The notes under the pieces were generated by a model. The model was not told the origin of the DNA. It saw only the letters and a program-made list of their open reading frames with translations, and made no database searches. A DNA stretch of 64,000 bases, from assembly GCF_024521635.1 (NCBI RefSeq), contig NW_026250415.1:434001-498000 (forward strand), read 5' to 3'. This DNA comes from Tricharina praecox. Its lineage: Eukaryota. How positions within the stretch are numbered: position 1 is the stretch's first letter; each line of letters begins with the position of its first letter. Shown here piece after piece: positions 1 to 64,000 of the stretch. The translations under genes were made by a program, and so were the position numbers.

Positions 1-415
1 GGTAAGCAAACCCGTTGGTTACTTCTTCCATGCCCAACTGCTGTCCCTCCTCGTCCTCTATCAGAAGGAACACCTTGACCTGCGACGACCTCCAGCCGGT
101 GCTTCGGAACGGCGGAACCGGAACGGTGATCTGATATTCATCTGGCCGGTTCGTCGGTTTCGGGCTTGCGGTGTTGTTGCATCTGTAAGTGCCAAAAATG
201 AGTCGGAACGAGCGCGGATCCGTGGTCAGATCCGTTGCCGAGTGCAGATGCACCGAAAACAATGCCCCATCTCCTCCGGCGCGTGGATCGCTCCCCACGA
301 TCTGCGGAAGCTCACCGTACTGCCGTGAGCCATAGATGGGCTCGCCGAGGGTTGTAGGTGGATGCTGCTGCGCGGTTTGCTTGGAGGTGATTGATGGGCG
401 ATGTCTCGGGAGTGG

Positions 416-459
<44 letters not shown>

Positions 460-648
460 GGGAGCTGGCCGTCGAGTAGTGAGATTGAGACGGATATGAT
501 CCATAGGCAGGTGGAATGGTGGAATATTGCGCCTGGGCGGGTCTCGAATCGTATTCTTTCCAAAGTCAGTCCACGTCCCGCAAACCAGTGCAGGGCATGC
601 GAGTCAGTTCTCACCAGGTGCCTGAGATGTTTTCCCGTAGCCCGACAT
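1..648 (-). CDS. medA: MedA/medusa-family developmental transcriptional regulator, 5' part (continues off the left edge)
   Basis: ATG at 648 gives MSGYGKTSQAP; intron 614-556 (GTGAGA...ACTGAC...AAG); then open to base 1: EYDSRPAQ...polyQ...LPQIVGSDPRAGGDGALFSVHLHSATDL...FRLIFGTYRC...YQITVPVPPFRSTGWRSSQVKVFLLIEDEEGQQLGMEEVTNGFAY. This resembles the N-terminal region of MedA as I recall it (VPPF..TGW motif). Missing from the ORF track, probably because there is no stop inside the window. Confidence 0.75.
414..460. repeat. (GTT)n/(CAA)n microsatellite encoding polyQ in the medA model
   Basis: Perfect trinucleotide run; reads CAA (Gln) in the medA frame. Confidence 0.9.
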
Positions 649-2406
649 CGACAGCGTAAAGGCCCGAAAGCCAGGCTTGGCCAAAAGGCCCTCCTCAAAG
701 GCCAGGCTAGCTCTACTCGGGTAGTACGATGAAGCGTCGAGAGGTGTAAAGGCAGGAACTCCCACGGGAGTCTTTACAGACTACGGAGGGATATGTAAGC
801 ATTTCGTGGGACGCTTCAAGTTATGTTCAAGGGAATCGCTTCGCACCTGCGGAAGCGGATAAAGTGCGGCCACGATGAAAGCGGTTGAGAGTTGATGGAG
901 GAATAGTAGGGAAACAGCTGTACGATGGTACAGTTGAGGTTGACAAGTTCCGACTCAGTTTGCTGGAGATTCTTTATTTTTTGTTATGGCGTGTGTTCGA
1001 TATGCAGGCTGTGAATTGCGGCAATGCTGGTAAGCTGAGATTTCTGTCTGACAGAGGGAAGGCAGGGCTACTTATTACTAGTCTTCCGTGGAGGCGGCTG
1101 AGGGAGTAGGTACGGGAGTTATGTGAAGGTGAAGGGGGGTGTGTGTGAGTGCGGTGTGTGTGAGTGTGTGTGAGTGTGGGTGGGGAGGGGGTAGTGTAAT
1201 AGATGCAAAGGCGGAGTTGTTGATCTTCTATAAGGCGGTCAAGACTTGTTCGGCTAGCAAGCAAAAGCGTAGTAGAGCAGGTAGGGTATGTGGGTAGCAC
1301 GCCGAAAGATCCACACTGGGGGGTGTGAGTTCTGTGTAAGGGTAGTAGTTCTGTGTCTAAAGCCGGGGTTGGGGTGGGGTGGTGATTAGACGGGTCTCCG
1401 GCTACACTAAGTACTCGGTCGTTGCACCGGGAGCTTGGGGGGGTGGAGGGGGGGGGGGACGGGAGCTGATTGCCTAGCACCTATAGATGGAGTGGGCCTC
1501 AAAAGAGGCGGCAGCGCAGAGGCGGCAGCACAGAGGAAGAGCAGGGCAGGGAGACAAGCAAGCAAGGTAGGCAGAGTAAAGCATGTCGAGTAGATGACCA
1601 GGGCTGGCTGGGGGTGGGTAGGCAAGTACCTGAGAGAACCGCGCTGTCGGGAGCGAGCGCGGTCTGGCCAAGCAGCGAGCAGTCAGTCAGGCCGATACCT
1701 ACCATTGCTTTGGCGACCTGCCAGAAACCAACTTGGCCGAAAGCGCAAGGGGACCGAGACGGAGATGCTGCAAGGGAGAGGAACGAGCGAGATGTCGAGC
1801 GCGGCAAGTGTCTGAAAAGAAGGACTTGCTCCGCGAAAAGAAAAGAAAAGAAAAGAAAGCAAAAAAAAAGAACACCGAACAGAATGGCAGTAGCCACAGC
1901 GGCAGTATCAGACCGAGTGGGCGTGCCGTTTAGGACCGGGTACCAGCTATTATTACTATCATCACCATCATCACCATTGTTGTTGTTTTTATTGTTGTTG
2001 CATTGCTATTATTATTATTTTTGCTTGCTTGCTATTAACGCCTGCGGTAGAGTAAACACAGCTCGATTGTCCATCGAATGCCCGAAGCCCCTTTTCCTGT
2101 AGTCACATACTGGCGCGTGTTTATTTTGTTCCTTCTATGTACTCTATCTACGTAGGAAGCCGGCGGCCGGAGCACGGAGAGGGCGTCGAAAAAAGGAAAC
2201 CACGGGTGGGGAAAAAACAAAGGTCAACTATACCGGACGTTGGACAAGAATTGCTAAGATCTTACTGCAATGCCCGCCGTCCTACTGATGTACAGTGTAT
2301 CTAGATGGATTGGTGTGATGTACGTAGTATGTGCGTTTATGTGTGTGTGGATGTGTGGGTGGGTGGGTATGTACGAGCGGGACCAAGCAAGAGCCCGGAA
2401 CAAGGG

Positions 2407-2456
2407 GGTGGTGATGGTGGTGGTGGTGGTGGTGGTGGTGGTGGTGGTGGTGGTGA
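2407..2456. repeat. (GTG)n microsatellite, followed by (ACT/ACC)-rich low complexity to about 2720
   Basis: Directly visible. Confidence 0.85.
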
Positions 2457-4894
2457 TGCTGGTGGAGGTGGTGGGTGAGGGAGGGGTGGGTGCATGGAGT
2501 GGGAGGAAAAGGGTAGAGTGCGGCGCACTCCTACCCAGTCCGCCCAGACGGAGGGATCCAACGACTGCCGCCATACTACCACCACTACACCCCACTGACT
2601 ACCACTACATACAATTACCTCTACCACTACCCATTACTACTACCACTACCACCACTCACCATAGTTACCACTACTACCCTCCATACCACCTCCACTGCTC
2701 CCGTACCACTACTATACTCTCCGTACCACTACGCTCCATACCATTCATTCATCGCCCTTATCACGTCCTATCGGCGTTTGGGCTTTCCGATGGGTGAAGG
2801 TCCGGCGGCGTGTGCGTGTAAGTACGTGTGCGTTGAGGAAAAATTGAGCTGAGATATTGGCGATCCCAACTGTAACGAGCACATTGCATGTTGGTCATAG
2901 GAGGAGTCGGAGGAAGGAAGGGAGGCCTCTCTTGGTTCGGGACTCGGGAGTGCCCTAATCAGGCATCAAGGGGAAAAATCCCCATAGCTGTGCTTCGGAG
3001 GTTGGTCAAAATGGTGATGAGGCGAAGGAAATTGGTCATCATTCCCTCATGCGAGGCGGGCGGGTTCTTCAAGGAGGCAGGGAAGTTCTTCAAGGCACAG
3101 GGAGAGACGCGGAGAGAGGGAGAAGGCGGAGACGGGGGCGAACAGCAGGAACAGCAATTGCTGGTGCTGCAGCTCAAGGCACTGCGCACAGCACAGCTCA
3201 GCGGGCCCAACGGACAGAGCAGATTCTTCCTGGCCGACCCAGCTCATTAACTGTGAATGGCCGCCCAGGCATGCGTCGTCGGAAGCGATCCGCCAACATA
3301 GCCAGTACTTACCTCACTCTAGTGCCGAACAGCAGATGGTGCATCATCGAAACCCGAGCAAGAGAGAGAATAAGACACTCCATGCGGGCCTAACTATTCA
3401 TACATACTCGCTCGCGTGTTCGGGATCGTTATAGCTACGGAGATCAGATTCGGCATCTGATCTCGAACGGGGTGGTGATGGCGGCGGTGGTAGTAGTGGT
3501 GATGGTGGTAGTGGTGGTAGTGCTCGGCCACAATGCTACGGCGGCGTACACGTAGAATGCCTCCCTCCACAGATGGGGTCAGAGCGCGCGCTTCGCTTTC
3601 CAATGAATACCACCACCGGCGAAAGAGCTATGGTCGATTGACATGCACAGTGAGTGGCATTTGGTTGCATCAGACGCCACAAGTGACAGGAAAAAAGGCG
3701 AGAGTTGTCGTGTTCGAGGAGAGGAGACAGGCGGTTGGTTTGGTTGGTTGGTTGGTGGTGGAAGCGAGCTGGGGGCATCGTATCCAGACCAAACCCACGG
3801 ACCCTTTGAGCGAGTATGAAGTTACCGTAGTTAACCAAGTTGCACTGCCAACCCACCACCCTGTGTCATCCTCCTCCTCCATTCGCGAGCAGCGCTCTGT
3901 GGAAGTAGTAAAAAATAAAAAAATAAAAAACGCTGTACTCCCGATTAGCCGGACATCGAGTAGGGTCGATACCGTACCCCTTCCTTCCTTCCCTTCCCTA
4001 CCGTGCTCCATTGACTCTAGGGGCAAATCTGTGGATCTACGCAGGTGAGTCCGATTGATGTGATGACATGCGGCAGTGCAGTGCCTACTCTACTCTAGTA
4101 TTTGATGAGACAGCAAATATTCCTATGTACCAGCTGGCGTCAGTGCAGTACTATATCTACTATAGAGCACGTCTGTATGTACTTGCCGCCGCCGCGCAAC
4201 CTCAGATCTCTCCTGCGACGCGCATAGAGTAGGTACCAGACCGCTCGGGTCACAGCCCAGCGCATCATCGTCATCGTCATCGTCGCCGTCGTCGCCGTCG
4301 TCGACTTTATCATCAGCATCATCACCATGATCATCATCATCACTTAGCCACCCCCCCCCCTTCCCCCCGGCGCTCGCCAGGGCTTTCGCCATCCCGTCCG
4401 TCAGGGCGGGCAGGGCCGACGTGTATGTAGAGCTCCCCTCTGCAGTTCATTGCAGGCCTCACATTTAAGATCTCCATAATATCATAGTTGCGGGTAAACG
4501 CCCCCCCAGCCTCCAGGCCCCTCCCCCTTGTAAGTTACATACTCCTGGTTCAGTGGTTACCTAGGTTACTCCTTTTTTGAGTGATCGTCCCCAAAATAGC
4601 CTGCGTACACCGCAGTGCGGTGCGGAAACCGAAAAAACAGGGGTTTACATATGGTACTCTAGGTATGGTATGGTACTCTAGGTGCGGTCGATCTCGCGAG
4701 TCGCAAAACACCAAGACCCAGACCCAAAACCCAAGAACCTTATCCTTTGCATCTTCGGTAACTTGAGGGGTGAGTGGGTGAATGGGGGTGGGTGATACAT
4801 AGAGTGCAGTGTAGGTAGTGCACGGCGGGCCGGGAGGGAGGGAGACAGGAGAGAATGTGATGGTAATGGTAAAGGCAATGGCATGGGCAATGGC

Positions 4895-4975
4895 AAAGGG
4901 TAAAGGCAAAGGCAAAGGCAAAGGTAAAGGTAAAGGTAAAGGTAAAGGTAAAGGTAAAGGTAAAGGCAAAGGCAA
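4895..4975. repeat. (AAAGGT/AAAGGC)n hexanucleotide microsatellite
   Basis: About 13 tandem hexamers; source of the spurious LPLP/FTFT ORFs. Confidence 0.9.
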
Positions 4976-7900
4976 ATGCAAAGGGCATTAGGGGTAACCA
5001 CTTCCCTATTTGACTTGACTGGCGGTACAATACGCGTACATGTGTAGAGTACGGGTGGCCCGGTGCGTAAGCACTGGATTTGAAGGCAAAGAACGTCTGC
5101 CTGGATATGGCACATCTGATAGGGAGGCGGGCATTCGGGCGGGCATTCGGGCCTGCAGGAATACCTAACAAGTGGCTGACTAAATTGGCCACCCCGTCCG
5201 TCCGTCCATCCGTCCGTGCTGCCGGTCCGAGTCCCTTCTTCGCAAGCAGTCCATCTATCCAGTCCTCAGTCCAGTCCATCTATCCGGGGGAGAAGGGGTG
5301 GGGGGGTGGGGGGGCACTGCACCCACTGGACGAAACAATCCCAACCATGCGCATGGCGTGCAATTCAGCTCTCTTCGTCTTCGTTTTTGAGGGGGTCAAA
5401 CCCGAACGGACGTCGGATGGTGATACAGGAATAATCAAAAGTAATAAACTATAGTAGATATAGTAGCAGTACGCAGTGAGTAGAGCAGAGCAGATCAGAG
5501 TAGAGTAGAGTACGGAATGCATGAAATAAAGGAGCGAGCCTAGAACTTTGAACTCCGCACGCCATACAATTCCATCTACATCTCTAAACTGAACCAAATG
5601 TTTCCTCCACGAAAGAAAAAAGAAACGAAAAGAAAAGGAATAAAAAGAAAAGAGAAACCGACAGAAATCCAGACAGAAAATCGAAAAAGAAAGGAAAAAA
5701 AGAAGGAAAAACACCCCCTCCTCCCGCCCGCCCGCCGGCCGGACCGGACCTTCACAGAAACGGCCGCAGATATTAGACATGACATGACGACGACAGCGAC
5801 GACGACAGCGACAGCGACTACATAGAGCACACGGTCAGATACGGTACCGCTTAGCACCAACCGATAACCAACCAACCCAACCCAACCCATCCATCAATCG
5901 CGTCGGATGATCATGGGTTCATCATGGGTTCATGGATTCATGGACTGTCTGGCCTCCACGTTCCGTACCGTACCTAGCTGTCCATGGTGAACCTACATAT
6001 CTACACACACACATACAGACACGTTCCGCTCTTGCCCCCTAGGCCGATTCGGGATACATACCGACCCATCCCATCCCCATCCTGCCTGCCTGCCTGCCTG
6101 CTCCAAGCAGGCAATCTGTCCGATCATGATCGACGGCAAGCGGTGAAATGAACACCGATACTCGAGGCTTCCCGGGGGGGGCTGTTCCAGCACACGCAAT
6201 GGGTTGGAGTAGCGATCACGATTGCAGTTGATATTGATATCCCGTGCGGGCGGCGGCCAGCCTCTTTTCTGGGGCACTTGGCCCGTCCGGGTAGGTGGGC
6301 CAAGCAGCTAGAGTGGAGTAGAGTAGAGCACTAAACCATACTCCACTGGTAGATATCTGGGCAAGCACTCTATTATTTCGCTAGCGACCCTTCCGAAAGG
6401 GTAGCAGCCGCCGCCTCCGCCGCCTCCGCAGCAGCAGCAGCAGCGTTCCGCCCTGCTACATACTCGCGTCGGTGAGGTCGCTCGTGGACGCAACACGATC
6501 CGCGTCCCACCTGACATCGGAGCGGACTCTGCGGAGTGGAGTGGAAACGGAAGAGGAAGCAATTTCTTGACCTCACGCGCGCCAGTCTTGTGGGTGGGTA
6601 CATTACGACATAAATGTTCTTTTTTCTACATAAACATGGAACACAACTCCTTCCTGATGGTATCACAGAGAGTAGATGTGAAATGCCTACCCAAGTAAGT
6701 ATGATATCCAAATACTCTACATACCCTACACGGGGGGGTACGTACCTACTTCGATGTAGAGTACTGGGAGAGCAGGTGTGCATGTAGTTACTCTACATAC
6801 TGTACTCTACTATACACAGTGCTGCGCGTGCAGCATGTATGTACCATCCTGCATCGCTGTCACCGATCACACATCTCCCAGAGATATCCCTGGACCCCAC
6901 CCGCCGCCGAGGAGAGCTGGCAGCACCGGCATCTGCACTGAGCATTTCAGAGTGTGCGGCAATCTTGCGTATGGCACTAACCCGCATTCGCTGCCCCCGA
7001 CTAACCCACTGCCCGATTGGGATCGGGGGGTCGGATTCGCTCCGCTCAAATAATTGCTTCGCTGCTTTCGCTAGTGCCTGCTCCAAGCGGCGGCCGGAGC
7101 CTCGCCCTCCCCTCAGGCCCCAGGCAGATCATGCACGACAGCCCCTCTCCCAGAGAGCGAATCGAGTCGTCGATTGGGCGCAAGCATCACGAGGGCGATA
7201 CCGCTGCATTCGATATCTGGGAAATCCGCCGAAATTCTCCCGAGACGCACGGCCGGTCATCTACTCACCAACACGGACAACAGAAAACGGGGTGCCCACC
7301 CCTAACAGCGTCCACACACGGGCACTACCCTAGGTGAGTGGCAAATACTCTACATATCCACACACACTCACAGCACACTCACGCTCACACTCTCAGCGCG
7401 CTCACTCTCAGCGCGCTCGAGCTCACTCAGCGCTCAATCCATGAACGGCATCATGATTCGCCCCCCCTCTCCGCCCCGGACCGCACCCTACTGGAAGAGC
7501 AACATCTTCACTCCGCCGCCGCCCATCTCTCTCGGCCACCACCCCCCATTCACTCTCTATCTTTCTCCCTCTCCTGGACAGCCCCCCCCCCTCCCATCGC
7601 GCTCGGCGGTCAGAATTCCACTCGTGGCTAATGCGCGCTCAACCATATGCGAAGGTACATAGAGTACTTTGGAGCACCTCGCTCCGCTCAACAATAATTC
7701 GACTTGTTTGGTTTACCCGGTAGCGTCGTTGCTGGGGGGCGGGGGGGAGGTCGCGCGTCCAGGGTTCGGATCAGCGAGCGAGCGAGTGAGTGAGCACGGC
7801 TGGGTCACCGAGTCACGCATGCTTGCGGGTCGGCTTGGTTGGCTGAGAGCGCAAGTTGTCGCGGACCGGAGAGCATGAACGTGGCAGGTGGAACCTCCCT

Positions 7901-10900
7901 CCCCAAGCGGCCGCCGAAGGAAGGCGGCTAGCTAGCTACACAGCTAAGCTATGCTTACCGTACTTGGCTTGTTCACGAGTTGTTTTGTTTCTCGGAAGAT
8001 TACCATGGTCCGCCTTCCCCCCTCTCCCCCCCAGTTCACGGAGAGGGCGACTTGGACGCGCCTTTCGACGGATGGTTGGCGCAGATCATAACTGTTTGAT
8101 CTGTTCCTCCGCCGTGATGGGAAACGATAATAATACTACATATAGAGGGCGAGTACTCTTGGCACCGTATATTACTACTAGTATGTGGTACTTCGAGTAG
8201 CACCGCGTCGTCGTCGCCGGCCCCGATAGAGCTCCTCCCTACTCTACTCTACTCTCCGTCACAGGGGATGACTTGAAAGAGACTAGCCACCATCACCATC
8301 ACCATCACCACCACCATCATCATCATGCATATCTGGAGTAGACACCCGGGCAGGTACCCAGGTACTTCCCTATGTCGGTACTCTACTTTCCATCTAGGTA
8401 CTCTACTCTAGGCAAGTACCTAGGCAATACTCGATGGCCGCCCGTCTACATATGTACCATCCCGGTTCCCAGCTCCCAGCTCCCCCCCCTCGCCCCTCCC
8501 ATCCCCTCCCTCCCCTTGAAGAACCCCCTCCCCCTCCCAGCTCCCCCTCACCACCTGCGCCGACCCAAAACGACTGTCAGATCCACGCAGCCCAAGCGCA
8601 TCATACCGAATCTGTTTTCCGTTTCAAAGCATCGTCCAACGCGGCCGGAGGAGTTGTATCGTTTCAGCATAGAACGGGAAGGGAAGCCACTTTTTCGAAT
8701 GATCGGCGCTGCAGGTCACCATGCTTGTCCCTTGGCGCAGTTGGTTTCCGAGAAGGTTGAGGGAGGGGGGAGGGGGGGAGGGAAAGAAAGCGATAGCCGC
8801 TCCAAGTGCCGTAACAAGGCCGATCCTGTTTTCGGCACCACAGGCGGATAGTAACACGATCTGAGTGAGCACAGGGTCGCGAAAGGCGATTAGCGGTTTC
8901 GACAGGGATAGGGATATAAGAAGTCGATGTGGGGGGTCCGCGCATCGAAAATTGCACATCTCAAGCGACACCAGGATGCCAGTGATGAGATCGAGGCTGT
9001 GGGCCAGCCGGGAATCTCTCTGGCTGTTCGATTCAGCTCCTGCCTGCCTGTCTGTCTGCTCGCAACGCGGCGCGGCAGGCTTGACATGGCTGAAGTGGCT
9101 CCTCCTCACCTAGGAGAACCTTCTTTTTTTTTTTGATTCGACCCCATCTTACACACGCCCTCCCCCCCCCCCCAATCCCCAATCAGTGTTTGGCCGCGCA
9201 CGGGAACAATGTCTCGATTGACAGCGGATCCCCGCATGCAACACTTCTTCGTCTTCTGTTTTTTTTTTTTTGATTTGGTTTTTGTTTTCTACAGAGATGC
9301 GACCCATTTCGGAGACCCCCCCTTCCTTGGATCTTATTCTTTGTCGCGTCCGAACACCACAGACTTATCGATCGACTCACATCGCGCTATCCGCAACTCT
9401 ACGCAGGGGGGCAGGGGGGAAGGCTATGCCGCTATGTATGTAGAGTTCTGACATGGAAAACCATCAGAGTTGAGCGAGCAAGCCGAGCACTGCACCGCCG
9501 CACGTAAAATAGAACAGAAAAGAAAAAAAAAGAAAAGAATAGTAATATTAATGAAGGATAAAAAGAATGAGGAGGAGGGGGAAGAGAATGGATTGGCTCC
9601 TCTGTCCGCAGAACCTTCTGAAGGTATCTTGTGCTTCTAGAGCAGGTACCTAGAAAGTAGAGTCTCTGAGCTCTTGTCCAGTCGGCGGGCTCGATACTTA
9701 TCGACGTACTTCATACTATACCCAAGCAACCGCAGGTCCGCAGGTCCACAGTAGTATTTCACATTCACCCTAGATCATGTAAGTATGGTATGGTAGGTAC
9801 TCCGGTTCGCAAGTCGACTCTGATCACCGTGCTATCACCCCTTTCCGATCTCGAACGGCGAGATCCACCGCAATGCGGAACAGAAACAAGCATCGCGCCC
9901 CCCGCCCCGCCCTCCCCGAACCACGATCTCTTTTTCCAATCATCGCTGGGGCCACCCGGACGTGGTTACTCTACTGCAGTCTGAACTTCTGAAGTGTTAG
10001 CTCGGTGCAGCAGCAGCCTTGGCTCAGGCTCATGCTCATATGACATGAGCACCATATGCTATCCAACTCCAACTCCAACTTTCCCTTCCGCTGGTTCGAC
10101 TGGGCATATGGGACACCGGGGCATATCTATGGGACATGCCTGTCAAAAATGGTCATCCATCCACTCACCGCTGTTGGATCTGGATTGAATCTTGATAGGT
10201 GATAGGCCACTGAAACATTTCTACGAGCCGAGCTGCCCGCTATGTATGTACATACTAGTATGTATCTAGTTTATCTCGACCGCATGCTACCAGTGCTGTG
10301 GCCACTTTACAGGAGAGGAAGAACCTCGTTGTCCCCCCCCCCCCCTCCCCCCCCTCCCCCTTAGTCTCAACCACAACTACATCGGGACCCCCCTCCCCCC
10401 CAGATTACGCAGGCTGTGAGATCTCTCCCTTGGGCCCTTAGGGAATCTACCGCTTCCAGCAACTTCAGAAGCCACTGAAGCGGGCGAGGGACGAGGTGGG
10501 AGGGGGGGGGGGGGGTGGGTGTGGGTGTGGGGCCCAGATGATGACAACAGCTGAACGGGAGGGTCGGATGACCCGGGTAGCGGTAACCATAACTATTCTA
10601 CTATTCTACTAGGTACTGTACTATTACTACTCCACTCTAGAGGATAATGCGGACCACATACTTGCATTTCGTTACGAGGGCCTGTGCAGTTACTGTTCAT
10701 GCGTCGCGTTGGTGGTGGATGCGGACAGCTCTTGGACCACCGTGGTACGGTAGACCAGACCAGGCAAATGGGGCAGGCAAGATACCCTGAGGTTGCTATT
10801 ATGCTCTACTCTGCTCTGCTCTGTTATGTTGTACTGTGGATATGAATGAATACCCATCGGCCACGGAATCCCAAATCCCCCCCCTCCTTCGTGACAATCG

Positions 10901-13086
10901 CAAACCAACATACGCACCCTTAACCAAATCGGCGGTGTCGGGGTGGATCCAAGTGGACTCCACTCCAAACGCGCGCTCTTCTAAGCAGCAATCGATCCGC
11001 ACCATGGTGTAGAGTGGGGAGGGGGAGGGGGTGTATCTCTTTTTTTCTTTCCTTTCTTCTTATTTCTTTCCCACACTGCTCTGCTGTGTGACGACCACGT
11101 CAATGACGGCGATCTGATTCTGATTCTGATACCGTAGCCAAGGTCCCAAGGTCCAAGGATCCCGCAGCGCAGCGCAGCTCGATGGGATACATACATCCAT
11201 GATATATACAGACATCCGGAAATGTGTCTTCCGGAGGGCCTGCAGCTTACAGCTTGCAGGCCGCTGGTTGTGAGTAATTCGATGGCTCTACTACTGCTAG
11301 TGAGCTAATCTGCATACCTATCCGCGGGAGAGAATGGAGAGATTACATACGGTTGGTTGGTTGCATACATACATAAATGCTACATAATATACATAAGATA
11401 GTATAGGTAGGTAGGCTAGCACATATCTACCGGAATCTCGCAAGTTGAGACCTTCATCTGGGTTCTGGGCGATCAATCCAGATCTGTACTTTCTTCTCTA
11501 CTAGGTACTAGTAGAATGACTAACAACTAGTAAAGTAGTTTTCTCGAAGGAGGCAGAAACCGCGTTGGTTGGAAAGGGCTGGGGAGAGGGGGGGGGAGGG
11601 GAGAGGGGGGGAGGGGGGAGGGGATGGAGATGGGGGGGTGCGGCAGATGGATCTTCTAGCGCAAGCACCTAGGAAGGTGTCCGAGAAGGATCCCATCCAT
11701 CCATCAGCCGTCAGACTCAAACCTGCGGTTGAGACAACGAGACTGCTGCAACTATACTCCGCCTATCATACCTACGGCTCGAACTATGTACGGTAGAGTA
11801 CTAGGTAGCAGGTAATAGTAGTAGGTAGCCTGGCGGACATGTCTCAGCTGTCTCAGCTGTCTCTCTCAACGGCGGCGGTCACCCATCATCCATCATCCAT
11901 CAGCTTTCCCATCTTCCCTTGGCGAAAACTTTATCTTCCAAAGGGAGGGAGAGCCTAGTCACATTCGCCGCCCCTGGGTCCCGGCTCGCAGTGTCGAGTG
12001 ACAGATTGTGAGCTTCCTCGAATAGAGCCTGGGTTTTGCTCGTGTTCAACTATGCCGACTGGTGGATCCGGACCTGCATACCATCGAGAGATCTCGAGAC
12101 TCGAGAGGTACTGTATACTTACGCACAGGGGCTGGTCCTTGCTTTCAACAACCGCAATACCAACACTCATCTCCCCTCCCCCCGCCCCTCCGTATGTAGA
12201 GGTCGAATTGCGCTACATACTGATGTGTACCGGTATGCTGCTCAAGATACCCAAGTAAGCATCTCACTACCCGCTCCCACTCTATGTAGAGTCTACACAC
12301 ACACACCAGCGGCCACCTGGGTATGCAAACGATGCAAATGATGTAAAAGAAGGCTACTTCAAGCTCTCAGCTCCGCCAGTCTGGATCCACATTCGCACCT
12401 GCTGTATGTACATACCTACCCTTTGAGGGTTGAGGGTTGAGGGGTGAGGGACGAGGGGCAGGCCTACTAGTATTGGTTTCAGAGATCCTGCACAGTTCAT
12501 GTACCATCAGCTCACTAGGTAGAGTAGAGCAGAGAGCACCCTGAATGAAAGACGGGGCTCCAGGGGCGAGAGCGACGGGGAGGGAGGGAGGGAGAGAAAC
12601 GTTCCAAGCCTCTTTCAGCGTACATTTGGAAGAGTATCCACCCCCTCCCTCCTGCTCGTCGGTCTTCCCGAGTTCAAAGCCTCTCGAATATGGATGGATA
12701 GCTGCCGACTTGGATGGAGTAGGAATGCTAGAATTTCCAGCCAGCCAGCCAGCCAGCCTTTGCTCTCCCCCCCATCTTCAACTTCAACAATCAGAATCAG
12801 ATGCATGCAGATCCCTTTTTCGCTCGCGAATCGGCTTGCTGGCAATCACACCCATTCGAGCAGTAGCAGTGGTGGGTGGGTAGTGGGGAGGGTGGTATTA
12901 GCATTGGTGGGTGAAACGCCTCCCCCCGACCGACATACATACAGCATACATATCATACACACGCACATACATATCATACATACAGCATACATACAGGTGA
13001 GACCTATCCATCTCAAGGAGCAGATGCGCCATCCATCAGCAAAGCAAGATGGCCGCACCAGCACCAGCCAGCACCAGCAGCGGCAG

Positions 13087-13123
<37 letters not shown>

Positions 13124-14196
13124 CGTCAACTGAACGCCTGTGCCAAGTCAGAAGCCCCGCGATTGGCGAGCCCAAGAACTGGCTTGTGATTTGCCTCTGC
13201 CGGTGCTCTGTCTCTGCAGTTCGGGCCTCTGCCGGCGTTCTAGCTAGTCGCTCCCCCCCCCTCCATAGATCGTGTGTAGCTTTGTATGTATGTATGTAGC
13301 TGCACGCACGCATGCTCGCTCTTCACCGTACGGATGCGAGCGGGACAGGACAGGGCAGGGCAGGACAGATGAGAGTGCGCGCGGGCGCGGGCGGGCGGCT
13401 TGGACAACAGCTGTCATGGACGCAACCAGGTGGTGGTGGTGACGATAATGATAAATAATGATTGTGATGATTGCGATGATGATGATACATAGAGGTGGCA
13501 AAATTCCTCCACGCCCCATCATCCATCCTCGCACTCCATAATTATTTCTTGGTCACAGGGGGACAACCAAAAACACAACAGGAGATTCGTTTCATTAACT
13601 CATTCCCACAACTCCGCCCGCCCCGTCCGCCCCGGTGAGCGAGCGAGAACAAGTGAAAGGATCCTCCCTTTTTTTCCTACTCAGAAACCAAAGAAAATTG
13701 ACTGACTGACTGACTGACTGGGTCATAACCGTTGAGCGGCAGCGACATCAACATCAAAAGGAAACTGCAATGGCCGGACCGCATCGGCAAAAGAAACCTG
13801 AGACAGAATATTACTCCGGCCCCACCCAAGACAGAGACGCATGCTCTTCTTACAAGTTGCTTGGTTAGGTGTCGGGCCGAATGGATACATAATCGACTAG
13901 CAGAGAAAGCCACTTGACATTACAACTCCAGTCTCTCCACCAACCTCCAACTCAACCACTCAGAAAGAAAGAAAGGATGAGGCATCCTAGCAGAGATCCG
14001 TTATCTGACAATACCTGACTCTGCATACTTGCCTCGGATATTCGTATTTTTTTCTTTTGTTTTCTTCTCTTTTTCCTGTTGCAACAATCCCATGTAGACA
14101 AAAGAAAACACCCAGCAGTAAAGTAGCAGCACAGGCTAGTACATGTGCCGAAACCGTCCCCCCTCCCACCACCTCCCAGCTTTCTTGGGGGCTATC

Positions 14197-14592
14197 TCAA
14201 GACTCGGAGAAGCCCTTCGGTGCCGCCTGCTCCTTCTCCTTTTCGTCCTTGCCCATGATGTAGGCGTACTGAGCGTGCTTTTGGTCCTCGCGATTGTAGC
14301 TCTCGCGCCGCTGGTGGAACTTCTTCTGGAGATCCTTGAGCTCGGCGGTCGGAGCTTCGCCGGACGCACGCCTCAAGTGGTGGGCGAGATCGCTTTCGTA
14401 GTGGTGAGATGACCGACGGGTGTGCGCGAGCGGCAGGGCTCGCTCGGTAGTAGTGCTCGTGTTGGAGTCCTTAGCTCCGCCCGATTCGATGCTGGCGGCC
14501 GAGGCCAGTGTGGAGGGCGAGACCATGGGGTACGTCTTGGTCTGGGTCTGGGGCTGCTGCTGCTGCTCCGTAGACGATTTGGTCGAGTCCAT
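14197..14592 (-). CDS. Small hydrophilic hypothetical protein (131 aa) with three RRxS motifs
   Basis: ATG in good context (ATCATGG), intronless ORF with coding-like codon usage, RRSS/RRAS/RRES motifs, C-terminus ...KGFSES. Confidence 0.6.
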   Translation of the reverse strand: MDSTKSSTEQQQQPQTQTKTYPMVSPSTLASAASIESGGAKDSNTSTTTERALPLAHTRRSSHHYESDLAHHLRRASGEAPTAELKDLQKKFHQRRESYNREDQKHAQYAYIMGKDEKEKEQAAPKGFSES

Positions 14593-17500
14593 GATGCTCG
14601 GTGATTGGTCTCGGTGTGTCTTGATGTGTCTTTTCTTTCCCGGTATTTCTTTTTTGTCTCTCTCTCTCTTGTTTTTTTAAATCGCCTGCGGATTTGTTCC
14701 CCGCAAAGTCAGCCCAGTCCGTCCCAACTCCACAGGAATGAGGGGGGCCAGGTCGCAAATAATAATAATTGCCCATCATCGGGTTAATGTGATACGTACG
14801 ATTGGAGGTGTTCTTCGATATCGAGTTGCTATCGTGAAATGGGGGGGTGGAGGGGGGGTTTGAGGTTTGTGGTTTGGTGGTTGAAGCGGGAATGGGTGAG
14901 GAGCAAAAGCGGGGACGAACTCAAGGCGAGATGATAGCAAAAGTGGTGGCGGCGATCAATCTGGTGATTGTCCTGGGTCCCCTCTGCCCCGCCCGATTCC
15001 CTGCGCTGCGTGCGGTGGTCGATCACCAATCGGGGAACCCTGTTCTGCATCGAGTTTCTCCTGTGGTTGGTACGAATCGGGCGCGAGGCGCACAGGGGAG
15101 GGGAGCGAGGGAGGACGAGAATCAACCGCCGATCTCTACCGGTAGCCACCCCCCGATATGTGGATTGTTGTATCGTACTCTAGATAGGTATCCCAAGTGG
15201 CTCAGTCACTGAGCCACCCGCCCTATTACGCCACCACCAACACTTCGGAGATTACGCAGAACACGGTTACCCCCTTCGAGCGCAGACGGCAGTCTCGGGG
15301 CGCAAGGAGACAACTTACCGAACGGGGTCAATGCGCCGTCTCGCCCGCCAGCCTGCCGCCGGATCTCCCACCCAACTAAATATCTCGGGGCGTTTTCGAG
15401 CAGGATCCTACTTGTACCTATCCGACTTCGCTGCTACCATCCACCCTTCAGTCGCCAAGCAAGCAAGTTCAGGTTCTCCGCTCTCATAAACCGCTCCCAA
15501 TCCACTCACTCTCCCGGTTCACGCGTTTTCGGCCAATACTTCCGTTCCCCCATGATGCGCCATCTCCGATGCTAGCAGGGCAAATCCTCCGCGCCCCCGT
15601 CGACTAAAGCGGTAGTGGCCTCTCATAATCGCTCACTCGCGATTTTCCCACCAAAAGCTGGCCGCCCACCCGAACGCCGGTTTACGCACGTTTTTTTCCG
15701 CCGCTTCCGAGCGCTATGGCGCGCGCGCGCTCTCCAGTGGGTGTATCTCGTTCTCGCTGACCCATGATTCACCGAACTAAGACATTGTTTTAGGTCCGTG
15801 ATGCGATAAGAAACCTCCACCAGAGAAGTGAGAGAGAGCGATGGGCGGGAGGCGCGGGGGGGAGGGAGAGGCATCCTCACCTTGCTGATACCCGCCCTAA
15901 AGCAAGCGCAAACCAAAAGTCGAGCGGGGGGAGGGGGGCGGGGCGGGAGGGTGGACGGAAGCGAGGGGAATCATCCCCAAGATGGTGGTTTTGAGGGGTA
16001 CATCCCTCCATAGCCAGCTGAAGTCACTTGCGCATCATGGGGCCTATCGACTTTGGGTATGATGTAGGTTTGTTGGATGGATGGATGGATGGGGAGAGTC
16101 CACAGACCGATCACCGATTGTTCAGCCTTTCACCACACACCACCGCATGAACTGGCGGACCAACGACCCCTCCTTCAAACGATAGCGGCAACACGACTCA
16201 CCGCTTTCGGATAACCAACATTAGAAAATGGGATCCTGGAGTTCGGGGAAAACGGTCTAGATCGTCCTGTCGGTTCGAACCGGGCTGCTCGTCCACAAAC
16301 AGTCGCCTGGTCTGGCTGGATGGCTGGATGGATGGATGGGTGGCCGATGACCGGACAGGCTGCTCGCACAGACTGTTTTGCGACAACCAACAGTGTTGGC
16401 TATCATCGATATTTGTCAAAGGCATCATGGGAAAAGCAGTGTTATCCATACACGCACGAACAACTATTCCATAAAAAAGAACAAGAAGAAAAAGAAAAGC
16501 TTGTCTGCGTCTGTTCCACTGGAGGAACGGTTTGGAATTAGAAGTCATCCGATATCCAGCTTCATGCGCCACTGCAATTGGTGATAGCGCCATCATAAGA
16601 CCTGGTGTCTCAGAGAGTCCGACTTTGTCTGGTTAGCGGGGAAACCTACGTGTACTTTTTCCACCGGGGTTTGCTGGGTCTTTCGAAGTTCCGGCTGGGT
16701 TCACCATCCTACCAATTGGATCGACATTCTGGCAAAGTGCTGACTTTGCATCACGAAGTTCTGAGTGCCCCCTCCCGAAGAGGGATCAGCTGGTTCCCGT
16801 TCCGAAGTACCGACCGTCGTCCAGCGGAAGACTGCCTACTTGCTCGCTATAGCGACGGAACCGCGGGATTTTCGCAGCCCCACCCATGATCCTCTCTCTG
16901 CTTACCTTACCTGCAGCCAGGTTGGTGGTTTCGAAGTTGCTCGTACGGAATAAGTATTACGAAGGAAGTGCATACATTCCTGGGTAAGTATGCCCTCCCC
17001 TCCCATGGGCTTGACTTTAATCTACTGCATGAATTCAGTTGGGGAAGGACCTCCGACATCGACGTTGCCGTTTGGAAACCCTCCAGCAGATCATAGCCCC
17101 GCATTGTACGGGTTGGTACTCCCTTCCAAAAACCGCTCACACAAGGGGACTGGTATGGCTCATTGCCCCCCCCCCCCCCCTTCCTCCGTTTAACCATTGG
17201 CACCGGCACTTTGGGCCTCTCTCTACACATTGGGCTGGTTGAGTCCACTCCGCTGCCTGCATGCAGCGTGCAGAAGTTCTCTTAGAGGCACATAGACACC
17301 TGGGGTTCCCGTTGTGGATGCAGCCGTTTGTGCTTGCTTGGTGTTTGATGGATGGATGGATAATGACATGCTGAATGAGAAACAAGGCAGTGGAGGGGTC
17401 ACAAACCAACCAGCATGGAGATGCATCAACTCCACCTTAGCAGGCTCCACCACCACCACAACTACTCGACGGTAGCTCGCAGGCTTGCATCCATCCCCCT

Positions 17501-20500
17501 GAGTGACTTAGAACGCCTCCGATCTGGCACACCGCTACTACTATAAGTCAAGTCTTTCGATGATTCGACGGTGCATGTCTGCCGCTCCGATACGGTGGTG
17601 GATCACAATTCGTGAAAATCAGCCATGACATTTATGACCGAGGGCCCGTCGGTTTGTCAAGACTCGACTCTAGCATCTGCCTTGCTTTTGCTTGGCCACA
17701 CTGTACTGTACGTTACATATGTACACATGTAAGAGCCATCGTATCAGGCGGATGAATGAGGCCGAGGGGGTGGGGCGTCGTCGTTGGTGATAGTGATCGA
17801 TCAGTATGATACGATAGTAGCCACTAAGCATCGATGGGATGATAAAGCCATCTGCATACTACTACCCATCCGCCGCAAGTATTTGGAATTAGACTGGGCG
17901 CCCAGTGGCCTATGTACGTCCGCCTTCGAATATCTTGAACGAGGTGGTGGTGGTGGTGGGTGCGCCCACTTTTCAAGTTCTCCGCATCATGCATTGGTAT
18001 GTCTTGGGGACGACGAGTCCGACGATGGGGCGATGGATGGGTTGGTAGTTAGCTGGCAAGCTGTGGCAGTTGACAAGTACAGTAGTTATTTGTTTCCCGC
18101 ACACACAGTCAACGCTGCCTGCTGTTCCAGAATCGACATCTGACACCCTTAGCACATGAGGTATGTACCTAGTCGACTCCCCAGTTCTTCTGCGGCTTCC
18201 CGTGACATATACGCCGCTCCACCCACACATCCCACACATCCTGCTCGAGCATCTACCGTGAGACAGGCTGTTCCTAGACGATGCTGCATTCCCTCCCCCC
18301 TCGCTCCTCCGCTTCCTTCTCATCCTCCTCATACCATTCGGTGAGTGCATGACCGACCGCCCCCTGGGCCCTCCTCCTCCAAGCTCGAGCAACCGCACTA
18401 TAGCAAACAAAGGCTTTCGGTTGGCTGGAACATGAAGGAAGTGTAGTTGCAGAATTCAGTTGATCTGCAAACCATCGTGTCTTCCGGTCGGTTCATAGGC
18501 AGGTCGTAATGGGAAGAGCAGGGCGGAACAGGATCCGGCCCTTCCAGGCGGGAAGCAGTTGCAGTTAGTGGCAGTGGCAGTAGCAATGGTGGCAGGCAGG
18601 CATGGCAGTAGGGCTTCCAAGTTCCTTCACTATTCATCACTCATTGGGTTCGCCCCCTCCACGGAAATGAAGCCAGCGCGAATCCGGCGAATCCGTCGAT
18701 TCGGCAGGATGGGGTGCGGAGGAAAAATTAATTTTGAGTGCTGATGACCATGGTTTCGATTGGATATGTACGGTAGTTACTCGTCAGTCGTTCCTTCCAG
18801 AATATCGTCGTTCAGCCGGTACGGTACCATCGGTACCGACGATGAGGGATGGGATTGGTTGGTTAGCTGGTTGGGGCGGTGATCGCGGGAAGGTGGTACA
18901 TGCATAAGTTACATACGCATCACGACACACGTCCTCGTCCTCCTCCCTCTCCCCTTAACAAACCATCATCGCCACATCCTGATGATTGCGCTTTGGTCCT
19001 TGAGTCGCTCTCCCCGAGAAGACGGCAGATGCAACGTCAGACAGAATGCGGACCGAATAGTTATTTCCGACTGAATCCTTCACAAAAAAGAACCTCCTAT
19101 CTTTTTGAGATCTCACTTTTTTTTTGCGAACATGTGCGAGCACGAGGCTTGGGTTGCTGGGTTGCTGGGTGCCGGGTGCCAGGTGCCAGTGGCGATCACT
19201 CGCTCGTCGTCGTGTGCGCTCCACAAACAAAACGGTGACACCAGAACGACCGCAGTAGAGTTGAGAGTAACTACCGTAGAGTAGCTGGGTTCGGTGACGC
19301 CTCTCAGGGAATATTAGCGCCGGACCGTCGACGAGGTCGCTCGCGTCGCCTCGTTAGCTGGTTTAAGCACTCACCCGGCCCCCCGCTCGCGCATAATTTC
19401 CCACGCCAAGTACATACCAGACCTAGAGTATCTAGGCAGGCAACGAAAGTGTGGAAACTCTGCTCTGCTCTGGAGTTCGCTCTGCTCCACACACGTACAT
19501 TACGCGGCCGGGGGGCGGGGCTGAACCGAACCGAACACACCCACAGCCCGCCCGCCGGGTTTCCGTGCGTATGGGGTAGGTATGGTACGGTATGGATCTT
19601 TGCTTACCGGCGCTCGCTGCTACTGCTGCTGCTGCTGGGACCTCCCCCACCCCCCAGTGAGTCCGAGGCAGGCAGGCAGGCCGCAGGCGTGTTACACGAG
19701 CCCCGTCCCCCGTCCCCCCACTCGCCATCGTGACGGGAAAAAAAAACTCGGCCGGCTGCTGCTGGTCGACACGCGGTGCGAGCGTGCGTACGTGTGAGCG
19801 GAGGCGAAAGAATGGCCCATGGGGCGACGTCCACCCCGACCCCGGCCGACGCGCACGGGCGCGCGCGGGCGCGGCGATAATGATGTGAATGCAGGTAGTG
19901 TAGGTCGATCGCTACTAGAGTATGTACACTACAAACCTTGTACATACTCATGTACCTTGGTAGGTAGGTAGCTGTCGAGTAAGAGGCAGTGATGTGATGC
20001 GACCCTGATGCGATGCGTCTCGCCCACGGCGTGGGTTTAGGGCTGTTCAGTGTCGACGACGCCGCGCCGAACAGATACGAACGATCGATCGTTCCTTGCC
20101 GTCGTGCCGTCATTTCACGGGATATCACTCGTTGATGTCCGTCGCCGAGATGGATGTTGCGTACTCTATCAGTGTGCCGTGTGAGAAGACCGTATGCGAC
20201 GGTAAATTGGTGTTCTCTCGCTCTTGGAGTGCCCTATGCTGGTTCGCCGTGGTCGATAGTGGTAAGGCTGTATGTAGAATAAATCGATGTTCCAGGCTCT
20301 CTCGGGAGTGCCCTCGCCGGCCATCCCACATATGTACAACTAAAACAATAAACTCCCGAATTGTATGATCTCCTGTGTGTTCCCGAACGAAGGTCGAACG
20401 GCAGCATTTGTTGTGCTTGTGGGGGTGCTGAAAGTACCTACACCATTCGACGACACAAGGGGTTAGCTACCGGGAACCTAAGCCTCATCGGCGTGGGTGC

Positions 20501-21910
20501 CGTCGAAGCCGCGACCTTGCCGGATGGGGACTGTTCGAGGCGGTGGTAAAGTCCGTTAAATGGCCAGACTTTCGGAGGTCATGTGGTTGAGTATAGTATG
20601 TAGTGCCCTCTCCGTGGACCATTGCGGCCCGTTCTTCAGTGTGGTCACGCACCAGGTAGTTAGAGTATAGCTGAGGTATGTAACAAGGGTTGTTTCCCTC
20701 GCTAGGTATTAGAGCTCCGATGGTCTTGAAGTCGAACTTGATGGGTGATTTCCTACCGACGTTTTCGCCGGTTCCGAGGAGCGCAGTTTGGAAGGACTGT
20801 GGGACGTCAACACCCTACCTACATATCATCCCGTGCGATAGCTCCTTCTGGTACATACCGCTCCTTCTGAAAGGACTACCGGTTATTGTGCCGGTTTAGC
20901 CCCATTGCAAGGCCAGTTAAGGGCCGGGCCGTACTTCTCGAAGTAGTTCTGAATGCACCTGCCGCTGGATAGTGGCGGTTTGAGCGGGCTGGCCTACATA
21001 CGGCATGGAAAGAAGAGAGTATCAGCAGCGAGAAGTATTCCCCCCATTTCAGGTGGTATGTACACAGCGGTAATGTCCATATTTGAAAACCAAACTCCTT
21101 GAGAAGGGAATACCTATGCCGCCGAAGGCTGGGATAGTGAAAGTGAAGTGGTATGGCGATTTGTTAGGTGTTGTATATTGGGAGGATGGATATTTTTGTT
21201 AGTATGTAACACTTTAGTTGTACATACTGACGATAGAACTTGACAGATAGACGATACATGCAGCATCTTCAACTGGGAATACACGGTATCACTCGGTGGC
21301 ATGGATGCGCCAGAATATCTTCGTTCTGCCACGCTTTATTTTTTTCAAATGCACAGATTTAACGCGCGAGGTTCACGGTGAAGCTTCTCATCAGACATAC
21401 CTTTAGACAGCTAGGTGGAACTCCGGCGCCGAAACAGGTTAAATTTGTGAAGTTTCTCGGTTAGGCCACTGTAGGTTCTCACCAGCTTGTCGTGGCTGTA
21501 ATTGTTGTCACAGCCCAGGGAGTGAAGTATAGAACCCAAAACCTCCGTCCGGCCAAGAGTGAAAGTCTTTGGCGGAGCTGTTTTGCTGCTGGAGCCTGGC
21601 ATGCGTTAATCACGGAAGCGCACTCGTGATGCTGTATTAATCTGTGGCTGCGCAGTGTGGCTTTCACAGTTGCACTCTGTTGTGATGACGTCATAGCTTA
21701 GCGCGTTTTTAGTCTAGTTATCAGGCCGCAAAGATTGACAGCCGACTTGTCACTCCAAATCACCTCACGCGCCTCTCAACGCCACAGGGCCGCCCCTCCC
21801 ACCGCGATTCACATTGAAGCCTATTCATAAGCTTGTGTTTGTGTTTCGCTGTCGTACTGCACCACTATCCTCCCTTCTTCCACGCTTCTTATGCGGGTAC
21901 TCGTTTCCGC

Positions 21911-24900
21911 ATGAGAAATCACTCTCTGTGCTTCCCCCGGGCGTATGCCACTACGGGTTTGGCTTTCCTACATGGCCGGCGGCCGTGCTTTCCAGGTGGT
22001 AGTGCCATCTCTGCGCTGCCGCGTACTCGGCAACTAAGTGGTCATAATAAAAAGGCACAAACACCAGACGACCCAGTATGGTTCCTTCTGGCAGATGCAC
22101 ATATCGGCGTCAAGACGATGCCGCGTCTCAATACATTTTTTAGCAAGCATTTCTTTCCAGAGTTCGAGGCACAGCGGCCATCGCAAGTCCTGTTTCTGGG
22201 CGATACGTTCAATATCCGTGGAGCTACGGATCCGGCTCATCACCGGTTTTTTACTGATGTGTTGTTCCAGATCACCACGGCGAAGTGGGCACCGCTGGTT
22301 CATCTTTTGGTCGGGAATCAGTGAGTCTTTTCGTTCCGATTTCTGCTCTTGTTCTAGGTGAGTAAGTTGAGTGCTGACCAAGGGATTGCTAGTGATATGA
22401 AAAACCGCTTCAATCGACAAGACAACTCGGTGTACCCCTTCAGTCTCGCCTCAGGCAAGGTGAACGTGTACTCCGAAACCACATCAAACACATTTGATAA
22501 TGTCAAGACGGTGTTCATACCCTACCACATCGATGACAAGACTGTGCGGGAATACATTTCCTCTACGTCCTCATCCGATACAGTGGCGTTCTACCACGGC
22601 CCGGTGAACGGCGCCGTTATGAACAGTCACAAGCTGTGCGAAGACGCAGAGGTATCTCCCGGTCACCTGAAGAAGTACAAACATGTCTTCCTGGGCCATT
22701 TCCACACGCACGGCCCGGTCGGTGGGGAGAAGTCGAGAGTCGTGTACGTGGGCTCTCCGATCCAGTCGAACATGGGCGATGCGGGGGACACAGCCCGTGG
22801 ATTCATCAGCTATCGTCCACGTGCGAACTCCTGGGTCCTGCATCGGAACCCGCATGCCGAGTATTTCGTAAAGATACCGTGGAAGGGACTTGCAAATGTC
22901 GATGAAGGTCAGGTTGCGGGGAAAAAGGTACAGCTATCAGTTAAGGACGATATTCCGGCCAGTGAAATCGGCAAGGCACGAGATGCTTTGTACCAACTCG
23001 GTGCGGAAATGGTGGAGGTATGGTACAAGAAGGCACCAGTACCTAAGGCGGAGTCACAAGAGGTCCTTCCAGACGATGTTGCCATCAACCCCGAAGCAGT
23101 AGCGCTTACGGATACTGTTCATGATCTGGTCAACTCCTTCATGGATGCTCGGGCCGATGCAGGGGTCGAAGTCGACGAGGTACGAGAGGCCGAGCGGAAG
23201 GCCTTCTTCCTCGACTTCATCAAACCATATCAGCAACATTCAGCCCATGCACAGGAGGGAGCAAAAGGTGGTGTTTTTCAGGGCGACTTGGAATCCATAG
23301 AGATGTACAACTTCCGTGGGCTCAAAAATACGACCTCATTCCACCTCGATAGCATGCCTCCCTCCGAGGTGTTTTTGGTTTCTGGTGCGAATGGGTCTGG
23401 AAAGTCAACGCTCATCGACTCCATAGGTAATTCCAGTTCCGGACCCGGTATCAATGATAGGGATTAACGGGCTGCAGTGTGGTGTCTATTCGGCGAATTC
23501 GTGGCCACCCGAATTCCAGTGGAGGAGATTTCTTACAACAACGCCTCCGAATGCTACGTGCGACTACGTTTCCGCAACGGTTACACCTTCGAGCGGTCAC
23601 GGCGCGGAGGAGGGAAAATCAAGAAGGTGACATTCAAGATCTTTGGGCCGGATGGAGAGCTACAGGAACATGGACACGACGCTACAACGAGTACTAAATA
23701 CCTGGTTGACAACATCCTGCATATGGATCTATCCATGTTCAAGCAGACTGTAGTGATCGGTGATAATGCGGAGTATTTCGTGCGTGCAGCGGGAGACAAG
23801 GGGAGGACCGAGTGTTTGGATGCGATGTTTGGGCTGGATTTCTTGAGAGATATTAGAGATGAGTTGACGGAGATGTCGAAGGTATTTGCCCTTCTCGCTG
23901 GGAATACGGACGACTGCTGATTTGTTGCCCGAAATAATAGGAATTGACGCGTGAAGTGGCGGAAGCTAAAGCCACCAGCAGGGAGGTATCTCTGCAACTC
24001 GTTGAAAACCAACGGCAGTGGGACTCCCGGCAGCGCGAGATGTCTGACGAAGCCACTCGGGCAGAGACCCTAGAACGAGAAAAAACCATCCTGGCCGTAA
24101 AGCTCGAACACCTCCGTCCTCAAAGGCTTCAACTCGACGAGGTCATTGCCCAGAAGCGAGCATTGCTTGACGTCGTTGATAGCGAAAAACACCATATACT
24201 TGCCATCATTGAGGGATTCTCCAACAGGAATCGGAAATATCGGGCGGCGGCGAAGGAACATGAACAGGTGCGCAAGAATCGGGATGAGTTTCTACGGAAG
24301 CAGCATGCGGATGAGAGAAAGGCGCAGGAGGCAGCGCGGAAGGCACAGGAGGCGGAGATGAGAGATGCGCAGCGGCCAGTGCGGATCTTACTCTCACTCG
24401 TTAAGAGCTTGTGGACGAGCTTAAGGGACATGCTCGGACTGCCGCCAGCTGTTGTCGAAGAAGGTAACCTACCCCAGCTGCTGGATCCATTGACTGAAGG
24501 TTAACATCGCTCCCAGAGAATTTACCAAAGACGCACAACCAGCAACCCTCCCCTCCATTCTACGACCAACATCTCCACGAGTACATCAATAAAAAGATAG
24601 AAGCCGTCGATAGTATCACCTCCACTCACCAGCGCCATCTCCAGCAGGTCCTATCCCGCTCAACTACCATGACCCAAGACCTCAAAGTCCCTCTCTCACG
24701 CGCCCAACAACTAGACCAGGAGCTCTCATCCATAGAAAGGCGCATCTCCTCCTCCTCAGGCCAGCTCCGTCTCATCGCCTCCCAGAAAGTTGGACACCTC
24801 CGTAAAATTGCCGCATTTTCAGCCCGGGACATCCAGCTGCAAGAACAGCTGTCCTCATCCAATAGAGGGCTAGAAGTGAAAGAGCACCGTCTCGACCTAG

Positions 24901-25412
24901 CCACATTCTGGAAGACGCAGCTGGCAGATACCGAGCGCAGCAAGGGCGGCTTCCTCACGCACTGTCGCAGCGGGTACGTTTCGCACATCAATTTATTGAT
25001 CCCATCGATTCTCTCGCGGCTATGCTCGGACAACGAGCAGCTTCTCTCGACCGAACAGCTTCTCTCATTCGTGCTCACGGCAGATTTCAAACTCCTACCC
25101 TCGTCAGACGCACTCTCACTCGCCCGTCGCAGCCGCGGCCAGCTGACGAGAACGTATCTTGCACTGTTTCTGGCCATGTTTGTCACCGCGAGAGCGAGGA
25201 TGCCGTTTAGACCGAACTTTATGTTTATGGATGAGATCATCGATGCGCTGGATGAAGCGGGCATGGATGGGCTCCGCGCGTGGCTGGCGGAGTATCTGAG
25301 ACAAGAGGGAGGGAGGGCCTTCTTGTTGACACATAGAGAGGTCCCTGGTGGGAGGAGTATTGAGGTTGTTAAGGAGGCTGCCGGAGGGACTGTGTATAAG
25401 TTGAAAGATTAG
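21911..25412 (+). CDS. Mre11/SbcD-type nuclease fused to Rad50/SbcC-type ABC ATPase (about 1088 aa, 5 exons)
   Basis: Exons 21911-22320, 22393-23426, 23478-23881, 23941-24463, 24517-25412; all introns GT..AG and frame-consistent. Phosphoesterase motifs DAH, GDTF, GNHD (across intron 1), FYHG, GHFH, YVGS. Then IEMYNFRG, Walker A GANGSGKST, coiled coil, signature SRGQ, Walker B FMFMDE, D-loop ALD, H-loop LLTH. Confidence 0.88.
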
Positions 25413-25834
25413 TGAGAGGCTATTCTATCGAAAACACTGTGTTTTACTGTGTGGATAGGTGAATGTTTGTCAAGCTATTTACACTACTGCTCATTTCCTA
25501 GCGTCATAAAGTCAAACGAACAGTCGGAAAATAACCTAGAAGACCCCGGCCTGCCAGGCCAGCAATCCATATCCTCAATCCCGCAGATACGTGAAGAATA
25601 TCGATGACCGACTAAAGTCGAGTGACACATCTTATCGATGAGCGCGTCGCGAAATATTATGCTTCATGCAACCTAAATCCGGTAATTTGCTTCATCTCCC
25701 TGGAATACATCATGCATCCTCTATATCCTACAAGATTGTATTATTTCGCCAGAGCCACGTTCCATGCGTGTGCTTTGACCTGCTTGCTCTATTCGACGGT
25801 TGAATACGGTAATATGGCTACCAATCATATCACA

Positions 25835-25932
25835 GCTCGGATGGTCTAGTGGTATGATTCTCGCTTAGGGTCACTCCCTAAGTACAGGAAACTGATTGCG
25901 AGAGGTCCCCGGTTCAAATCCGGGTTCGAGCC
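25835..25932 (+). tRNA. tRNA-Pro (anticodon AGG), intron about 25871-25896
   Basis: Acceptor stem GCTCGGA/TTCGAGC, D arm TGGTCTAGTGGTATGATT, anticodon stem CTCGC/GCGAG, T arm CCCGG-TTCAAAT-CCGGG, T-run downstream. Confidence 0.93.
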
Positions 25933-26971
25933 GTAACTTTTGTTCATGTCTTGACAGACATGACGGTCTTTTTTGTGGTTCTACCTAGAGCTGTTTGGTT
26001 TTCCTACTCGCGATTCAAGCCAATAATCAGGATTGACATTCGTTTGGAGGGGACCTTTACGGTTACAACGACAGCCGCCTGGGGGCACCTGTTGAGTAAT
26101 CTTCGTTGGAGAGTAGCAGCCAGACGCAACAATTATCGGGTTCAGTGTTTTCGGCATGGGATAGATGATCTACCCATGAGACTCAAGATAGAACATTTGT
26201 AGGATATTGGCTGCGAAAAACTTTAGAAATCACCGCGCTAGGTCTAGTTTTTTCCCCATCATTATTCGCATATCCGGGCTGAAGCCAACTGATTTCAAGT
26301 TTCAACGCGTTGTTTCCGTTGCATATCGAGTGATAACTATGAACGAATCACACGGCTTATGTAACCAATGGCGGGATCCCGCTCCCTCGGTGTCTAAGCG
26401 GGGTTTCTCGGGAAGGTGCCTACCCCGCATCCGCACACACCCCCGCGAAAAGGATTGTAAATTTTCGTTTGCATATTAAAACAAAGCTCCCGCTTCTAGC
26501 ACTTGTAACTGCATCGGTTGGTAACTCAATTCGTTTCAACAGAGGGTAGAAAGGCGCAATTGAGTTGGCGCAGGTTTGAGGTTGGTGTTTCGTATGGTAG
26601 ACTTCTTTACCCAAGCTTAAGCGGGAGCGGCCGACCGGGTGGACGGATTGACTGAGAATGGTGACATCACATGAATCTCGATGATACCCCCAGGCCGGCC
26701 TGAAGGAACGAGTGTTTGCGGAGAGGATGCAAAAGATAGGAACGTTAACCCGCATCCCCAGCCAAATGCGTCGGTATGAATTGTTTTTCTGACACATCAC
26801 GCAACACACCGTGATCGCCTCATTATTTGAGCGGAAGGGGCAAGCCGGGGGAGGGCACGTTGGCTTGGCGTGGAGTGAAAGATCTTCACTATCCCCAACA
26901 CCGTCTCTTTAAGCCCTGCATCTTTTCTATCCTCCTCAAACCTCCTCTCCCCACAAATCACCAACCACAAA

Positions 26972-28195
26972 ATGTTCTCCGCAAGATCAATCCTTAACAC
27001 CGCTCAGAGGCGCGCCTTCTCTGTTTCTGCTCAGCAGGTACGTAATGGTTAGGTGGATGGATGTTGTCTCTCTCTACTTGCTGGCTTGGGGTCTGTGCTA
27101 ACAACTTCGACCCCCATAGAACTTCAAGGTTACCGTCCTTGGTGCCGCTGGCGGTATCGGACAGCCTCTGTCCCTTCTGATGAAGACGAACAAGCTTGTC
27201 ACTGACCTTGCTCTCTACGATATCCGTGGTGCTCCCGGTATGCAATTCCTCTTGCCGTTATTTGTTGTGCTCGAACAGCGGCGCTGACATGGAATCAAGG
27301 TGTTGCTGCCGATATCTCCCACATCAACACCAAGAGCAGTGTCAATGGATACGCTCCTTCCCCCGAGGGTCTGAAGTCGGCCTTGTCGGGTGCTGAAGTC
27401 GTCCTCATCCCCGCCGGTGTCCCCCGCAAGCCCGGCATGAGCCGTGACGATCTGTTCAACACCAACGCCTCGATCGTCCGTGACTTGGCCAAGGCGGCCG
27501 CCGACTTCGCCCCCAAGGCCAAGATCCTCATCATCTCCAACCCCGTGAACTCGACCGTCCCGATCACCGCCGAGGTCTTCAAGTCCAAGGGTGTCTACGA
27601 CCCCAAGAGGCTCTTCGGTGTCACCACCCTCGACATCGTCCGTGCTTCGCGCTTCATCTCTGAGATCAAGTCGACCGACCCCGCCAACGAGGCCGTCACC
27701 GTTATCGGTGGTCACTCCGGCGTCACCATCGTCCCCCTCCTGTCCCAGTCCAACCACTCCGAGATCTCGGGCGAGGCCCGTGACAAGCTTGTCAACCGCA
27801 TCCAGTTCGGTGGTGATGAGGTCGTCCAGGCCAAGGAAGGTGCTGGATCTGCCGTATGATATCCCCATCTCCATACTGCGGATGATGAGATACTGACGAT
27901 ACCACTCTAGACCCTCTCCATGGCTTACGCCGGTGCTCGCATGGCCGACTCCATTCTCCGCGCCGCCAACGGTGAGAAGAACGTCGTGGAGTGCACTTTC
28001 GTTGAGTCTCCCCTTTACAAGGACCAGGGCATCGACTTCTTCTCGTCGAAGGTCACTCTCGGCCCCGAGGGTGTCGCCAAGATCCACGAGGTCGGAAAGG
28101 TCAACGAGTACGAGCAGGGTCTCCTCGATGCCTGCATCGCCGACTTGGCGAAGAACATCACCAAGGGCCAGAAGTTCGTCAAGGAGAACCCTTAA
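26972..28195 (+). CDS. MDH1: Mitochondrial NAD-dependent malate dehydrogenase (4 exons)
   Basis: Presequence [22 protein letters not shown], then [70 protein letters not shown]; strong codon bias. Confidence 0.96.
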
Positions 28196-28770
28196 ATCAA
28201 TTGAATAGGGCTGGAGCATGCGTGTATTTTTAATTGGTCATCGGAGTTTAGAAACAAAATGTCTGCTTGGTCATGATCAAATGTCAATGATGGTTCCAGT
28301 GTTACTACTACCTAAGCGTTTCGTCTCTGTTCTGTAATGTGGGTCATTGAGGGGTGAGTTGTAGGGTTATGTGCTTATCAGAAGTCTCTTCTCCCATCGT
28401 CGTTGAAATCTTGGCGCGTGATGATCTACGCAATTGCACTCGTGACTCCAGGGATTTGTTATGTAGGGCAATGCCATCACCCTAGAGCGCCGCAGCAGAC
28501 GCGATCTTCCCGTCCATCCACCGCGCCGCATAAGCAGCTCCCACGTCGCTCATCTAATTCGTTGATCGGCTTGCCTAGACATTACCGTCTGTGCTCAGCT
28601 CCAGCTTCAAACCCTAGATCACTACCGACCTGTCAGAGTGGTACTGCGCCCTGGCTAAAAGAAACAGTATTTAATCGTGGCTTTGCGGGCGAAACTCTTC
28701 ATGTAACCTCGCGGGCATCCTGACCACCCCCCAACCCTCGCCCTCAATCCGATGCTGCTGCAGCGAAAGC

Positions 28771-31602
28771 ATGAACGACGAAGAATTCTTTTCCGATGAT
28801 GCGACCCTCGACGCCCTTGACGAAGACCAACTACGCGCTCTGGAGGAGGAGGCGGTGAGGAGCACTCAGCAGTCAGAACAGCATTTCGCGCACAACGACG
28901 ATCACTATGTTCACCCTCCGCAGTACCACTACCAGAATCCGTCACAACATCTGGGCGTCCGTACCACCGCGTTTAAACCCCCAAGGCAACAGAATGTGCA
29001 ACAAAGACAACAACAACAGCAAAACAATTACCAGAGACCTCCGTCGAGCTATGTTCCATACTCGCAGCTGCAGCGCGGCGCTGCCACCACCACCACCGCC
29101 TCGAATCATCTCAAGCCCCACCAGCGACCATTCGTCCCTCCCCAACGCGGTGGCTACAGCTACATCGAAGAGCCGACGCTACCCGCCTACGTTTCCAACA
29201 CCGCGACGGCGAAGCACCAGGTTCCAGTCACTGTCGACGAGGTTTCGTCCGACTACGGGGACATTGAAGGGCTCGGGGAGTCGGCCGAGCTGTGGGAGGA
29301 GACGGCGCCTACCGCACTGAATGCGCACCATGAAGTCCAGGAGTATCCGGTCATTGGCGGAGGCGCGGATGTGTACCAGCCCGCAGAGGGTGTGCAGGAT
29401 TGGATCGAGCAGCAGGAGGAGCTGGGACAGATTGTGGAAGATGTGGTTATGGCTAATAGCCAGCACGATACTACTGGGGCGACCACCAATGATGTCTACG
29501 CACAGCAGCAGCAGCAGCAACTGCAGGTGGATGTGGACGTTTACAAGGTGCAGATAGCGCAGGTATGTTGTTTCTGTCCGAGTCCACGTGTGGTCTTCGG
29601 TGTTGGCTAATGACGTATGCAGCTCGAGAGACAAGCGGAGCAGATGAGACAACAGCTTCAGCAAGTCCAGCAGGCAAAAGTCGGCGAAGTTGCAATCGTA
29701 CGAAACAAGCTCGAACAGACCAGCCGTGAACACGAGCGGAAACTGGCATCTGTACAGAAAGTGCACGCCGAAGACGAGCAGAAAAAGCTGTCGGAAATCG
29801 AAGCGTTAAAGGCAGAAAGAGACCGGCTACTCACGGAAGGGTTATTCCGACAGAAAGAACTGGATGAACTCGTCAGGAAGGAAAAGGTGGCCCGGAAGAA
29901 ACAGGAACTGGCGGCCTTTACACAGATACCCAAGAGTCAAGAGGTGACCATGGTCGACATTGACGCATCCCGGAATCGTACCTCGACACCAAAGAAGAAT
30001 AAGAGCTATGCACATAGGGATGGGTTCGAAGATGATGATATGTTTACAGCCCCAAGTCCGTCCAGACGAGCCATGAAGATGGGGACTCCAATAAAGTCAG
30101 GTCTCAAACGGAAACGCTCCGTCAATGGCAGCCCTCTGCCTCAACTACCGCTCAGTCAATCTCGTAGCAGCATGATGATGCAGGTTGACAGGATTCCCAT
30201 GGTGGACGATAAGGTGTTAGAGAGACTTTTCTCCCACGATGATCGGTTGGAGGTCAGTTACATCATTGTCAGTGTTGTGCGGGTTCTAACATGTTCCTCA
30301 GTTCTTCGAGGCGATAATACTACATAGATGTTCCATCACGCAGGAGCGGATCTTTGACGCATTGATGAGATACTCGTTCCCGTCGACGCCAAAGATGACA
30401 ATCTCCTCATACTTTCTGGACAAACTCACCACATTGCGTGCATCGGCAGAAAAGCAGGCGTTTTCGGTTGGCGTTTCTCGGGTTTTGCTTGGCATTTGGG
30501 CTCGGTGTCTGGAAGAAAAGTTTGTGGGTTCGAACCGCTCCATGTCGTGCGGTATATGGTTTCTAACGAATGGTAACAATAGTTTGGCCCGTTGTCCATG
30601 GTGGTGGAATTGTTTCGGTTTGGGATTCTTTGGACTCAGGGTAGTCATTGCTTCGAGGTGATGGACGAGGCACTGGCCATCTTGCAAGAAACGGTGGACA
30701 TCAATGCGGCCCCGATGGCGATGACACGCGAGTACGTACTGAAGGACGGAGTGCCGACCATCGCTTGTCTCAAGATCATGGAAGACATTGCGCTGACGAC
30801 TCTCGGAGATGAGGCGCACGTGAGAAGGTATGCCCCTTTTGGTTCTGCCTGGTAGAAGGTTCCGTTTGCTGAGTACAGGCCCCTCCAGATTCTGGAAGCA
30901 GATCCGCGTCGATTTCCCCATCATGTGTCTGCACCCCACACAGCCGTTGGACGTTATCCGCCGCATGGCCAGCGTCCTCTGCACATCGGTCGTGAGCGAT
31001 TCCTTCGGCCCGATCACGAGCGCGCAGCGCAAGAACGAAGCTTTCCTGCTCGAAGCCGCCACGAAACCACTCGAGATGGTGCCGAGGCAGCCGTCGAAAG
31101 ATAAGAAATACACCCCGGTACAGGTTTTGGAACTGCGGCAGACGCTGGTGCAGTTCCTGGGCAGTGTCTGTAGCATCGAACTAGGAATGCTGGCATTGGC
31201 GAAGCACGAGCGTGCTGTGCTGCGCCTGGCGCTCAGGATCGGGGAGGAGGTGGATCAGTGCTACGAATGGAGGCTGGGGGAGGGGATCAGGTGTGTCTGC
31301 TTTGTTCATTTCTTCTCTGATAGATAGAGCCCACTGATACTAACAATTTTCACAGAATCGATTTCATCAACTTTGCTGTCCGCCTCCTCCACGGCATAAT
31401 CACTAGCCATCCCGAAGAAGCCAACGGGAAACTGGCCACGAACCATAAACATCTCGTGTCGATGGTGCGATTGGCCTTTAGCGAAGGGATTGCCCAGGAA
31501 GCGGGGTTGGAAAGCGATGCTGTCGATTGTGCGTTCGCCCTGTTGGAGAATATGGTTACGCCCGATGAGGCACTGGCGCTGGAGAGGATGTTTAATACGT
31601 GA
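28771..31602 (+). CDS. rad26: ATR-interacting checkpoint protein Rad26/UvsD/ATRIP-like (multi-exon)
   Basis: Acidic N-terminus MNDEEFFSDD..LDALDEDQLRALEEEAVRSTQ, coiled coil KVGEVAIVRNKLEQ, TPKKNK..HRDGFEDDD motif, helical C-terminal region; exons joined by GT..AG introns, stop at 31600-31602. Confidence 0.8.
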
Positions 31603-33180
31603 TGTCGTTTCTTCTTGCTGTTTCGTTCGTAGGGGAGCTGGTCAGGCAAGCGCTAGGATAGCATAAATGTCTGATGTAGAGTACTGTAGACCATATTTAG
31701 CCACAGAGTGGCTGTCGCCGCGAAGTAGCACGATGCGACGATTAATCCTGCACGATCTCTTCACAAGCCATGACTCGCTGCACGACGTTAGTAGCTTAGT
31801 TATCACTCGATATGACCCAACAAGGTGTAGCGTTGAAGATTACCTGGCCGAGCATATATCCAGCCTCATCGCAACGTCGGGTCTTGTCTTGTCCTTTTCC
31901 TCCCACCCCGCTGCATGCCTGTCCGGCACATCACACAATCGCGATGTTGGGATTCCGTCCTCCACGATTGAGCACTGGGACGTTGGGATATTGCGGAGTC
32001 CGGCCGTCGTCCTCGTCTGCTGCGCGAACGGAAGATACTAGCATCTGGTGGGGTTTCGGTTGGCTACGGTGCGGGAAGAGGGGGGGGGGGCGATCGGAGG
32101 TGAAGAAAGCAGGCAGGCGGGGCGGGGGCGGTCCCAAATGTCGGTCAGCCAACCGACCGACGGGCCAGATCTTTCGTGATGGCTCGGCGAGGTTCCCGTA
32201 ATGACCACGACCACGCTGGCACCACGTTGCTCTTCCCTTCTCTTCCCACATCGGCCCCGGATCTTCGTCTCCGTCTCCGACTCTCGGGGGAGGGGGGATC
32301 AAGCGATGGCGACGGCGACGGCGGAACCAACGGTTTATATATGTAGTGTACGTACTACGTATTGACCCTGCATGGGTTTAGTAGTAGTATCATAGGACCA
32401 CGTTCGCCATCGCCATCGGCGGGATGGGATGGGATGGGATAGTTCCTATGGGGCGGGATCCAGACCGTGCGCCAGCCCGGTCGGCGGGGTAACGCGGGGG
32501 GCTGGGAAACGCAAACTTTTTTCTCTCTCTGAAGAGAGAGAAAGCCCTCTCCGTCTCGGTGTTAGTGCTCGCTCGTGGCCGGGGATCGGTGGCTACCGCA
32601 TCGGACATTTGAGGAGAGACGGTTTGCGTTTCTTGGTCGTGGCGCTGCGCTGAGGCTGAGGCTGGGGTTGAAGTTGTAGGATTCCATAGCCTATGGCCGC
32701 CTTGTGTCTGCCGTGCACGACGACGTATGTGGAGTATTTAGAGTACGATGTGTGTCCCTACCTCTGGCCCGGCTCCACTGCGACGTGCCCACGGTGACGT
32801 GCCCACTGCCCAGTCGGCAAGCATCATCAAGTCATCTGTCCATGTTATCTGTCCAATCCGACCGACCGACCTAGCGGGTAGTTATAGAATTGGTAGTTAT
32901 AGTAGAGTACTTTCCGACCAATGCTTCAATGCTTTAAATGACGGCATTCCGCTGCTCGGTGCTCGCTGGCAACTGGAGCGCTCCAACCCATATCATAGGT
33001 ACTCTAGAGTACCTACATGAGGACAGCGGAAAGATGAATCCTCTGACCTCGTTCGGTGTCCACGTGGATTGCGCCGGCCGCCAGTCATATGTACATGAGT
33101 ACGGTAGATAGGATGAGGTATGTACTCTACTCAAGTTAGAGTACTCTACTCGAGTAGTGTGTGCGGCGTACGGCGGGTCA

Positions 33181-33218
33181 GAATCCAGAATCCAGAATCC
33201 AGAATCCAGAATCCAGAT
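33181..33218. repeat. (GAATCCA)n heptamer repeat
   Basis: About 5 tandem copies. Confidence 0.8.
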
Positions 33219-34233
33219 TCAAGATATGCGATATGAGTGGGCATCAAGCGATAATTATAACAGAATCATAATAATGTGTCTCATCCCACCTCTCCGGATT
33301 CGTGGATGTGTGGATGAGTGGATGCTGCAGATCCCGTCAGCTGGCTTTTGTGTTTGCAGGTTCCAGTTTGCAGTTTGCAGGTTTTTTCTTTTGTTTCTTT
33401 CTTTTCTTTGGGATTGCTAGGGATTGCTATGAGGGAATGGGATTGGGATTGGGAATGGGACGGGGGTGGAAAGCTCGGCAATCATCAATGGCATGTGGGT
33501 ATCATAGTAGTATTTCCGGCGCTGACTGATCTCTTTATAGTAGAGTGACAGAGTCTACATATCCGGGAAGTTCACGAGTTCACATGTAGACCATCATACC
33601 ATCATACCAGTAGAGTACTTAAAGCAAGCAAGCAACTATTCCCGGAATACATAGACCTGTTATTTCTGGACGATATATACTCTACATACCTCTTAACATA
33701 CGTAGATTAGGTACGTAGAGCAGGTATATAGGTTACAGGTAGGTAGCAGGTACTCAAGACTCTAGACTCTGGAGTAGAGTACAGCCGGTCCTCTACTCTA
33801 GCAAGTATTATACGCGAGATTGAGGGGCGGACTGGTGGCGGATGGTAAGGGATTCGCGCCCGGCCGACGCGGCGCGGCGGCATTTACGGGTTGCACGGGT
33901 TAATCATCATAACTTACATATCATTGGGGAGTGGAGAGTGGATAGCCGGGAATACCTAGAGTAGAATACGTGAGCGTCGCCGTCTCGTCGCCGTCTCGTC
34001 TTGTTGTCTCGTCGTCTCGAACAAAGACCGGCCGGAGACGCAATGTACATACCGGTACCGGTAGTAAGTAGAGTATATATGATAGTACCCACGGCCCAGT
34101 CGCCTTTAGGCTTTTACACGACATTCGGCGTTCGCGGCGGCGGCGGCGGGGGCCAGAACACACCTCAACACACACCTGCTGAGTTCTCGGGGAAGAGGTG
34201 CTGTGGCTTTTACTTGCTTTCATCATGATTACT

Positions 34234-34320
34234 TGCCTGCCTGCCTGCCTGCCCGCCTGCCTGCCTGCCTGCCCGCCCGCCTGCCTGCCTGCCCGCCTGC
34301 CTGCCTGCCTGCTTGCTTGC
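34234..34320. repeat. (TGCC/CGCC)n tetranucleotide microsatellite
   Basis: Directly visible. Confidence 0.85.
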
Positions 34321-37091
34321 TTGATTTCTGCACTGCACATTCCAGTGTCTAGTGTCCAGTGTCCATCCACAGCGCTGAGTGCACACCTATACTAACCCGG
34401 CTGCGGTGTGAGGCCCATGAGACCCACTAACTGCTGTATGCTACTGACATGCATTGGCGCTGGGCTTTGCTGGGCTGGGCTCAGTGGGCTCAGTGGGCTG
34501 GGGTGCGATGAGATGGGGGGTAAATACGGTACTAGTACTAGTAGGAGTGGTGGACACTGGAGCGAAAGAGGAGTGAGATGTAGCCACGAGTATCAATATA
34601 GGTACCGTACATACGCTGAGATGGCCTGCTGGACTGGTGACTGGGGAGTCGGGACTGTGGATATGGCGCAGCTAGAGCAGGTAGATACAGGTACAGCTTA
34701 CGGAAGGAAGGAAGGAAGGAAGTATCTATGGAAGGAAGTATCTACATAAGGAAGGGAAGGAACGGAAAGGAAAGGCCTTGAAGGCTGTGTGTATTTGCAT
34801 ATATATACCCAAGTACTTGAGTGGTACAAGATTACACAACATGCTCCGGAACGAAACGTATGTATTTAAGGACTTATCTCCCCCGCCCTTTCTTAGCCCG
34901 CCAGCGCGCGCGTGCCTCGGCGATGAAGAGCCGCATTCGAGACAAACAGAAGACGGACGGGAGAAGAGACCTATCGCATTTCCCCGCGTCGTTGGCGGCG
35001 GTGCTGGTGGACGCTCCGGAACGGCTGTGGGTTCAATTGGGATAACCGGGGGTGTTCCGTATTTTCGTTCCGATCTCGAAATAGGTGAATCCATAAATCG
35101 TAAATCACGACAATCGACTGGCTGTGGTGACTCGTGGGCTGCATACTAGTACCACTCTAGATCCATCGGGGCATCGGGCTCATCCCTGTCGGTGCCGGAT
35201 CACGTGAGGCGGTGTTCGGTGTCGCGCGTTGCACCCGATGAGCGCGTCGTACTTTAGAGGGAAAAAAAAAACCACCGAACCGAACTGGGGGAGGGGAGAA
35301 AAAAAGATTCGTTGTCGAATGCTGCGAACGCTGCGAGGGGGCGACGGTGACCACTGACGAATGTGCGATGCGATGGAGATGCAGCTTTCCTTTGTCTGCT
35401 CACTTACTTACTTCTTACTTACTACCCCCATTCCCCCTTCCGCGCTTCCCGGAACGAAGATTGCACTGTTCGTTCGCTCGTTCGCTGAGCGCAAAGGTGT
35501 AATTCGTGTCAGGCTGTCCTGTCCGGTCCTGTCGTGGCTGGCCTGGCACTGGAGATTGGGATCTGACCAGACCATGGCGGTGGCGGTTACCCGAGCCTCT
35601 TTTCCGGAGAGAGACAGAGAGCGAGCGGAGCGCGCCTGGATGTTTTATCCCGCTGCCGCCTCGTTTCCCTGTTTCCCCCTCTGTTTGTTCGTTCGACTGG
35701 CCGACTCCCGCTGTTCCGAGGGGACGGACGAAGCGACGAGTCTCGAGGTGTTGGATCGATGGATCGCTGGATTGAGGGGTTGTGCGATTGTTTGATTGCT
35801 CGATTGATCGATTGACTGATCGTTTATGCCATCTGCTCTATCTCTGCTCTACTCTGCTTTCTCTACGCCCGCGTTCACCGACGCAGCCACACTGCCGCCT
35901 ACATGTCCTCAGGGCGTGCAGAGAGCAGAAAGACCCACTGCCGGGACAGGCATCACTCCTGTTAACTAGCCGTTTGCCCTGCCGGCGAAGCAAGCAAGCA
36001 GAGTAAAAGTAGCAGAGTCGAGCAGAGCAGCAGAGCAAAGCAAGCAAGCCCCCTCCCCCCAACCTCCCTCCACGTTAGTTAGCTTCGTGGAACCGGCGCC
36101 CTTCGTGCTTTCGTGCTTTCGTGCTTTCGTGCTGTGTGCGTGCGTGCGTGCTGAGCGGTGTGTGGTGCTCGCCTTTCTTTTCTCGACCCTTCGCTCTGCT
36201 CCTCCGTCCACTCATCGCTCGTCCTTGCGTCAGAATTGCTACTGCTATACCCATTCTACAGTAGCGGTGTTGTTTCTTCCGCTTCAACGAATCCGTCCTC
36301 CGCTTCGTGTCGTCGTCGTCGTCGCTTTCTCTCCTCTCGTGTGTTTGACCACCACTCCCTCCCCCCGTATGCGTGAAATCGACAAGGCCTGCCTGAACAT
36401 CGGTGTTTTCTTGTCACCTTCCCGCAACTTGCACATTATCCATACTGCCACTACACTACTGACTCTACATCCTACCTCGCCCTCGGACATTCCTCAGACA
36501 CCACCGCCTTCCTGTCTGTCGTCTGTCTGTCTGTCTGTCTGACCGTCTGACCCTCTGCAAGCCTGTGCCTCCCCCCCCTCCCCTCGACCCCCCCGGAAGC
36601 GCGACAACACCCCCCCATCGATCTTCGCCCTCCTCTTCCCTTCTCCTCTGCTGCTGCTGCTGCTCCTCCCATTCCTCGATTTCCTCTTGCCGCACCGCAC
36701 CGTCAACTACTTTACACGTGTGCCACCAACGAAACCACTTTACACGCTTTCTCTCTCCCTCCCTCCCTCTCCCTCTCTCTCATCTGTCGCTTCCGTTTCG
36801 TGCCTAACCCACTCCACCCCCTCCCCTCCCCAACCTCCCAGCCCTCGTTCACACCCGTCGATAGCGAAGGGGGAACAAAGTACTTTACCCGAAACCAACC
36901 ACACTACCACTACCACTACCATTACCACCAAAACCACCACCAACTCCTCGACCACCACTACAACCCCCCCAACCTCAACGCGAACTTAACACTCATCCTC
37001 TTCCTCCCTGCGAACAACAACAACATCTCCAAACATTTCGGCAAAATTAATTTTTCGTCTTTTTCAAAAAAAAGACAGTGATCCTTCCGAG

Positions 37092-38834
37092 ATGTTGGAC
37101 TCATCGTCGCCAAATATCCACCACAACAATGTGGCGGGTATAAAACGGTTGCTTCCAGCATTCGAGCCCACAGAGTCTCCGCCACGTTTCAAACGACAGA
37201 AACCTCGTGCCGAAGCCATCACTGATGAGAATCGATACCCGACGCCCGTGCCGTCATCCTCAGTCGGGGTCATCCCTTCATCCCCTCCGCTGGCTCCGAC
37301 ACAGATTGCACCAGTAGAACATCAACAACAACAACAGCTGCAGCAGCAGGAACAACCACAGCAACAACCACAACTGGCTCCTCGGAGACCAAACCTCAGA
37401 CGCACGCAGTCGACAGTATCGGAACGTGCGCCATTGTCTGCAGTGCCGTCCATCACCCTCCCCGAGAACGGTCAGCCAATATTACTCGGCCGATCGAGTA
37501 ATTCCTCGCACTATAGGCTCTCGGCTAACAGGCTCATCTCGCGGGTCCACATCAAGGCCGTTTACCACGCTGTTACGACAACATCGAAACCAAAGATTGT
37601 GATCGAGTGTCTGGGATGGAACGGAACAAAAGTTCATTGTCAGGGCCGCGCCTGGGAGCTTCTGAAGGACGATATCTTCGTCTCCGAGACGGAGCATGAG
37701 GAGATCATGCTTGACGTCCATGACTCCAGGGTAGTGCTGGCTTGGCCCATCGTTACCCGTGCCTCGTCGTCGTTCTCCTCGACTAGTACTACCACCGCCA
37801 CCGGTGGCCCGCCGACTGCTGGCGCACCCGCCAATAGGGTTATCAGGAGTCCGTCTCCGGAATGGGAGGGCAACGACGAGAATGCTATCCCTTGGGAGGG
37901 TGCTCAGCGTATCAGTGCCAGGGCAAAGTTGACTCCCGTCTCGCCCACGCCGAGACGTAATGTTGGCAATTCGTTGAATGCGATTGCTTCCGCATCCATG
38001 GCGGAAACTTTCTTGGATATCTACGAGGACGAACCGGAAGAAGAAGGAGAAGAAGAAGAAGGGGAGCAGGATGAACAGGAACAGGAACAGGAACAAGAAG
38101 TCGAGGCTGAAGATGAAGATGAAGATGAAGCTCAGATTGAATTGCCGCCGCTGGTCGAAAAGTCGACCTCCAGATTTTCACGTTCCTACTTCAAGGATGT
38201 TCCCGAGGCATCGACCGACGTGGTCCATACGGATGAGATTGCCCAGAGCTTCGATTGCGAGCCAATGCTTCCTCCCATGTCTCTCTTCTCCACCAGAGAT
38301 CCCCTCCGACACAGGCCCAGGACGCCACCATTGCTCACTCGCCGTGCCAGGGACACATCTGTGACGCTGCCCCCGTCCAGTGTTGAGCGTCGTCGAAGTG
38401 CATCGACCTCGCCCTCCAAGTACGTGACATTGCAGAACCACCTCACCAACCAGCTTGCCTTTTCTCGCGTCAACACCATGCCGCTGTCGGAGCTCTACGC
38501 GAACCTCCCCACCGCTCTGGCTGCTACCGTTACCATGGAACGGGTGAAGGAGATGCTCTTGGGAGCCGAGTGCATCGGTGAGATCAAGAGGAGCGGAAAG
38601 GACGCGGCCGGAAAGCCGCTCGAGAACCAGTACTACTACATCCTGGAACAGGATAAGGACGATGGCAGGAAGTCTGCGGTCGGTGGAAAGGCCCGCATGA
38701 GGAATTGCAGGAAAGAACACAAGGTTTGCTTGTCCCCCCTTTTTCACACGATGGATAGAAACGAGGACATCGGCTGATTACATGGCGCTCGGCAGCAATA
38801 CTACTGGAAAAAACCAAAGAAGATCTCGTACTAG
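37092..38834 (+). CDS. tos4: FHA-domain protein, Tos4/Plm2 family
   Basis: YPTPVPSSSVG..SSPP motif, FHA core LGRSSNSSHYRLSANRLISRVH...CLGWNG, C-terminus CIGEIKRSGKDAAGKPLENQYYY...RNCRKEHK, intron, QYYWKKPKKISY*. Confidence 0.88.
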
Positions 38835-39959
38835 GACCACTGGATCCCTAATGGTTTCTCTAACGGTCTCATGGTGCGCTGATGGTTTTGATGGATGGAT
38901 GGATGATGATGGGTAAAAAAAATATAGGAGGATGCTCCTTTTTTACTTTCGCATTGCCTTACCCATATGCTTTTGTTTTTTTGCTTTGCTATGCTTGGTG
39001 CTTCGATTTTTAGCGCTTCTTTCGATTTCTGGGCTACCAACCTCCTGTTCACTGGAGGTGGGGTTGGATTTGCAAAGTTTGCCTGGCTCTTTTTTTCTTC
39101 TTTTCTTTTCTTTTCTTTCTTCTTTTCTCAACGAATTGTTTTTTACTCTACCTACGTCTTTTGTTGTCTGCTTCCGTTCTAGTACGGCCGCGTCTTCTGG
39201 CTTGTGTTTCCCTTCTTCTTTGACAGAATTAACGATATGCAAAGTGGCCCCCGTCGTCGTCGTTTTCACTTTCTAGTTTTGTTTTCGTTTTCTTGTGCGG
39301 TGTGCGGGGTTTCCTTGCGATGATGATGATGCGTGTGTTGCGTGCAAGTTTGTTTTCTTTCTTTTTTTCTTCTTCTTTTCTTCTTGACTTTTCTGGTTTT
39401 TTTTTGGTCGGTCTAGGGCTGTTCGCTGTTCGCTGGGTCTAGGGGTTTGGGTGGTGGGTTTGGGTTCGGGAGTTAGGGGGCTTTGGAGGAGATAGGGAGG
39501 GAGGGAGATGGGAAAGAGAGGGAGGAATTGGATGGGAATTGGATGGGATGGAGGAGTAGAGGAGGAGGGGATGGAGGGAGGATAGCTACATATCCTGACG
39601 TCGACGGAATGGGTGACGTCAGTGGGATGTTTGGATATGTTTGGGCCGGGTGGGTGGGTGGATAGGTGGACGATGGATGGATCATGGGGGATGGGGGGAT
39701 ATAAATTTACCTCGTAAGAAGTGGGTCCGTTGGTTTACGGGTTCGGGGTAGAGGATGGTATTCCGACGTTGGGGGGTCGAAGGGGGGATTTTCTGTTGCT
39801 GTGATGGACATGGGCGGCGATGGGTGGGCGATGGGCGGCGGGTTGCATTTTCCTTACAAACGGCTGTCTGTACATTTCATGGTTTTGGGGGAAATAGGGA
39901 AAGAAAGAGGGAAAGAAAGAAAGAGGGAAATATACGAATGAGCATTGGGCACGGAATCG

Positions 39960-39994
<35 letters not shown>

Positions 39995-40063
39995 GGATGT
40001 GATGGTGTTGCGTTTGGATGGGTCGGCTAGGTTAACTGGAAATGACGTGCAGATTAAAATTTG

Positions 40064-40120
40064 ACGCGAGAAACACGCGACAAATACGCGAGAAATACGC
40101 GTGGTCGCGTGAGTGCGCGT
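40064..40120. promoter_or_regulatory. Cluster of six CGCG (MCB-like) elements, four at exact 11-bp spacing
   Basis: ACGCGA at 40064, 40075, 40086; ACGCGT at 40097; TCGCGT at 40105; GCGCGT at 40115. Regulatory role is inferred. Confidence 0.4.
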
Positions 40121-40581
40121 TTTTTTCTTTGCTTTTTGCTTTTTTCGTTTAGCTGTTGTTGTGTTCCGATCTGTGGACGTGGACGTGGGCGCGTAGAGTC
40201 CTGGAGGGGATGGAGTGTTTGTGTTGTTGTACCACCACTTGCTTTGGTACTCCACTTATCTGTTTGTGTGTCTCTCTCTGTGTGTGTGGATGGTGGGGTG
40301 CAAGCTGCAGCTGGAATTGGCTGGTTGCTGGGCAGTGGGGAGATTACCGGTATCGCCGCCGCCGCCACCGCCGTAGCAGCAGCAGCAGCAGCAGCAGCAG
40401 CTTGGTTGGCTGGTTGATGCAGCTTGGTTTATTGGTTGATGCAAAACCTCTGCGTGGGCTTCATTCGTGGGTTTCATTCGTTCATTCGTTCGTTCGTGGG
40501 ATGGGATGTGCCCCCTACCTCCCCTACAGCCCCGGGGAAAGGATGATGGTGATTCGTGAGTGGTCGAGTCCCGTTGGATTT

Positions 40582-40623
40582 AGCCTTCAGCCTTCAGCCT
40601 TCAGCCTTCAGCCTTCAGCCTTC
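40582..40623. repeat. (GCCTTCA)n heptamer repeat
   Basis: About 6 tandem copies. Confidence 0.8.
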
Positions 40624-41127
40624 AAGTCTCAGGGACATGAGATTGCGTGAGAATGCGTGATGCGCAAGTTCCAAGCGCGCGCTCTGTCAACGGATGGGGG
40701 AAGCCGGCTTTAGGTACTATAGTCTATCGTATGGTTCGACGTCTATGCTTATACATAGATCACACACCATCGGAATAGATACATCGTCGGAATACCAGTA
40801 CTATAGAGTACATTATCCATTTCATACATACCGTTCATCTCCTCCCATTCACTCCCTCCGCTCCTCTCCCCTCCCCTCCCCTTCAGTTCACCTCCTCCCC
40901 TCCGACATCTACCCAAGGCGAAAACACGCTCCAACGATCGTTACAGGCCCTATATAAACACAACCCAGAAAAAGAAAAAAGAAAACTCCAATATACATTA
41001 GGCACAGTACCGTGTTGTGTAGTACTAGTGGTGAGTGGGTGGGAGAACTGCGTGCAGCCTCACCCGTCTACATTATCATCCCCTATCATCCCCTATCATC
41101 CCCCTATCATCAAAACCCAGACCGCGT

Positions 41128-42782
41128 CTACTTCTTCATCCTGCCCAGCACCTTTCCGACCGCCTTCCTTATAACGCTGCCGCCCGCCTCAACATCCTTC
41201 TTCGAGTGTCCAACGGTAACACTCGCCATCAGCATCGGCGGACCCTCCCAGCCAAACCTCCTACCGGGCGCAAAATCCGTCGCACTGGAGTCCTTAACCT
41301 TCTTAACTCTTGAGATCATGACGCCGGAGCCCATGCACTCATCGACGATATCGACGAGGACACGCTCCTCGATATCCGCGCCCTTCTGCTCAAAGATATC
41401 ATTTTTCAGGTAGAATAGACACCTCGGATTCTCGGGGGCCGAGCTGATGAGTATATGTTCACAGCGCTCGAGCTGCTGTCTGAACAGCCGCATTTTCTCG
41501 CGGAGGTCCGTGATCAGCTCTGGGTTCGACTCGAGGAGCTTGACGGACTCGGCCGCGGCGACAGAGAGCATTGCCGGCAGCGCGGCGGAGAACACGTAGG
41601 CGGACGACGAGATGCGCTGGTGCTCGACGACCTCGAGCGTGCCTGCGCAGAACCCGCCGCCCGCGCATAGCGCGTGCGATAGCGAGCCGATCAGCATCTC
41701 GACGTGCGTCGTGTCGATGTTTTGGTGCTCCGTGGCGCCGCGCCCGGTGCGCCCAAGAACGCCAAAGCTGTGCGTTTCGTCTAGGATCAGACGGTACTTG
41801 AAACGGTTCTTGAGCTCGATGATCTTGGCGAGGTCTGGCATGTCGCCCGTGTTTTCGAAGAGGCCTTCGGTCACGATGAAGCGCCGCGTGAGTGGCTTGC
41901 GTTTTTGCTCCTTGGCCACTTGCGTCAGGACGCGCTCGAGGTCTTCCATGTCGTTGTGGTTGAACCAGCGGACGGTGGAACGGGAGACCTAGAGAGGTTA
42001 GTCGTACGTAATGCGGCGGGATTTCGGAAAAGTTACCTGGAGACCCTTCTGGATCGAAAAGTTGACGGCGCGGTCGGCAATGATGATGTCTCCACGCTTC
42101 GAGAAAGCCGGGATGACGGACGAGATGGTGGAGAACGCCTGGGCATAGACGATACACGCCTCGACGCCGAGGAACCGTGCGATCTCCTTCTCCGTGTCCA
42201 TGTGCACATCCTGAGTACCGTAGAAGTTTGGGGGCCCGCAAGCACCGACACCGTAGCTGCGAAGAACCTGCACTCCGCGTTCCTTGATGAGCTCGTTCGC
42301 CACCAGGTTGTAGTAGTTGGTTGAAGCCAGGTTGGTCACGGACTTGCCGTTCGCCAGCTTCACCCGGGGACCAGTGGGTCCGGCAATGATGGGACGGCGC
42401 TCCTCCTCAAAGACTTCGAGCTCGGTGGAAGGTGCGACGAGGGGCTCCGGTGACCACTCTTCGACTAATTCGTCAATCTCCTATCGTGCCCAAGGCCGTG
42501 ATTAGTTCCGGAAACGAAGCTTCGTGACGCGGGAGTGGATCGCTTGCAACAAACCTCTTCGGTCAGGTCCATTGACTTCTGTTTCGTAGAGTACCGTGGA
42601 GCGAGGAGGTATCGCACGGCGAAGAGGAAGAGACATAGTTCGACAACGGAGCGGATAGGGTCGTTCTGGTAGGAATTTTGGACGTAGCGGAGCAGGATCG
42701 AGGAACCGGGGACTCGCCGAAATTTCGTAGATACTTCGTCGATGGTGCTGTTGAGGAGCACGAGGGCGTGTTGTAAATCCAT
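41128..42782 (-). CDS. LCB1: Serine palmitoyltransferase subunit Lcb1 (3 exons)
   Basis: VPGSSILLRYVQNSYQNDPIRSVVEL, NLASTNYYN, YGVGACGPPNFYGTQDVH, IPAFSKRGDIIIAD, RRFIVTEGLFENTGD, LILDETHSFGVLGRTGRG, VEHQRISSSAYVFSAALP. Confidence 0.96.
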
Positions 42783-43249
42783 GATCGCGGCACGTCGTGG
42801 TGGTGGTGGTTGTGGTTGTGGTGGCCGAGAGTGTGTGCTGTTAAGCTGCGGCGCTGAAAGTTGTGGTGTGATGGGATCTCGAAAAGGAGAAATACTCGGA
42901 ATCGTGGCCTTCACGTGATGCCGGGGTCCGGAGTTCGGGTCAATTCCAAAGCATCATTTATCACTCGTCCTCGGGTCCACGAAGACTGCTGATTTTTACG
43001 CCGCTGGCATAAATCCGTAAGATCAAAAGCATGAGTTATATCGGATGGCATTATTCGAGTCAGGTTGTCGTATTATCAATAGAAACCCATGTCAGTAGAA
43101 ATAAGGTATTGGTCGGTCGTCATGTATGTGATCTTCAATGGCCAAGGGAGTGGCCGTATTGGGCGGCCGGCAGTTCACGGTTTACTCGTACTCGGGCACC
43201 ATATTGTAAGAACAACCATTAGTTTACTAGACCACTACCACTCGACACA

Positions 43250-44434
43250 ATGGCTTCGACGATCCCCTCAGAGTCCACTCTCGTACGGCGTGTTGCAGCC
43301 TCCCGAAAGCTCGAAAAACAGATCCCCCGCATTAACCTCATCTCCATCATTATCCGCGTCGCCCAATTCATTATCCTCGGTGGCTTCAGCCTTGCCTATG
43401 CAATGGCACAGCCTCCCGTCTTCCTCGACACTTTCGTCTGGCCGCAGAACACATCGCCGCCCTACACAATGACAGTCTATCGGAACACCACCTCTGGTAG
43501 TGAAACACGGGTAGAATACTTTGGCCATCAGCATAGGAGCTCTCTTAACTACTCGGTCATGACGGTTGAGTGGAACGATAAACGGTCGCCGCCGGGACTG
43601 TCAGAGAAGTATGATTGTGGCTGGGACCTGCGGTTGGGCTGTGAAGGTGCGCAGTGGGCAGCTACGAGGATTGGATGGTTGGACTCGTGGCCGTTTGACG
43701 TTGATGAGCAGATGGCAAGAATTATCTACATTGATAGGTATATCTTCTGGTTACTGGTCGTAGGGGTAAGTTACTCTATGTGAAGCTTTACAAAGATACT
43801 GATGCCGAAGCAGGGCTATCTGGGCTCCAGTCACAACGTGGTGGTAATGATTCATGCCCTAGAACCATCCGGAGTCGGATTTTATAAGTAAGAGAACGGA
43901 TACATGGGGCTCCTCGGGATGCTAATGACAAGTGACGCCTCAGGTATATCGCAATAATGGACTTCATCATCAGCATCTTATTCCTCCTTCTCGGCATCTT
44001 CCCTATCGCGATACAGCAGTATCTGTCGTCGATCGTCAAGGAGGAACAAGGCACATTCGGCACCTCCTTCGCCTCCCTCTTCGGACTTTTCACGAGCGTA
44101 CTCAACGCCAACGAACAGTATGCGTTTTGCATGGGATGGACTTTGTGGTAATAATTAGATCCGGCGGATGTCGGAGCGAAAGAAAGCTGACTCGAACTGT
44201 GATAGGGCCCTCTACACGGTTACGTTCCTTCTGAGTACCATCTTGGTCCGGAATCTGGAAAGGTACGAATCGCTTCCGAAGAGGCTGCCCGCATCAATGG
44301 CTACGAACAACAGAAGCCCGCCAACTACCCGAGCGACCGCCGCCAATTGTCGAGCAATACCGGGGAAAGACGTTGCCCCAGCTGTCACAATTACGAGGAG
44401 GTATATCGGGCCTTCGGGAAACGTGAGGAATTAG
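43250..44434 (+). CDS. Hypothetical about 4-TM membrane protein A, with a large first loop
   Basis: Four exons joined in frame by GTAAGT..CAG, GTAAGA..CAG and GTATGC..TAG introns with CTRAY sites; hydrophobic segments IIIRVAQFIILGGFSLAYA, YIFWLLVVG.., YIAIMDFIISILFLLLGIFPIAI, ALYTVTFLLSTILV. Confidence 0.65.
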
Positions 44435-45257
44435 GTTAGACGGGGTCTCATTTCCTGGCCGCATCGAGCAAATGTCTGTCTGGGACTCTCAATTATTGTA
44501 ACATGATTAAAGTACTTGGGTACTTATGCAGTGAACTGGAGGGAGGATGGCATGGTTACTGTAGGACTAGCATTGTGAATATGAGGAATGGTCGAATAAG
44601 ACTCTTCATGATTCACTGGGGAGAATTCCTACGGTCCACCACATCTTTGGCTCCAGTTGCTCCCCTTCACATTGGCTCTCTGTTCAGTTGTTTTTACAGG
44701 ATCATTGTTCCAACGCATGGGTAGAATAGCTCGTCCGTAAAGTAGAGAGCTTTCAGGTCGCTGATGCCATCCTCACGCTGGAAATTTGGCCGTGTCTTTG
44801 ATGGTAACATCAAGGAGATGGTAGACTCATGGCATCGTCCAAAGTGGAACCATCGGTGGATAATCTGCTTGCAGGATTATTTCTTTCCGTCCAGATGCTT
44901 GCTCGCGGGCTCATTTATTAGTACGTACTCCTTGCGCATCGATCTCCACTGCCGCTCGCTCGATCGCACTATGTGTTCTGAGACCTGTCCCAATCAGTAA
45001 GCACATGCAACTGCAACTGGCAGCCAACCCATTGTCCCCGCCCTCCGCCCTCCTCTACTTCCACACATCCTTCTCATCCTCCACCTCTCCTCATATTCCT
45101 TCAACCTTTCCGTATTTTTGCTATTAACTGAACCATATCTCCATTTGCTGCTCGGACCAGATTCCCTACCGCCGAACTATCTCGAGGCTGTCAACAGGTC
45201 CCACTACCGCACTTCTTGCATCGGATTTTGCTCTACCTCCCCACAGCACCTTACGCG

Positions 45258-46198
45258 ATGCACCGTCTTCTGATTGCAGCGAGGGAAAAGCTCGCCTCAA
45301 TAGACTGGCGGCAGAGAAAGCGGTCCAACTTCAACAGAGCTCTGTTCTTCGTACAGTTGGTGTTCTTCGGTGGGCCACTGGCAAATCCTCCCTTTCTCTG
45401 CCCAGCTGATATTCTCTAGCGACCTCGCTCGGAATTGCCTCCAGAGTCGGTTGCACGTTCGGCGACATACTACTCGCGCCTTCTTCAACACTTCCTAAGC
45501 CATGGTGCTTCAGTTGGCTTTTCTCTTTCGTACGGCCCCTTTATCTCCAAGGACTTCCCCTAAAACTAATGTTGGGCATAGGCAATCATTGAAGGTATTA
45601 TCGGTGGCCTTCAGCTTTTTCATTCTTGCTACCAGGGCGTCACCAGCTCAGGTCGCTGCTTGACAATCCCTCTCCACCGCTTCTATATCTTCATCGATAT
45701 AGTAATGTGCGCTATAAGCTTCTTGAGCCTCTATATCATTGCCAACTTCATCATGATTCATCACGGGCTGGACCCCAAAGGAAAAAATGCCATTAAAGAT
45801 CTCATAGGAGAGGAGAATCTTCACATGCTATCCGGAGAGTCAAAGTGGGCAGCTTGCATACAGCTCGTGATATTGGAAGTTACTCAGATGTTTGTCATCC
45901 CTTAACATTCTTGGACAAGTTGAAATCAGACCATTCTGACGATGGATGCAGCCTTGGCCTGGGAATGTCTATCATGCTGCAAGCAGTGCTGCACTCTCGC
46001 CGGAGGCGTGGATGGTCACTGAAGCCGGGGAGATGGGGGAGAGAAGGGCACGAACTTCAAAACCAGCCCCGTGTCCTTCCAAATAGACACTCGAGTGCTT
46101 TCCCCCAACCCGAAGGTGCAGTGAACAGCCCAACCCCGATTGATCCACTACCCAATGGTGCTGCAGCCAATCAAGAGGACAGAATCGAACCTGTCTAG
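45258..46198 (+). CDS. Hypothetical about 4-TM membrane protein B
   Basis: MHRLLIAAREKL...RALFFVQLVFF, then ATSLGIASRVGC...WCFSWLFSF, then AIIEGIIGGLQLF...FYIFIDIVMCAISFLSLYIIANF; three predicted introns, the last donor uncertain. Confidence 0.55.
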
Positions 46199-46834
46199 AA
46201 GGGCAACAAGGGTCACAATGGAGCACAGGTAGGCGGATGATGATATTCGTGTGAGGCTTCGTTAGGATCAGTTTTGAAAAAAGCTTGGATGGAGAGTTTT
46301 GGAAACGTTAATCATTGGTCGAGTAATGTTCTTTGCTGTTGAAGGAATTACAGAAATATGGAAATGCGGGTTCTTTTCATGTTTTAATGTTTAATGTTGT
46401 GGAGGACGAGGATGGGTATCTGTCTGTGTAGTTGCGGATGGCTTGTTGGTCTTCTTACTGTAAGATGCTGGTTCGGTCATGTACCATGCTGCTGGAGAGC
46501 TCTTCCTAGAGGAATGATAATGCTTGTTTGACGAGTATCATGAATTGCCATCCAGTCTCTCGTGAATTCGGAAATATGTAGTGCCTGTCTCAGAGCGGGA
46601 ATTCGCACTCCTACTGCATATTTGCTCACTCGCACTTAGCCTCGCAATAGGCTGCTTGCATAAAAACTACACCGACTAACTCTTCCGCTCTCTTCGCTGC
46701 ATCCATCTTCTCTCATACCAACTCCTTTGAAACTTCTGCCTCACAACTCTCTCCCTACTGACGTCGCACTTCCATCAAACCCCACACACTCGTCAAACAT
46801 ACAGTACTTTCCCCAAGTCCCGTTAGACTCCGCT

Positions 46835-47660
46835 ATGTTTCACGCTGCTGCCAATCCCAACATCCTCGCCTACGTGGATCCCACCTTCTTCCCCGCAGGC
46901 ACACCATTTACGGCCAGAGCACCAGGAGGCCGTCGAAACTGCCTTGCATTCTTCGACTATGCTCGGAAGCCACGGACTCCCATTGAAGCCACGCTGATCA
47001 CATTCCGGATATTGGGGTTCCTTCTCGGTGCTGCTTTGTTCCTCATGGGAATCCTCTACATCAGTCTCCCTGCCACCTTTGGGGCCAATCGGGTCGAGCC
47101 TATTGCTGCGTTGATCGTGGTAAGTACTTACCTACTCGTCGATGGATATGGGGATGGGGAGGGTGATGGAGATGTTGACGACGACGTCGATTATAGGGTC
47201 CCGTTACGATGACGTTTTTCTTCTTTGAGGCTTACCTGTGCACCGGGCACCTCGTCGATCCCGCCGGATTGCCGGTATTGTATGTTTCTTGCTGCCAATC
47301 ATTCTTCCCTACCATCTCGGGCGCAGAGTGACTGATACGACATAGTATTACCGAATTGGTGTTCCAAGTCTTCAACCTCATCCTTAATGCGTGCGCGCTT
47401 GGGTGGCTCGCACTGTTCGACTTCGGCCGTCAACAAGACCGCGCCGACTGGTGGGTGTTTGTGATGTTGTTTTCACTCAACGGGTATGTTGCAAAGTCGT
47501 CCAGTGAGCCTGGAGGATGCTGATAAGAGATTGCAGGTTTCTGGCACTCGCCGTGGCGATCACCATGACAGTCATGATATTCATCGCCGTCGCAAAACGC
47601 GAGAAGGCAGCTGTAACGGTCGGATCCCCAGGCCCTGAAAATTTGACGGCCACAGCTTGA
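46835..47660 (+). CDS. Hypothetical about 4-TM (MARVEL-like topology) membrane protein C
   Basis: Four exons, canonical GTAAGT/GTATGT/GTATGT introns; TMs ITFRILGFLLGAALFLMGILYI, IAALIV-GPVTMTFFFFEAYL, ITELVFQVFNLILNACALGWLALF, WWVFVMLFSLNGFLALAVAITMTVMIFIAV. Confidence 0.7.
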
Positions 47661-48882
47661 TCAATGATGTGTGTGTGCTGGTATTGTATGAATAACTTCG
47701 TCATGGATTATGGGAGGTTGAGGAGCTGTGAAGCTGGTGGGCTATCTGTTTTTTTACGCAGCTGGTATGCGGGATAATTGTATGAGTGTAGTAAGCAAAG
47801 AGATTCACAACCTGATCCGGAATCACAGTATCAGTGCTGCCTTAAACCTCAAGTACATAGGAGGCACCGGATGGGCTTCGTCGCGGTTATTGATGTTTCT
47901 CACCGACTGTCGGAATGGCCCGCTTCCCAAATGTTTCCTCTGTCTCCACGCTGTTGCCGTACAGAGGCTTGAGTCCCCGTGATAGGACAGATTTGACACC
48001 CCCCATCAATAGCTAGCAAAGTAACCTTGCACGTACGTATCTTCTAATCCTTCGACTCGTTCTTGCTCACGTCCACCGGGCATCGCCTTTGGGGATCTAA
48101 CGTGGAATCTGAACGGAAGACCCGAAATACGTCGTCAGGTCATTCTTGATGAAGACACAAGAGTCACCGGAATTGCGCGTACTTCGGGGGTGACGACCTC
48201 CCCTGCAGGGCGAATCAGGCTCGGCCTTAAATGTCAGCTTTTGGATCTGGAGATGAGATATCCGGAAGCATCTTGGGCTATTTGTTGGCTTGCGTAAGTG
48301 GTATTTCTTGAGTGCTCATAGCTAGAAACTAACGGCATGGCTTGAATACATAGGTAGGCTAGACTATATAGAGATCCAGCGGACACTTCCTAAGGTTAGC
48401 AACGTTTATTCGGCGCTACATCATGGCGTTTTAAAGAAATTTCGAAGACGAAGGATTTACTTTCGGGGAGAGCCTTTCTCTGGGGAACAAATGTCGAGGG
48501 TGATTCACCTATGGGAATTACACTACGCCCCGCCTACGAAAGACGGAAAGCTTGGCCAGCTCCGCAGTACCTAACGCTGCCGGTGCCACCGCTTTTACGT
48601 GCACCGTCGGTGGACGGTGGACCCATCATCTGTTTCGGAGTTTAACTCGCTCAATTATTCTCTCTCCTCATGCCACATATTGGACAGGCGATATTTAGGT
48701 TTGCTTCTATCGTTTCCGTTTCCACCTTACGCCCCGATCACCCAGCTAGTGTTAAGTAATGAAAGCGAGTACGACTTCAGGCTACCTTTCAGTTCAATCA
48801 TACAAACATTGCACGCACACCAACACCGCAACTGTGCACATCACTTTGCAACTTCTTCCATTTCATCATATCCCGGCTTCCC

Positions 48883-49329
48883 TCAAGCCCCCCAGCCTCT
48901 ATCCAGCCTCATCACCCCCGACCCTCCATTCGGAAACCCCTGATAAACGGGCTTATAAACCGGCGCTCCTTCCGTTCCCCTCCTCATGTCGAAAACACCT
49001 GGCCCTGCCATCCCCGGGCCTCTTGTACTTATCCCCATCGGTGACGACGGCATATGTACCGGGTGATGGTGATGTATGTGCGGCGGATGCTTCGGGTGTG
49101 GATATACGTAGCACGGCGGCGGGCGGATAATCTCAATCCACCTATTCCTTCCTCGGCCGGTGGGCATGCTGAGCAGATGTCTTGCGCTCGCGGCCGTCTC
49201 GACTCTTCTCTTCACCACGCGGCGGTGCAGGAAACTGGCCGCTACCAGTATAATCACTAGGAGGATCACCATCGTGAGGATAATGGCGATCGTGGATGAC
49301 GGAGGGAGATTTGGTGGCAAGGGAGACAT
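48883..49329 (-). CDS. Hypothetical single-pass membrane protein with PPxY motif
   Basis: ATG, one strong TM (IAIILTMVILLVIILVAASFL) followed by basic HRRVVKRR and PPPCY. Confidence 0.5.
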   Translation of the reverse strand: MSPLPPNLPPSSTIAIILTMVILLVIILVAASFLHRRVVKRRVETAASARHLLSMPTGRGRNRWIEIIRPPPCYVYPHPKHPPHIHHHHPVHMPSSPMGISTRGPGMAGPGVFDMRRGTEGAPVYKPVYQGFPNGGSGVMRLDRGWGA

Positions 49330-50616
49330 CGTCGTTTACTTCTGAGGAGCGGGGAGGGGGGGGGGGGAATGCTGGGGGAGACGGGGGTGGGGGGAGGTGA
49401 AGATATGGAAGATCGAACGAGTGCTGATGAGCAAACGAAAGGCGAGTGCGTGCGAGTGATGTCGGGTCTACCCAAAACGAACGGCGCCCGGAATGGTGCA
49501 TATCGGGCTGTAGGCTTCAGATGGTTAGATGCCACGACTCCCGTCGGGATGCGGACACCCTGCCTGGGAAATTTCGGTTCGTGCGTGCGGTGGGACTATT
49601 GGCCGACGTCCTGGAGGAGATATTTCCGCTGGCTTCGATAACTATCGCGCCGGATCAAGCGTCAAACGAAATCGATCGTAATCCGTTGGTCATGTAATAT
49701 TGCTAACGGCTCATGCATGTGCTCGCACCGAGCACCTGACCGATTAGGCTACACGTAAAGACTATGACACTATAGTCTCTGACAATATAGGTAGTGGAAG
49801 CCCCTCCGGTAGAGAAGAATACTGGTTCCATGGTTCGCAACAGTCAGCCCTGGGCATGTTAGCAGTTGTTCGATAACGGATTGCTTTTTTCGGACACAGA
49901 ATCTTCACCTGAATGAAATCAGTGCTTTCAAGGCTGGGACCATGGTGTCTACCAGCCGCGGGGCGGCGAATGACGGCTGATGATACCGGTTCTCTGCCGT
50001 GGCTTGGGTGTCTTCGCTTTCAGCCATCTAGTACCTTGTATACTGTTGACTGTGATCCGAAGGAGAATGAGGTTCGTAACCTGGGTATCGGCTCAAGGAG
50101 GCGCTGCAGCAGACCGCATCACCAAAGTCTGGGCATGGGCCCTACTATGTATACCAGCATGGAAGTACTACATGCTGCATGTATTTTGTGATCAGTGGCG
50201 TCGAGGAGCCACAGAACATGCACTCAGACAGAGGAAAGTATAGATCGCTGTGTAGCAGTGCCACTTTCCTTTCCTAGACTTGTAGCCCTGTCGCCACGGC
50301 GAGCATACAAAATAGCCTAGACCCACATCCTAGCTAACAAACATCGAACCATCCCGCAAAGCTACAGCCCTCACCCATACAAGCACGTAATCCACTTCCA
50401 GTCGCATACCCAAAAGAATCTTCAAACTGATATCGCAACCGCACCATATCATAAACGTAGGCATGCTCTACCGACACAAGCATCCAGCTCTGCATAGCAG
50501 TAGCATCCCAAAGAGCAACAGAGACTGTCAGATCACGCCATTTGGCTCAAATTAGCATGATTATCATAGCGGGAACTAAGGTACGAGAGTAGCACCCACG
50601 CGCTCTCGGTTCCACC

Positions 50617-53600
50617 CTAGGCTTGAGGTCCATCGTCACGCTGCCAGGTCGAGTGACTTTGAAGGACTCTGTCAGATTGTTCGCCAAACGGTGCAGCTGG
50701 ATGCACCGCCGCCGGTGACGTCGGGTTGTGAGAGGCTAGTTCCCTATAGAGTCAGGCCAAACAGGCACCACTTAGCCGCCGTCATCGACATTTCCAGATC
50801 AGAAGGACTCACTTTCTATCGAATCAAGCCAAACAGGCACCACTTAGCCGCCGTCATCGACATTTCCAGATCAGAAGGACTCACTCTCTATCGAATCAAG
50901 CCAGGCAGGCACCACTTAGCCGCCGTCATCGACATTTCCAGATCAGAAGGACTCACAAGCTATCGAATCAAGCCAAACAGGCACCACTTAGCCGCCGTCA
51001 TCGACATTTCCAGATCAGAAGGACTCACCGGCTATCGAATCAAGCCAGGCAGGCACCACTTAGCCGCCGTCATCGACATTTCCAGATCAGAAGGACTCAC
51101 AAGCTATCGAATCAAGCCAAACAGGCACCACTTAGCCGCCGTCATCGACATTTCCAGATCAGAAGGACTCACAAGCTATCGAATCAAGCCAAACAGGCAC
51201 CACTTAGCCGCCGTCATCGACATTTCCAGATCAGAAGGACTCACTCTCTATCGAATCAAGCCAAACAGGCACCACTTAGCCGCCGTCATCGACATTTCCA
51301 GATCAGAAGGACTCACCGGCTATCGAATCAAGCCAGGCAGGCACCACTTAGCCGCCGTCATCGACATTTCCAGATCAGAAGGACTCACAAGCTATCGAAT
51401 CAAGCCAAACAGGCACCACTTAGCCGCCGTCATCGACATTTCCAGATCAGAAGGACTCACTCTCTATCGAATCAAGCCAGGCAGGCACCACTTAGCCGCC
51501 GTCATCGACATTTCCAGATCAGAAGGACTCACTTTCTATCGAATCAAGCCAAACAGGCACCACTTAGCCGCCGTCATCGACATTTCCAGATCAGAAGGAC
51601 TCACTCTCTATCGAATCAAGCCAGGCAGGCACCACTTAGCCGCCGTCATCGACATTTCCAGATCAGAAGGACTCACAAGCTATCGAATCAAGCCAAACAG
51701 GCACCACTTAGCCGCCGTCATCGACATTTCCAGATCAGAAGGACTCACTCTCTATCGAATCAAGCCAGGCAGGCACCACTTAGCCGCCGTCATCGACATT
51801 TCCAGATCAGAAGGACTCACTCTCTATCGAATCAAGCCAGGCAGGCACCACTTAGCCGCCGTCATCGACATTTCCAGATCAGAAGGACTCACTCTCTATC
51901 GAATCAAGCCAGGCAGGCACCACTTAGCCGCCGTCATCGACATTTCCAGATCAGAAGGACTCACTTTCTATCGAATCAAGCCAAACAGGCACCACTTAGC
52001 CGCCGTCATCGACATTTCCAGATCAGAAGGACTCACTCTCTATCGAATCAAGCCAGGCAGGCACCACTTAGCCGCCGTCATCGACATTTCCAGATCAGAA
52101 GGACTCACAAGCTATCGAATCAAGCCAAACAGGCACCACTTAGCCGCCGTCATCGACATTTCCAGATCAGAAGGACTCACTCTCTATCGAATCAAGCCAA
52201 ACAGGCACCACTTAGCCGCCGTCATCGACATTTCCAGATCAGAAGGACTCACCGGCTATCGAATCAAGCCAGGCAGGCACCACTTAGCCGCCGTCATCGA
52301 CATTTCCAGATCAGAAGGACTCACTTTCTATCGAATCAAGCCAGACAGGCACCACTTAGCCGCCGTCATCGACATTTCCAGATCAGAAGGACTCACTCTC
52401 TATCGAATCAAGCCAGGCAGGCACCACTTAGCCGCCGTCATCGACATTTCCAGATCAGAAGGACTCACTCTCTATCGAATCAAGCCAAACAGGCACCACT
52501 TAGCCGCCGTCATCGACATTTCCAGATCAGAAGGACTCACTCTCTATCGAATCAAGCCAGGCAGGCACCACTTAGCCGCCGTCATCGACATTTCCAGATC
52601 AGAAGGACTCACAAGCTATCGAATCAAGCCAAACAGGCACCACTTAGCCGCCGTCATCGACATTTCCAGATCAGAAGGACTCACTCTCTATCGAATCAAG
52701 CCAGGCAGGCACCACTTAGCCGCCGTCATCGACATTTCCAGATCAGAAGGACTCACTTTCTATCGAATCAAGCCAAACAGGCACCACTTAGCCGCCGTCA
52801 TCGACATTTCCAGATCAGAAGGACTCACAAGCTATCGAATCAAGCCAAACAGGCACCACTTAGCCGCCGTCATCGACATTTCCAGATCAGAAGGACTCAC
52901 CGGCTATCGAATCAAGCCAGGCAGGCACCACTTAGCCGCCGTCATCGACATTTCCAGATCAGAAGGACTCACAAGCTATCGAATCAAGCCAAACAGGCAC
53001 CACTTAGCCGCCGTCATCGACATTTCCAGATCAGAAGGACTCACAAGCTATCGAATCAAGCCAAACAGGCACCACTTAGCCGCCGTCATCGACATTTCCA
53101 GATCAGAAGGACTCACCGGCTATCGAATCAAGCCAAACAGGCACCACTTAGCCGCCGTCATCGACATTTCCAGATCAGAAGGACTCACCGGCTATCGAAT
53201 CAAGCCAGCCAGGCACCACTTAGCCGCCGTCATCGACATTTCCAGATCAGAAGGACTCACTCTCTATCGAATCAAGCCAAACAGGCACCACTTAGCCGCC
53301 GTCATCGACATTTCCAGATCAGAAGGACTCACCGGCTATCGAATCAAGCCAGGCAGGCACCACTTAGCCGCCGTCATCGACATTTCCAGATCAGAAGGAC
53401 TCACAAGCTATCGAATCAAGCCAAACAGGCACCACTTAGCCGCCGTCATCGACATTTCCAGATCAGAAGGACTCACTCTCTATCGAATCAAGCCAGGCAG
53501 GCACCACTTAGCCGCCGTCATCGACATTTCCAGATCAGAAGGACTCACAAGCTATCGAATCAAGCCAAACAGGCACCACTTAGCCGCCGTCATCGACATT

Positions 53601-55851
53601 TCCAGATCAGAAGGACTCACAAGCTATCGAATCAAGCCAAACAGGCACCACTTAGCCGCCGTCATCGACATTTCCAGATCAGAAGGACTCACCGGCTATC
53701 GAATCAAGCCAGGCAGGCACCACTTAGCCGCCGTCATCGACATTTCCAGATCAGAAGGACTCACAAGCTATCGAATCAAGCCAAACAGGCACCACTTAGC
53801 CGCCGTCATCGACATTTCCAGATCAGAAGGACTCACTCTCTATCGAATCAAGCCAGGCAGGCACCACTTAGCCGCCGTCATCGACATTTCCAGATCAGAA
53901 GGACTCACTCTCTATCGAATCAAGCCAGGCAGGCACCACTTAGCCGCCGTCATCGACATTTCCAGATCAGAAGGACTCACTCTCTATCGAATCAAGCCAG
54001 GCAGGCACCACTTAGCCGCCGTCATCGACATTTCCAGATCAGAAGGACTCACAAGCTATCGAATCAAGCCAAACAGGCACCACTTAGCCGCCGTCATCGA
54101 CATTTCCAGATCAGAAGGACTCACCGGCTATCGAATCAAGCCAGGCAGGCACCACTTAGCCGCCGTCATCGACATTTCCAGATCAGAAGGACTCACTCTC
54201 TATCGAATCAAGCCAGGCAGGCACCACTTAGCCGCCGTCATCGACATTTCCAGATCAGAAGGACTCACTCTCTATCGAATCAAGCCAGGCAGGCACCACT
54301 TAGCCGCCGTCATCGACATTTCCAGATCAGGAGGACTCACAAGCTATCGAATCAAGCCAAACAGGCACCACTTAGCCGCCGTCATCGACATTTCCAGATC
54401 AGAAGGACTCACAAGCTATCGAATCAAGCCAAACAGGCACCACTTAGCCGCCGTCATCGACATTTCCAGATCAGAAGGACTCACCGGCTATCGAATCAAG
54501 CCAGGTGGACACCGTTTAATGGGTATCAACACTGCAGTGGTGGTGGCTGACTTACTTTAAGTCGTAGCGTCTAGAAAATGAGATCACATTAGCACCCCCT
54601 ATTTCTCTCTCCAGGGACATTCTTGGAGAATTCACTGCTCAGTTTGCTCGACCACCACATGCCAACGGCGGATTCGCATGAGCGCAGTTGCCTCATTCTG
54701 AGTCGCGTCTGCTGGAGCCTGAGCGCTGTCGTCTTCTGAAAGCTCCGTGATTCGCGGCTCTGACGATACTTGAAACCACGTCCCACAGATGGTACTTTGG
54801 GAAACACATGATAGTTTAGTATGGTAGAATCGCAACATCATCCGAAGTGTAGGTACCATCGAACCCGTTCAAGGTCATTGCCCTTGCCGTAGCCTCTATA
54901 CGCAGTGCGGCAACTAGGACACTCCTGTTCTGTTCCTCGAACCGGGTCTTGCTGCTTTTTCAGTCGCATAGACATGGAAAGGGTCTTGCCTGGTGATATG
55001 GTGTCTTCCCAGCTTGCCGGGGTAATCATTGCGGCGTTGTTATCTTCATCGAAGATTGCAAATGATTTGCTTTCAACCCACACGCTTTCCCGCCCGCCCC
55101 GGAAGCCTCCCCGTACTGCTTCGTGAAAGGCCTAGTGTATTGTAAGGTTCATACTTGACTGAGTACGCTTCGAACGAGGCTTGTACAAACCTCCCATGTA
55201 ACGCACCACTCGTACGGGAGCGTCATTTTTCTATCGAACGCGTCTACAAATCTGATGGGCTTGTTGTCGCTCCAATTATCAAGGCTTTGCGGAACTTGTG
55301 GCCGTTGCATACTTTGCAAGGCGACGCACATGTCTTCAATCCGATGCAAAGCTTGCCTGTAAACGTGAAAGAACCCGATTAGATCATGCATCGTCAGCGG
55401 CGGATACTGCCATCACCCACGCATTGTGAACGGCCAACAGCATCTCTATCGCTTCGATGTGCCCTTGGAGCCGGCGAAACAGCTCACTCGTATCGGCCTT
55501 CAGGCCCCCCCACTTCAGCTTTCGTGATGTATCTTTCACCTTCTTCCCCGATCCTCCTGGTGAAAGACTGGCATCGTATTTCTTGGTGATTTCGTCAAAA
55601 TTCCGTAGAAGCTGAGAACACTCGCTAAGGTGTTTCTTTGCCGCATTGGTGAAGGATTTCGGCATGGAGCTGGGTTTCGGGGACTGGAATTCAGCCTCCA
55701 CAATGGCAATGGTCGTTCCGAGGGAGCCCCGTATGAGCTTCAGAGTCTGGTAATTGGCGGAAGACCCTGTGCTGTCCTGGAGGCAGGCATATGCTTTGAT
55801 CGCGACATTGCTGGCGGCGATAAAATCGCCGATGCCGAAACCGAAAGACAT
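50617..55851 (-). CDS. HeLo-like-N (fungal STAND N-terminal type) + ubiquitin-like + Cys4 Zn-ribbon protein with 52 codon-sized microexons (58 exons, 442 aa if all included)
   Basis: Exons 55851-55421, 55356-55191, 55131-54857, 54794-54636, 54570-54556, 52 x 3 nt (54487-54485 ... 50815-50813, period 72), 50743-50617: 1329 nt, open throughout. N-terminus MSFGFGIGDFIAA...LSECSQLLRNF...RKLKW; IRFVDAFDRKMTLPYEWCVTWE...WEDTISPGKTLSMSM; CPSC...CTIC. The first four exons are secure; the microexon part is predicted from splice signals. Confidence 0.8.
50744..54555 (-). repeat. 72-bp tandem array: 69-nt intron + 3-nt microexon units (52 microexons, 53 flanking introns)
   Basis: Minus-strand unit GTGAGTCCTTCTGATCTGGAAATGTCGATGACGGCGGCTAAGTGGTGCCTG(TT/CC)TGGCTTGATTCGATAG followed by AGA x20, CTT x17, CCG x10 or AAA x5. 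Confidence 0.95.
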
Positions 55852-56421
55852 TGGAGGCGACGTCTAGGCTCAACGGTAGCGTGGTGGACTGTAGGTGGTG
55901 GTGGTGGTGGTGGTGGTGGAGTGCAAGGTGGTGGACTGTATCTTTGCTGCTGTTCTGTGGGCGGGGAAAGAACACCGCGGGGCCCGGGCGAAAATTCGGT
56001 ATACACTTATTTTTACTGCCGTGAGGGGTATGTATCTCGGCCAGTTTCACAGGATGTTGCATGAGTGCGGTACTGGTACATACTGTCCAACACGGGTTAC
56101 ATGATGATTGGCGCCACCAAGAACATTCACGGCTGACACTGCGTGTTTTCCGTCTACGGGCTCATCATCAAAAGACACAAAATAAACACGGTAGAGCCAA
56201 TGGACGACCTGTATACGCAAGCGCTCTCTTGATGCTTCGTCCGCTTTCGCCGATTGCAATAACTGCCTTCAGAAATCGAGATGTTCGTCCTATCATATCA
56301 ACTAAGTGAAGTGACTCCGACTCCTGTGCCCCGAACAGGTTTACACTCCGAGTCCGTCGCACTATGGCTCAGAAGTACCTCAAACAAAAAGCTCTGGGGC
56401 TGGTCATCACAATGGTTTCAT

Positions 56422-57440
56422 TCATCCGCTTCGGCATAACTCCCACTTGCGATACCTAGGTGAGTAGGTATGCATCCCAAGTGAAATCGACTTCAATTTC
56501 AATCGTAGCGACTCTGCGGCTTCTACCAGCATGATCACATCGCAAAACATCTCACTCTCTTGTATCTCATAGCAGCCGTAGTATCGTCTTAAGCCCCCAA
56601 GCAATGCTCGTCGAAGAGATCCTCTCCCCATCCTCTCTCCGAGTACCTCATACACCACCTCAGCCCCTCTCCCTTCTCAGCACCCCAATCAACGGCTTCA
56701 AGATGAGTAGTAGGCACGGGATAGCCGAGCCATATCCCAGTGAACATACTAACGTAATGCAGCGCCTCGGCGACATTCGCAATCTCCTGCCACCACTCAC
56801 ACCGCTTCTCGTCTCCTCTGTTAGCGACCACGAACCTCCAATCCACCATGTTTTCATCCTCCTCGAACGGAATATCCTTAAACTCCTTCACCTCGCCGGG
56901 CAAAATACACGATTAGTTTGTTAACTCCCGTATCTTCCAGAACAGTCCGGTAGAATAATCCCAGTCGAGGAGCGCGGAAGACGGCAGGAGGTCACAGCCA
57001 TGGCTAGCGACGGTGATCTTCTGTTCCGCCTGCAGCAACCGCTGGAAGGATTCTTCGGCCGGTCCGACAGCCTCACGGGAGACTACCATTCCGTCTGCGC
57101 CTCGTTTTCCGGCGATGTGGGAGTAGGGCGCGGGAACGGCGAGGGGTTTCTGCGAATCATCGTCGGTGCCGACGGACCTGCTGCGCGACGGGAAATCGCA
57201 GGTGTAATCGTTTTCGACAAAGAGGGGTACCAAGGTGTCGTGTAGGTGATGGTTGCGGTGCGATTGCAGTAGCTCGTCGAGTGGATTACTGAGAGTGGTG
57301 TGAGGGTTGGGGTATCGGGGTCGTTCGGGATGATCACCATCCGTCTCCCCCACCGCAGTATCCAACCGAGAATCAACGGCAATGATGGTGTGCGCGACAA
57401 TCCTCCTCACCGCCTTCCTCTTCGTCGGTTTGTCCTCTGC
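56422..57440 (-). pseudogene. Possible degenerate gene of unknown family
   Basis: Three consecutive protein-like minus-strand ORFs joined by an in-frame TAA (56915-56913) and a frame change near 56600-56660; no convincing introns found to remove them. Confidence 0.3.
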
Positions 57441-60327
57441 CTCAGACGAAGCCTACATATGAAGCTTCTAACGTTCGAACTGAGGAGGAGAGGTCCGGAG
57501 GGGGGCCATTGGGGCTGGAGGGTGGCTGTAGGACATGATTGGATTATACGTTTTAACGCGTCCATCGTGACGCATACTCTACCGGTACTTTATGTATGTA
57601 GGATGATTCATGTGTGTTGGCGCCTGCCGGGACCCCGCAATGCATGAAGCCACATTAAAATGTATGGGTCTCCGGCCGACGGGACTAAACTACTACCTAT
57701 GCAGTGAGTCACCGAGGCCAGAAAAAGGAATAATGGTTTTCAGGAGGATACTGTCGTTGGAAGAAGCTCAAAGTCAAATACGAGTTGCTAACTTGATAAC
57801 CTTGTTCTCGTATGTAGTATCACCACCTGCGATATTACTCTGGCCAATGGTGGTGGTGGTCCCGTATTATCTCCTGGTCTTACCGAGACCAAGATTCAGT
57901 ACATTTCAGCCGCCTTTTCCAGGTATTCAGTCTGCAATCGGTGCCTAAAAATTTCTTCACGGTCGCTTTGAACGAATGATCTCTAACACAAATTAGGCGA
58001 TGCGCGTGTAGAGCACCCATTCCATCTGGGAGGTTGAAATGTCAACGAATACGGCCCACCATTATTATGCGTCAGAGCAACTTCTACCCTGGGTTGAAGG
58101 CCATACCATAGGTATTGGCCCGATAACTGCTGGCCTTGCATGTTGCCCGCTAGTGGCATGATCGTCGACCTTTGGGGCCGTAATATGTAGCGGATGGGAC
58201 GCCGAGTTCCTTTTAAGGAAGTCTTGAATCGGGACGGACTTACTCGGAAGCTATGTAGACTCAGTGGAGCCGTACTATCTATAGTACATACCGTTAGCCA
58301 TCTTCGCTACGTTGTTAGGGCTGGAAGCTATCCACTGCGTCCGACAAGTGCGTTCGACAGCTGACTATAAAAAGCGGGAAGTCATTCTGAAAGGTGATGC
58401 CGGAGTTGTCTTTTTTAAGAGAAAGATTAGACGGGCGGCAGTGATGGCCGGTCACAATCCGCCACGCAGTTCCGACCCACTGTTCCGATGGTCACTGCGG
58501 TCTCGGTCCGTCTGTTATGTACTCTTGATGGCCATGGCATCAGAATGCCGCCCGATGCCGAATGAATCAATAGGACTCCATTTAGAACACCGAGTGAACG
58601 GCTATCGATTACCACCCAGCGCCCGAGGGGAGCGGCTACCAATCGCATGGAATAATATACGGATTGAATTGTGGGCTTACAAAATAATGGTTAATGGCCG
58701 TAAGTTTCTGCGCTGGGATTGACTTTTTAGCACTACGGGGCGACCCGTCATAGCCAATTCCCACCGGCCTAGTCGTTTGGAAAATTGAGTTGAATAGTAC
58801 CTTGTACCTCATTCACGTGAAAGCTTCCCTCCTAGTTTCGTGTGCCATTCAGGCCTACTTCACCATGGCCAACACCACTTGATTCGAGTGGCTCGTGGGC
58901 TTTATTCATCGATTAAATCATGGACGATCGCTCGAGATCACTCGAGATCATCGTGTGGCACTCAGGCTAGAACCCGCCCCCTTCTCAAGATGCACCAGAT
59001 TGAAGTGTGCAGTCTACAAAATATACACGAGACCGGACTGGTTGATCGGTACCGTGGAAAAAAGACCTATTGCGATTAACTGGTCTAAGGGTTCACAACA
59101 TCCGTCCCAGAACTTCTCAGTACCAGTGGGCGAAGTGGAGAGGACTATTGTTACTTTGCCTACTAGTAGTTTTGACGAAGAACATTGGAATAACATTCGA
59201 TAACCACACACTTTGCTTGGGCTTGGTCATTCCTTATGCTCGTCACCGGCGGTATCCGCCTGCGTAGTGAAGGCAAAGTAACTTTCGTACCCCTTTTTCG
59301 TCGAGCCTTTAGGGCCATCCGCAAATATTTGTGGCGGGTACGGATGTCAGGCCCTACAGCCTGAAGTTTGAACCCGATCGTCTATCAATACTGAGATTTA
59401 ACGCCCGACCACCGACTAGTCCGCCCATCGAAACATCGTCTAGAAGCGATCCACCACGTAGAGGACTACCAGACTGACGAGAGGGCGGGCTTCCTGGAAA
59501 TCCAAGAACGTGGGCGCACAGTCTCTTGAGAGTGCTTCACCAGAGCCCAGTTGAACACCTTTTTATCGCAGAAGTTGAGACGCTGTAACTACTGTATATA
59601 TGTACTCGATTTCTCCACCCCTGAACAAGATAGGTGTGCTTGATGTATGGATAGTATGGATATATATTGCCTTTCTACGTTAGATGGTGACAGTGCATGT
59701 GGCTCGGAGGGTGCTTCGCCACAGGTGTCTTGTGTGGATTTCATGAACGATCACTCCCTAGAAATCTGCATTCTGTTCTGTTCAAGCAGCGGAAACGAAG
59801 GTTGTTTATGGGAATTGATTCACTTTTGCATATTGTGTCGAAATGTGGGCTATTGAGTGCTCTGTCGAAGTGTATATTCTGAAAGTGTAATTGAGCCCTG
59901 GACCTGGCACGCCGCGAGTTGCTGCACGCTGCACGCTACCGAGCTTAGCTCGAACTGGTGGACGTCGCAACACCGCCTCGCCGCATTCTGACGACGATCT
60001 CTCGGAAAACAGGCAACTAACCCAACCAACCACCATTCATCCCCCACTCATACTACTTCAAACCTCAATCGCGCCCCAATCCGCCTCAATCCGACCTTGC
60101 GTTGCACAAAGCATCTCCACCCCGCCATCCCCCGCATTTCCCCTCAAATCCTTATTCTGGCAAGGTTATCCACCCGCCGCTTGCTACTTGTCTCCTTCCT
60201 CGTCCTTCTCCTTTCCACCATCACACTGGCGCCAGCAACCCGTCTCCTCTCACTGCTGGGTCAATTCTCCTTCAAAGCCAGAAATACTTTCATCCCATCT
60301 CGACTATTAACGACCACCTCTCTCACC

Positions 60328-62646
60328 ATGACACACCCGACTCCGCCGCCGGCACCCAAGTTCACCCACACGCCGGATTCCGTCATCTCCAACACCAAGC
60401 GTATCATCGAGTCATCGCGTACGGTTCAAGACAAAATCACGAAGGAGGTCACACCCGACAATGCTACATTTGGCGCCGTCCTCGAGCCGCTTGCCATCGA
60501 CGAGAACCACATGGGTCTTGAGGCTGCCATCCTCGGCTTCTACCAGCACGTCAGCACCGACAAAGTACTTCGTGATGCCAGTAGCGAGGCGGAGAAGCTT
60601 CTGGACGTTTGTTACCCTCCCCGCCCCCCCCCAGCTCTCGATTCGATGTGGTTGATTGATGTGTGGGGTTGGTTAGGACTTCGGCATCGAATCCTCGATG
60701 CGTGAGGACATCTACAAGCTTGTGTCGGCCGTCTACAAGGCGAACAAGGAGAAACCGATCGACGAGAGTCCTGAGGCTAGGCGTCTGCTCGAGAAGATGA
60801 ACCAGGATTATGAACGCAACGGATTGGGACTCTCAGAGAGTGATCGTGCGAGATTCAAGGAAATCAAGAAGGAGCTTTCTCTCCTGAGCATCGACTTCTC
60901 AAAGCGGCTGGGTGAGGAGAACGGCGGTATCTGGTTCAAGCCCGAGGAGCTCAAGGGTGTACCGGAGGATGTGATCTCTACATTCAAGAAGGGTAAGGGG
61001 GAGGACGAGGGGAAGTTGTTCTGCTCATTTAAGTACCCCGACCTTTTCCCCATGATGAAGTACGCCGTCAACCCGGAGACGCGCAAACAGGTATGTGCAT
61101 CATGGCGGGCCTTATGGAATGGAGATAGAGAAACCACTTTTATGCTCACATCCAGTGATAGGTGTTCTTAGGCAACGAGAACAAGTGCAACGACAACGTC
61201 GACCTCTTTCGCAAAGCCATGAAGCTTAGAGATGAGAAGGCACGCCTACTAGGCTTCAAGTCGCATGCCGAATTTCAGCTGGCTACCAAGATGGCTAAAA
61301 CTCCCGCAAAGGTGATGGAGTTCCTGAACGACCTCAGGTCCCGGCTACAGCCTGGAGGAAAGGAGGAGATCCATGGATTGAGATCCCTCAAGAAGGCTGA
61401 TCTCAAGGAGATCGGGTTACAAGATGACGGAAAGTACTACCTTTGGGATCACAGGTATGTCATGGTTGAGAGTTTGCTGCAACCTCATGGCTGATGGAGT
61501 CAGGTACTACGACCGCCTTTTGCTCGAGAAGAAATATCAACTCGATGCTCAAAAGATCGCTGAATACTTCCCTTTGACGCACACCATCGACGGCATGCTC
61601 AAGATCTTCGAGGTTCTATTCGGTCTAGAGTTCGTCGAGGTAACTGATGATAGCAAGAACGTGTGGCACGAGGATACCAAGCAGTTTCGCGTCTATAACG
61701 AGAAGCCCTCCGACGGCAGTGAGCAGACTTTTGTTGGTTGGCTTTACTTGGATCTGCACCCCCGAGATGGCAAGTACGGTCACGCGGCCAACTTCAACCT
61801 TCAGCCCGGCTTCACGGACGAGAACGGAAAACGCCACTACCCTGCCACCGCGCTGGTCTGCAACTTTTCCAAGCCGACACCAACCAAGCCGTCCCTTCTT
61901 AAGCATGATGAGGTGGTCACGTTATTCCACGAGCTGGGACACGGCATTCACGACCTTGTAGCTATCACCAACTACTCTAGGTTCCACGGTACGAATGTTG
62001 TCCGGGACTTTGTTGAGGCCCCCAGTCAGATGCTCGAGAACTGGTGTTGGACGGTATCCGAGCTCACATCGCTGTCAAGCCACTACAAGACGGGCGAGAG
62101 TATCCCCAAGGATATGATTGACAACATCATCCGTACCAAGAATATCAATGCGTCTCTCTTCAACCTCCGCCAGCTCCACTTCGCCTTCTACGACATGAAG
62201 GTGCATGACCTCGCCACACCAGAAGACGCTGAGAAGGTCGACCCCACTTCTGAGTACAACAACCTTAGGACGGATATCACCATGCTTGACCCGCCGAAGG
62301 GAATGGATGACCACTTCGGACATGGAGAGGCGACTTTCGGTCACTTGATGGGCGGGTACGATGCTGGTACGTCTCAAAGGAATTCACACATTGTTCCCCG
62401 TGCTTGAACTGACGAAATTTCATAGGCTATTACGGCTACCTCTGGTCGCAGGTGTTTAGTACCGACATGTTCTACACAGCTTTCAAGAAGGCGCCTATGG
62501 ATGCCGCTACCGGAAGGAGATACAGACATGCTGTGCTCGAGAAGGGTGGAAGCAGGGATGAGATGGATAGTCTGAAGGACTTCCTTGGACGCGAGCCGAA
62601 CAGCGATGCGTTCTTTGAGGATCTTGGACTAGGAAAGAAGGCTTAA
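60328..62646 (+). CDS. M3A metallo-oligopeptidase (thimet oligopeptidase/saccharolysin Prd1/MepB-like), 5 exons
   Basis: FYQHVSTDKVLRDAS, YERNGLGL, YLDLHPRDGKYGHAANF, HDEVVTLFHELGHGIH (HExxH), [49 protein letters not shown]. Confidence 0.95.
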
Positions 62647-63026
62647 ATGGTTGTTTGCCTGTGACTCTAGGGACTATGAATCGAAGCCTGTGGTGCATGG
62701 ATTGTAAAAAAAAACTGGCTATGGTGAGATATGTGTAGATGACCAAGTTTATGAAATTTTGTGACTGCAACATGGTAAGGCCGAAATCAAAGTGCAAGTA
62801 GAGGCCTATCGCACCAGCTTTTTGGCAGCCTTATGAAATCTGCACTAGCTAGAGTAGGTATACTACCTGACGACTAATCGCATACGACAGGGGATGGTTT
62901 GGATCAGCATAAATAGAATACAGCGCGAAGCTTTGTGAATCAGTGAATTATTGCATGCCTTACGTCTCAACCTGCATGATAATGTAAGCGTACGTAATAC
63001 AAGACCTGGCTCATGGTGAACCCAAT

Positions 63027-63125
63027 GGCAACGTGTCCGAGTGGTTAAGGAGTATGACTCGAATACTCTACAGTTAATGATATCATATGGGTTCGCCCGC
63101 GCAAGTTCGAATCTTGTCGTTGTCG
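63027..63125 (+). tRNA. tRNA-Ser (anticodon CGA), intron-containing, long variable arm
   Basis: Acceptor GGCAACG/CGTTGTC, TGTCCGAGTGGTTAAGGAG, anticodon stem TATGA/TCATA with CT-CGA-A plus about 18-nt intron, variable arm GGG-TTCG-CCC, T arm GCAAG-TTCGAAT-CTTGT, T6 terminator at 63131. Confidence 0.93.

Positions 63126-64000: not shown

Follow-up and report, generated by a model that had tools for sequence, protein, structure and literature searches.

A tandem array of 72-bp units on the minus strand of the 64,000-nt stretch of Tricharina praecox DNA analysed here (the window) raises the question of how such a sequence is read. The first-pass annotation had interpreted it as a chain of introns separated by codon-sized exons, but the same DNA might also be a minisatellite with no role of its own or, on the plus strand, a gene for a repeat protein. 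As a full explanation, we regard it as very likely that the array forms the 3' part of the gene BZA05DRAFT_399219, with each unit consisting of a short spliceosomal intron and a 3-nt exon.

Organization of the array

The array comprises 52 units of 72 bp, each reading GTGAGT…CTAAG…GATAG followed by 3 nt. TRF reported a single array at 50744–54503 (period 72, 52.2 copies, 95% matches, 0 indels), and GTGAGTCC has 52 minus-strand matches, with all 51 intervals between them measuring exactly 72 nt, the unit number and length given in the first-pass annotation being exact. Its tally of the triplets preceding each GTGAGT (AGA 20, CTT 17, CCG 10 and AAA 5) was likewise reproduced. Among the 72 columns of the unit, more than one deviation was found only in columns 0–2, which are the triplet, and in columns 54–55, which read TT in 27 units, CC in 23, and GC and TC in one unit each. 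Column 12 deviates in 1 of the 52 units, and columns 60, 64 and 67 in unit 52 only, corresponding to the unique end of the last intron. The window contains 54 minus-strand matches to the pattern AG-NNN-GTRAGT, of which 52 belong to the array, and a single plus-strand match.

All introns of the array are of the GT…AG type, with a length of 69 nt for the 51 repeat introns and 68 nt for the first. This first intron (54488–54555, minus strand, as are all features below) starts with GTAAGT and has a unique 5' half and a repeat-type end, …CTGGCTTGATTCGATAG. The 52 microexons of 3 nt and 51 introns of 69 nt occupy 50813–54487, with microexon i located from 54487-72(i-1) down to 54485-72(i-1). The last intron (50744–50812, 69 nt), predicted from the sequence, has a repeat-type 5' part and a unique end, …CCTGACTCTATAG. 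Both edges of the array therefore coincide with splice signals, as had been claimed.

With a 72-bp unit in 52.2 copies the array is a minisatellite (unit of 10–100 bp, many copies), and with 52 consecutive exons of exactly 3 nt between short GT..AG introns it also has the organization described for Tuber (see below). No run of more than 4 unit types is repeated, a length also reached in 425 of 1000 shuffles, and since there are no higher-order blocks the recombination history cannot be read from the array. A structured RNA or snoRNA borne by the introns was rejected, since Rfam gave no match in 50500–51500 at E up to 1, alifold found no conserved fold of the array intron (consensus energy -0.73 kcal/mol over 16 units) and the folding z-score of the intron (-0.05) was no better than shuffles. 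A scan of 50000–50800 for bacterial-type promoters and terminators was disregarded as inapplicable to a fungus.

The host gene

The host gene, T. praecox BZA05DRAFT_399219, is located on the minus strand and encodes a helical N-domain, a ULD_2 ubiquitin-like domain and a zinc ribbon. Its first four exons were delimited with spliced contigs from two public runs, X1 and X2 (see below). Exon 1 (55421–55851, coding from the ATG at 55851) encodes the helical N-terminal domain and is 100% identical to residues 1–143 of protein P0001; since the contigs extend 19–23 nt past 55900, the 5' UTR reaches to at least ~55919. Intron 1 (55357–55420; GTGGGT…ACAG, 64 nt; joint 55355/55420 in both contigs, CT..AC on the plus strand) is followed by exon 2 (55191–55356), in which ULD_2 starts according to Pfam, intron 2 (55132–55190; GTTTGT…CTAG, 59 nt; joint 55130/55190, 'cut +1') and exon 3 (54857–55131), which encodes the remainder of ULD_2 (Pfam:PF22893) and the first CxxC of the zinc ribbon. 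Intron 3 (54795–54856; GTACCT…AAAG, 62 nt; joint 54794/54857 in both contigs) precedes exon 4 (54636–54794), which encodes the second CxxC and an acidic linker and would run into an immediate TGA if not spliced at its donor. Intron 4 (54571–54635; GTGAAT…TCTAG, 65 nt) is removed in both contigs, because the loose end past 54636 opens with the 15-nt exon ACGCTACGACTTAAA (54556–54570).

The 15-nt exon is also included in the deposited protein (C-terminus …QRYDLN L), the model of which terminates within the array by reading into a CTT unit. A terminal exon of 127 nt (50617–50743, stop TAG at 50619–50617) is predicted in frame with the chain. When the exons, the 15-nt exon, all 52 triplets and the terminal exon are joined, one frame of 442 codons results, in agreement with the earlier description of an array flanked by these two exons in a single open frame.

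In P0001, Pfam detected only ULD_2 (E = 2.8e-22; 79.2 bits against a cut-off of 24.5), bearing out the assertion that the host gene lacks a NACHT domain, and exon 1 of this protein gave no Pfam match at E up to 1. Among the 41 family members scanned, ankyrin was found in 3 and NACHT in none. PF17111 (PigL_N), presumably the former 'fungal N-terminal domain of STAND proteins', was matched by 11 of 41 homologues aligned over the N-terminal region. A search for longer proteins with the exon 1 protein returned 3 proteins, none with a tail, and a query with the tail of P0004 returned P0004 and P0001 only.

Splicing of the triplets

The unique upstream flank of the array (54480–55900) was compared with the public runs. 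X1 and X2, which come from two studies and are recorded only as 'RNA? (a guess)', each yielded one contig, identical to the window over 1080 aligned nt in X1 and with 1 difference in X2; X3 and X4 (soil metatranscriptomes, same study) had no match to this flank. Each contig skips three GT..AG introns, and because of these three joints the contigs are taken as cDNA. At the exon 4 donor (54636) both cease to match the genome, and the loose ends that remain measure 195 nt (X1) and 132 nt (X2). The first 30 nt of each loose end were read and, when reverse-complemented, consist of the 15-nt exon and 15 nt of triplets; beyond triplet 5, the transcript could in principle enter an intron or jump ahead. 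The 15-nt exon is followed in X1 by CCG CTT CTT AGA AGA, which are units 1–5 in strict genomic order, and in X2 by AAA AAA CTT AGA CTT.

Triplets are thus present in mature mRNA, both cDNA contigs carrying five of them directly behind the 15-nt exon. The gene is transcribed, introns 1–4 and the first array intron are removed, the 15-nt exon is used and microexons 1–5 are included in order, and we infer inclusion of the remaining 47 microexons. The two contigs confirm the proposal that the units are introns and the triplets exons. They are the opposite of what the first-pass annotation had named as incompatible with it, namely minus-strand transcripts ending before 54570 or losing the array as one big intron without triplets, or exclusively unspliced plus-strand transcripts.

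It could be argued that only the first few triplets are used, with the rest of the array being retained, removed as one long intron or located past the end of the transcript, and that the 52-residue tail is not made. Five triplets are visible per run, the deposited gene model ends in a CTT unit, and a protein search with the translation of the terminal exon found no protein containing it. However, the loose ends reach 180 nt and 117 nt past the 15-nt exon, the strong signals of the five spliced units recur in all others, and a related locus, L001 (see below), keeps the 3-nt spacing over at least 10 units despite indels in its introns. Use of the first few triplets only is therefore highly unlikely.

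Alternatively, the microexons may be real and regulated exon skipping the main source of tail diversity, giving many isoforms per genome. Since the 5' and 3' splice sites are all identical, any donor may pair with any later acceptor, and every subset of triplets is in frame and free of stops; the X2 series could be drawn from units 25, 31, 34, 35 and 40 of the window. Such a derivation, however, needs a first jump of ~1.8 kb as the dominant form, and the base difference of X2 in exon 1 and its differing organism label fit a different allele better. The X2 series is probably such an allele. The strict genomic order in X1 and the single unbroken contig per run over the start of the chain, although contigs lose rare variants, also speak against skipping, and 2 of 3 tail differences in the transcripts of a relative (see below) are unattainable by skipping alone. 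That skipping is the main source of diversity is thus improbable.

Reading phase of the microexons

The second codon position is the last one in both exon 4 and the 15-nt exon. Since the chain is entered in this phase, the last 2 nt of one microexon and the first nt of the next together specify each residue, i.e. one microexon supplies positions 1–2 of one codon and position 3 of the preceding codon. The triplets are codon-sized but, because the frame is offset by one base, they are not codons. The idea of residue-by-residue diversification was wrong in this detail, since the offset splits each microexon across two codons. Only the residues E, D, L, F, R, K and N can arise from the four triplet types, and no order or subset of AGA, CTT, CCG and AAA can produce a stop or a frameshift. 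The predicted T. praecox tail has no clear amphipathic periodicity.

Related loci and variation of the tail

A metagenome locus, L001, is 62% identical in exon 1 and contains a homologous array of at least 11 units. Its introns vary between 67 and 71 nt (67, 68, 71, 70, 71, 71, 71, 70, 71 and 70 nt), while 10 of 10 units keep a distance of 3 nt between AG and GT. Intron 4 of L001 starts with GC, so read-through would stop the protein 9 codons on. Identity between T. praecox and L001 is 80% in the array intron, where the donor, the CTAA motif and the last 17 nt form conserved blocks, compared with 54–67% in the ordinary introns and 68–76% in exons 1–4; the short exon is barely alignable. In the paralogues L004 and L007, two homologous introns flank one CAT, and the same sequence of two introns around CAT was recognized by eye in L005 and L008.

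The periods of L001 are not divisible by 3, and its array is therefore not traversed by any long frame on either strand (the longest has 92 codons). This bears on the possibility of a plus-strand protein with a 24-residue repeat, for which two frames are open in the window (50580–54560 and 50750–54550; 1326 and 1266 codons). In an exact 72-bp repeat, however, a frame is open throughout or never, so that its length is uninformative. A protein of this kind was rejected and is given practically no credence, because the frame has no upstream ATG, the Pfam signal consists of summed low-complexity scores with 0 stretches passing singly, the cDNA is spliced in the minus-strand sense and no frame remains open in L001.

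In a relative of 56% identity, three transcript-derived proteins are identical over residues 1–357 and differ only in the tail. One of the differences, PQEEELADL versus PQEDLWELELADL, is not accounted for by a codon-aligned indel but fits a 12-nt indel from after codon position 2, which is the phase of the T. praecox microexons. The tail in these transcripts has 85 residues and is charged and Leu-rich, like that of T. praecox. In the predicted model of this relative, residues 388–424 form one helix with moderate confidence (pLDDT 66–83); the model has a four-helix N-domain and a moderate mean pLDDT of 68.6, and no fold in the PDB matched it at E up to 0.001, the best of some weak ubiquitin-like similarities having E = 7e-3. 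With the differing X2 series and three proteins that differ in their tails alone, the tail is variable, in support of this part of the first-pass interpretation.

The array may be spliced as described and yet be a neutral, runaway minisatellite whose tail has no role of its own, a reading that we hold to be a distinct possibility. It would be tolerated because it is C-terminal and unable to break the frame. The make-up of the tail is wholly different between the two loci (charged with Leu/Phe in T. praecox versus Pro/Gly-rich in L001, if the latter is read in the same phase), one triplet suffices in the paralogues, and the units are near-identical, as in a young expansion. The tail is not conserved between T. 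praecox and L001, which argues against a specific conserved function. Two points, neither of them strong, speak against neutrality: the 85-residue charged tail of the relative with its predicted helix, and an array intron that is more conserved than exons 1–4.

Comparison with known systems

Arrays of mini-exons have been reported in the NACHT-ankyrin (nank) genes of Tuber melanosporum (Iotti et al. 2012, Fungal Biol 116:261), a precedent which the first-pass annotation had cited and which citing papers confirm; these papers describe the mini-exons as alternatively spliced and give their numbers only as 'dozens' or 'tens', which does not bear out the claim that the T. praecox array is much larger. 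As far as described there, the two systems, both from Pezizales hosts, share long series of successive 3-bp exons in the C-terminal portion of the gene, with mini-exons that are present in mRNA and thought to diversify the protein end. In contrast to Tuber nank, the T. praecox host gene encodes neither NACHT nor ankyrin repeats and belongs to a member of the Pyronemataceae instead of the Tuberaceae, and alternative splicing, which is central to the Tuber report, is only conceivable for T. praecox, where X1 follows genomic order and X2 is probably another allele. The array is thus a Tuber-nank-like device in a different gene family.

Repeats of high internal conservation in fungal NLRs (WD40, ANK and TPR) are described as being reshuffled by unequal crossing-over (PMC9815663; PMC13449251), and they resemble this array in having near-identical tandem units with few hypervariable positions. 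However, the NLR unit is wholly coding and has 30–40 residues, whereas 69 of the 72 nt of the T. praecox unit are intron and each unit adds one residue.

In recursive (ratchet-point) splicing of long animal introns, a 3' splice site adjoins a 5' splice site and the intron is removed stepwise. Ratchet points leave nothing behind, whereas the T. praecox steps leave 3 nt and the segments are ordinary short introns. Single 3-nt microexons are, according to the reports at hand, recognized and spliced in animals as in T. praecox (Drosophila homothorax, PMC7392893; MAP4K5, PMC8632122; RPS24, PMC12207440), but they are isolated between long introns, whereas those of T. praecox form a tandem chain with identical short introns. 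In the searchable literature, supplementary files apart, a search for other arrays of 3-nt exons found only Tuber and single animal microexons.

Proposed mechanism and significance

In the reading preferred here, that of introns and 3-nt exons, the signals of each unit would be the donor GTGAGT, the acceptor GATAG and, ~27 nt ahead of the latter, a branch-like CTAAG. The introns would be excised singly by intron definition, which is how short fungal introns are usually recognized, probably in a stepwise order, and each excision would leave 3 nt, so that a chain of at most 52 triplets would come to lie between the 15-nt exon and the 127-nt terminal exon. At the DNA level, the array is a homogenized minisatellite, which would have grown from an ancestral intron-triplet-intron by tandem duplication. 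We infer that reshuffling by unequal recombination or gene conversion is the source of variation, and in that case the C-terminal tail would be where the ULD_2 gene changes fastest.

The tail may have a function. One view, tentative and rather doubtful, is that the array is a 'peptide-writing' device of Pyronemataceae, adding one residue per unit, with the tail as a determinant of self/non-self or partner specificity. Unequal recombination, perhaps with exon skipping, would then rewrite the C-terminal tail of the ULD_2 protein, and strains would differ in the length and sequence of the tail while the remaining protein is fixed. The strong conservation of the introns would be explained by selection for accurate splicing without help from exons. 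The N-terminal domain type of the relatives, which we take to be that of fungal NLR/STAND proteins, is also part of this view.

For the study of splicing, a series of as many as 52 exons, which share identical signals, are of the minimal size that can still function and leave no space for exonic enhancers, provides a test bed that could reveal the reach of pure intron definition and the order in which introns 3 nt apart are removed. The Tuber nank device, the only precedent in the searchable literature, was still termed lineage-specific in 2026; its presence in a second Pezizales family and in an unrelated gene, as well as in a relative known from a metagenome and, with one triplet, in paralogues, shows that it is older and wider than thought. 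The one-triplet paralogues offer a plausible path for the origin of the array. Since standard aligners cannot place 3-nt exons, genes with such arrays are probably mis-annotated wherever they are present. If tails differ among strains, a possibility suggested by X2, they would represent a hypervariable protein segment of a kind new for fungi.

Repeat array and its units

The region 50744–54503 is the sole long-period array in the window, with a period of 72, 52.2 copies, 95% matches and no indels (Tandem Repeats Finder). On the minus strand, GTGAGTCC occurs 52 times, and the 72-nt spacing is exact in all 51 intervals. Each unit, read on this strand, has 3 variable bases followed by a 69-nt stretch that starts with GTGAGT, contains GGCTAAG about 27 nt before its end and terminates in GATTCGATAG. 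Among the 52 units the triplet is AGA in 20, CTT in 17, CCG in 10 and AAA in 5. The first-pass annotation had described an array of 52 codon-sized exons separated by near-identical introns, and its array numbers and edges all held when units and borders were recounted.

Outside the triplet, repeated variation is confined to a dinucleotide at unit columns 54–55 (TT 27, CC 23, GC 1 and TC 1); apart from this, one unit carries a single substitution and the last unit a distinct 3' end. The dinucleotide is linked to the triplet 15 nt downstream, the observed association being reached by none of 5000 permutations: after CC comes AGA (16 times) or CCG (7) but in no unit CTT or AAA, and after TT comes CTT (17), AAA (4), AGA (4) or CCG (1). 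With the triplet 51 nt upstream the association is less strong, 95 of the 5000 permutations reaching it. No block structure beyond chance was found in the order of the unit types. Within the pyrimidine stretch (columns 54–55 of the units in 50744–54487), the CC form is like the first intron and the TT form like the last, and this likeness hints that the two unit types may have descended from two ancestral introns.

All three minus-strand reading frames inside the array are closed; on the plus strand, two frames stay open over 1326 and 1266 codons. This open length carries no weight, since an exact 72-bp repeat leaves a frame either open throughout or closed in every unit. No ATG lies ahead of the repeats in the open plus-strand frame, and Pfam searches of the array frames returned nothing beyond repeat noise in the summed scores, no individual stretch passing by itself.

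Host gene and predicted product

A four-exon gene with its start ATG at 55851 lies upstream of the array on the minus strand. A protein search identified it as the gene for hypothetical protein BZA05DRAFT_399219 of Tricharina praecox (Pezizales, Pyronemataceae), with a 100% match over exon 1. The protein contains a helical N-terminal domain without a Pfam match (PF17111, PigL_N, is matched by 11 of 41 aligned homologues), a ULD_2 ubiquitin-like domain (79 bits) and a CxxC…CxxC zinc ribbon. Neither NACHT nor ankyrin repeats were found in it; ankyrin is present in 3 of the 41 relatives. Neighbouring plus-strand frames match Peptidase_M3 (61382–62407, E = 2e-90) and the P-loop start of SMC/AAA_29-type ATPases (22358–23467, E = 5e-7), and no NLR-type gene was seen among the ten frames scanned.

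Computed joining of exons 1–4, a 15-nt exon, the 52 triplets and the predicted terminal exon (50743–50617) yields a single frame of 442 codons. The last base of exon 4, and likewise of the 15-nt exon, is a codon position 2; a codon of the chain therefore takes its first two bases from the end of one triplet and its third from the start of the following one. The four triplet types can thereby specify only E/D, L/F, R and K/N, and full inclusion would produce a tail of 53 residues (E 11, R 10, F 9, D 9, L 8, K 4 and N 2; net charge −6). However the four triplets are ordered or sampled, no stop can occur in this phase. Reading in the codon-aligned phase would produce a Pro/Leu/Arg string, and the remaining phase contains stops. 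The deposited protein (P0001, 350 residues) has the C-terminus …QRYDLNL, and therefore the 15-nt exon is already in use there. In the deposited model (54380–54636, minus strand) this exon is joined to a CTT unit, and a stop (after …RYDLNL) falls inside the actual intron, so that the public protein is without the tail.

Splicing of the microexons

Public runs were searched with the unique flank 54480–55900. Two runs from two studies, X1 and X2, whose RNA origin was recorded as a guess, contained 0.70 and 0.69 of the sampled words, respectively. Each gave one contig on the flank (1294 nt for X1 and 1235 nt for X2), with 0 and 1 differences from the window over this region. Both contigs are without 55357–55420, 55132–55190 and 54795–54856, and each of these segments starts with GT and ends with AG in the minus-strand sense; the contigs are therefore spliced cDNA. 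Both depart from the genome exactly at 54636, the predicted exon 4 donor; the next 195 nt of X1 and 132 nt of X2 match nowhere in the flank. The readable part of these loose ends was the 30 nt adjoining the break in each run, the remainder being 165 and 102 nt. When reverse-complemented, the X1 end reads ACGCTACGACTTAAA followed by CCG CTT CTT AGA AGA, and the X2 end reads ACGCTACGACTTAAA followed by AAA AAA CTT AGA CTT. The leading 15 nt of either end correspond to the small exon, located 65 nt further along the genome, and the X1 triplets are those of array units 1–5 in genomic order.

Thus a run of five or more 3-nt exons is spliced into the mRNA. The contigs show minus-strand transcription, removal of introns 1–4, use of the 15-nt exon and inclusion of triplets 1–5 in order. 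Both alternatives named in the first-pass annotation, minus-strand transcripts that never include triplets and transcription as unspliced plus-strand RNA only, are ruled out by the 15-nt exon and five triplets in the spliced contigs. The cDNA confirms the first five of the microexons proposed there, and it is strongly suggested that units beyond microexon 5 are spliced likewise. No transcript-derived protein with the full T. praecox tail was found in protein searches that included exon 1, a relative's tail and the terminal exon.

Each unit would be a short intron sufficient for its own splicing, with recognition across the intron, the usual mode in fungi. Since splice sites 3 nt apart could hardly be occupied together, removal is probably stepwise, with each step extending the upstream exon by three bases. 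With identical units, a donor would pair preferentially with the acceptor closest to it, in agreement with the ordered X1 series.

Variation of the tail

X2 carries a base difference in exon 1 and another organism label, and its triplet series differs from that of X1 but uses the same triplet types. The simplest and more likely reading is that the X2 series represents a rearranged array allele. It could also have been produced by skipping within the array of the window, but this is less likely, as an initial jump past 24 units would be required. Strain-to-strain variation would arise chiefly from unequal recombination among the 72-bp units or from conversion between them.

The best match among representative proteins, P0004 (56% identical), heads a cluster of three proteins (433, 430 and 437 residues, P0004 itself having 433), all from short assembled transcripts. 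Residues 1–357 are identical and the differences are confined to the C-terminal tail. One of these, PQEEELADL versus PQEDLWELELADL, is not accounted for by codon-aligned indels but fits a 12-nt indel starting after codon position 2, the phase of the T. praecox microexons; the remaining two require more than plain triplet loss. That the P0004 tail may be microexon-encoded is only a lead. In a structure model of moderate quality (mean pLDDT 68.6), residues 350–387 are of low confidence and 388–424 form one helix. A homologue in a second Pyronemataceae species, P0005 of Pyronema omphalodes (KAI5819695.1, 37% identical), ends, beyond the conserved RRW motif, in a short tail rich in Gly/Leu/Arg.

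Relatives and possible origin of the array

A metagenome scan with P0002, a 62%-identical protein, retrieved eight loci. One of them, L001, has the exon structure of the host gene and a 12-nt small exon, followed by a homologous array of at least 11 units that runs up to the contig end. Its array introns measure 67, 68, 71, 70, 71, 71, 71, 70, 71 and 70 nt, and the AG-to-GT gap is exactly 3 nt in all 10 complete units (CAT GAG AGG CCC CCC CCC AGG GAC CCT CCT). As intron lengths vary and the gap is constant, indels are tolerated within the introns and not in the exon. No frame spans the L001 array on either strand, because its periods are not multiples of three. The counterpart of intron 4 in L001 (11624–11682) starts with GCGAGT rather than GT; either it would be a GC-AG intron or, if it is left unspliced, the protein would stop 9 codons on and the array would be untranslated. 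The tail content of L001 is entirely unlike that of T. praecox, and we infer that the tail is an appendage that changes quickly and may be under only loose constraint.

Between T. praecox and L001, identity is 80% for the array intron, 54–67% for the four ordinary introns and 68–76% for exons 1–4. The donor, the CTAA motif and the last 17 nt are conserved across 16 units from four loci. No conserved RNA fold was detected in the array units and no Rfam match in the tested stretch; the constraint therefore appears to act on splicing signals.

L004 and L007 contain just two homologous introns flanking a single CAT, and the same sequence was recognized by eye in L005 and L008. Judged from these sequences, two introns with one CAT may be the minimal form, from which arrays can have grown by tandem duplication. 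The duplicated segment would begin in one intron and finish in the next, which would explain the unique outer halves of the first and last T. praecox array introns.

Several other features of these loci were observed: 1) Upstream of the small exon, L004 (~2545–2560) and L007 (~3440–3450) have a second AG-TAT-GT(G/A)GGT, with a flanking intron like the array intron, and may thus hold two separate single microexons. 2) In L002 (~5200–6100) and L003, a paralogue is broken after exon 3 by integrase-like (retrotransposon) coding sequence, read by eye, and its exon 4 was not found by tblastn. 3) The copies in L007 (2186–3373) and L008 (624–1811) look like pseudogenes, with exon 3 interrupted by in-frame stops and exon 2 lying in an inverted segment. 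4) An unrelated 73/149-bp tandem repeat (4.9 copies, 79–87% matches) is present some 2 kb downstream from the gene in L007 (5525–5888) and L008 (3963–4326).

Comparison with known systems

In the accessible parts of the literature, a single case has been described, in Tuber melanosporum and its nank (NACHT-ankyrin) family (Iotti et al. 2012), and a 2026 paper still places it among lineage-specific strategies. Searchable literature yielded no further arrays of 3-nt exons, and single 3-nt exons in animals only. As far as the Tuber arrays are described there, the T. praecox array works alike in that consecutive 3-nt exons are spliced into the message; unlike nank, however, its host gene is without NACHT-ankyrin. 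The T. praecox array extends arrays of the Tuber type to another fungal family and another gene family, and adds comparative evidence for the 3-nt spacing constraint as well as a candidate ancestral form.

Follow-up and report, generated by a model that had tools for sequence, protein, structure and literature searches.

The micro-exon genes (MEGs) of Schistosoma are described as carrying very short exons of 3-81 bp, with lengths in multiples of three (PMC10526429), so that any subset of them stays in frame. Single 3-nt microexons, for example in RPS24, are reported as evidence that spliceosomal inclusion of a 3-nt exon is possible (PMC12207440). At the ratchet points of recursive splicing, as described for Drosophila Ubx and others, the 3′ splice site abuts the 5′ splice site and the intron is removed stepwise, each step re-creating the substrate for the next (10.1101/006163). 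One transcript, SNHG14 (SNORD115/116), is described as containing introns repeated in tandem, dozens of them in succession (PMC11608373). For the WD40 repeats of het-d and het-e, concerted evolution, reshuffling and diversifying selection on few positions are reported to give rise to recognition alleles (PMC1805685).

We analysed a Tricharina praecox gene whose 3′ end carries an array of 52 head-to-tail 72-nt units. The array is located on the minus strand at positions 50744-54503 of the window, i.e. of the whole 64,000-nt stretch of DNA under study. Each unit consists of a 69-nt GTGAGT...TAG intron and a 3-nt exon. On the minus strand all 52 units start with GTGAGTCC, 51 of them end with GATAG and the final one with TATAG, and the spacing from unit to unit is exactly 72 nt (69 + 3) in 51/51 cases. 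Tandem-repeat measures gave a period of 72, 52.2 copies, 95% matches and zero indels; head-to-tail units of tens of bases and high identity are characteristic of a minisatellite or VNTR. The exons comprise four triplets (AGA 20, CTT 17, CCG 10, AAA 5) with no fifth one, and at all 52 sites AG and GT are three bases apart, with those three bases present in RNA contigs. Introner-like elements are near-identical introns scattered over many unrelated genes; within the 64-kb window, the 15-mer from the 3′ end of the unit has only two matches outside the array, both with 3 mismatches and at chance level. Our literature searches found no description of such a spliced array of 3-nt exons. We consider it probable that the array is a minisatellite of short spliceosomal intron + 3-nt exon units, which is decoded by stepwise splicing into a fast-evolving, strain-variable charged/hydrophobic tail on a protein with a ULD_2 domain.

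The likeness to MEGs lies in the very short and symmetric exons, as all 52 array exons have 3 nt and the entry exon has 15 nt. Protein variants that arise when microexons are skipped also belong to the MEG picture; the contigs studied here, which do not display minor isoforms, showed no skipping. MEG exons, however, vary in length and sequence, are set apart by introns that are long (up to 5 kb) and unrelated, and account for the bulk of the coding sequence in secreted proteins. Here the exons are uniformly 3 nt long and the introns are 69-nt near-identical tandem copies. The microexons make up only 171 nt (15 + 156) of about 1.33 kb of coding sequence, and the N-terminus of the host protein would not seem to be that of a secreted protein. 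As in ratchet points, the 3′ splice site nearly adjoins the 5′ splice site. A ratchet point, however, is a zero-nucleotide exon in a very long intron, and no trace of it stays in the mRNA, whereas the array has segments of 69 nt and leaves three bases per step, which would be read as protein. Exons of 3 nt are regarded as lying at the extreme limit of spliceosomal definition and are known as isolated cases; those described occur alone or few per gene, are regulated and sit between long introns, unlike the tandem array of identical units found here. The near-identical units, the differences between strains in unit number and order and the variation at few positions per unit recall the het WD40 repeats. 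In those repeats translation covers the entire unit, and a folded propeller bears the variable residues, while splicing takes away 69 of the 72 nt here and would leave one codon's worth per unit for the protein. The introns of SNHG14 each hold a box C/D snoRNA between non-coding exons; in contrast, the array exons are predicted to be read as protein, and the introns matched no RNA family and showed no stable fold.

All parts of the gene are on the minus strand. We compared four of the nine listed public runs, namely X1 (soil DNA), X3, X4 and X5; that the last three are RNA is our guess, which rests on their intron-skipping contigs. Exon 1 (55421-55851, start codon ATG 55851-55849) encodes an N-terminal helical domain and is present in the spliced contigs of X3, X4 and X5; its 144-aa translation is 100% identical to the public Tricharina praecox protein P0001. 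It is followed by intron 1 (55357-55420, 64 nt, GT..AG; joint 55355>55420, cut +1, in X3, X4 and X5, absent from the DNA run X1), exon 2 (55191-55356, in spliced contigs) and intron 2 (55132-55190, 59 nt, GT..AG; joint 55130>55190, cut +1, in X3 and X4). Exon 3 (54857-55131) encodes the ubiquitin-like domain ULD_2 (PF22893) according to Pfam, and intron 3 (54795-54856, 62 nt, GT..AG) is removed with joint 54794>54857 in X3, X4 and X5. Exon 4 (54636-54794) ends two bases into a codon, i.e. in phase 2, and the matches of the RNA contigs end at 54636. X3 and X4 each have one contig (1235 and 1294 letters) that skips all three of these upstream introns, the intron ends being GT..AG on the minus strand; X5 skips two of the three, and X1 reads straight through and skips none. 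The gene is therefore transcribed and its ordinary introns are removed.

At the entry to the array, the X3 and X4 contigs leave the genome at 54636/54635 and continue with the 15-nt exon and five joined triplets. This defines intron 4 (54571-54635, 65 nt, GTGAAT..CTAG) and the 15-nt exon (54556-54570), whose letters are found in both loose ends and in P0001 (...QRYDL) and which brings phase 2 into the array. Intron 5 (54488-54555, 68 nt) was placed from the sequence; it has a unique 5′ part starting GTAAGT, and its last 16 nt (54503-54488) are already repeat-unit sequence. The 52 three-base exons and 51 near-identical 69-nt introns then occupy 50813-54487, with one exon every 72 nt from 54487-54485 to 50815-50813, exactly the span given by the original prediction. 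The last array intron (50744-50812, 69 nt), likewise read from the sequence, has three changes near its 3′ end, giving CTGAC..TATAG. The coding part of the terminal exon (50617-50743) has 41 codons and a stop that ends at 50617, and no Pfam family was found in it; a second X3 contig contains the 3′ end of a unit, AAA AAA and the first letters of the terminal exon. The contigs thus show a transcript that runs from a donor overlapping a would-be stop through the 15-nt exon and joined 3-nt exons to the terminal exon.

With 30 letters per loose end, joined microexons are visible for five at the 5′ side and two at the 3′ side of the array, not for all 52, and the contigs give no isoform ratios, minor isoforms, strand or ends. 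The loose end of X4 has 195 letters, which equals 15 + 156 (52 x 3) + 24, and its first 30 are the 15-nt exon and CCG CTT CTT AGA AGA, the order of the window. That of X3 has 132 letters and starts with the 15-nt exon followed by AAA AAA CTT AGA CTT. Both lengths fit full or near-full inclusion, although they do not prove it.

The stop codon at 54634-54632 overlaps the donor of intron 4, so that without splicing the protein would terminate at this point (...EQTEQ, stop). In principle, this is what one would expect if the gene ended at this TGA and the array were a non-coding minisatellite that is not spliced and lies in the 3′ UTR or farther downstream; in the relative considered below, the unspliced frame also stops, five codons on. 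We regard this reading as extremely improbable, because the sole contig across the donor in X3 and in X4 is spliced, the depth in the next bin is 0, and triplets are joined to one another and to the terminal exon. As regards the dominant form, the spliced contigs contradict an unspliced array; some minor isoform may be unspliced.

The opposite strand was considered as well. Two plus-strand frames of 1326 and 1266 codons stay open from one end of the array to the other, each of the two variable triplets coincides with a codon in frame 2, and frame 1 matches 24-residue LRR_6-type repeats in register, with about 30% identity and E down to 1.8e-17. The array might accordingly encode a leucine-rich-repeat-like protein of 24-residue repeats with one or two variable residues each, the minus-strand splice signals being incidental. 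These E-values are, however, inflated, as a single weak match between units enters the count six times. Pfam found no LRR family and no stretch passed on its own, the search with frame 2 found nothing, and in neither frame is there an ATG before or within the repeats. The RNA contigs contradict such a protein, since they remove exactly these units by minus-strand GT..AG, and we give it almost no credence.

From the ATG at 55851, the four upstream exons sum to 1031 nt, two bases beyond whole codons, and the 15-nt exon preserves this phase. This puts the array in phase 2, so that every codon takes two bases from the end of one microexon and its third base from the start of the following one. The original prediction had proposed the same phase with codons straddling neighbouring microexons, based on the donor at 54635 and the 15-nt exon. 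Both of these are used in the X3 and X4 contigs, and the upstream length together with the splicing seen in RNA-derived contigs leads to the same phase. The predicted full-inclusion peptide was reproduced letter for letter. It comprises 53 junction codons specifying only R, F, L, D, E, N and K, and accounts for 53 of the 442 residues of the predicted protein. The terminal exon is indeed longest in the array phase, being open for 41 codons versus 23 and 2 in the other phases. The arithmetic of skipping also holds, as the loss of one exon removes one residue and can alter the neighbour only within F/L, D/E or N/K.

The meaning attached to this peptide fared less well. A stop-free alphabet had been taken as significant, but of 20000 random four-triplet alphabets laid in the same order about 69% gave no stop in this phase, and the phase 0 reading of the array is stop-free as well. 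A helix-compatible design was not supported either, as tests for a period of 3.5, 3.6 or 7 among the hydrophobic positions of the tail were negative (P 0.41 to 0.71) and its helical hydrophobic moment did not exceed that of shuffled orders (P = 0.15).

These results bear on the idea that the tail has been selected as a variable surface serving in recognition or as a decoy, for which regulated microexon skipping and reshuffling between strains provide helix-compatible variants. Among 51 units, 6 of the 72 columns vary and 66 are invariant, and the variable ones include all three exon columns (P = 3.4e-4 under uniform placement), so that variation is focused on the exon triplets. A second variable site sits within the unit intron, and the minisatellite explanation does not account for it. 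The exon alleles are four only, with the first base fully linked to the other two, so that the third codon position cannot vary freely. Over 1065 aligned exon letters, X3 departs from the window in 1 letter, yet its triplet order is different, the array starting with AAA AAA CTT AGA CTT in X3 and with CCG CTT CTT AGA AGA in the window and X4. Content that differs between individuals is, in this one comparison, a further minisatellite feature. The difference in triplet order is equally compatible with a variable surface and with a tolerated, fast-evolving minisatellite. The order of unit types appears random (longest repeated run 5 versus 5.3 in shuffles), which is not what simple recent block duplication predicts.

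A contig of a relative (L001) encodes a protein 56-72% identical to the host protein. It has a donor at the homologous position in phase 2, followed by a 74-nt intron ending GGTTTGATTCGATAG, then GCA and GTGAG at the contig end, so that one microexon is visible; the relative's donor would be GC, not GT. The entry into the first microexon in phase 2 is thus kept, with GCA lying outside the four triplets of the window.

The host protein is predicted from its sequence to consist of a helical N-terminal domain, the ULD_2 ubiquitin-like domain and a zinc-ribbon-like CxxC pair. ULD_2 was matched on residues 174-256 of P0001 with 79.2 bits against a gathering cut-off of 24.5 (Pfam E = 2.8e-22), and on exon 3 alone with Pfam E = 9.3e-09. 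Clusters of proteins that look like the N-terminal domain contain a minority of members with SesA (21%) or PigL_N (26-29%), families of fungal STAND/NLR proteins; we treat this resemblance as a lead only. Together with the focused variation, the strain difference and the conserved entry, it would suit a recognition surface, and reshuffled repeats are reported to make recognition alleles in het-d/het-e (PMC1805685). Given the linked alleles, the lack of helical or heptad periodicity, the hydrophobic moment at shuffle level, the chance-level alphabet, the absence of exon skipping from the contigs and the GCA of the relative, we think that selection for such a surface is unlikely. Slightly better, but still doubtful, are the chances of a broader proposal in which a recombination-shuffled string of units encodes a hypervariable peptide via splicing. 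This would provide strain-specific C-terminal 'barcodes' on a SesA/PigL_N-like and ubiquitin-like protein, used in self/non-self discrimination or another fast-evolving interaction, with incomplete or alternative splicing adding somatic variants of length and sequence. Each unit would then supply two codon positions and the wobble position of the previous codon.

Some contigs are partly spliced, with two joined triplets between unspliced units (CTT AGA in X4, depth 510; CCG AGA in X3, depth 580). The X3 forms could instead be genomic 6-nt exons of the X3 strain; in the case of X4, such an origin is unlikely only on condition that X4 represents the strain of the window. The partly spliced contigs suggest that there is no strict 5′-to-3′ order of removal. 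Taken per copy, as the sum over all units divided by 52, the unit depth reaches about 5% of the exon depth in X3 and about 11% in X4. This is a weak hint, since levels are poorly measured by contig depth. By comparison, the depth is 0 in bin 54528-54591, which spans most of the two unique introns ahead of the array, and 0 to 2 in the intergenic flank. These depths and the abundance of partly spliced contigs may indicate that the array acts as RNA, with the peptide as a by-product. Serial intron removal would then delay or gate the mRNA or yield truncated or degraded products; any one retained unit adds one more residue and then a TGA, because the frame reads xxG TGA. Alternatively, excised units would accumulate as small RNAs like the snoRNAs of SNHG14, where tandem introns are described as each yielding a small RNA (PMC11608373). 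No small RNA was found inside the array introns, as Rfam gave no match to the unit at E up to 1, and folds of one unit (z = +0.5 and -0.15), three units and exon-spanning 31-mers were no better than shuffles (z -0.6 to +0.5). We judge an RNA-level role to be very improbable.

For the decoded minisatellite, which we favour, the mechanism may be as follows. Short fungal introns are recognised by intron definition, and general knowledge of splicing suggests that each 69-nt unit would be recognised singly. On steric grounds, a 3-nt exon would be too small for complexes on both sides at once, so neighbouring introns would be removed one after another, every removal enlarging the flanking exon. Such stepwise removal would be akin to recursive splicing, except that three bases would stay behind per step, and the array would consequently be slow to clear. 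Unequal exchange or conversion presumably keeps the units identical and may quickly reshuffle a handful of unit types, so that the tail sequence differs between strains. By default, we assume that the exact tail sequence is tolerated and loosely constrained, having to stay in frame, spliceable and stop-free.

The array also exposes a blind spot of annotation. P0001, which shares the 15-nt exon and the donor at 54635, then ends with N, L and a stop, as expected of a model running into an array unit; the public model thus covers two residues of the array before it halts, and the array is also where short-read assemblies break. With 52 consecutive 3-nt exons, evidently joined in vivo, the locus is a natural test bed for intron definition where there is no room on both sides of the exon, and it poses the problem of the choice among dozens of identical donors and acceptors and of the role of removal order. 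It also represents a route by which a minisatellite can grow in a coding region without breaking the frame, leading to strain-variable protein tails.

A single long-period array lies in the window, at 50744-54503, where Tandem Repeats Finder reported a period of 72 with 52.2 copies, 95% matches and 0 indels. In minus-strand orientation the unit comprises 69 nt, which start with GTGAGT and end with GATAG, and then three bases. The sequence GTGAGTCC opens all 52 units and the spacing between units is exactly 72 nt in 51 of 51 cases; the final unit, which adjoins unique sequence, carries three changes close to its 3′ end (CTGAC..TATAG). The microexons are AGA (20), CTT (17), CCG (10) and AAA (5), and the array coordinates given by the original prediction hold, with the microexons running from 54487-54485 (first) to 50815-50813 (last). 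Ahead of the array on the same strand are intron 4 (65 nt, GTGAAT..CTAG), which starts at the donor 54635, an entry exon of 15 nt (54570-54556) and, after this exon, an intron of 68 nt that starts with GTAAGT and whose last 16 nt are already unit sequence.

Nine public sequencing runs were listed for 54400-56300, and four of them were aligned to this region, which spans no more than about 1.4 units of the repeat. One long contig each from X3 and X4 (1235 and 1294 letters) skips 55357-55420, 55132-55190 and 54795-54856, and these intervals have GT..AG ends on the minus strand. Of these three upstream introns of the host gene, two are skipped in X5. Because the introns are skipped in these runs and the same three are present unspliced in X1, a soil DNA run, we consider the X3, X4 and X5 contigs to be derived from RNA, a reading drawn from the alignment, the RNA label of the runs being itself a guess. 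The host gene is transcribed, and both the 54635 donor and the entry exon of 15 nt are used, as originally proposed: the genome match of the two long contigs ends at 54636 and their loose ends past this point begin with the 15-nt exon. The reading of the array as 3′UTR is contradicted by the spliced donor.

Triplets of the array are joined to one another and to the terminal exon. The X4 contig continues past 54636 for 195 letters, and the 30 visible ones (reverse-complemented) are the 15-nt exon and CCG CTT CTT AGA AGA, the five microexons that open the array in the window, in the same order. As 195 equals 15 + 156 + 24, this end is as long as expected for all or nearly all of the 52 triplets followed by the first letters of the terminal exon, a fit of length only, the sequence being seen for 30 of the 195 letters. 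The corresponding end in X3 has 132 letters and begins with the 15-nt exon and AAA AAA CTT AGA CTT, and a second X3 contig consists of a unit 3′ end, AAA AAA and the terminal exon. Partly spliced contigs, with two joined triplets flanked by unspliced units, were recovered with CTT AGA in X4 (depth 510) and CCG AGA in X3 (depth 580). If X4 represents the strain of the window, the CTT AGA form has to be an intermediate of splicing whose inner intron was removed before its neighbours.

The summed depth of the repeat unit (54400-54527) was 4772 in X3 and 16556 in X4. Divided by 52, the summed unit depth corresponds to about 5% (X3) and 11% (X4) of the exon depth, contig depth being a weak measure. 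In the bin 54528-54591, which takes in the larger part of the two unique introns that immediately precede the array, depth was 0 in both runs, and in the intergenic flank it was 0 to 2. Uncovered parts in the X3, X4 and X5 contigs carry no evidential weight, save for a weak hint from the array depth, whose pattern fits an array that is cleared slowly. It suggests that introns of the array persist, be it as precursors, as intermediates or as excised units.

The same contigs bear on a reading in which the plus strand codes for a leucine-rich-repeat-like protein and the splice signals on the minus strand are incidental. Two plus-strand frames stay open throughout the array, and in frame 1 (50580-54560) the translation of the unit, 24 residues long, is in register with LRR_6-type repeats (NR..A..I..GLTS) at about 30% identity. 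However, ATG is absent from both open frames, the LRR_6 E-values are inflated, as one weak unit match was counted six times, and Pfam recovered no LRR in the plus-strand translation but only repeat-summed chance matches (0 stretches). The protein search with frame 2 gave no match. Moreover, the RNA contigs remove exactly the units that would be translated from the plus strand. We regard the resemblance as a repeat-inflated coincidence, though a curious one, and the units as minus-strand introns. The possibility that the unit acts as a small RNA was weakened by an Rfam search of the unit, which returned no family, and by its fold, which was no better than shuffles, including the small hairpin able to place the microexon in a loop.

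The array is read in phase 2, as had been predicted. The upstream coding sequence, assembled with the junctions of the RNA contigs, has 1031 nt and stops two bases into a codon, and the 15-nt exon leaves this phase unchanged. Each codon of the array therefore joins the final two bases of a microexon to the first base of the one that follows, and only R, F, L, D, E, N and K are possible. The predicted full-inclusion peptide was reproduced exactly (product of 442 residues) and the terminal exon is indeed longest in this phase (41 codons versus 23 and 2), while any single retained unit gives one residue and then TGA. The stop-free alphabet was rejected as evidence of coding, because random alphabets of four triplets, placed in the order of the array, gave no stop in this phase in 69% of 20000 trials, a chance value of about 0.69; the phase in which each exon is a codon is also open. 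Unit types follow one another in a seemingly random order (longest repeated run of 5 units vs 5.3 in shuffles), and we found neither higher-order repeat structure in the array nor periodicity of hydrophobic units at 2 to 7 residues. The proposed helix-compatible design of the tail did not stand out either, its helical hydrophobic moment being no higher than in shuffled orders (P = 0.15). Selection acting on the sequence of the charged/hydrophobic tail seems rather improbable.

The placement of variation within the units is striking and beyond chance. Among 51 units, six of the 72 columns vary: three belong to the exon, two are intron positions 52 and 53, and the sixth is a singleton; the probability that all three exon columns are among the six is P = 3.4e-4. 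Site 52-53 (e.g. 54431-54433, minus strand), located 15 nt before the 3′ splice site, is the only recurrent variable site within the intron and reads TTT in 26, CCT in 23, GCT in 1 and TCT in 1 of the 51 units. It is tightly linked to the next microexon (chi-square P = 4e-7, permutation P < 5e-5), with TTT preceding 17 of 17 CTT and four of five AAA, and CCT preceding 16 of 20 AGA and seven of nine CCG. CCT is also the state of this site in the unique intron before the array and in L001, a metagenome contig of a relative encoding a homologue of the host gene. Only four exon alleles occur, with the first base in complete linkage with the second and third, so the diversity reflects reshuffling of a few unit types and not free mutation.

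The array also differs between strains. X3 and X5 share one substitution against the window (C>A at 55523), and the X3 microexon order is unlike that of the window at both array ends, with AAA AAA at each. Since the order AAA AAA CTT AGA CTT is not derivable from the window by simple skipping and the substitution is shared, X3 and X5 represent another strain with another array. A different order at both ends versus a single shared exon difference indicates that the array evolves far more rapidly than the exons beside it.

Scanning metagenome contigs with the protein as guide resulted in nine loci, eight of which are distant paralogues (25-36% identity) or short matches (one of them at 71%). 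None of the nine contains a long-period tandem repeat, and the unit motif was found in L001 only. The L001 protein is 56-72% identical to the host protein across the whole gene, and its frame runs to ...EQTE and then, again with two bases of a codon read, meets a donor at the equivalent site, which would be GC (GCGAGT) instead of GT. The stretch 1729-1810 of this contig comprises a 74-nt intron, whose 3′ end GGTTTGATTCGATAG matches that of the unit, then GCA, GTGAG and the contig end; the X1 contig breaks likewise, a few bases inside the first unit. L001 is without the 15-nt exon and its first microexon, GCA, is outside the four-triplet alphabet of the window. Given the shared phase-2 entry, the entry into a 3-nt exon is older than the split of the two fungi.

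The host gene starts upstream of the array on the same strand (ATG 55851), and its exon 1 is 100% identical to P0001, a public hypothetical protein of Tricharina praecox (350 residues) that is its annotated product. A short way upstream of the start codon, the 5′ leader contains a CCA/CAC triplet run (55886-55928, minus strand), at which the RNA contigs appear cut; this stretch was left out of the read alignment as a repeat. P0001 contains a ULD_2 ubiquitin-like domain (79 bits vs a cut-off of 24.5). Look-alikes of its N-terminal 150 residues, retrieved by language-model search, are Ascomycota clusters in which a minority of members carry SesA (21%) or PigL_N (26-29%), a resemblance that we treat as a lead only. 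The public model takes the donor 54635 and the 15-nt exon and then ends with ...QRYDL, N, L, stop (54413-54570, minus strand), because a CTT microexon is read on into the GTGAGT of a unit and a retained unit gives one residue before TGA. The annotated protein (350 aa) is therefore shorter than the spliced form, which has 442 aa if every microexon is included. The GT of the intron 4 donor overlaps a TGA (54632-54635; CAG TGA vs CA|GTGAAT), which is reached if the intron is retained, so splicing at this point decides between a protein of 344 residues and the long-tailed one.

Each 69-nt unit would be spliced by intron definition, like an ordinary short fungal intron, with GCTAAG at -28 or TTGAT at -9 as the candidate branch point. 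Neighbouring introns would not be engaged simultaneously across 3 nt, and their removal would be stepwise, slow and without strict order. Such removal is functionally akin to recursive splicing (10.1101/006163), but the array leaves a triplet each time. The array is probably homogenised and reshuffled through unequal exchange, in the manner of the conserved repeats in fungal het/NLR genes (PMC1805685). Among the titles and abstract starts surveyed, we found no tandem array of 3-nt exons; the cases described there were 3-nt exons occurring singly, the micro-exon genes of schistosomes, recursive splicing and tandem introns hosting snoRNAs. The array is related to known microexons and coding minisatellites, and its tandem 3-nt-exon form, apparently undescribed in the literature surveyed to that depth, is relevant to specialists in splicing and genome annotation.
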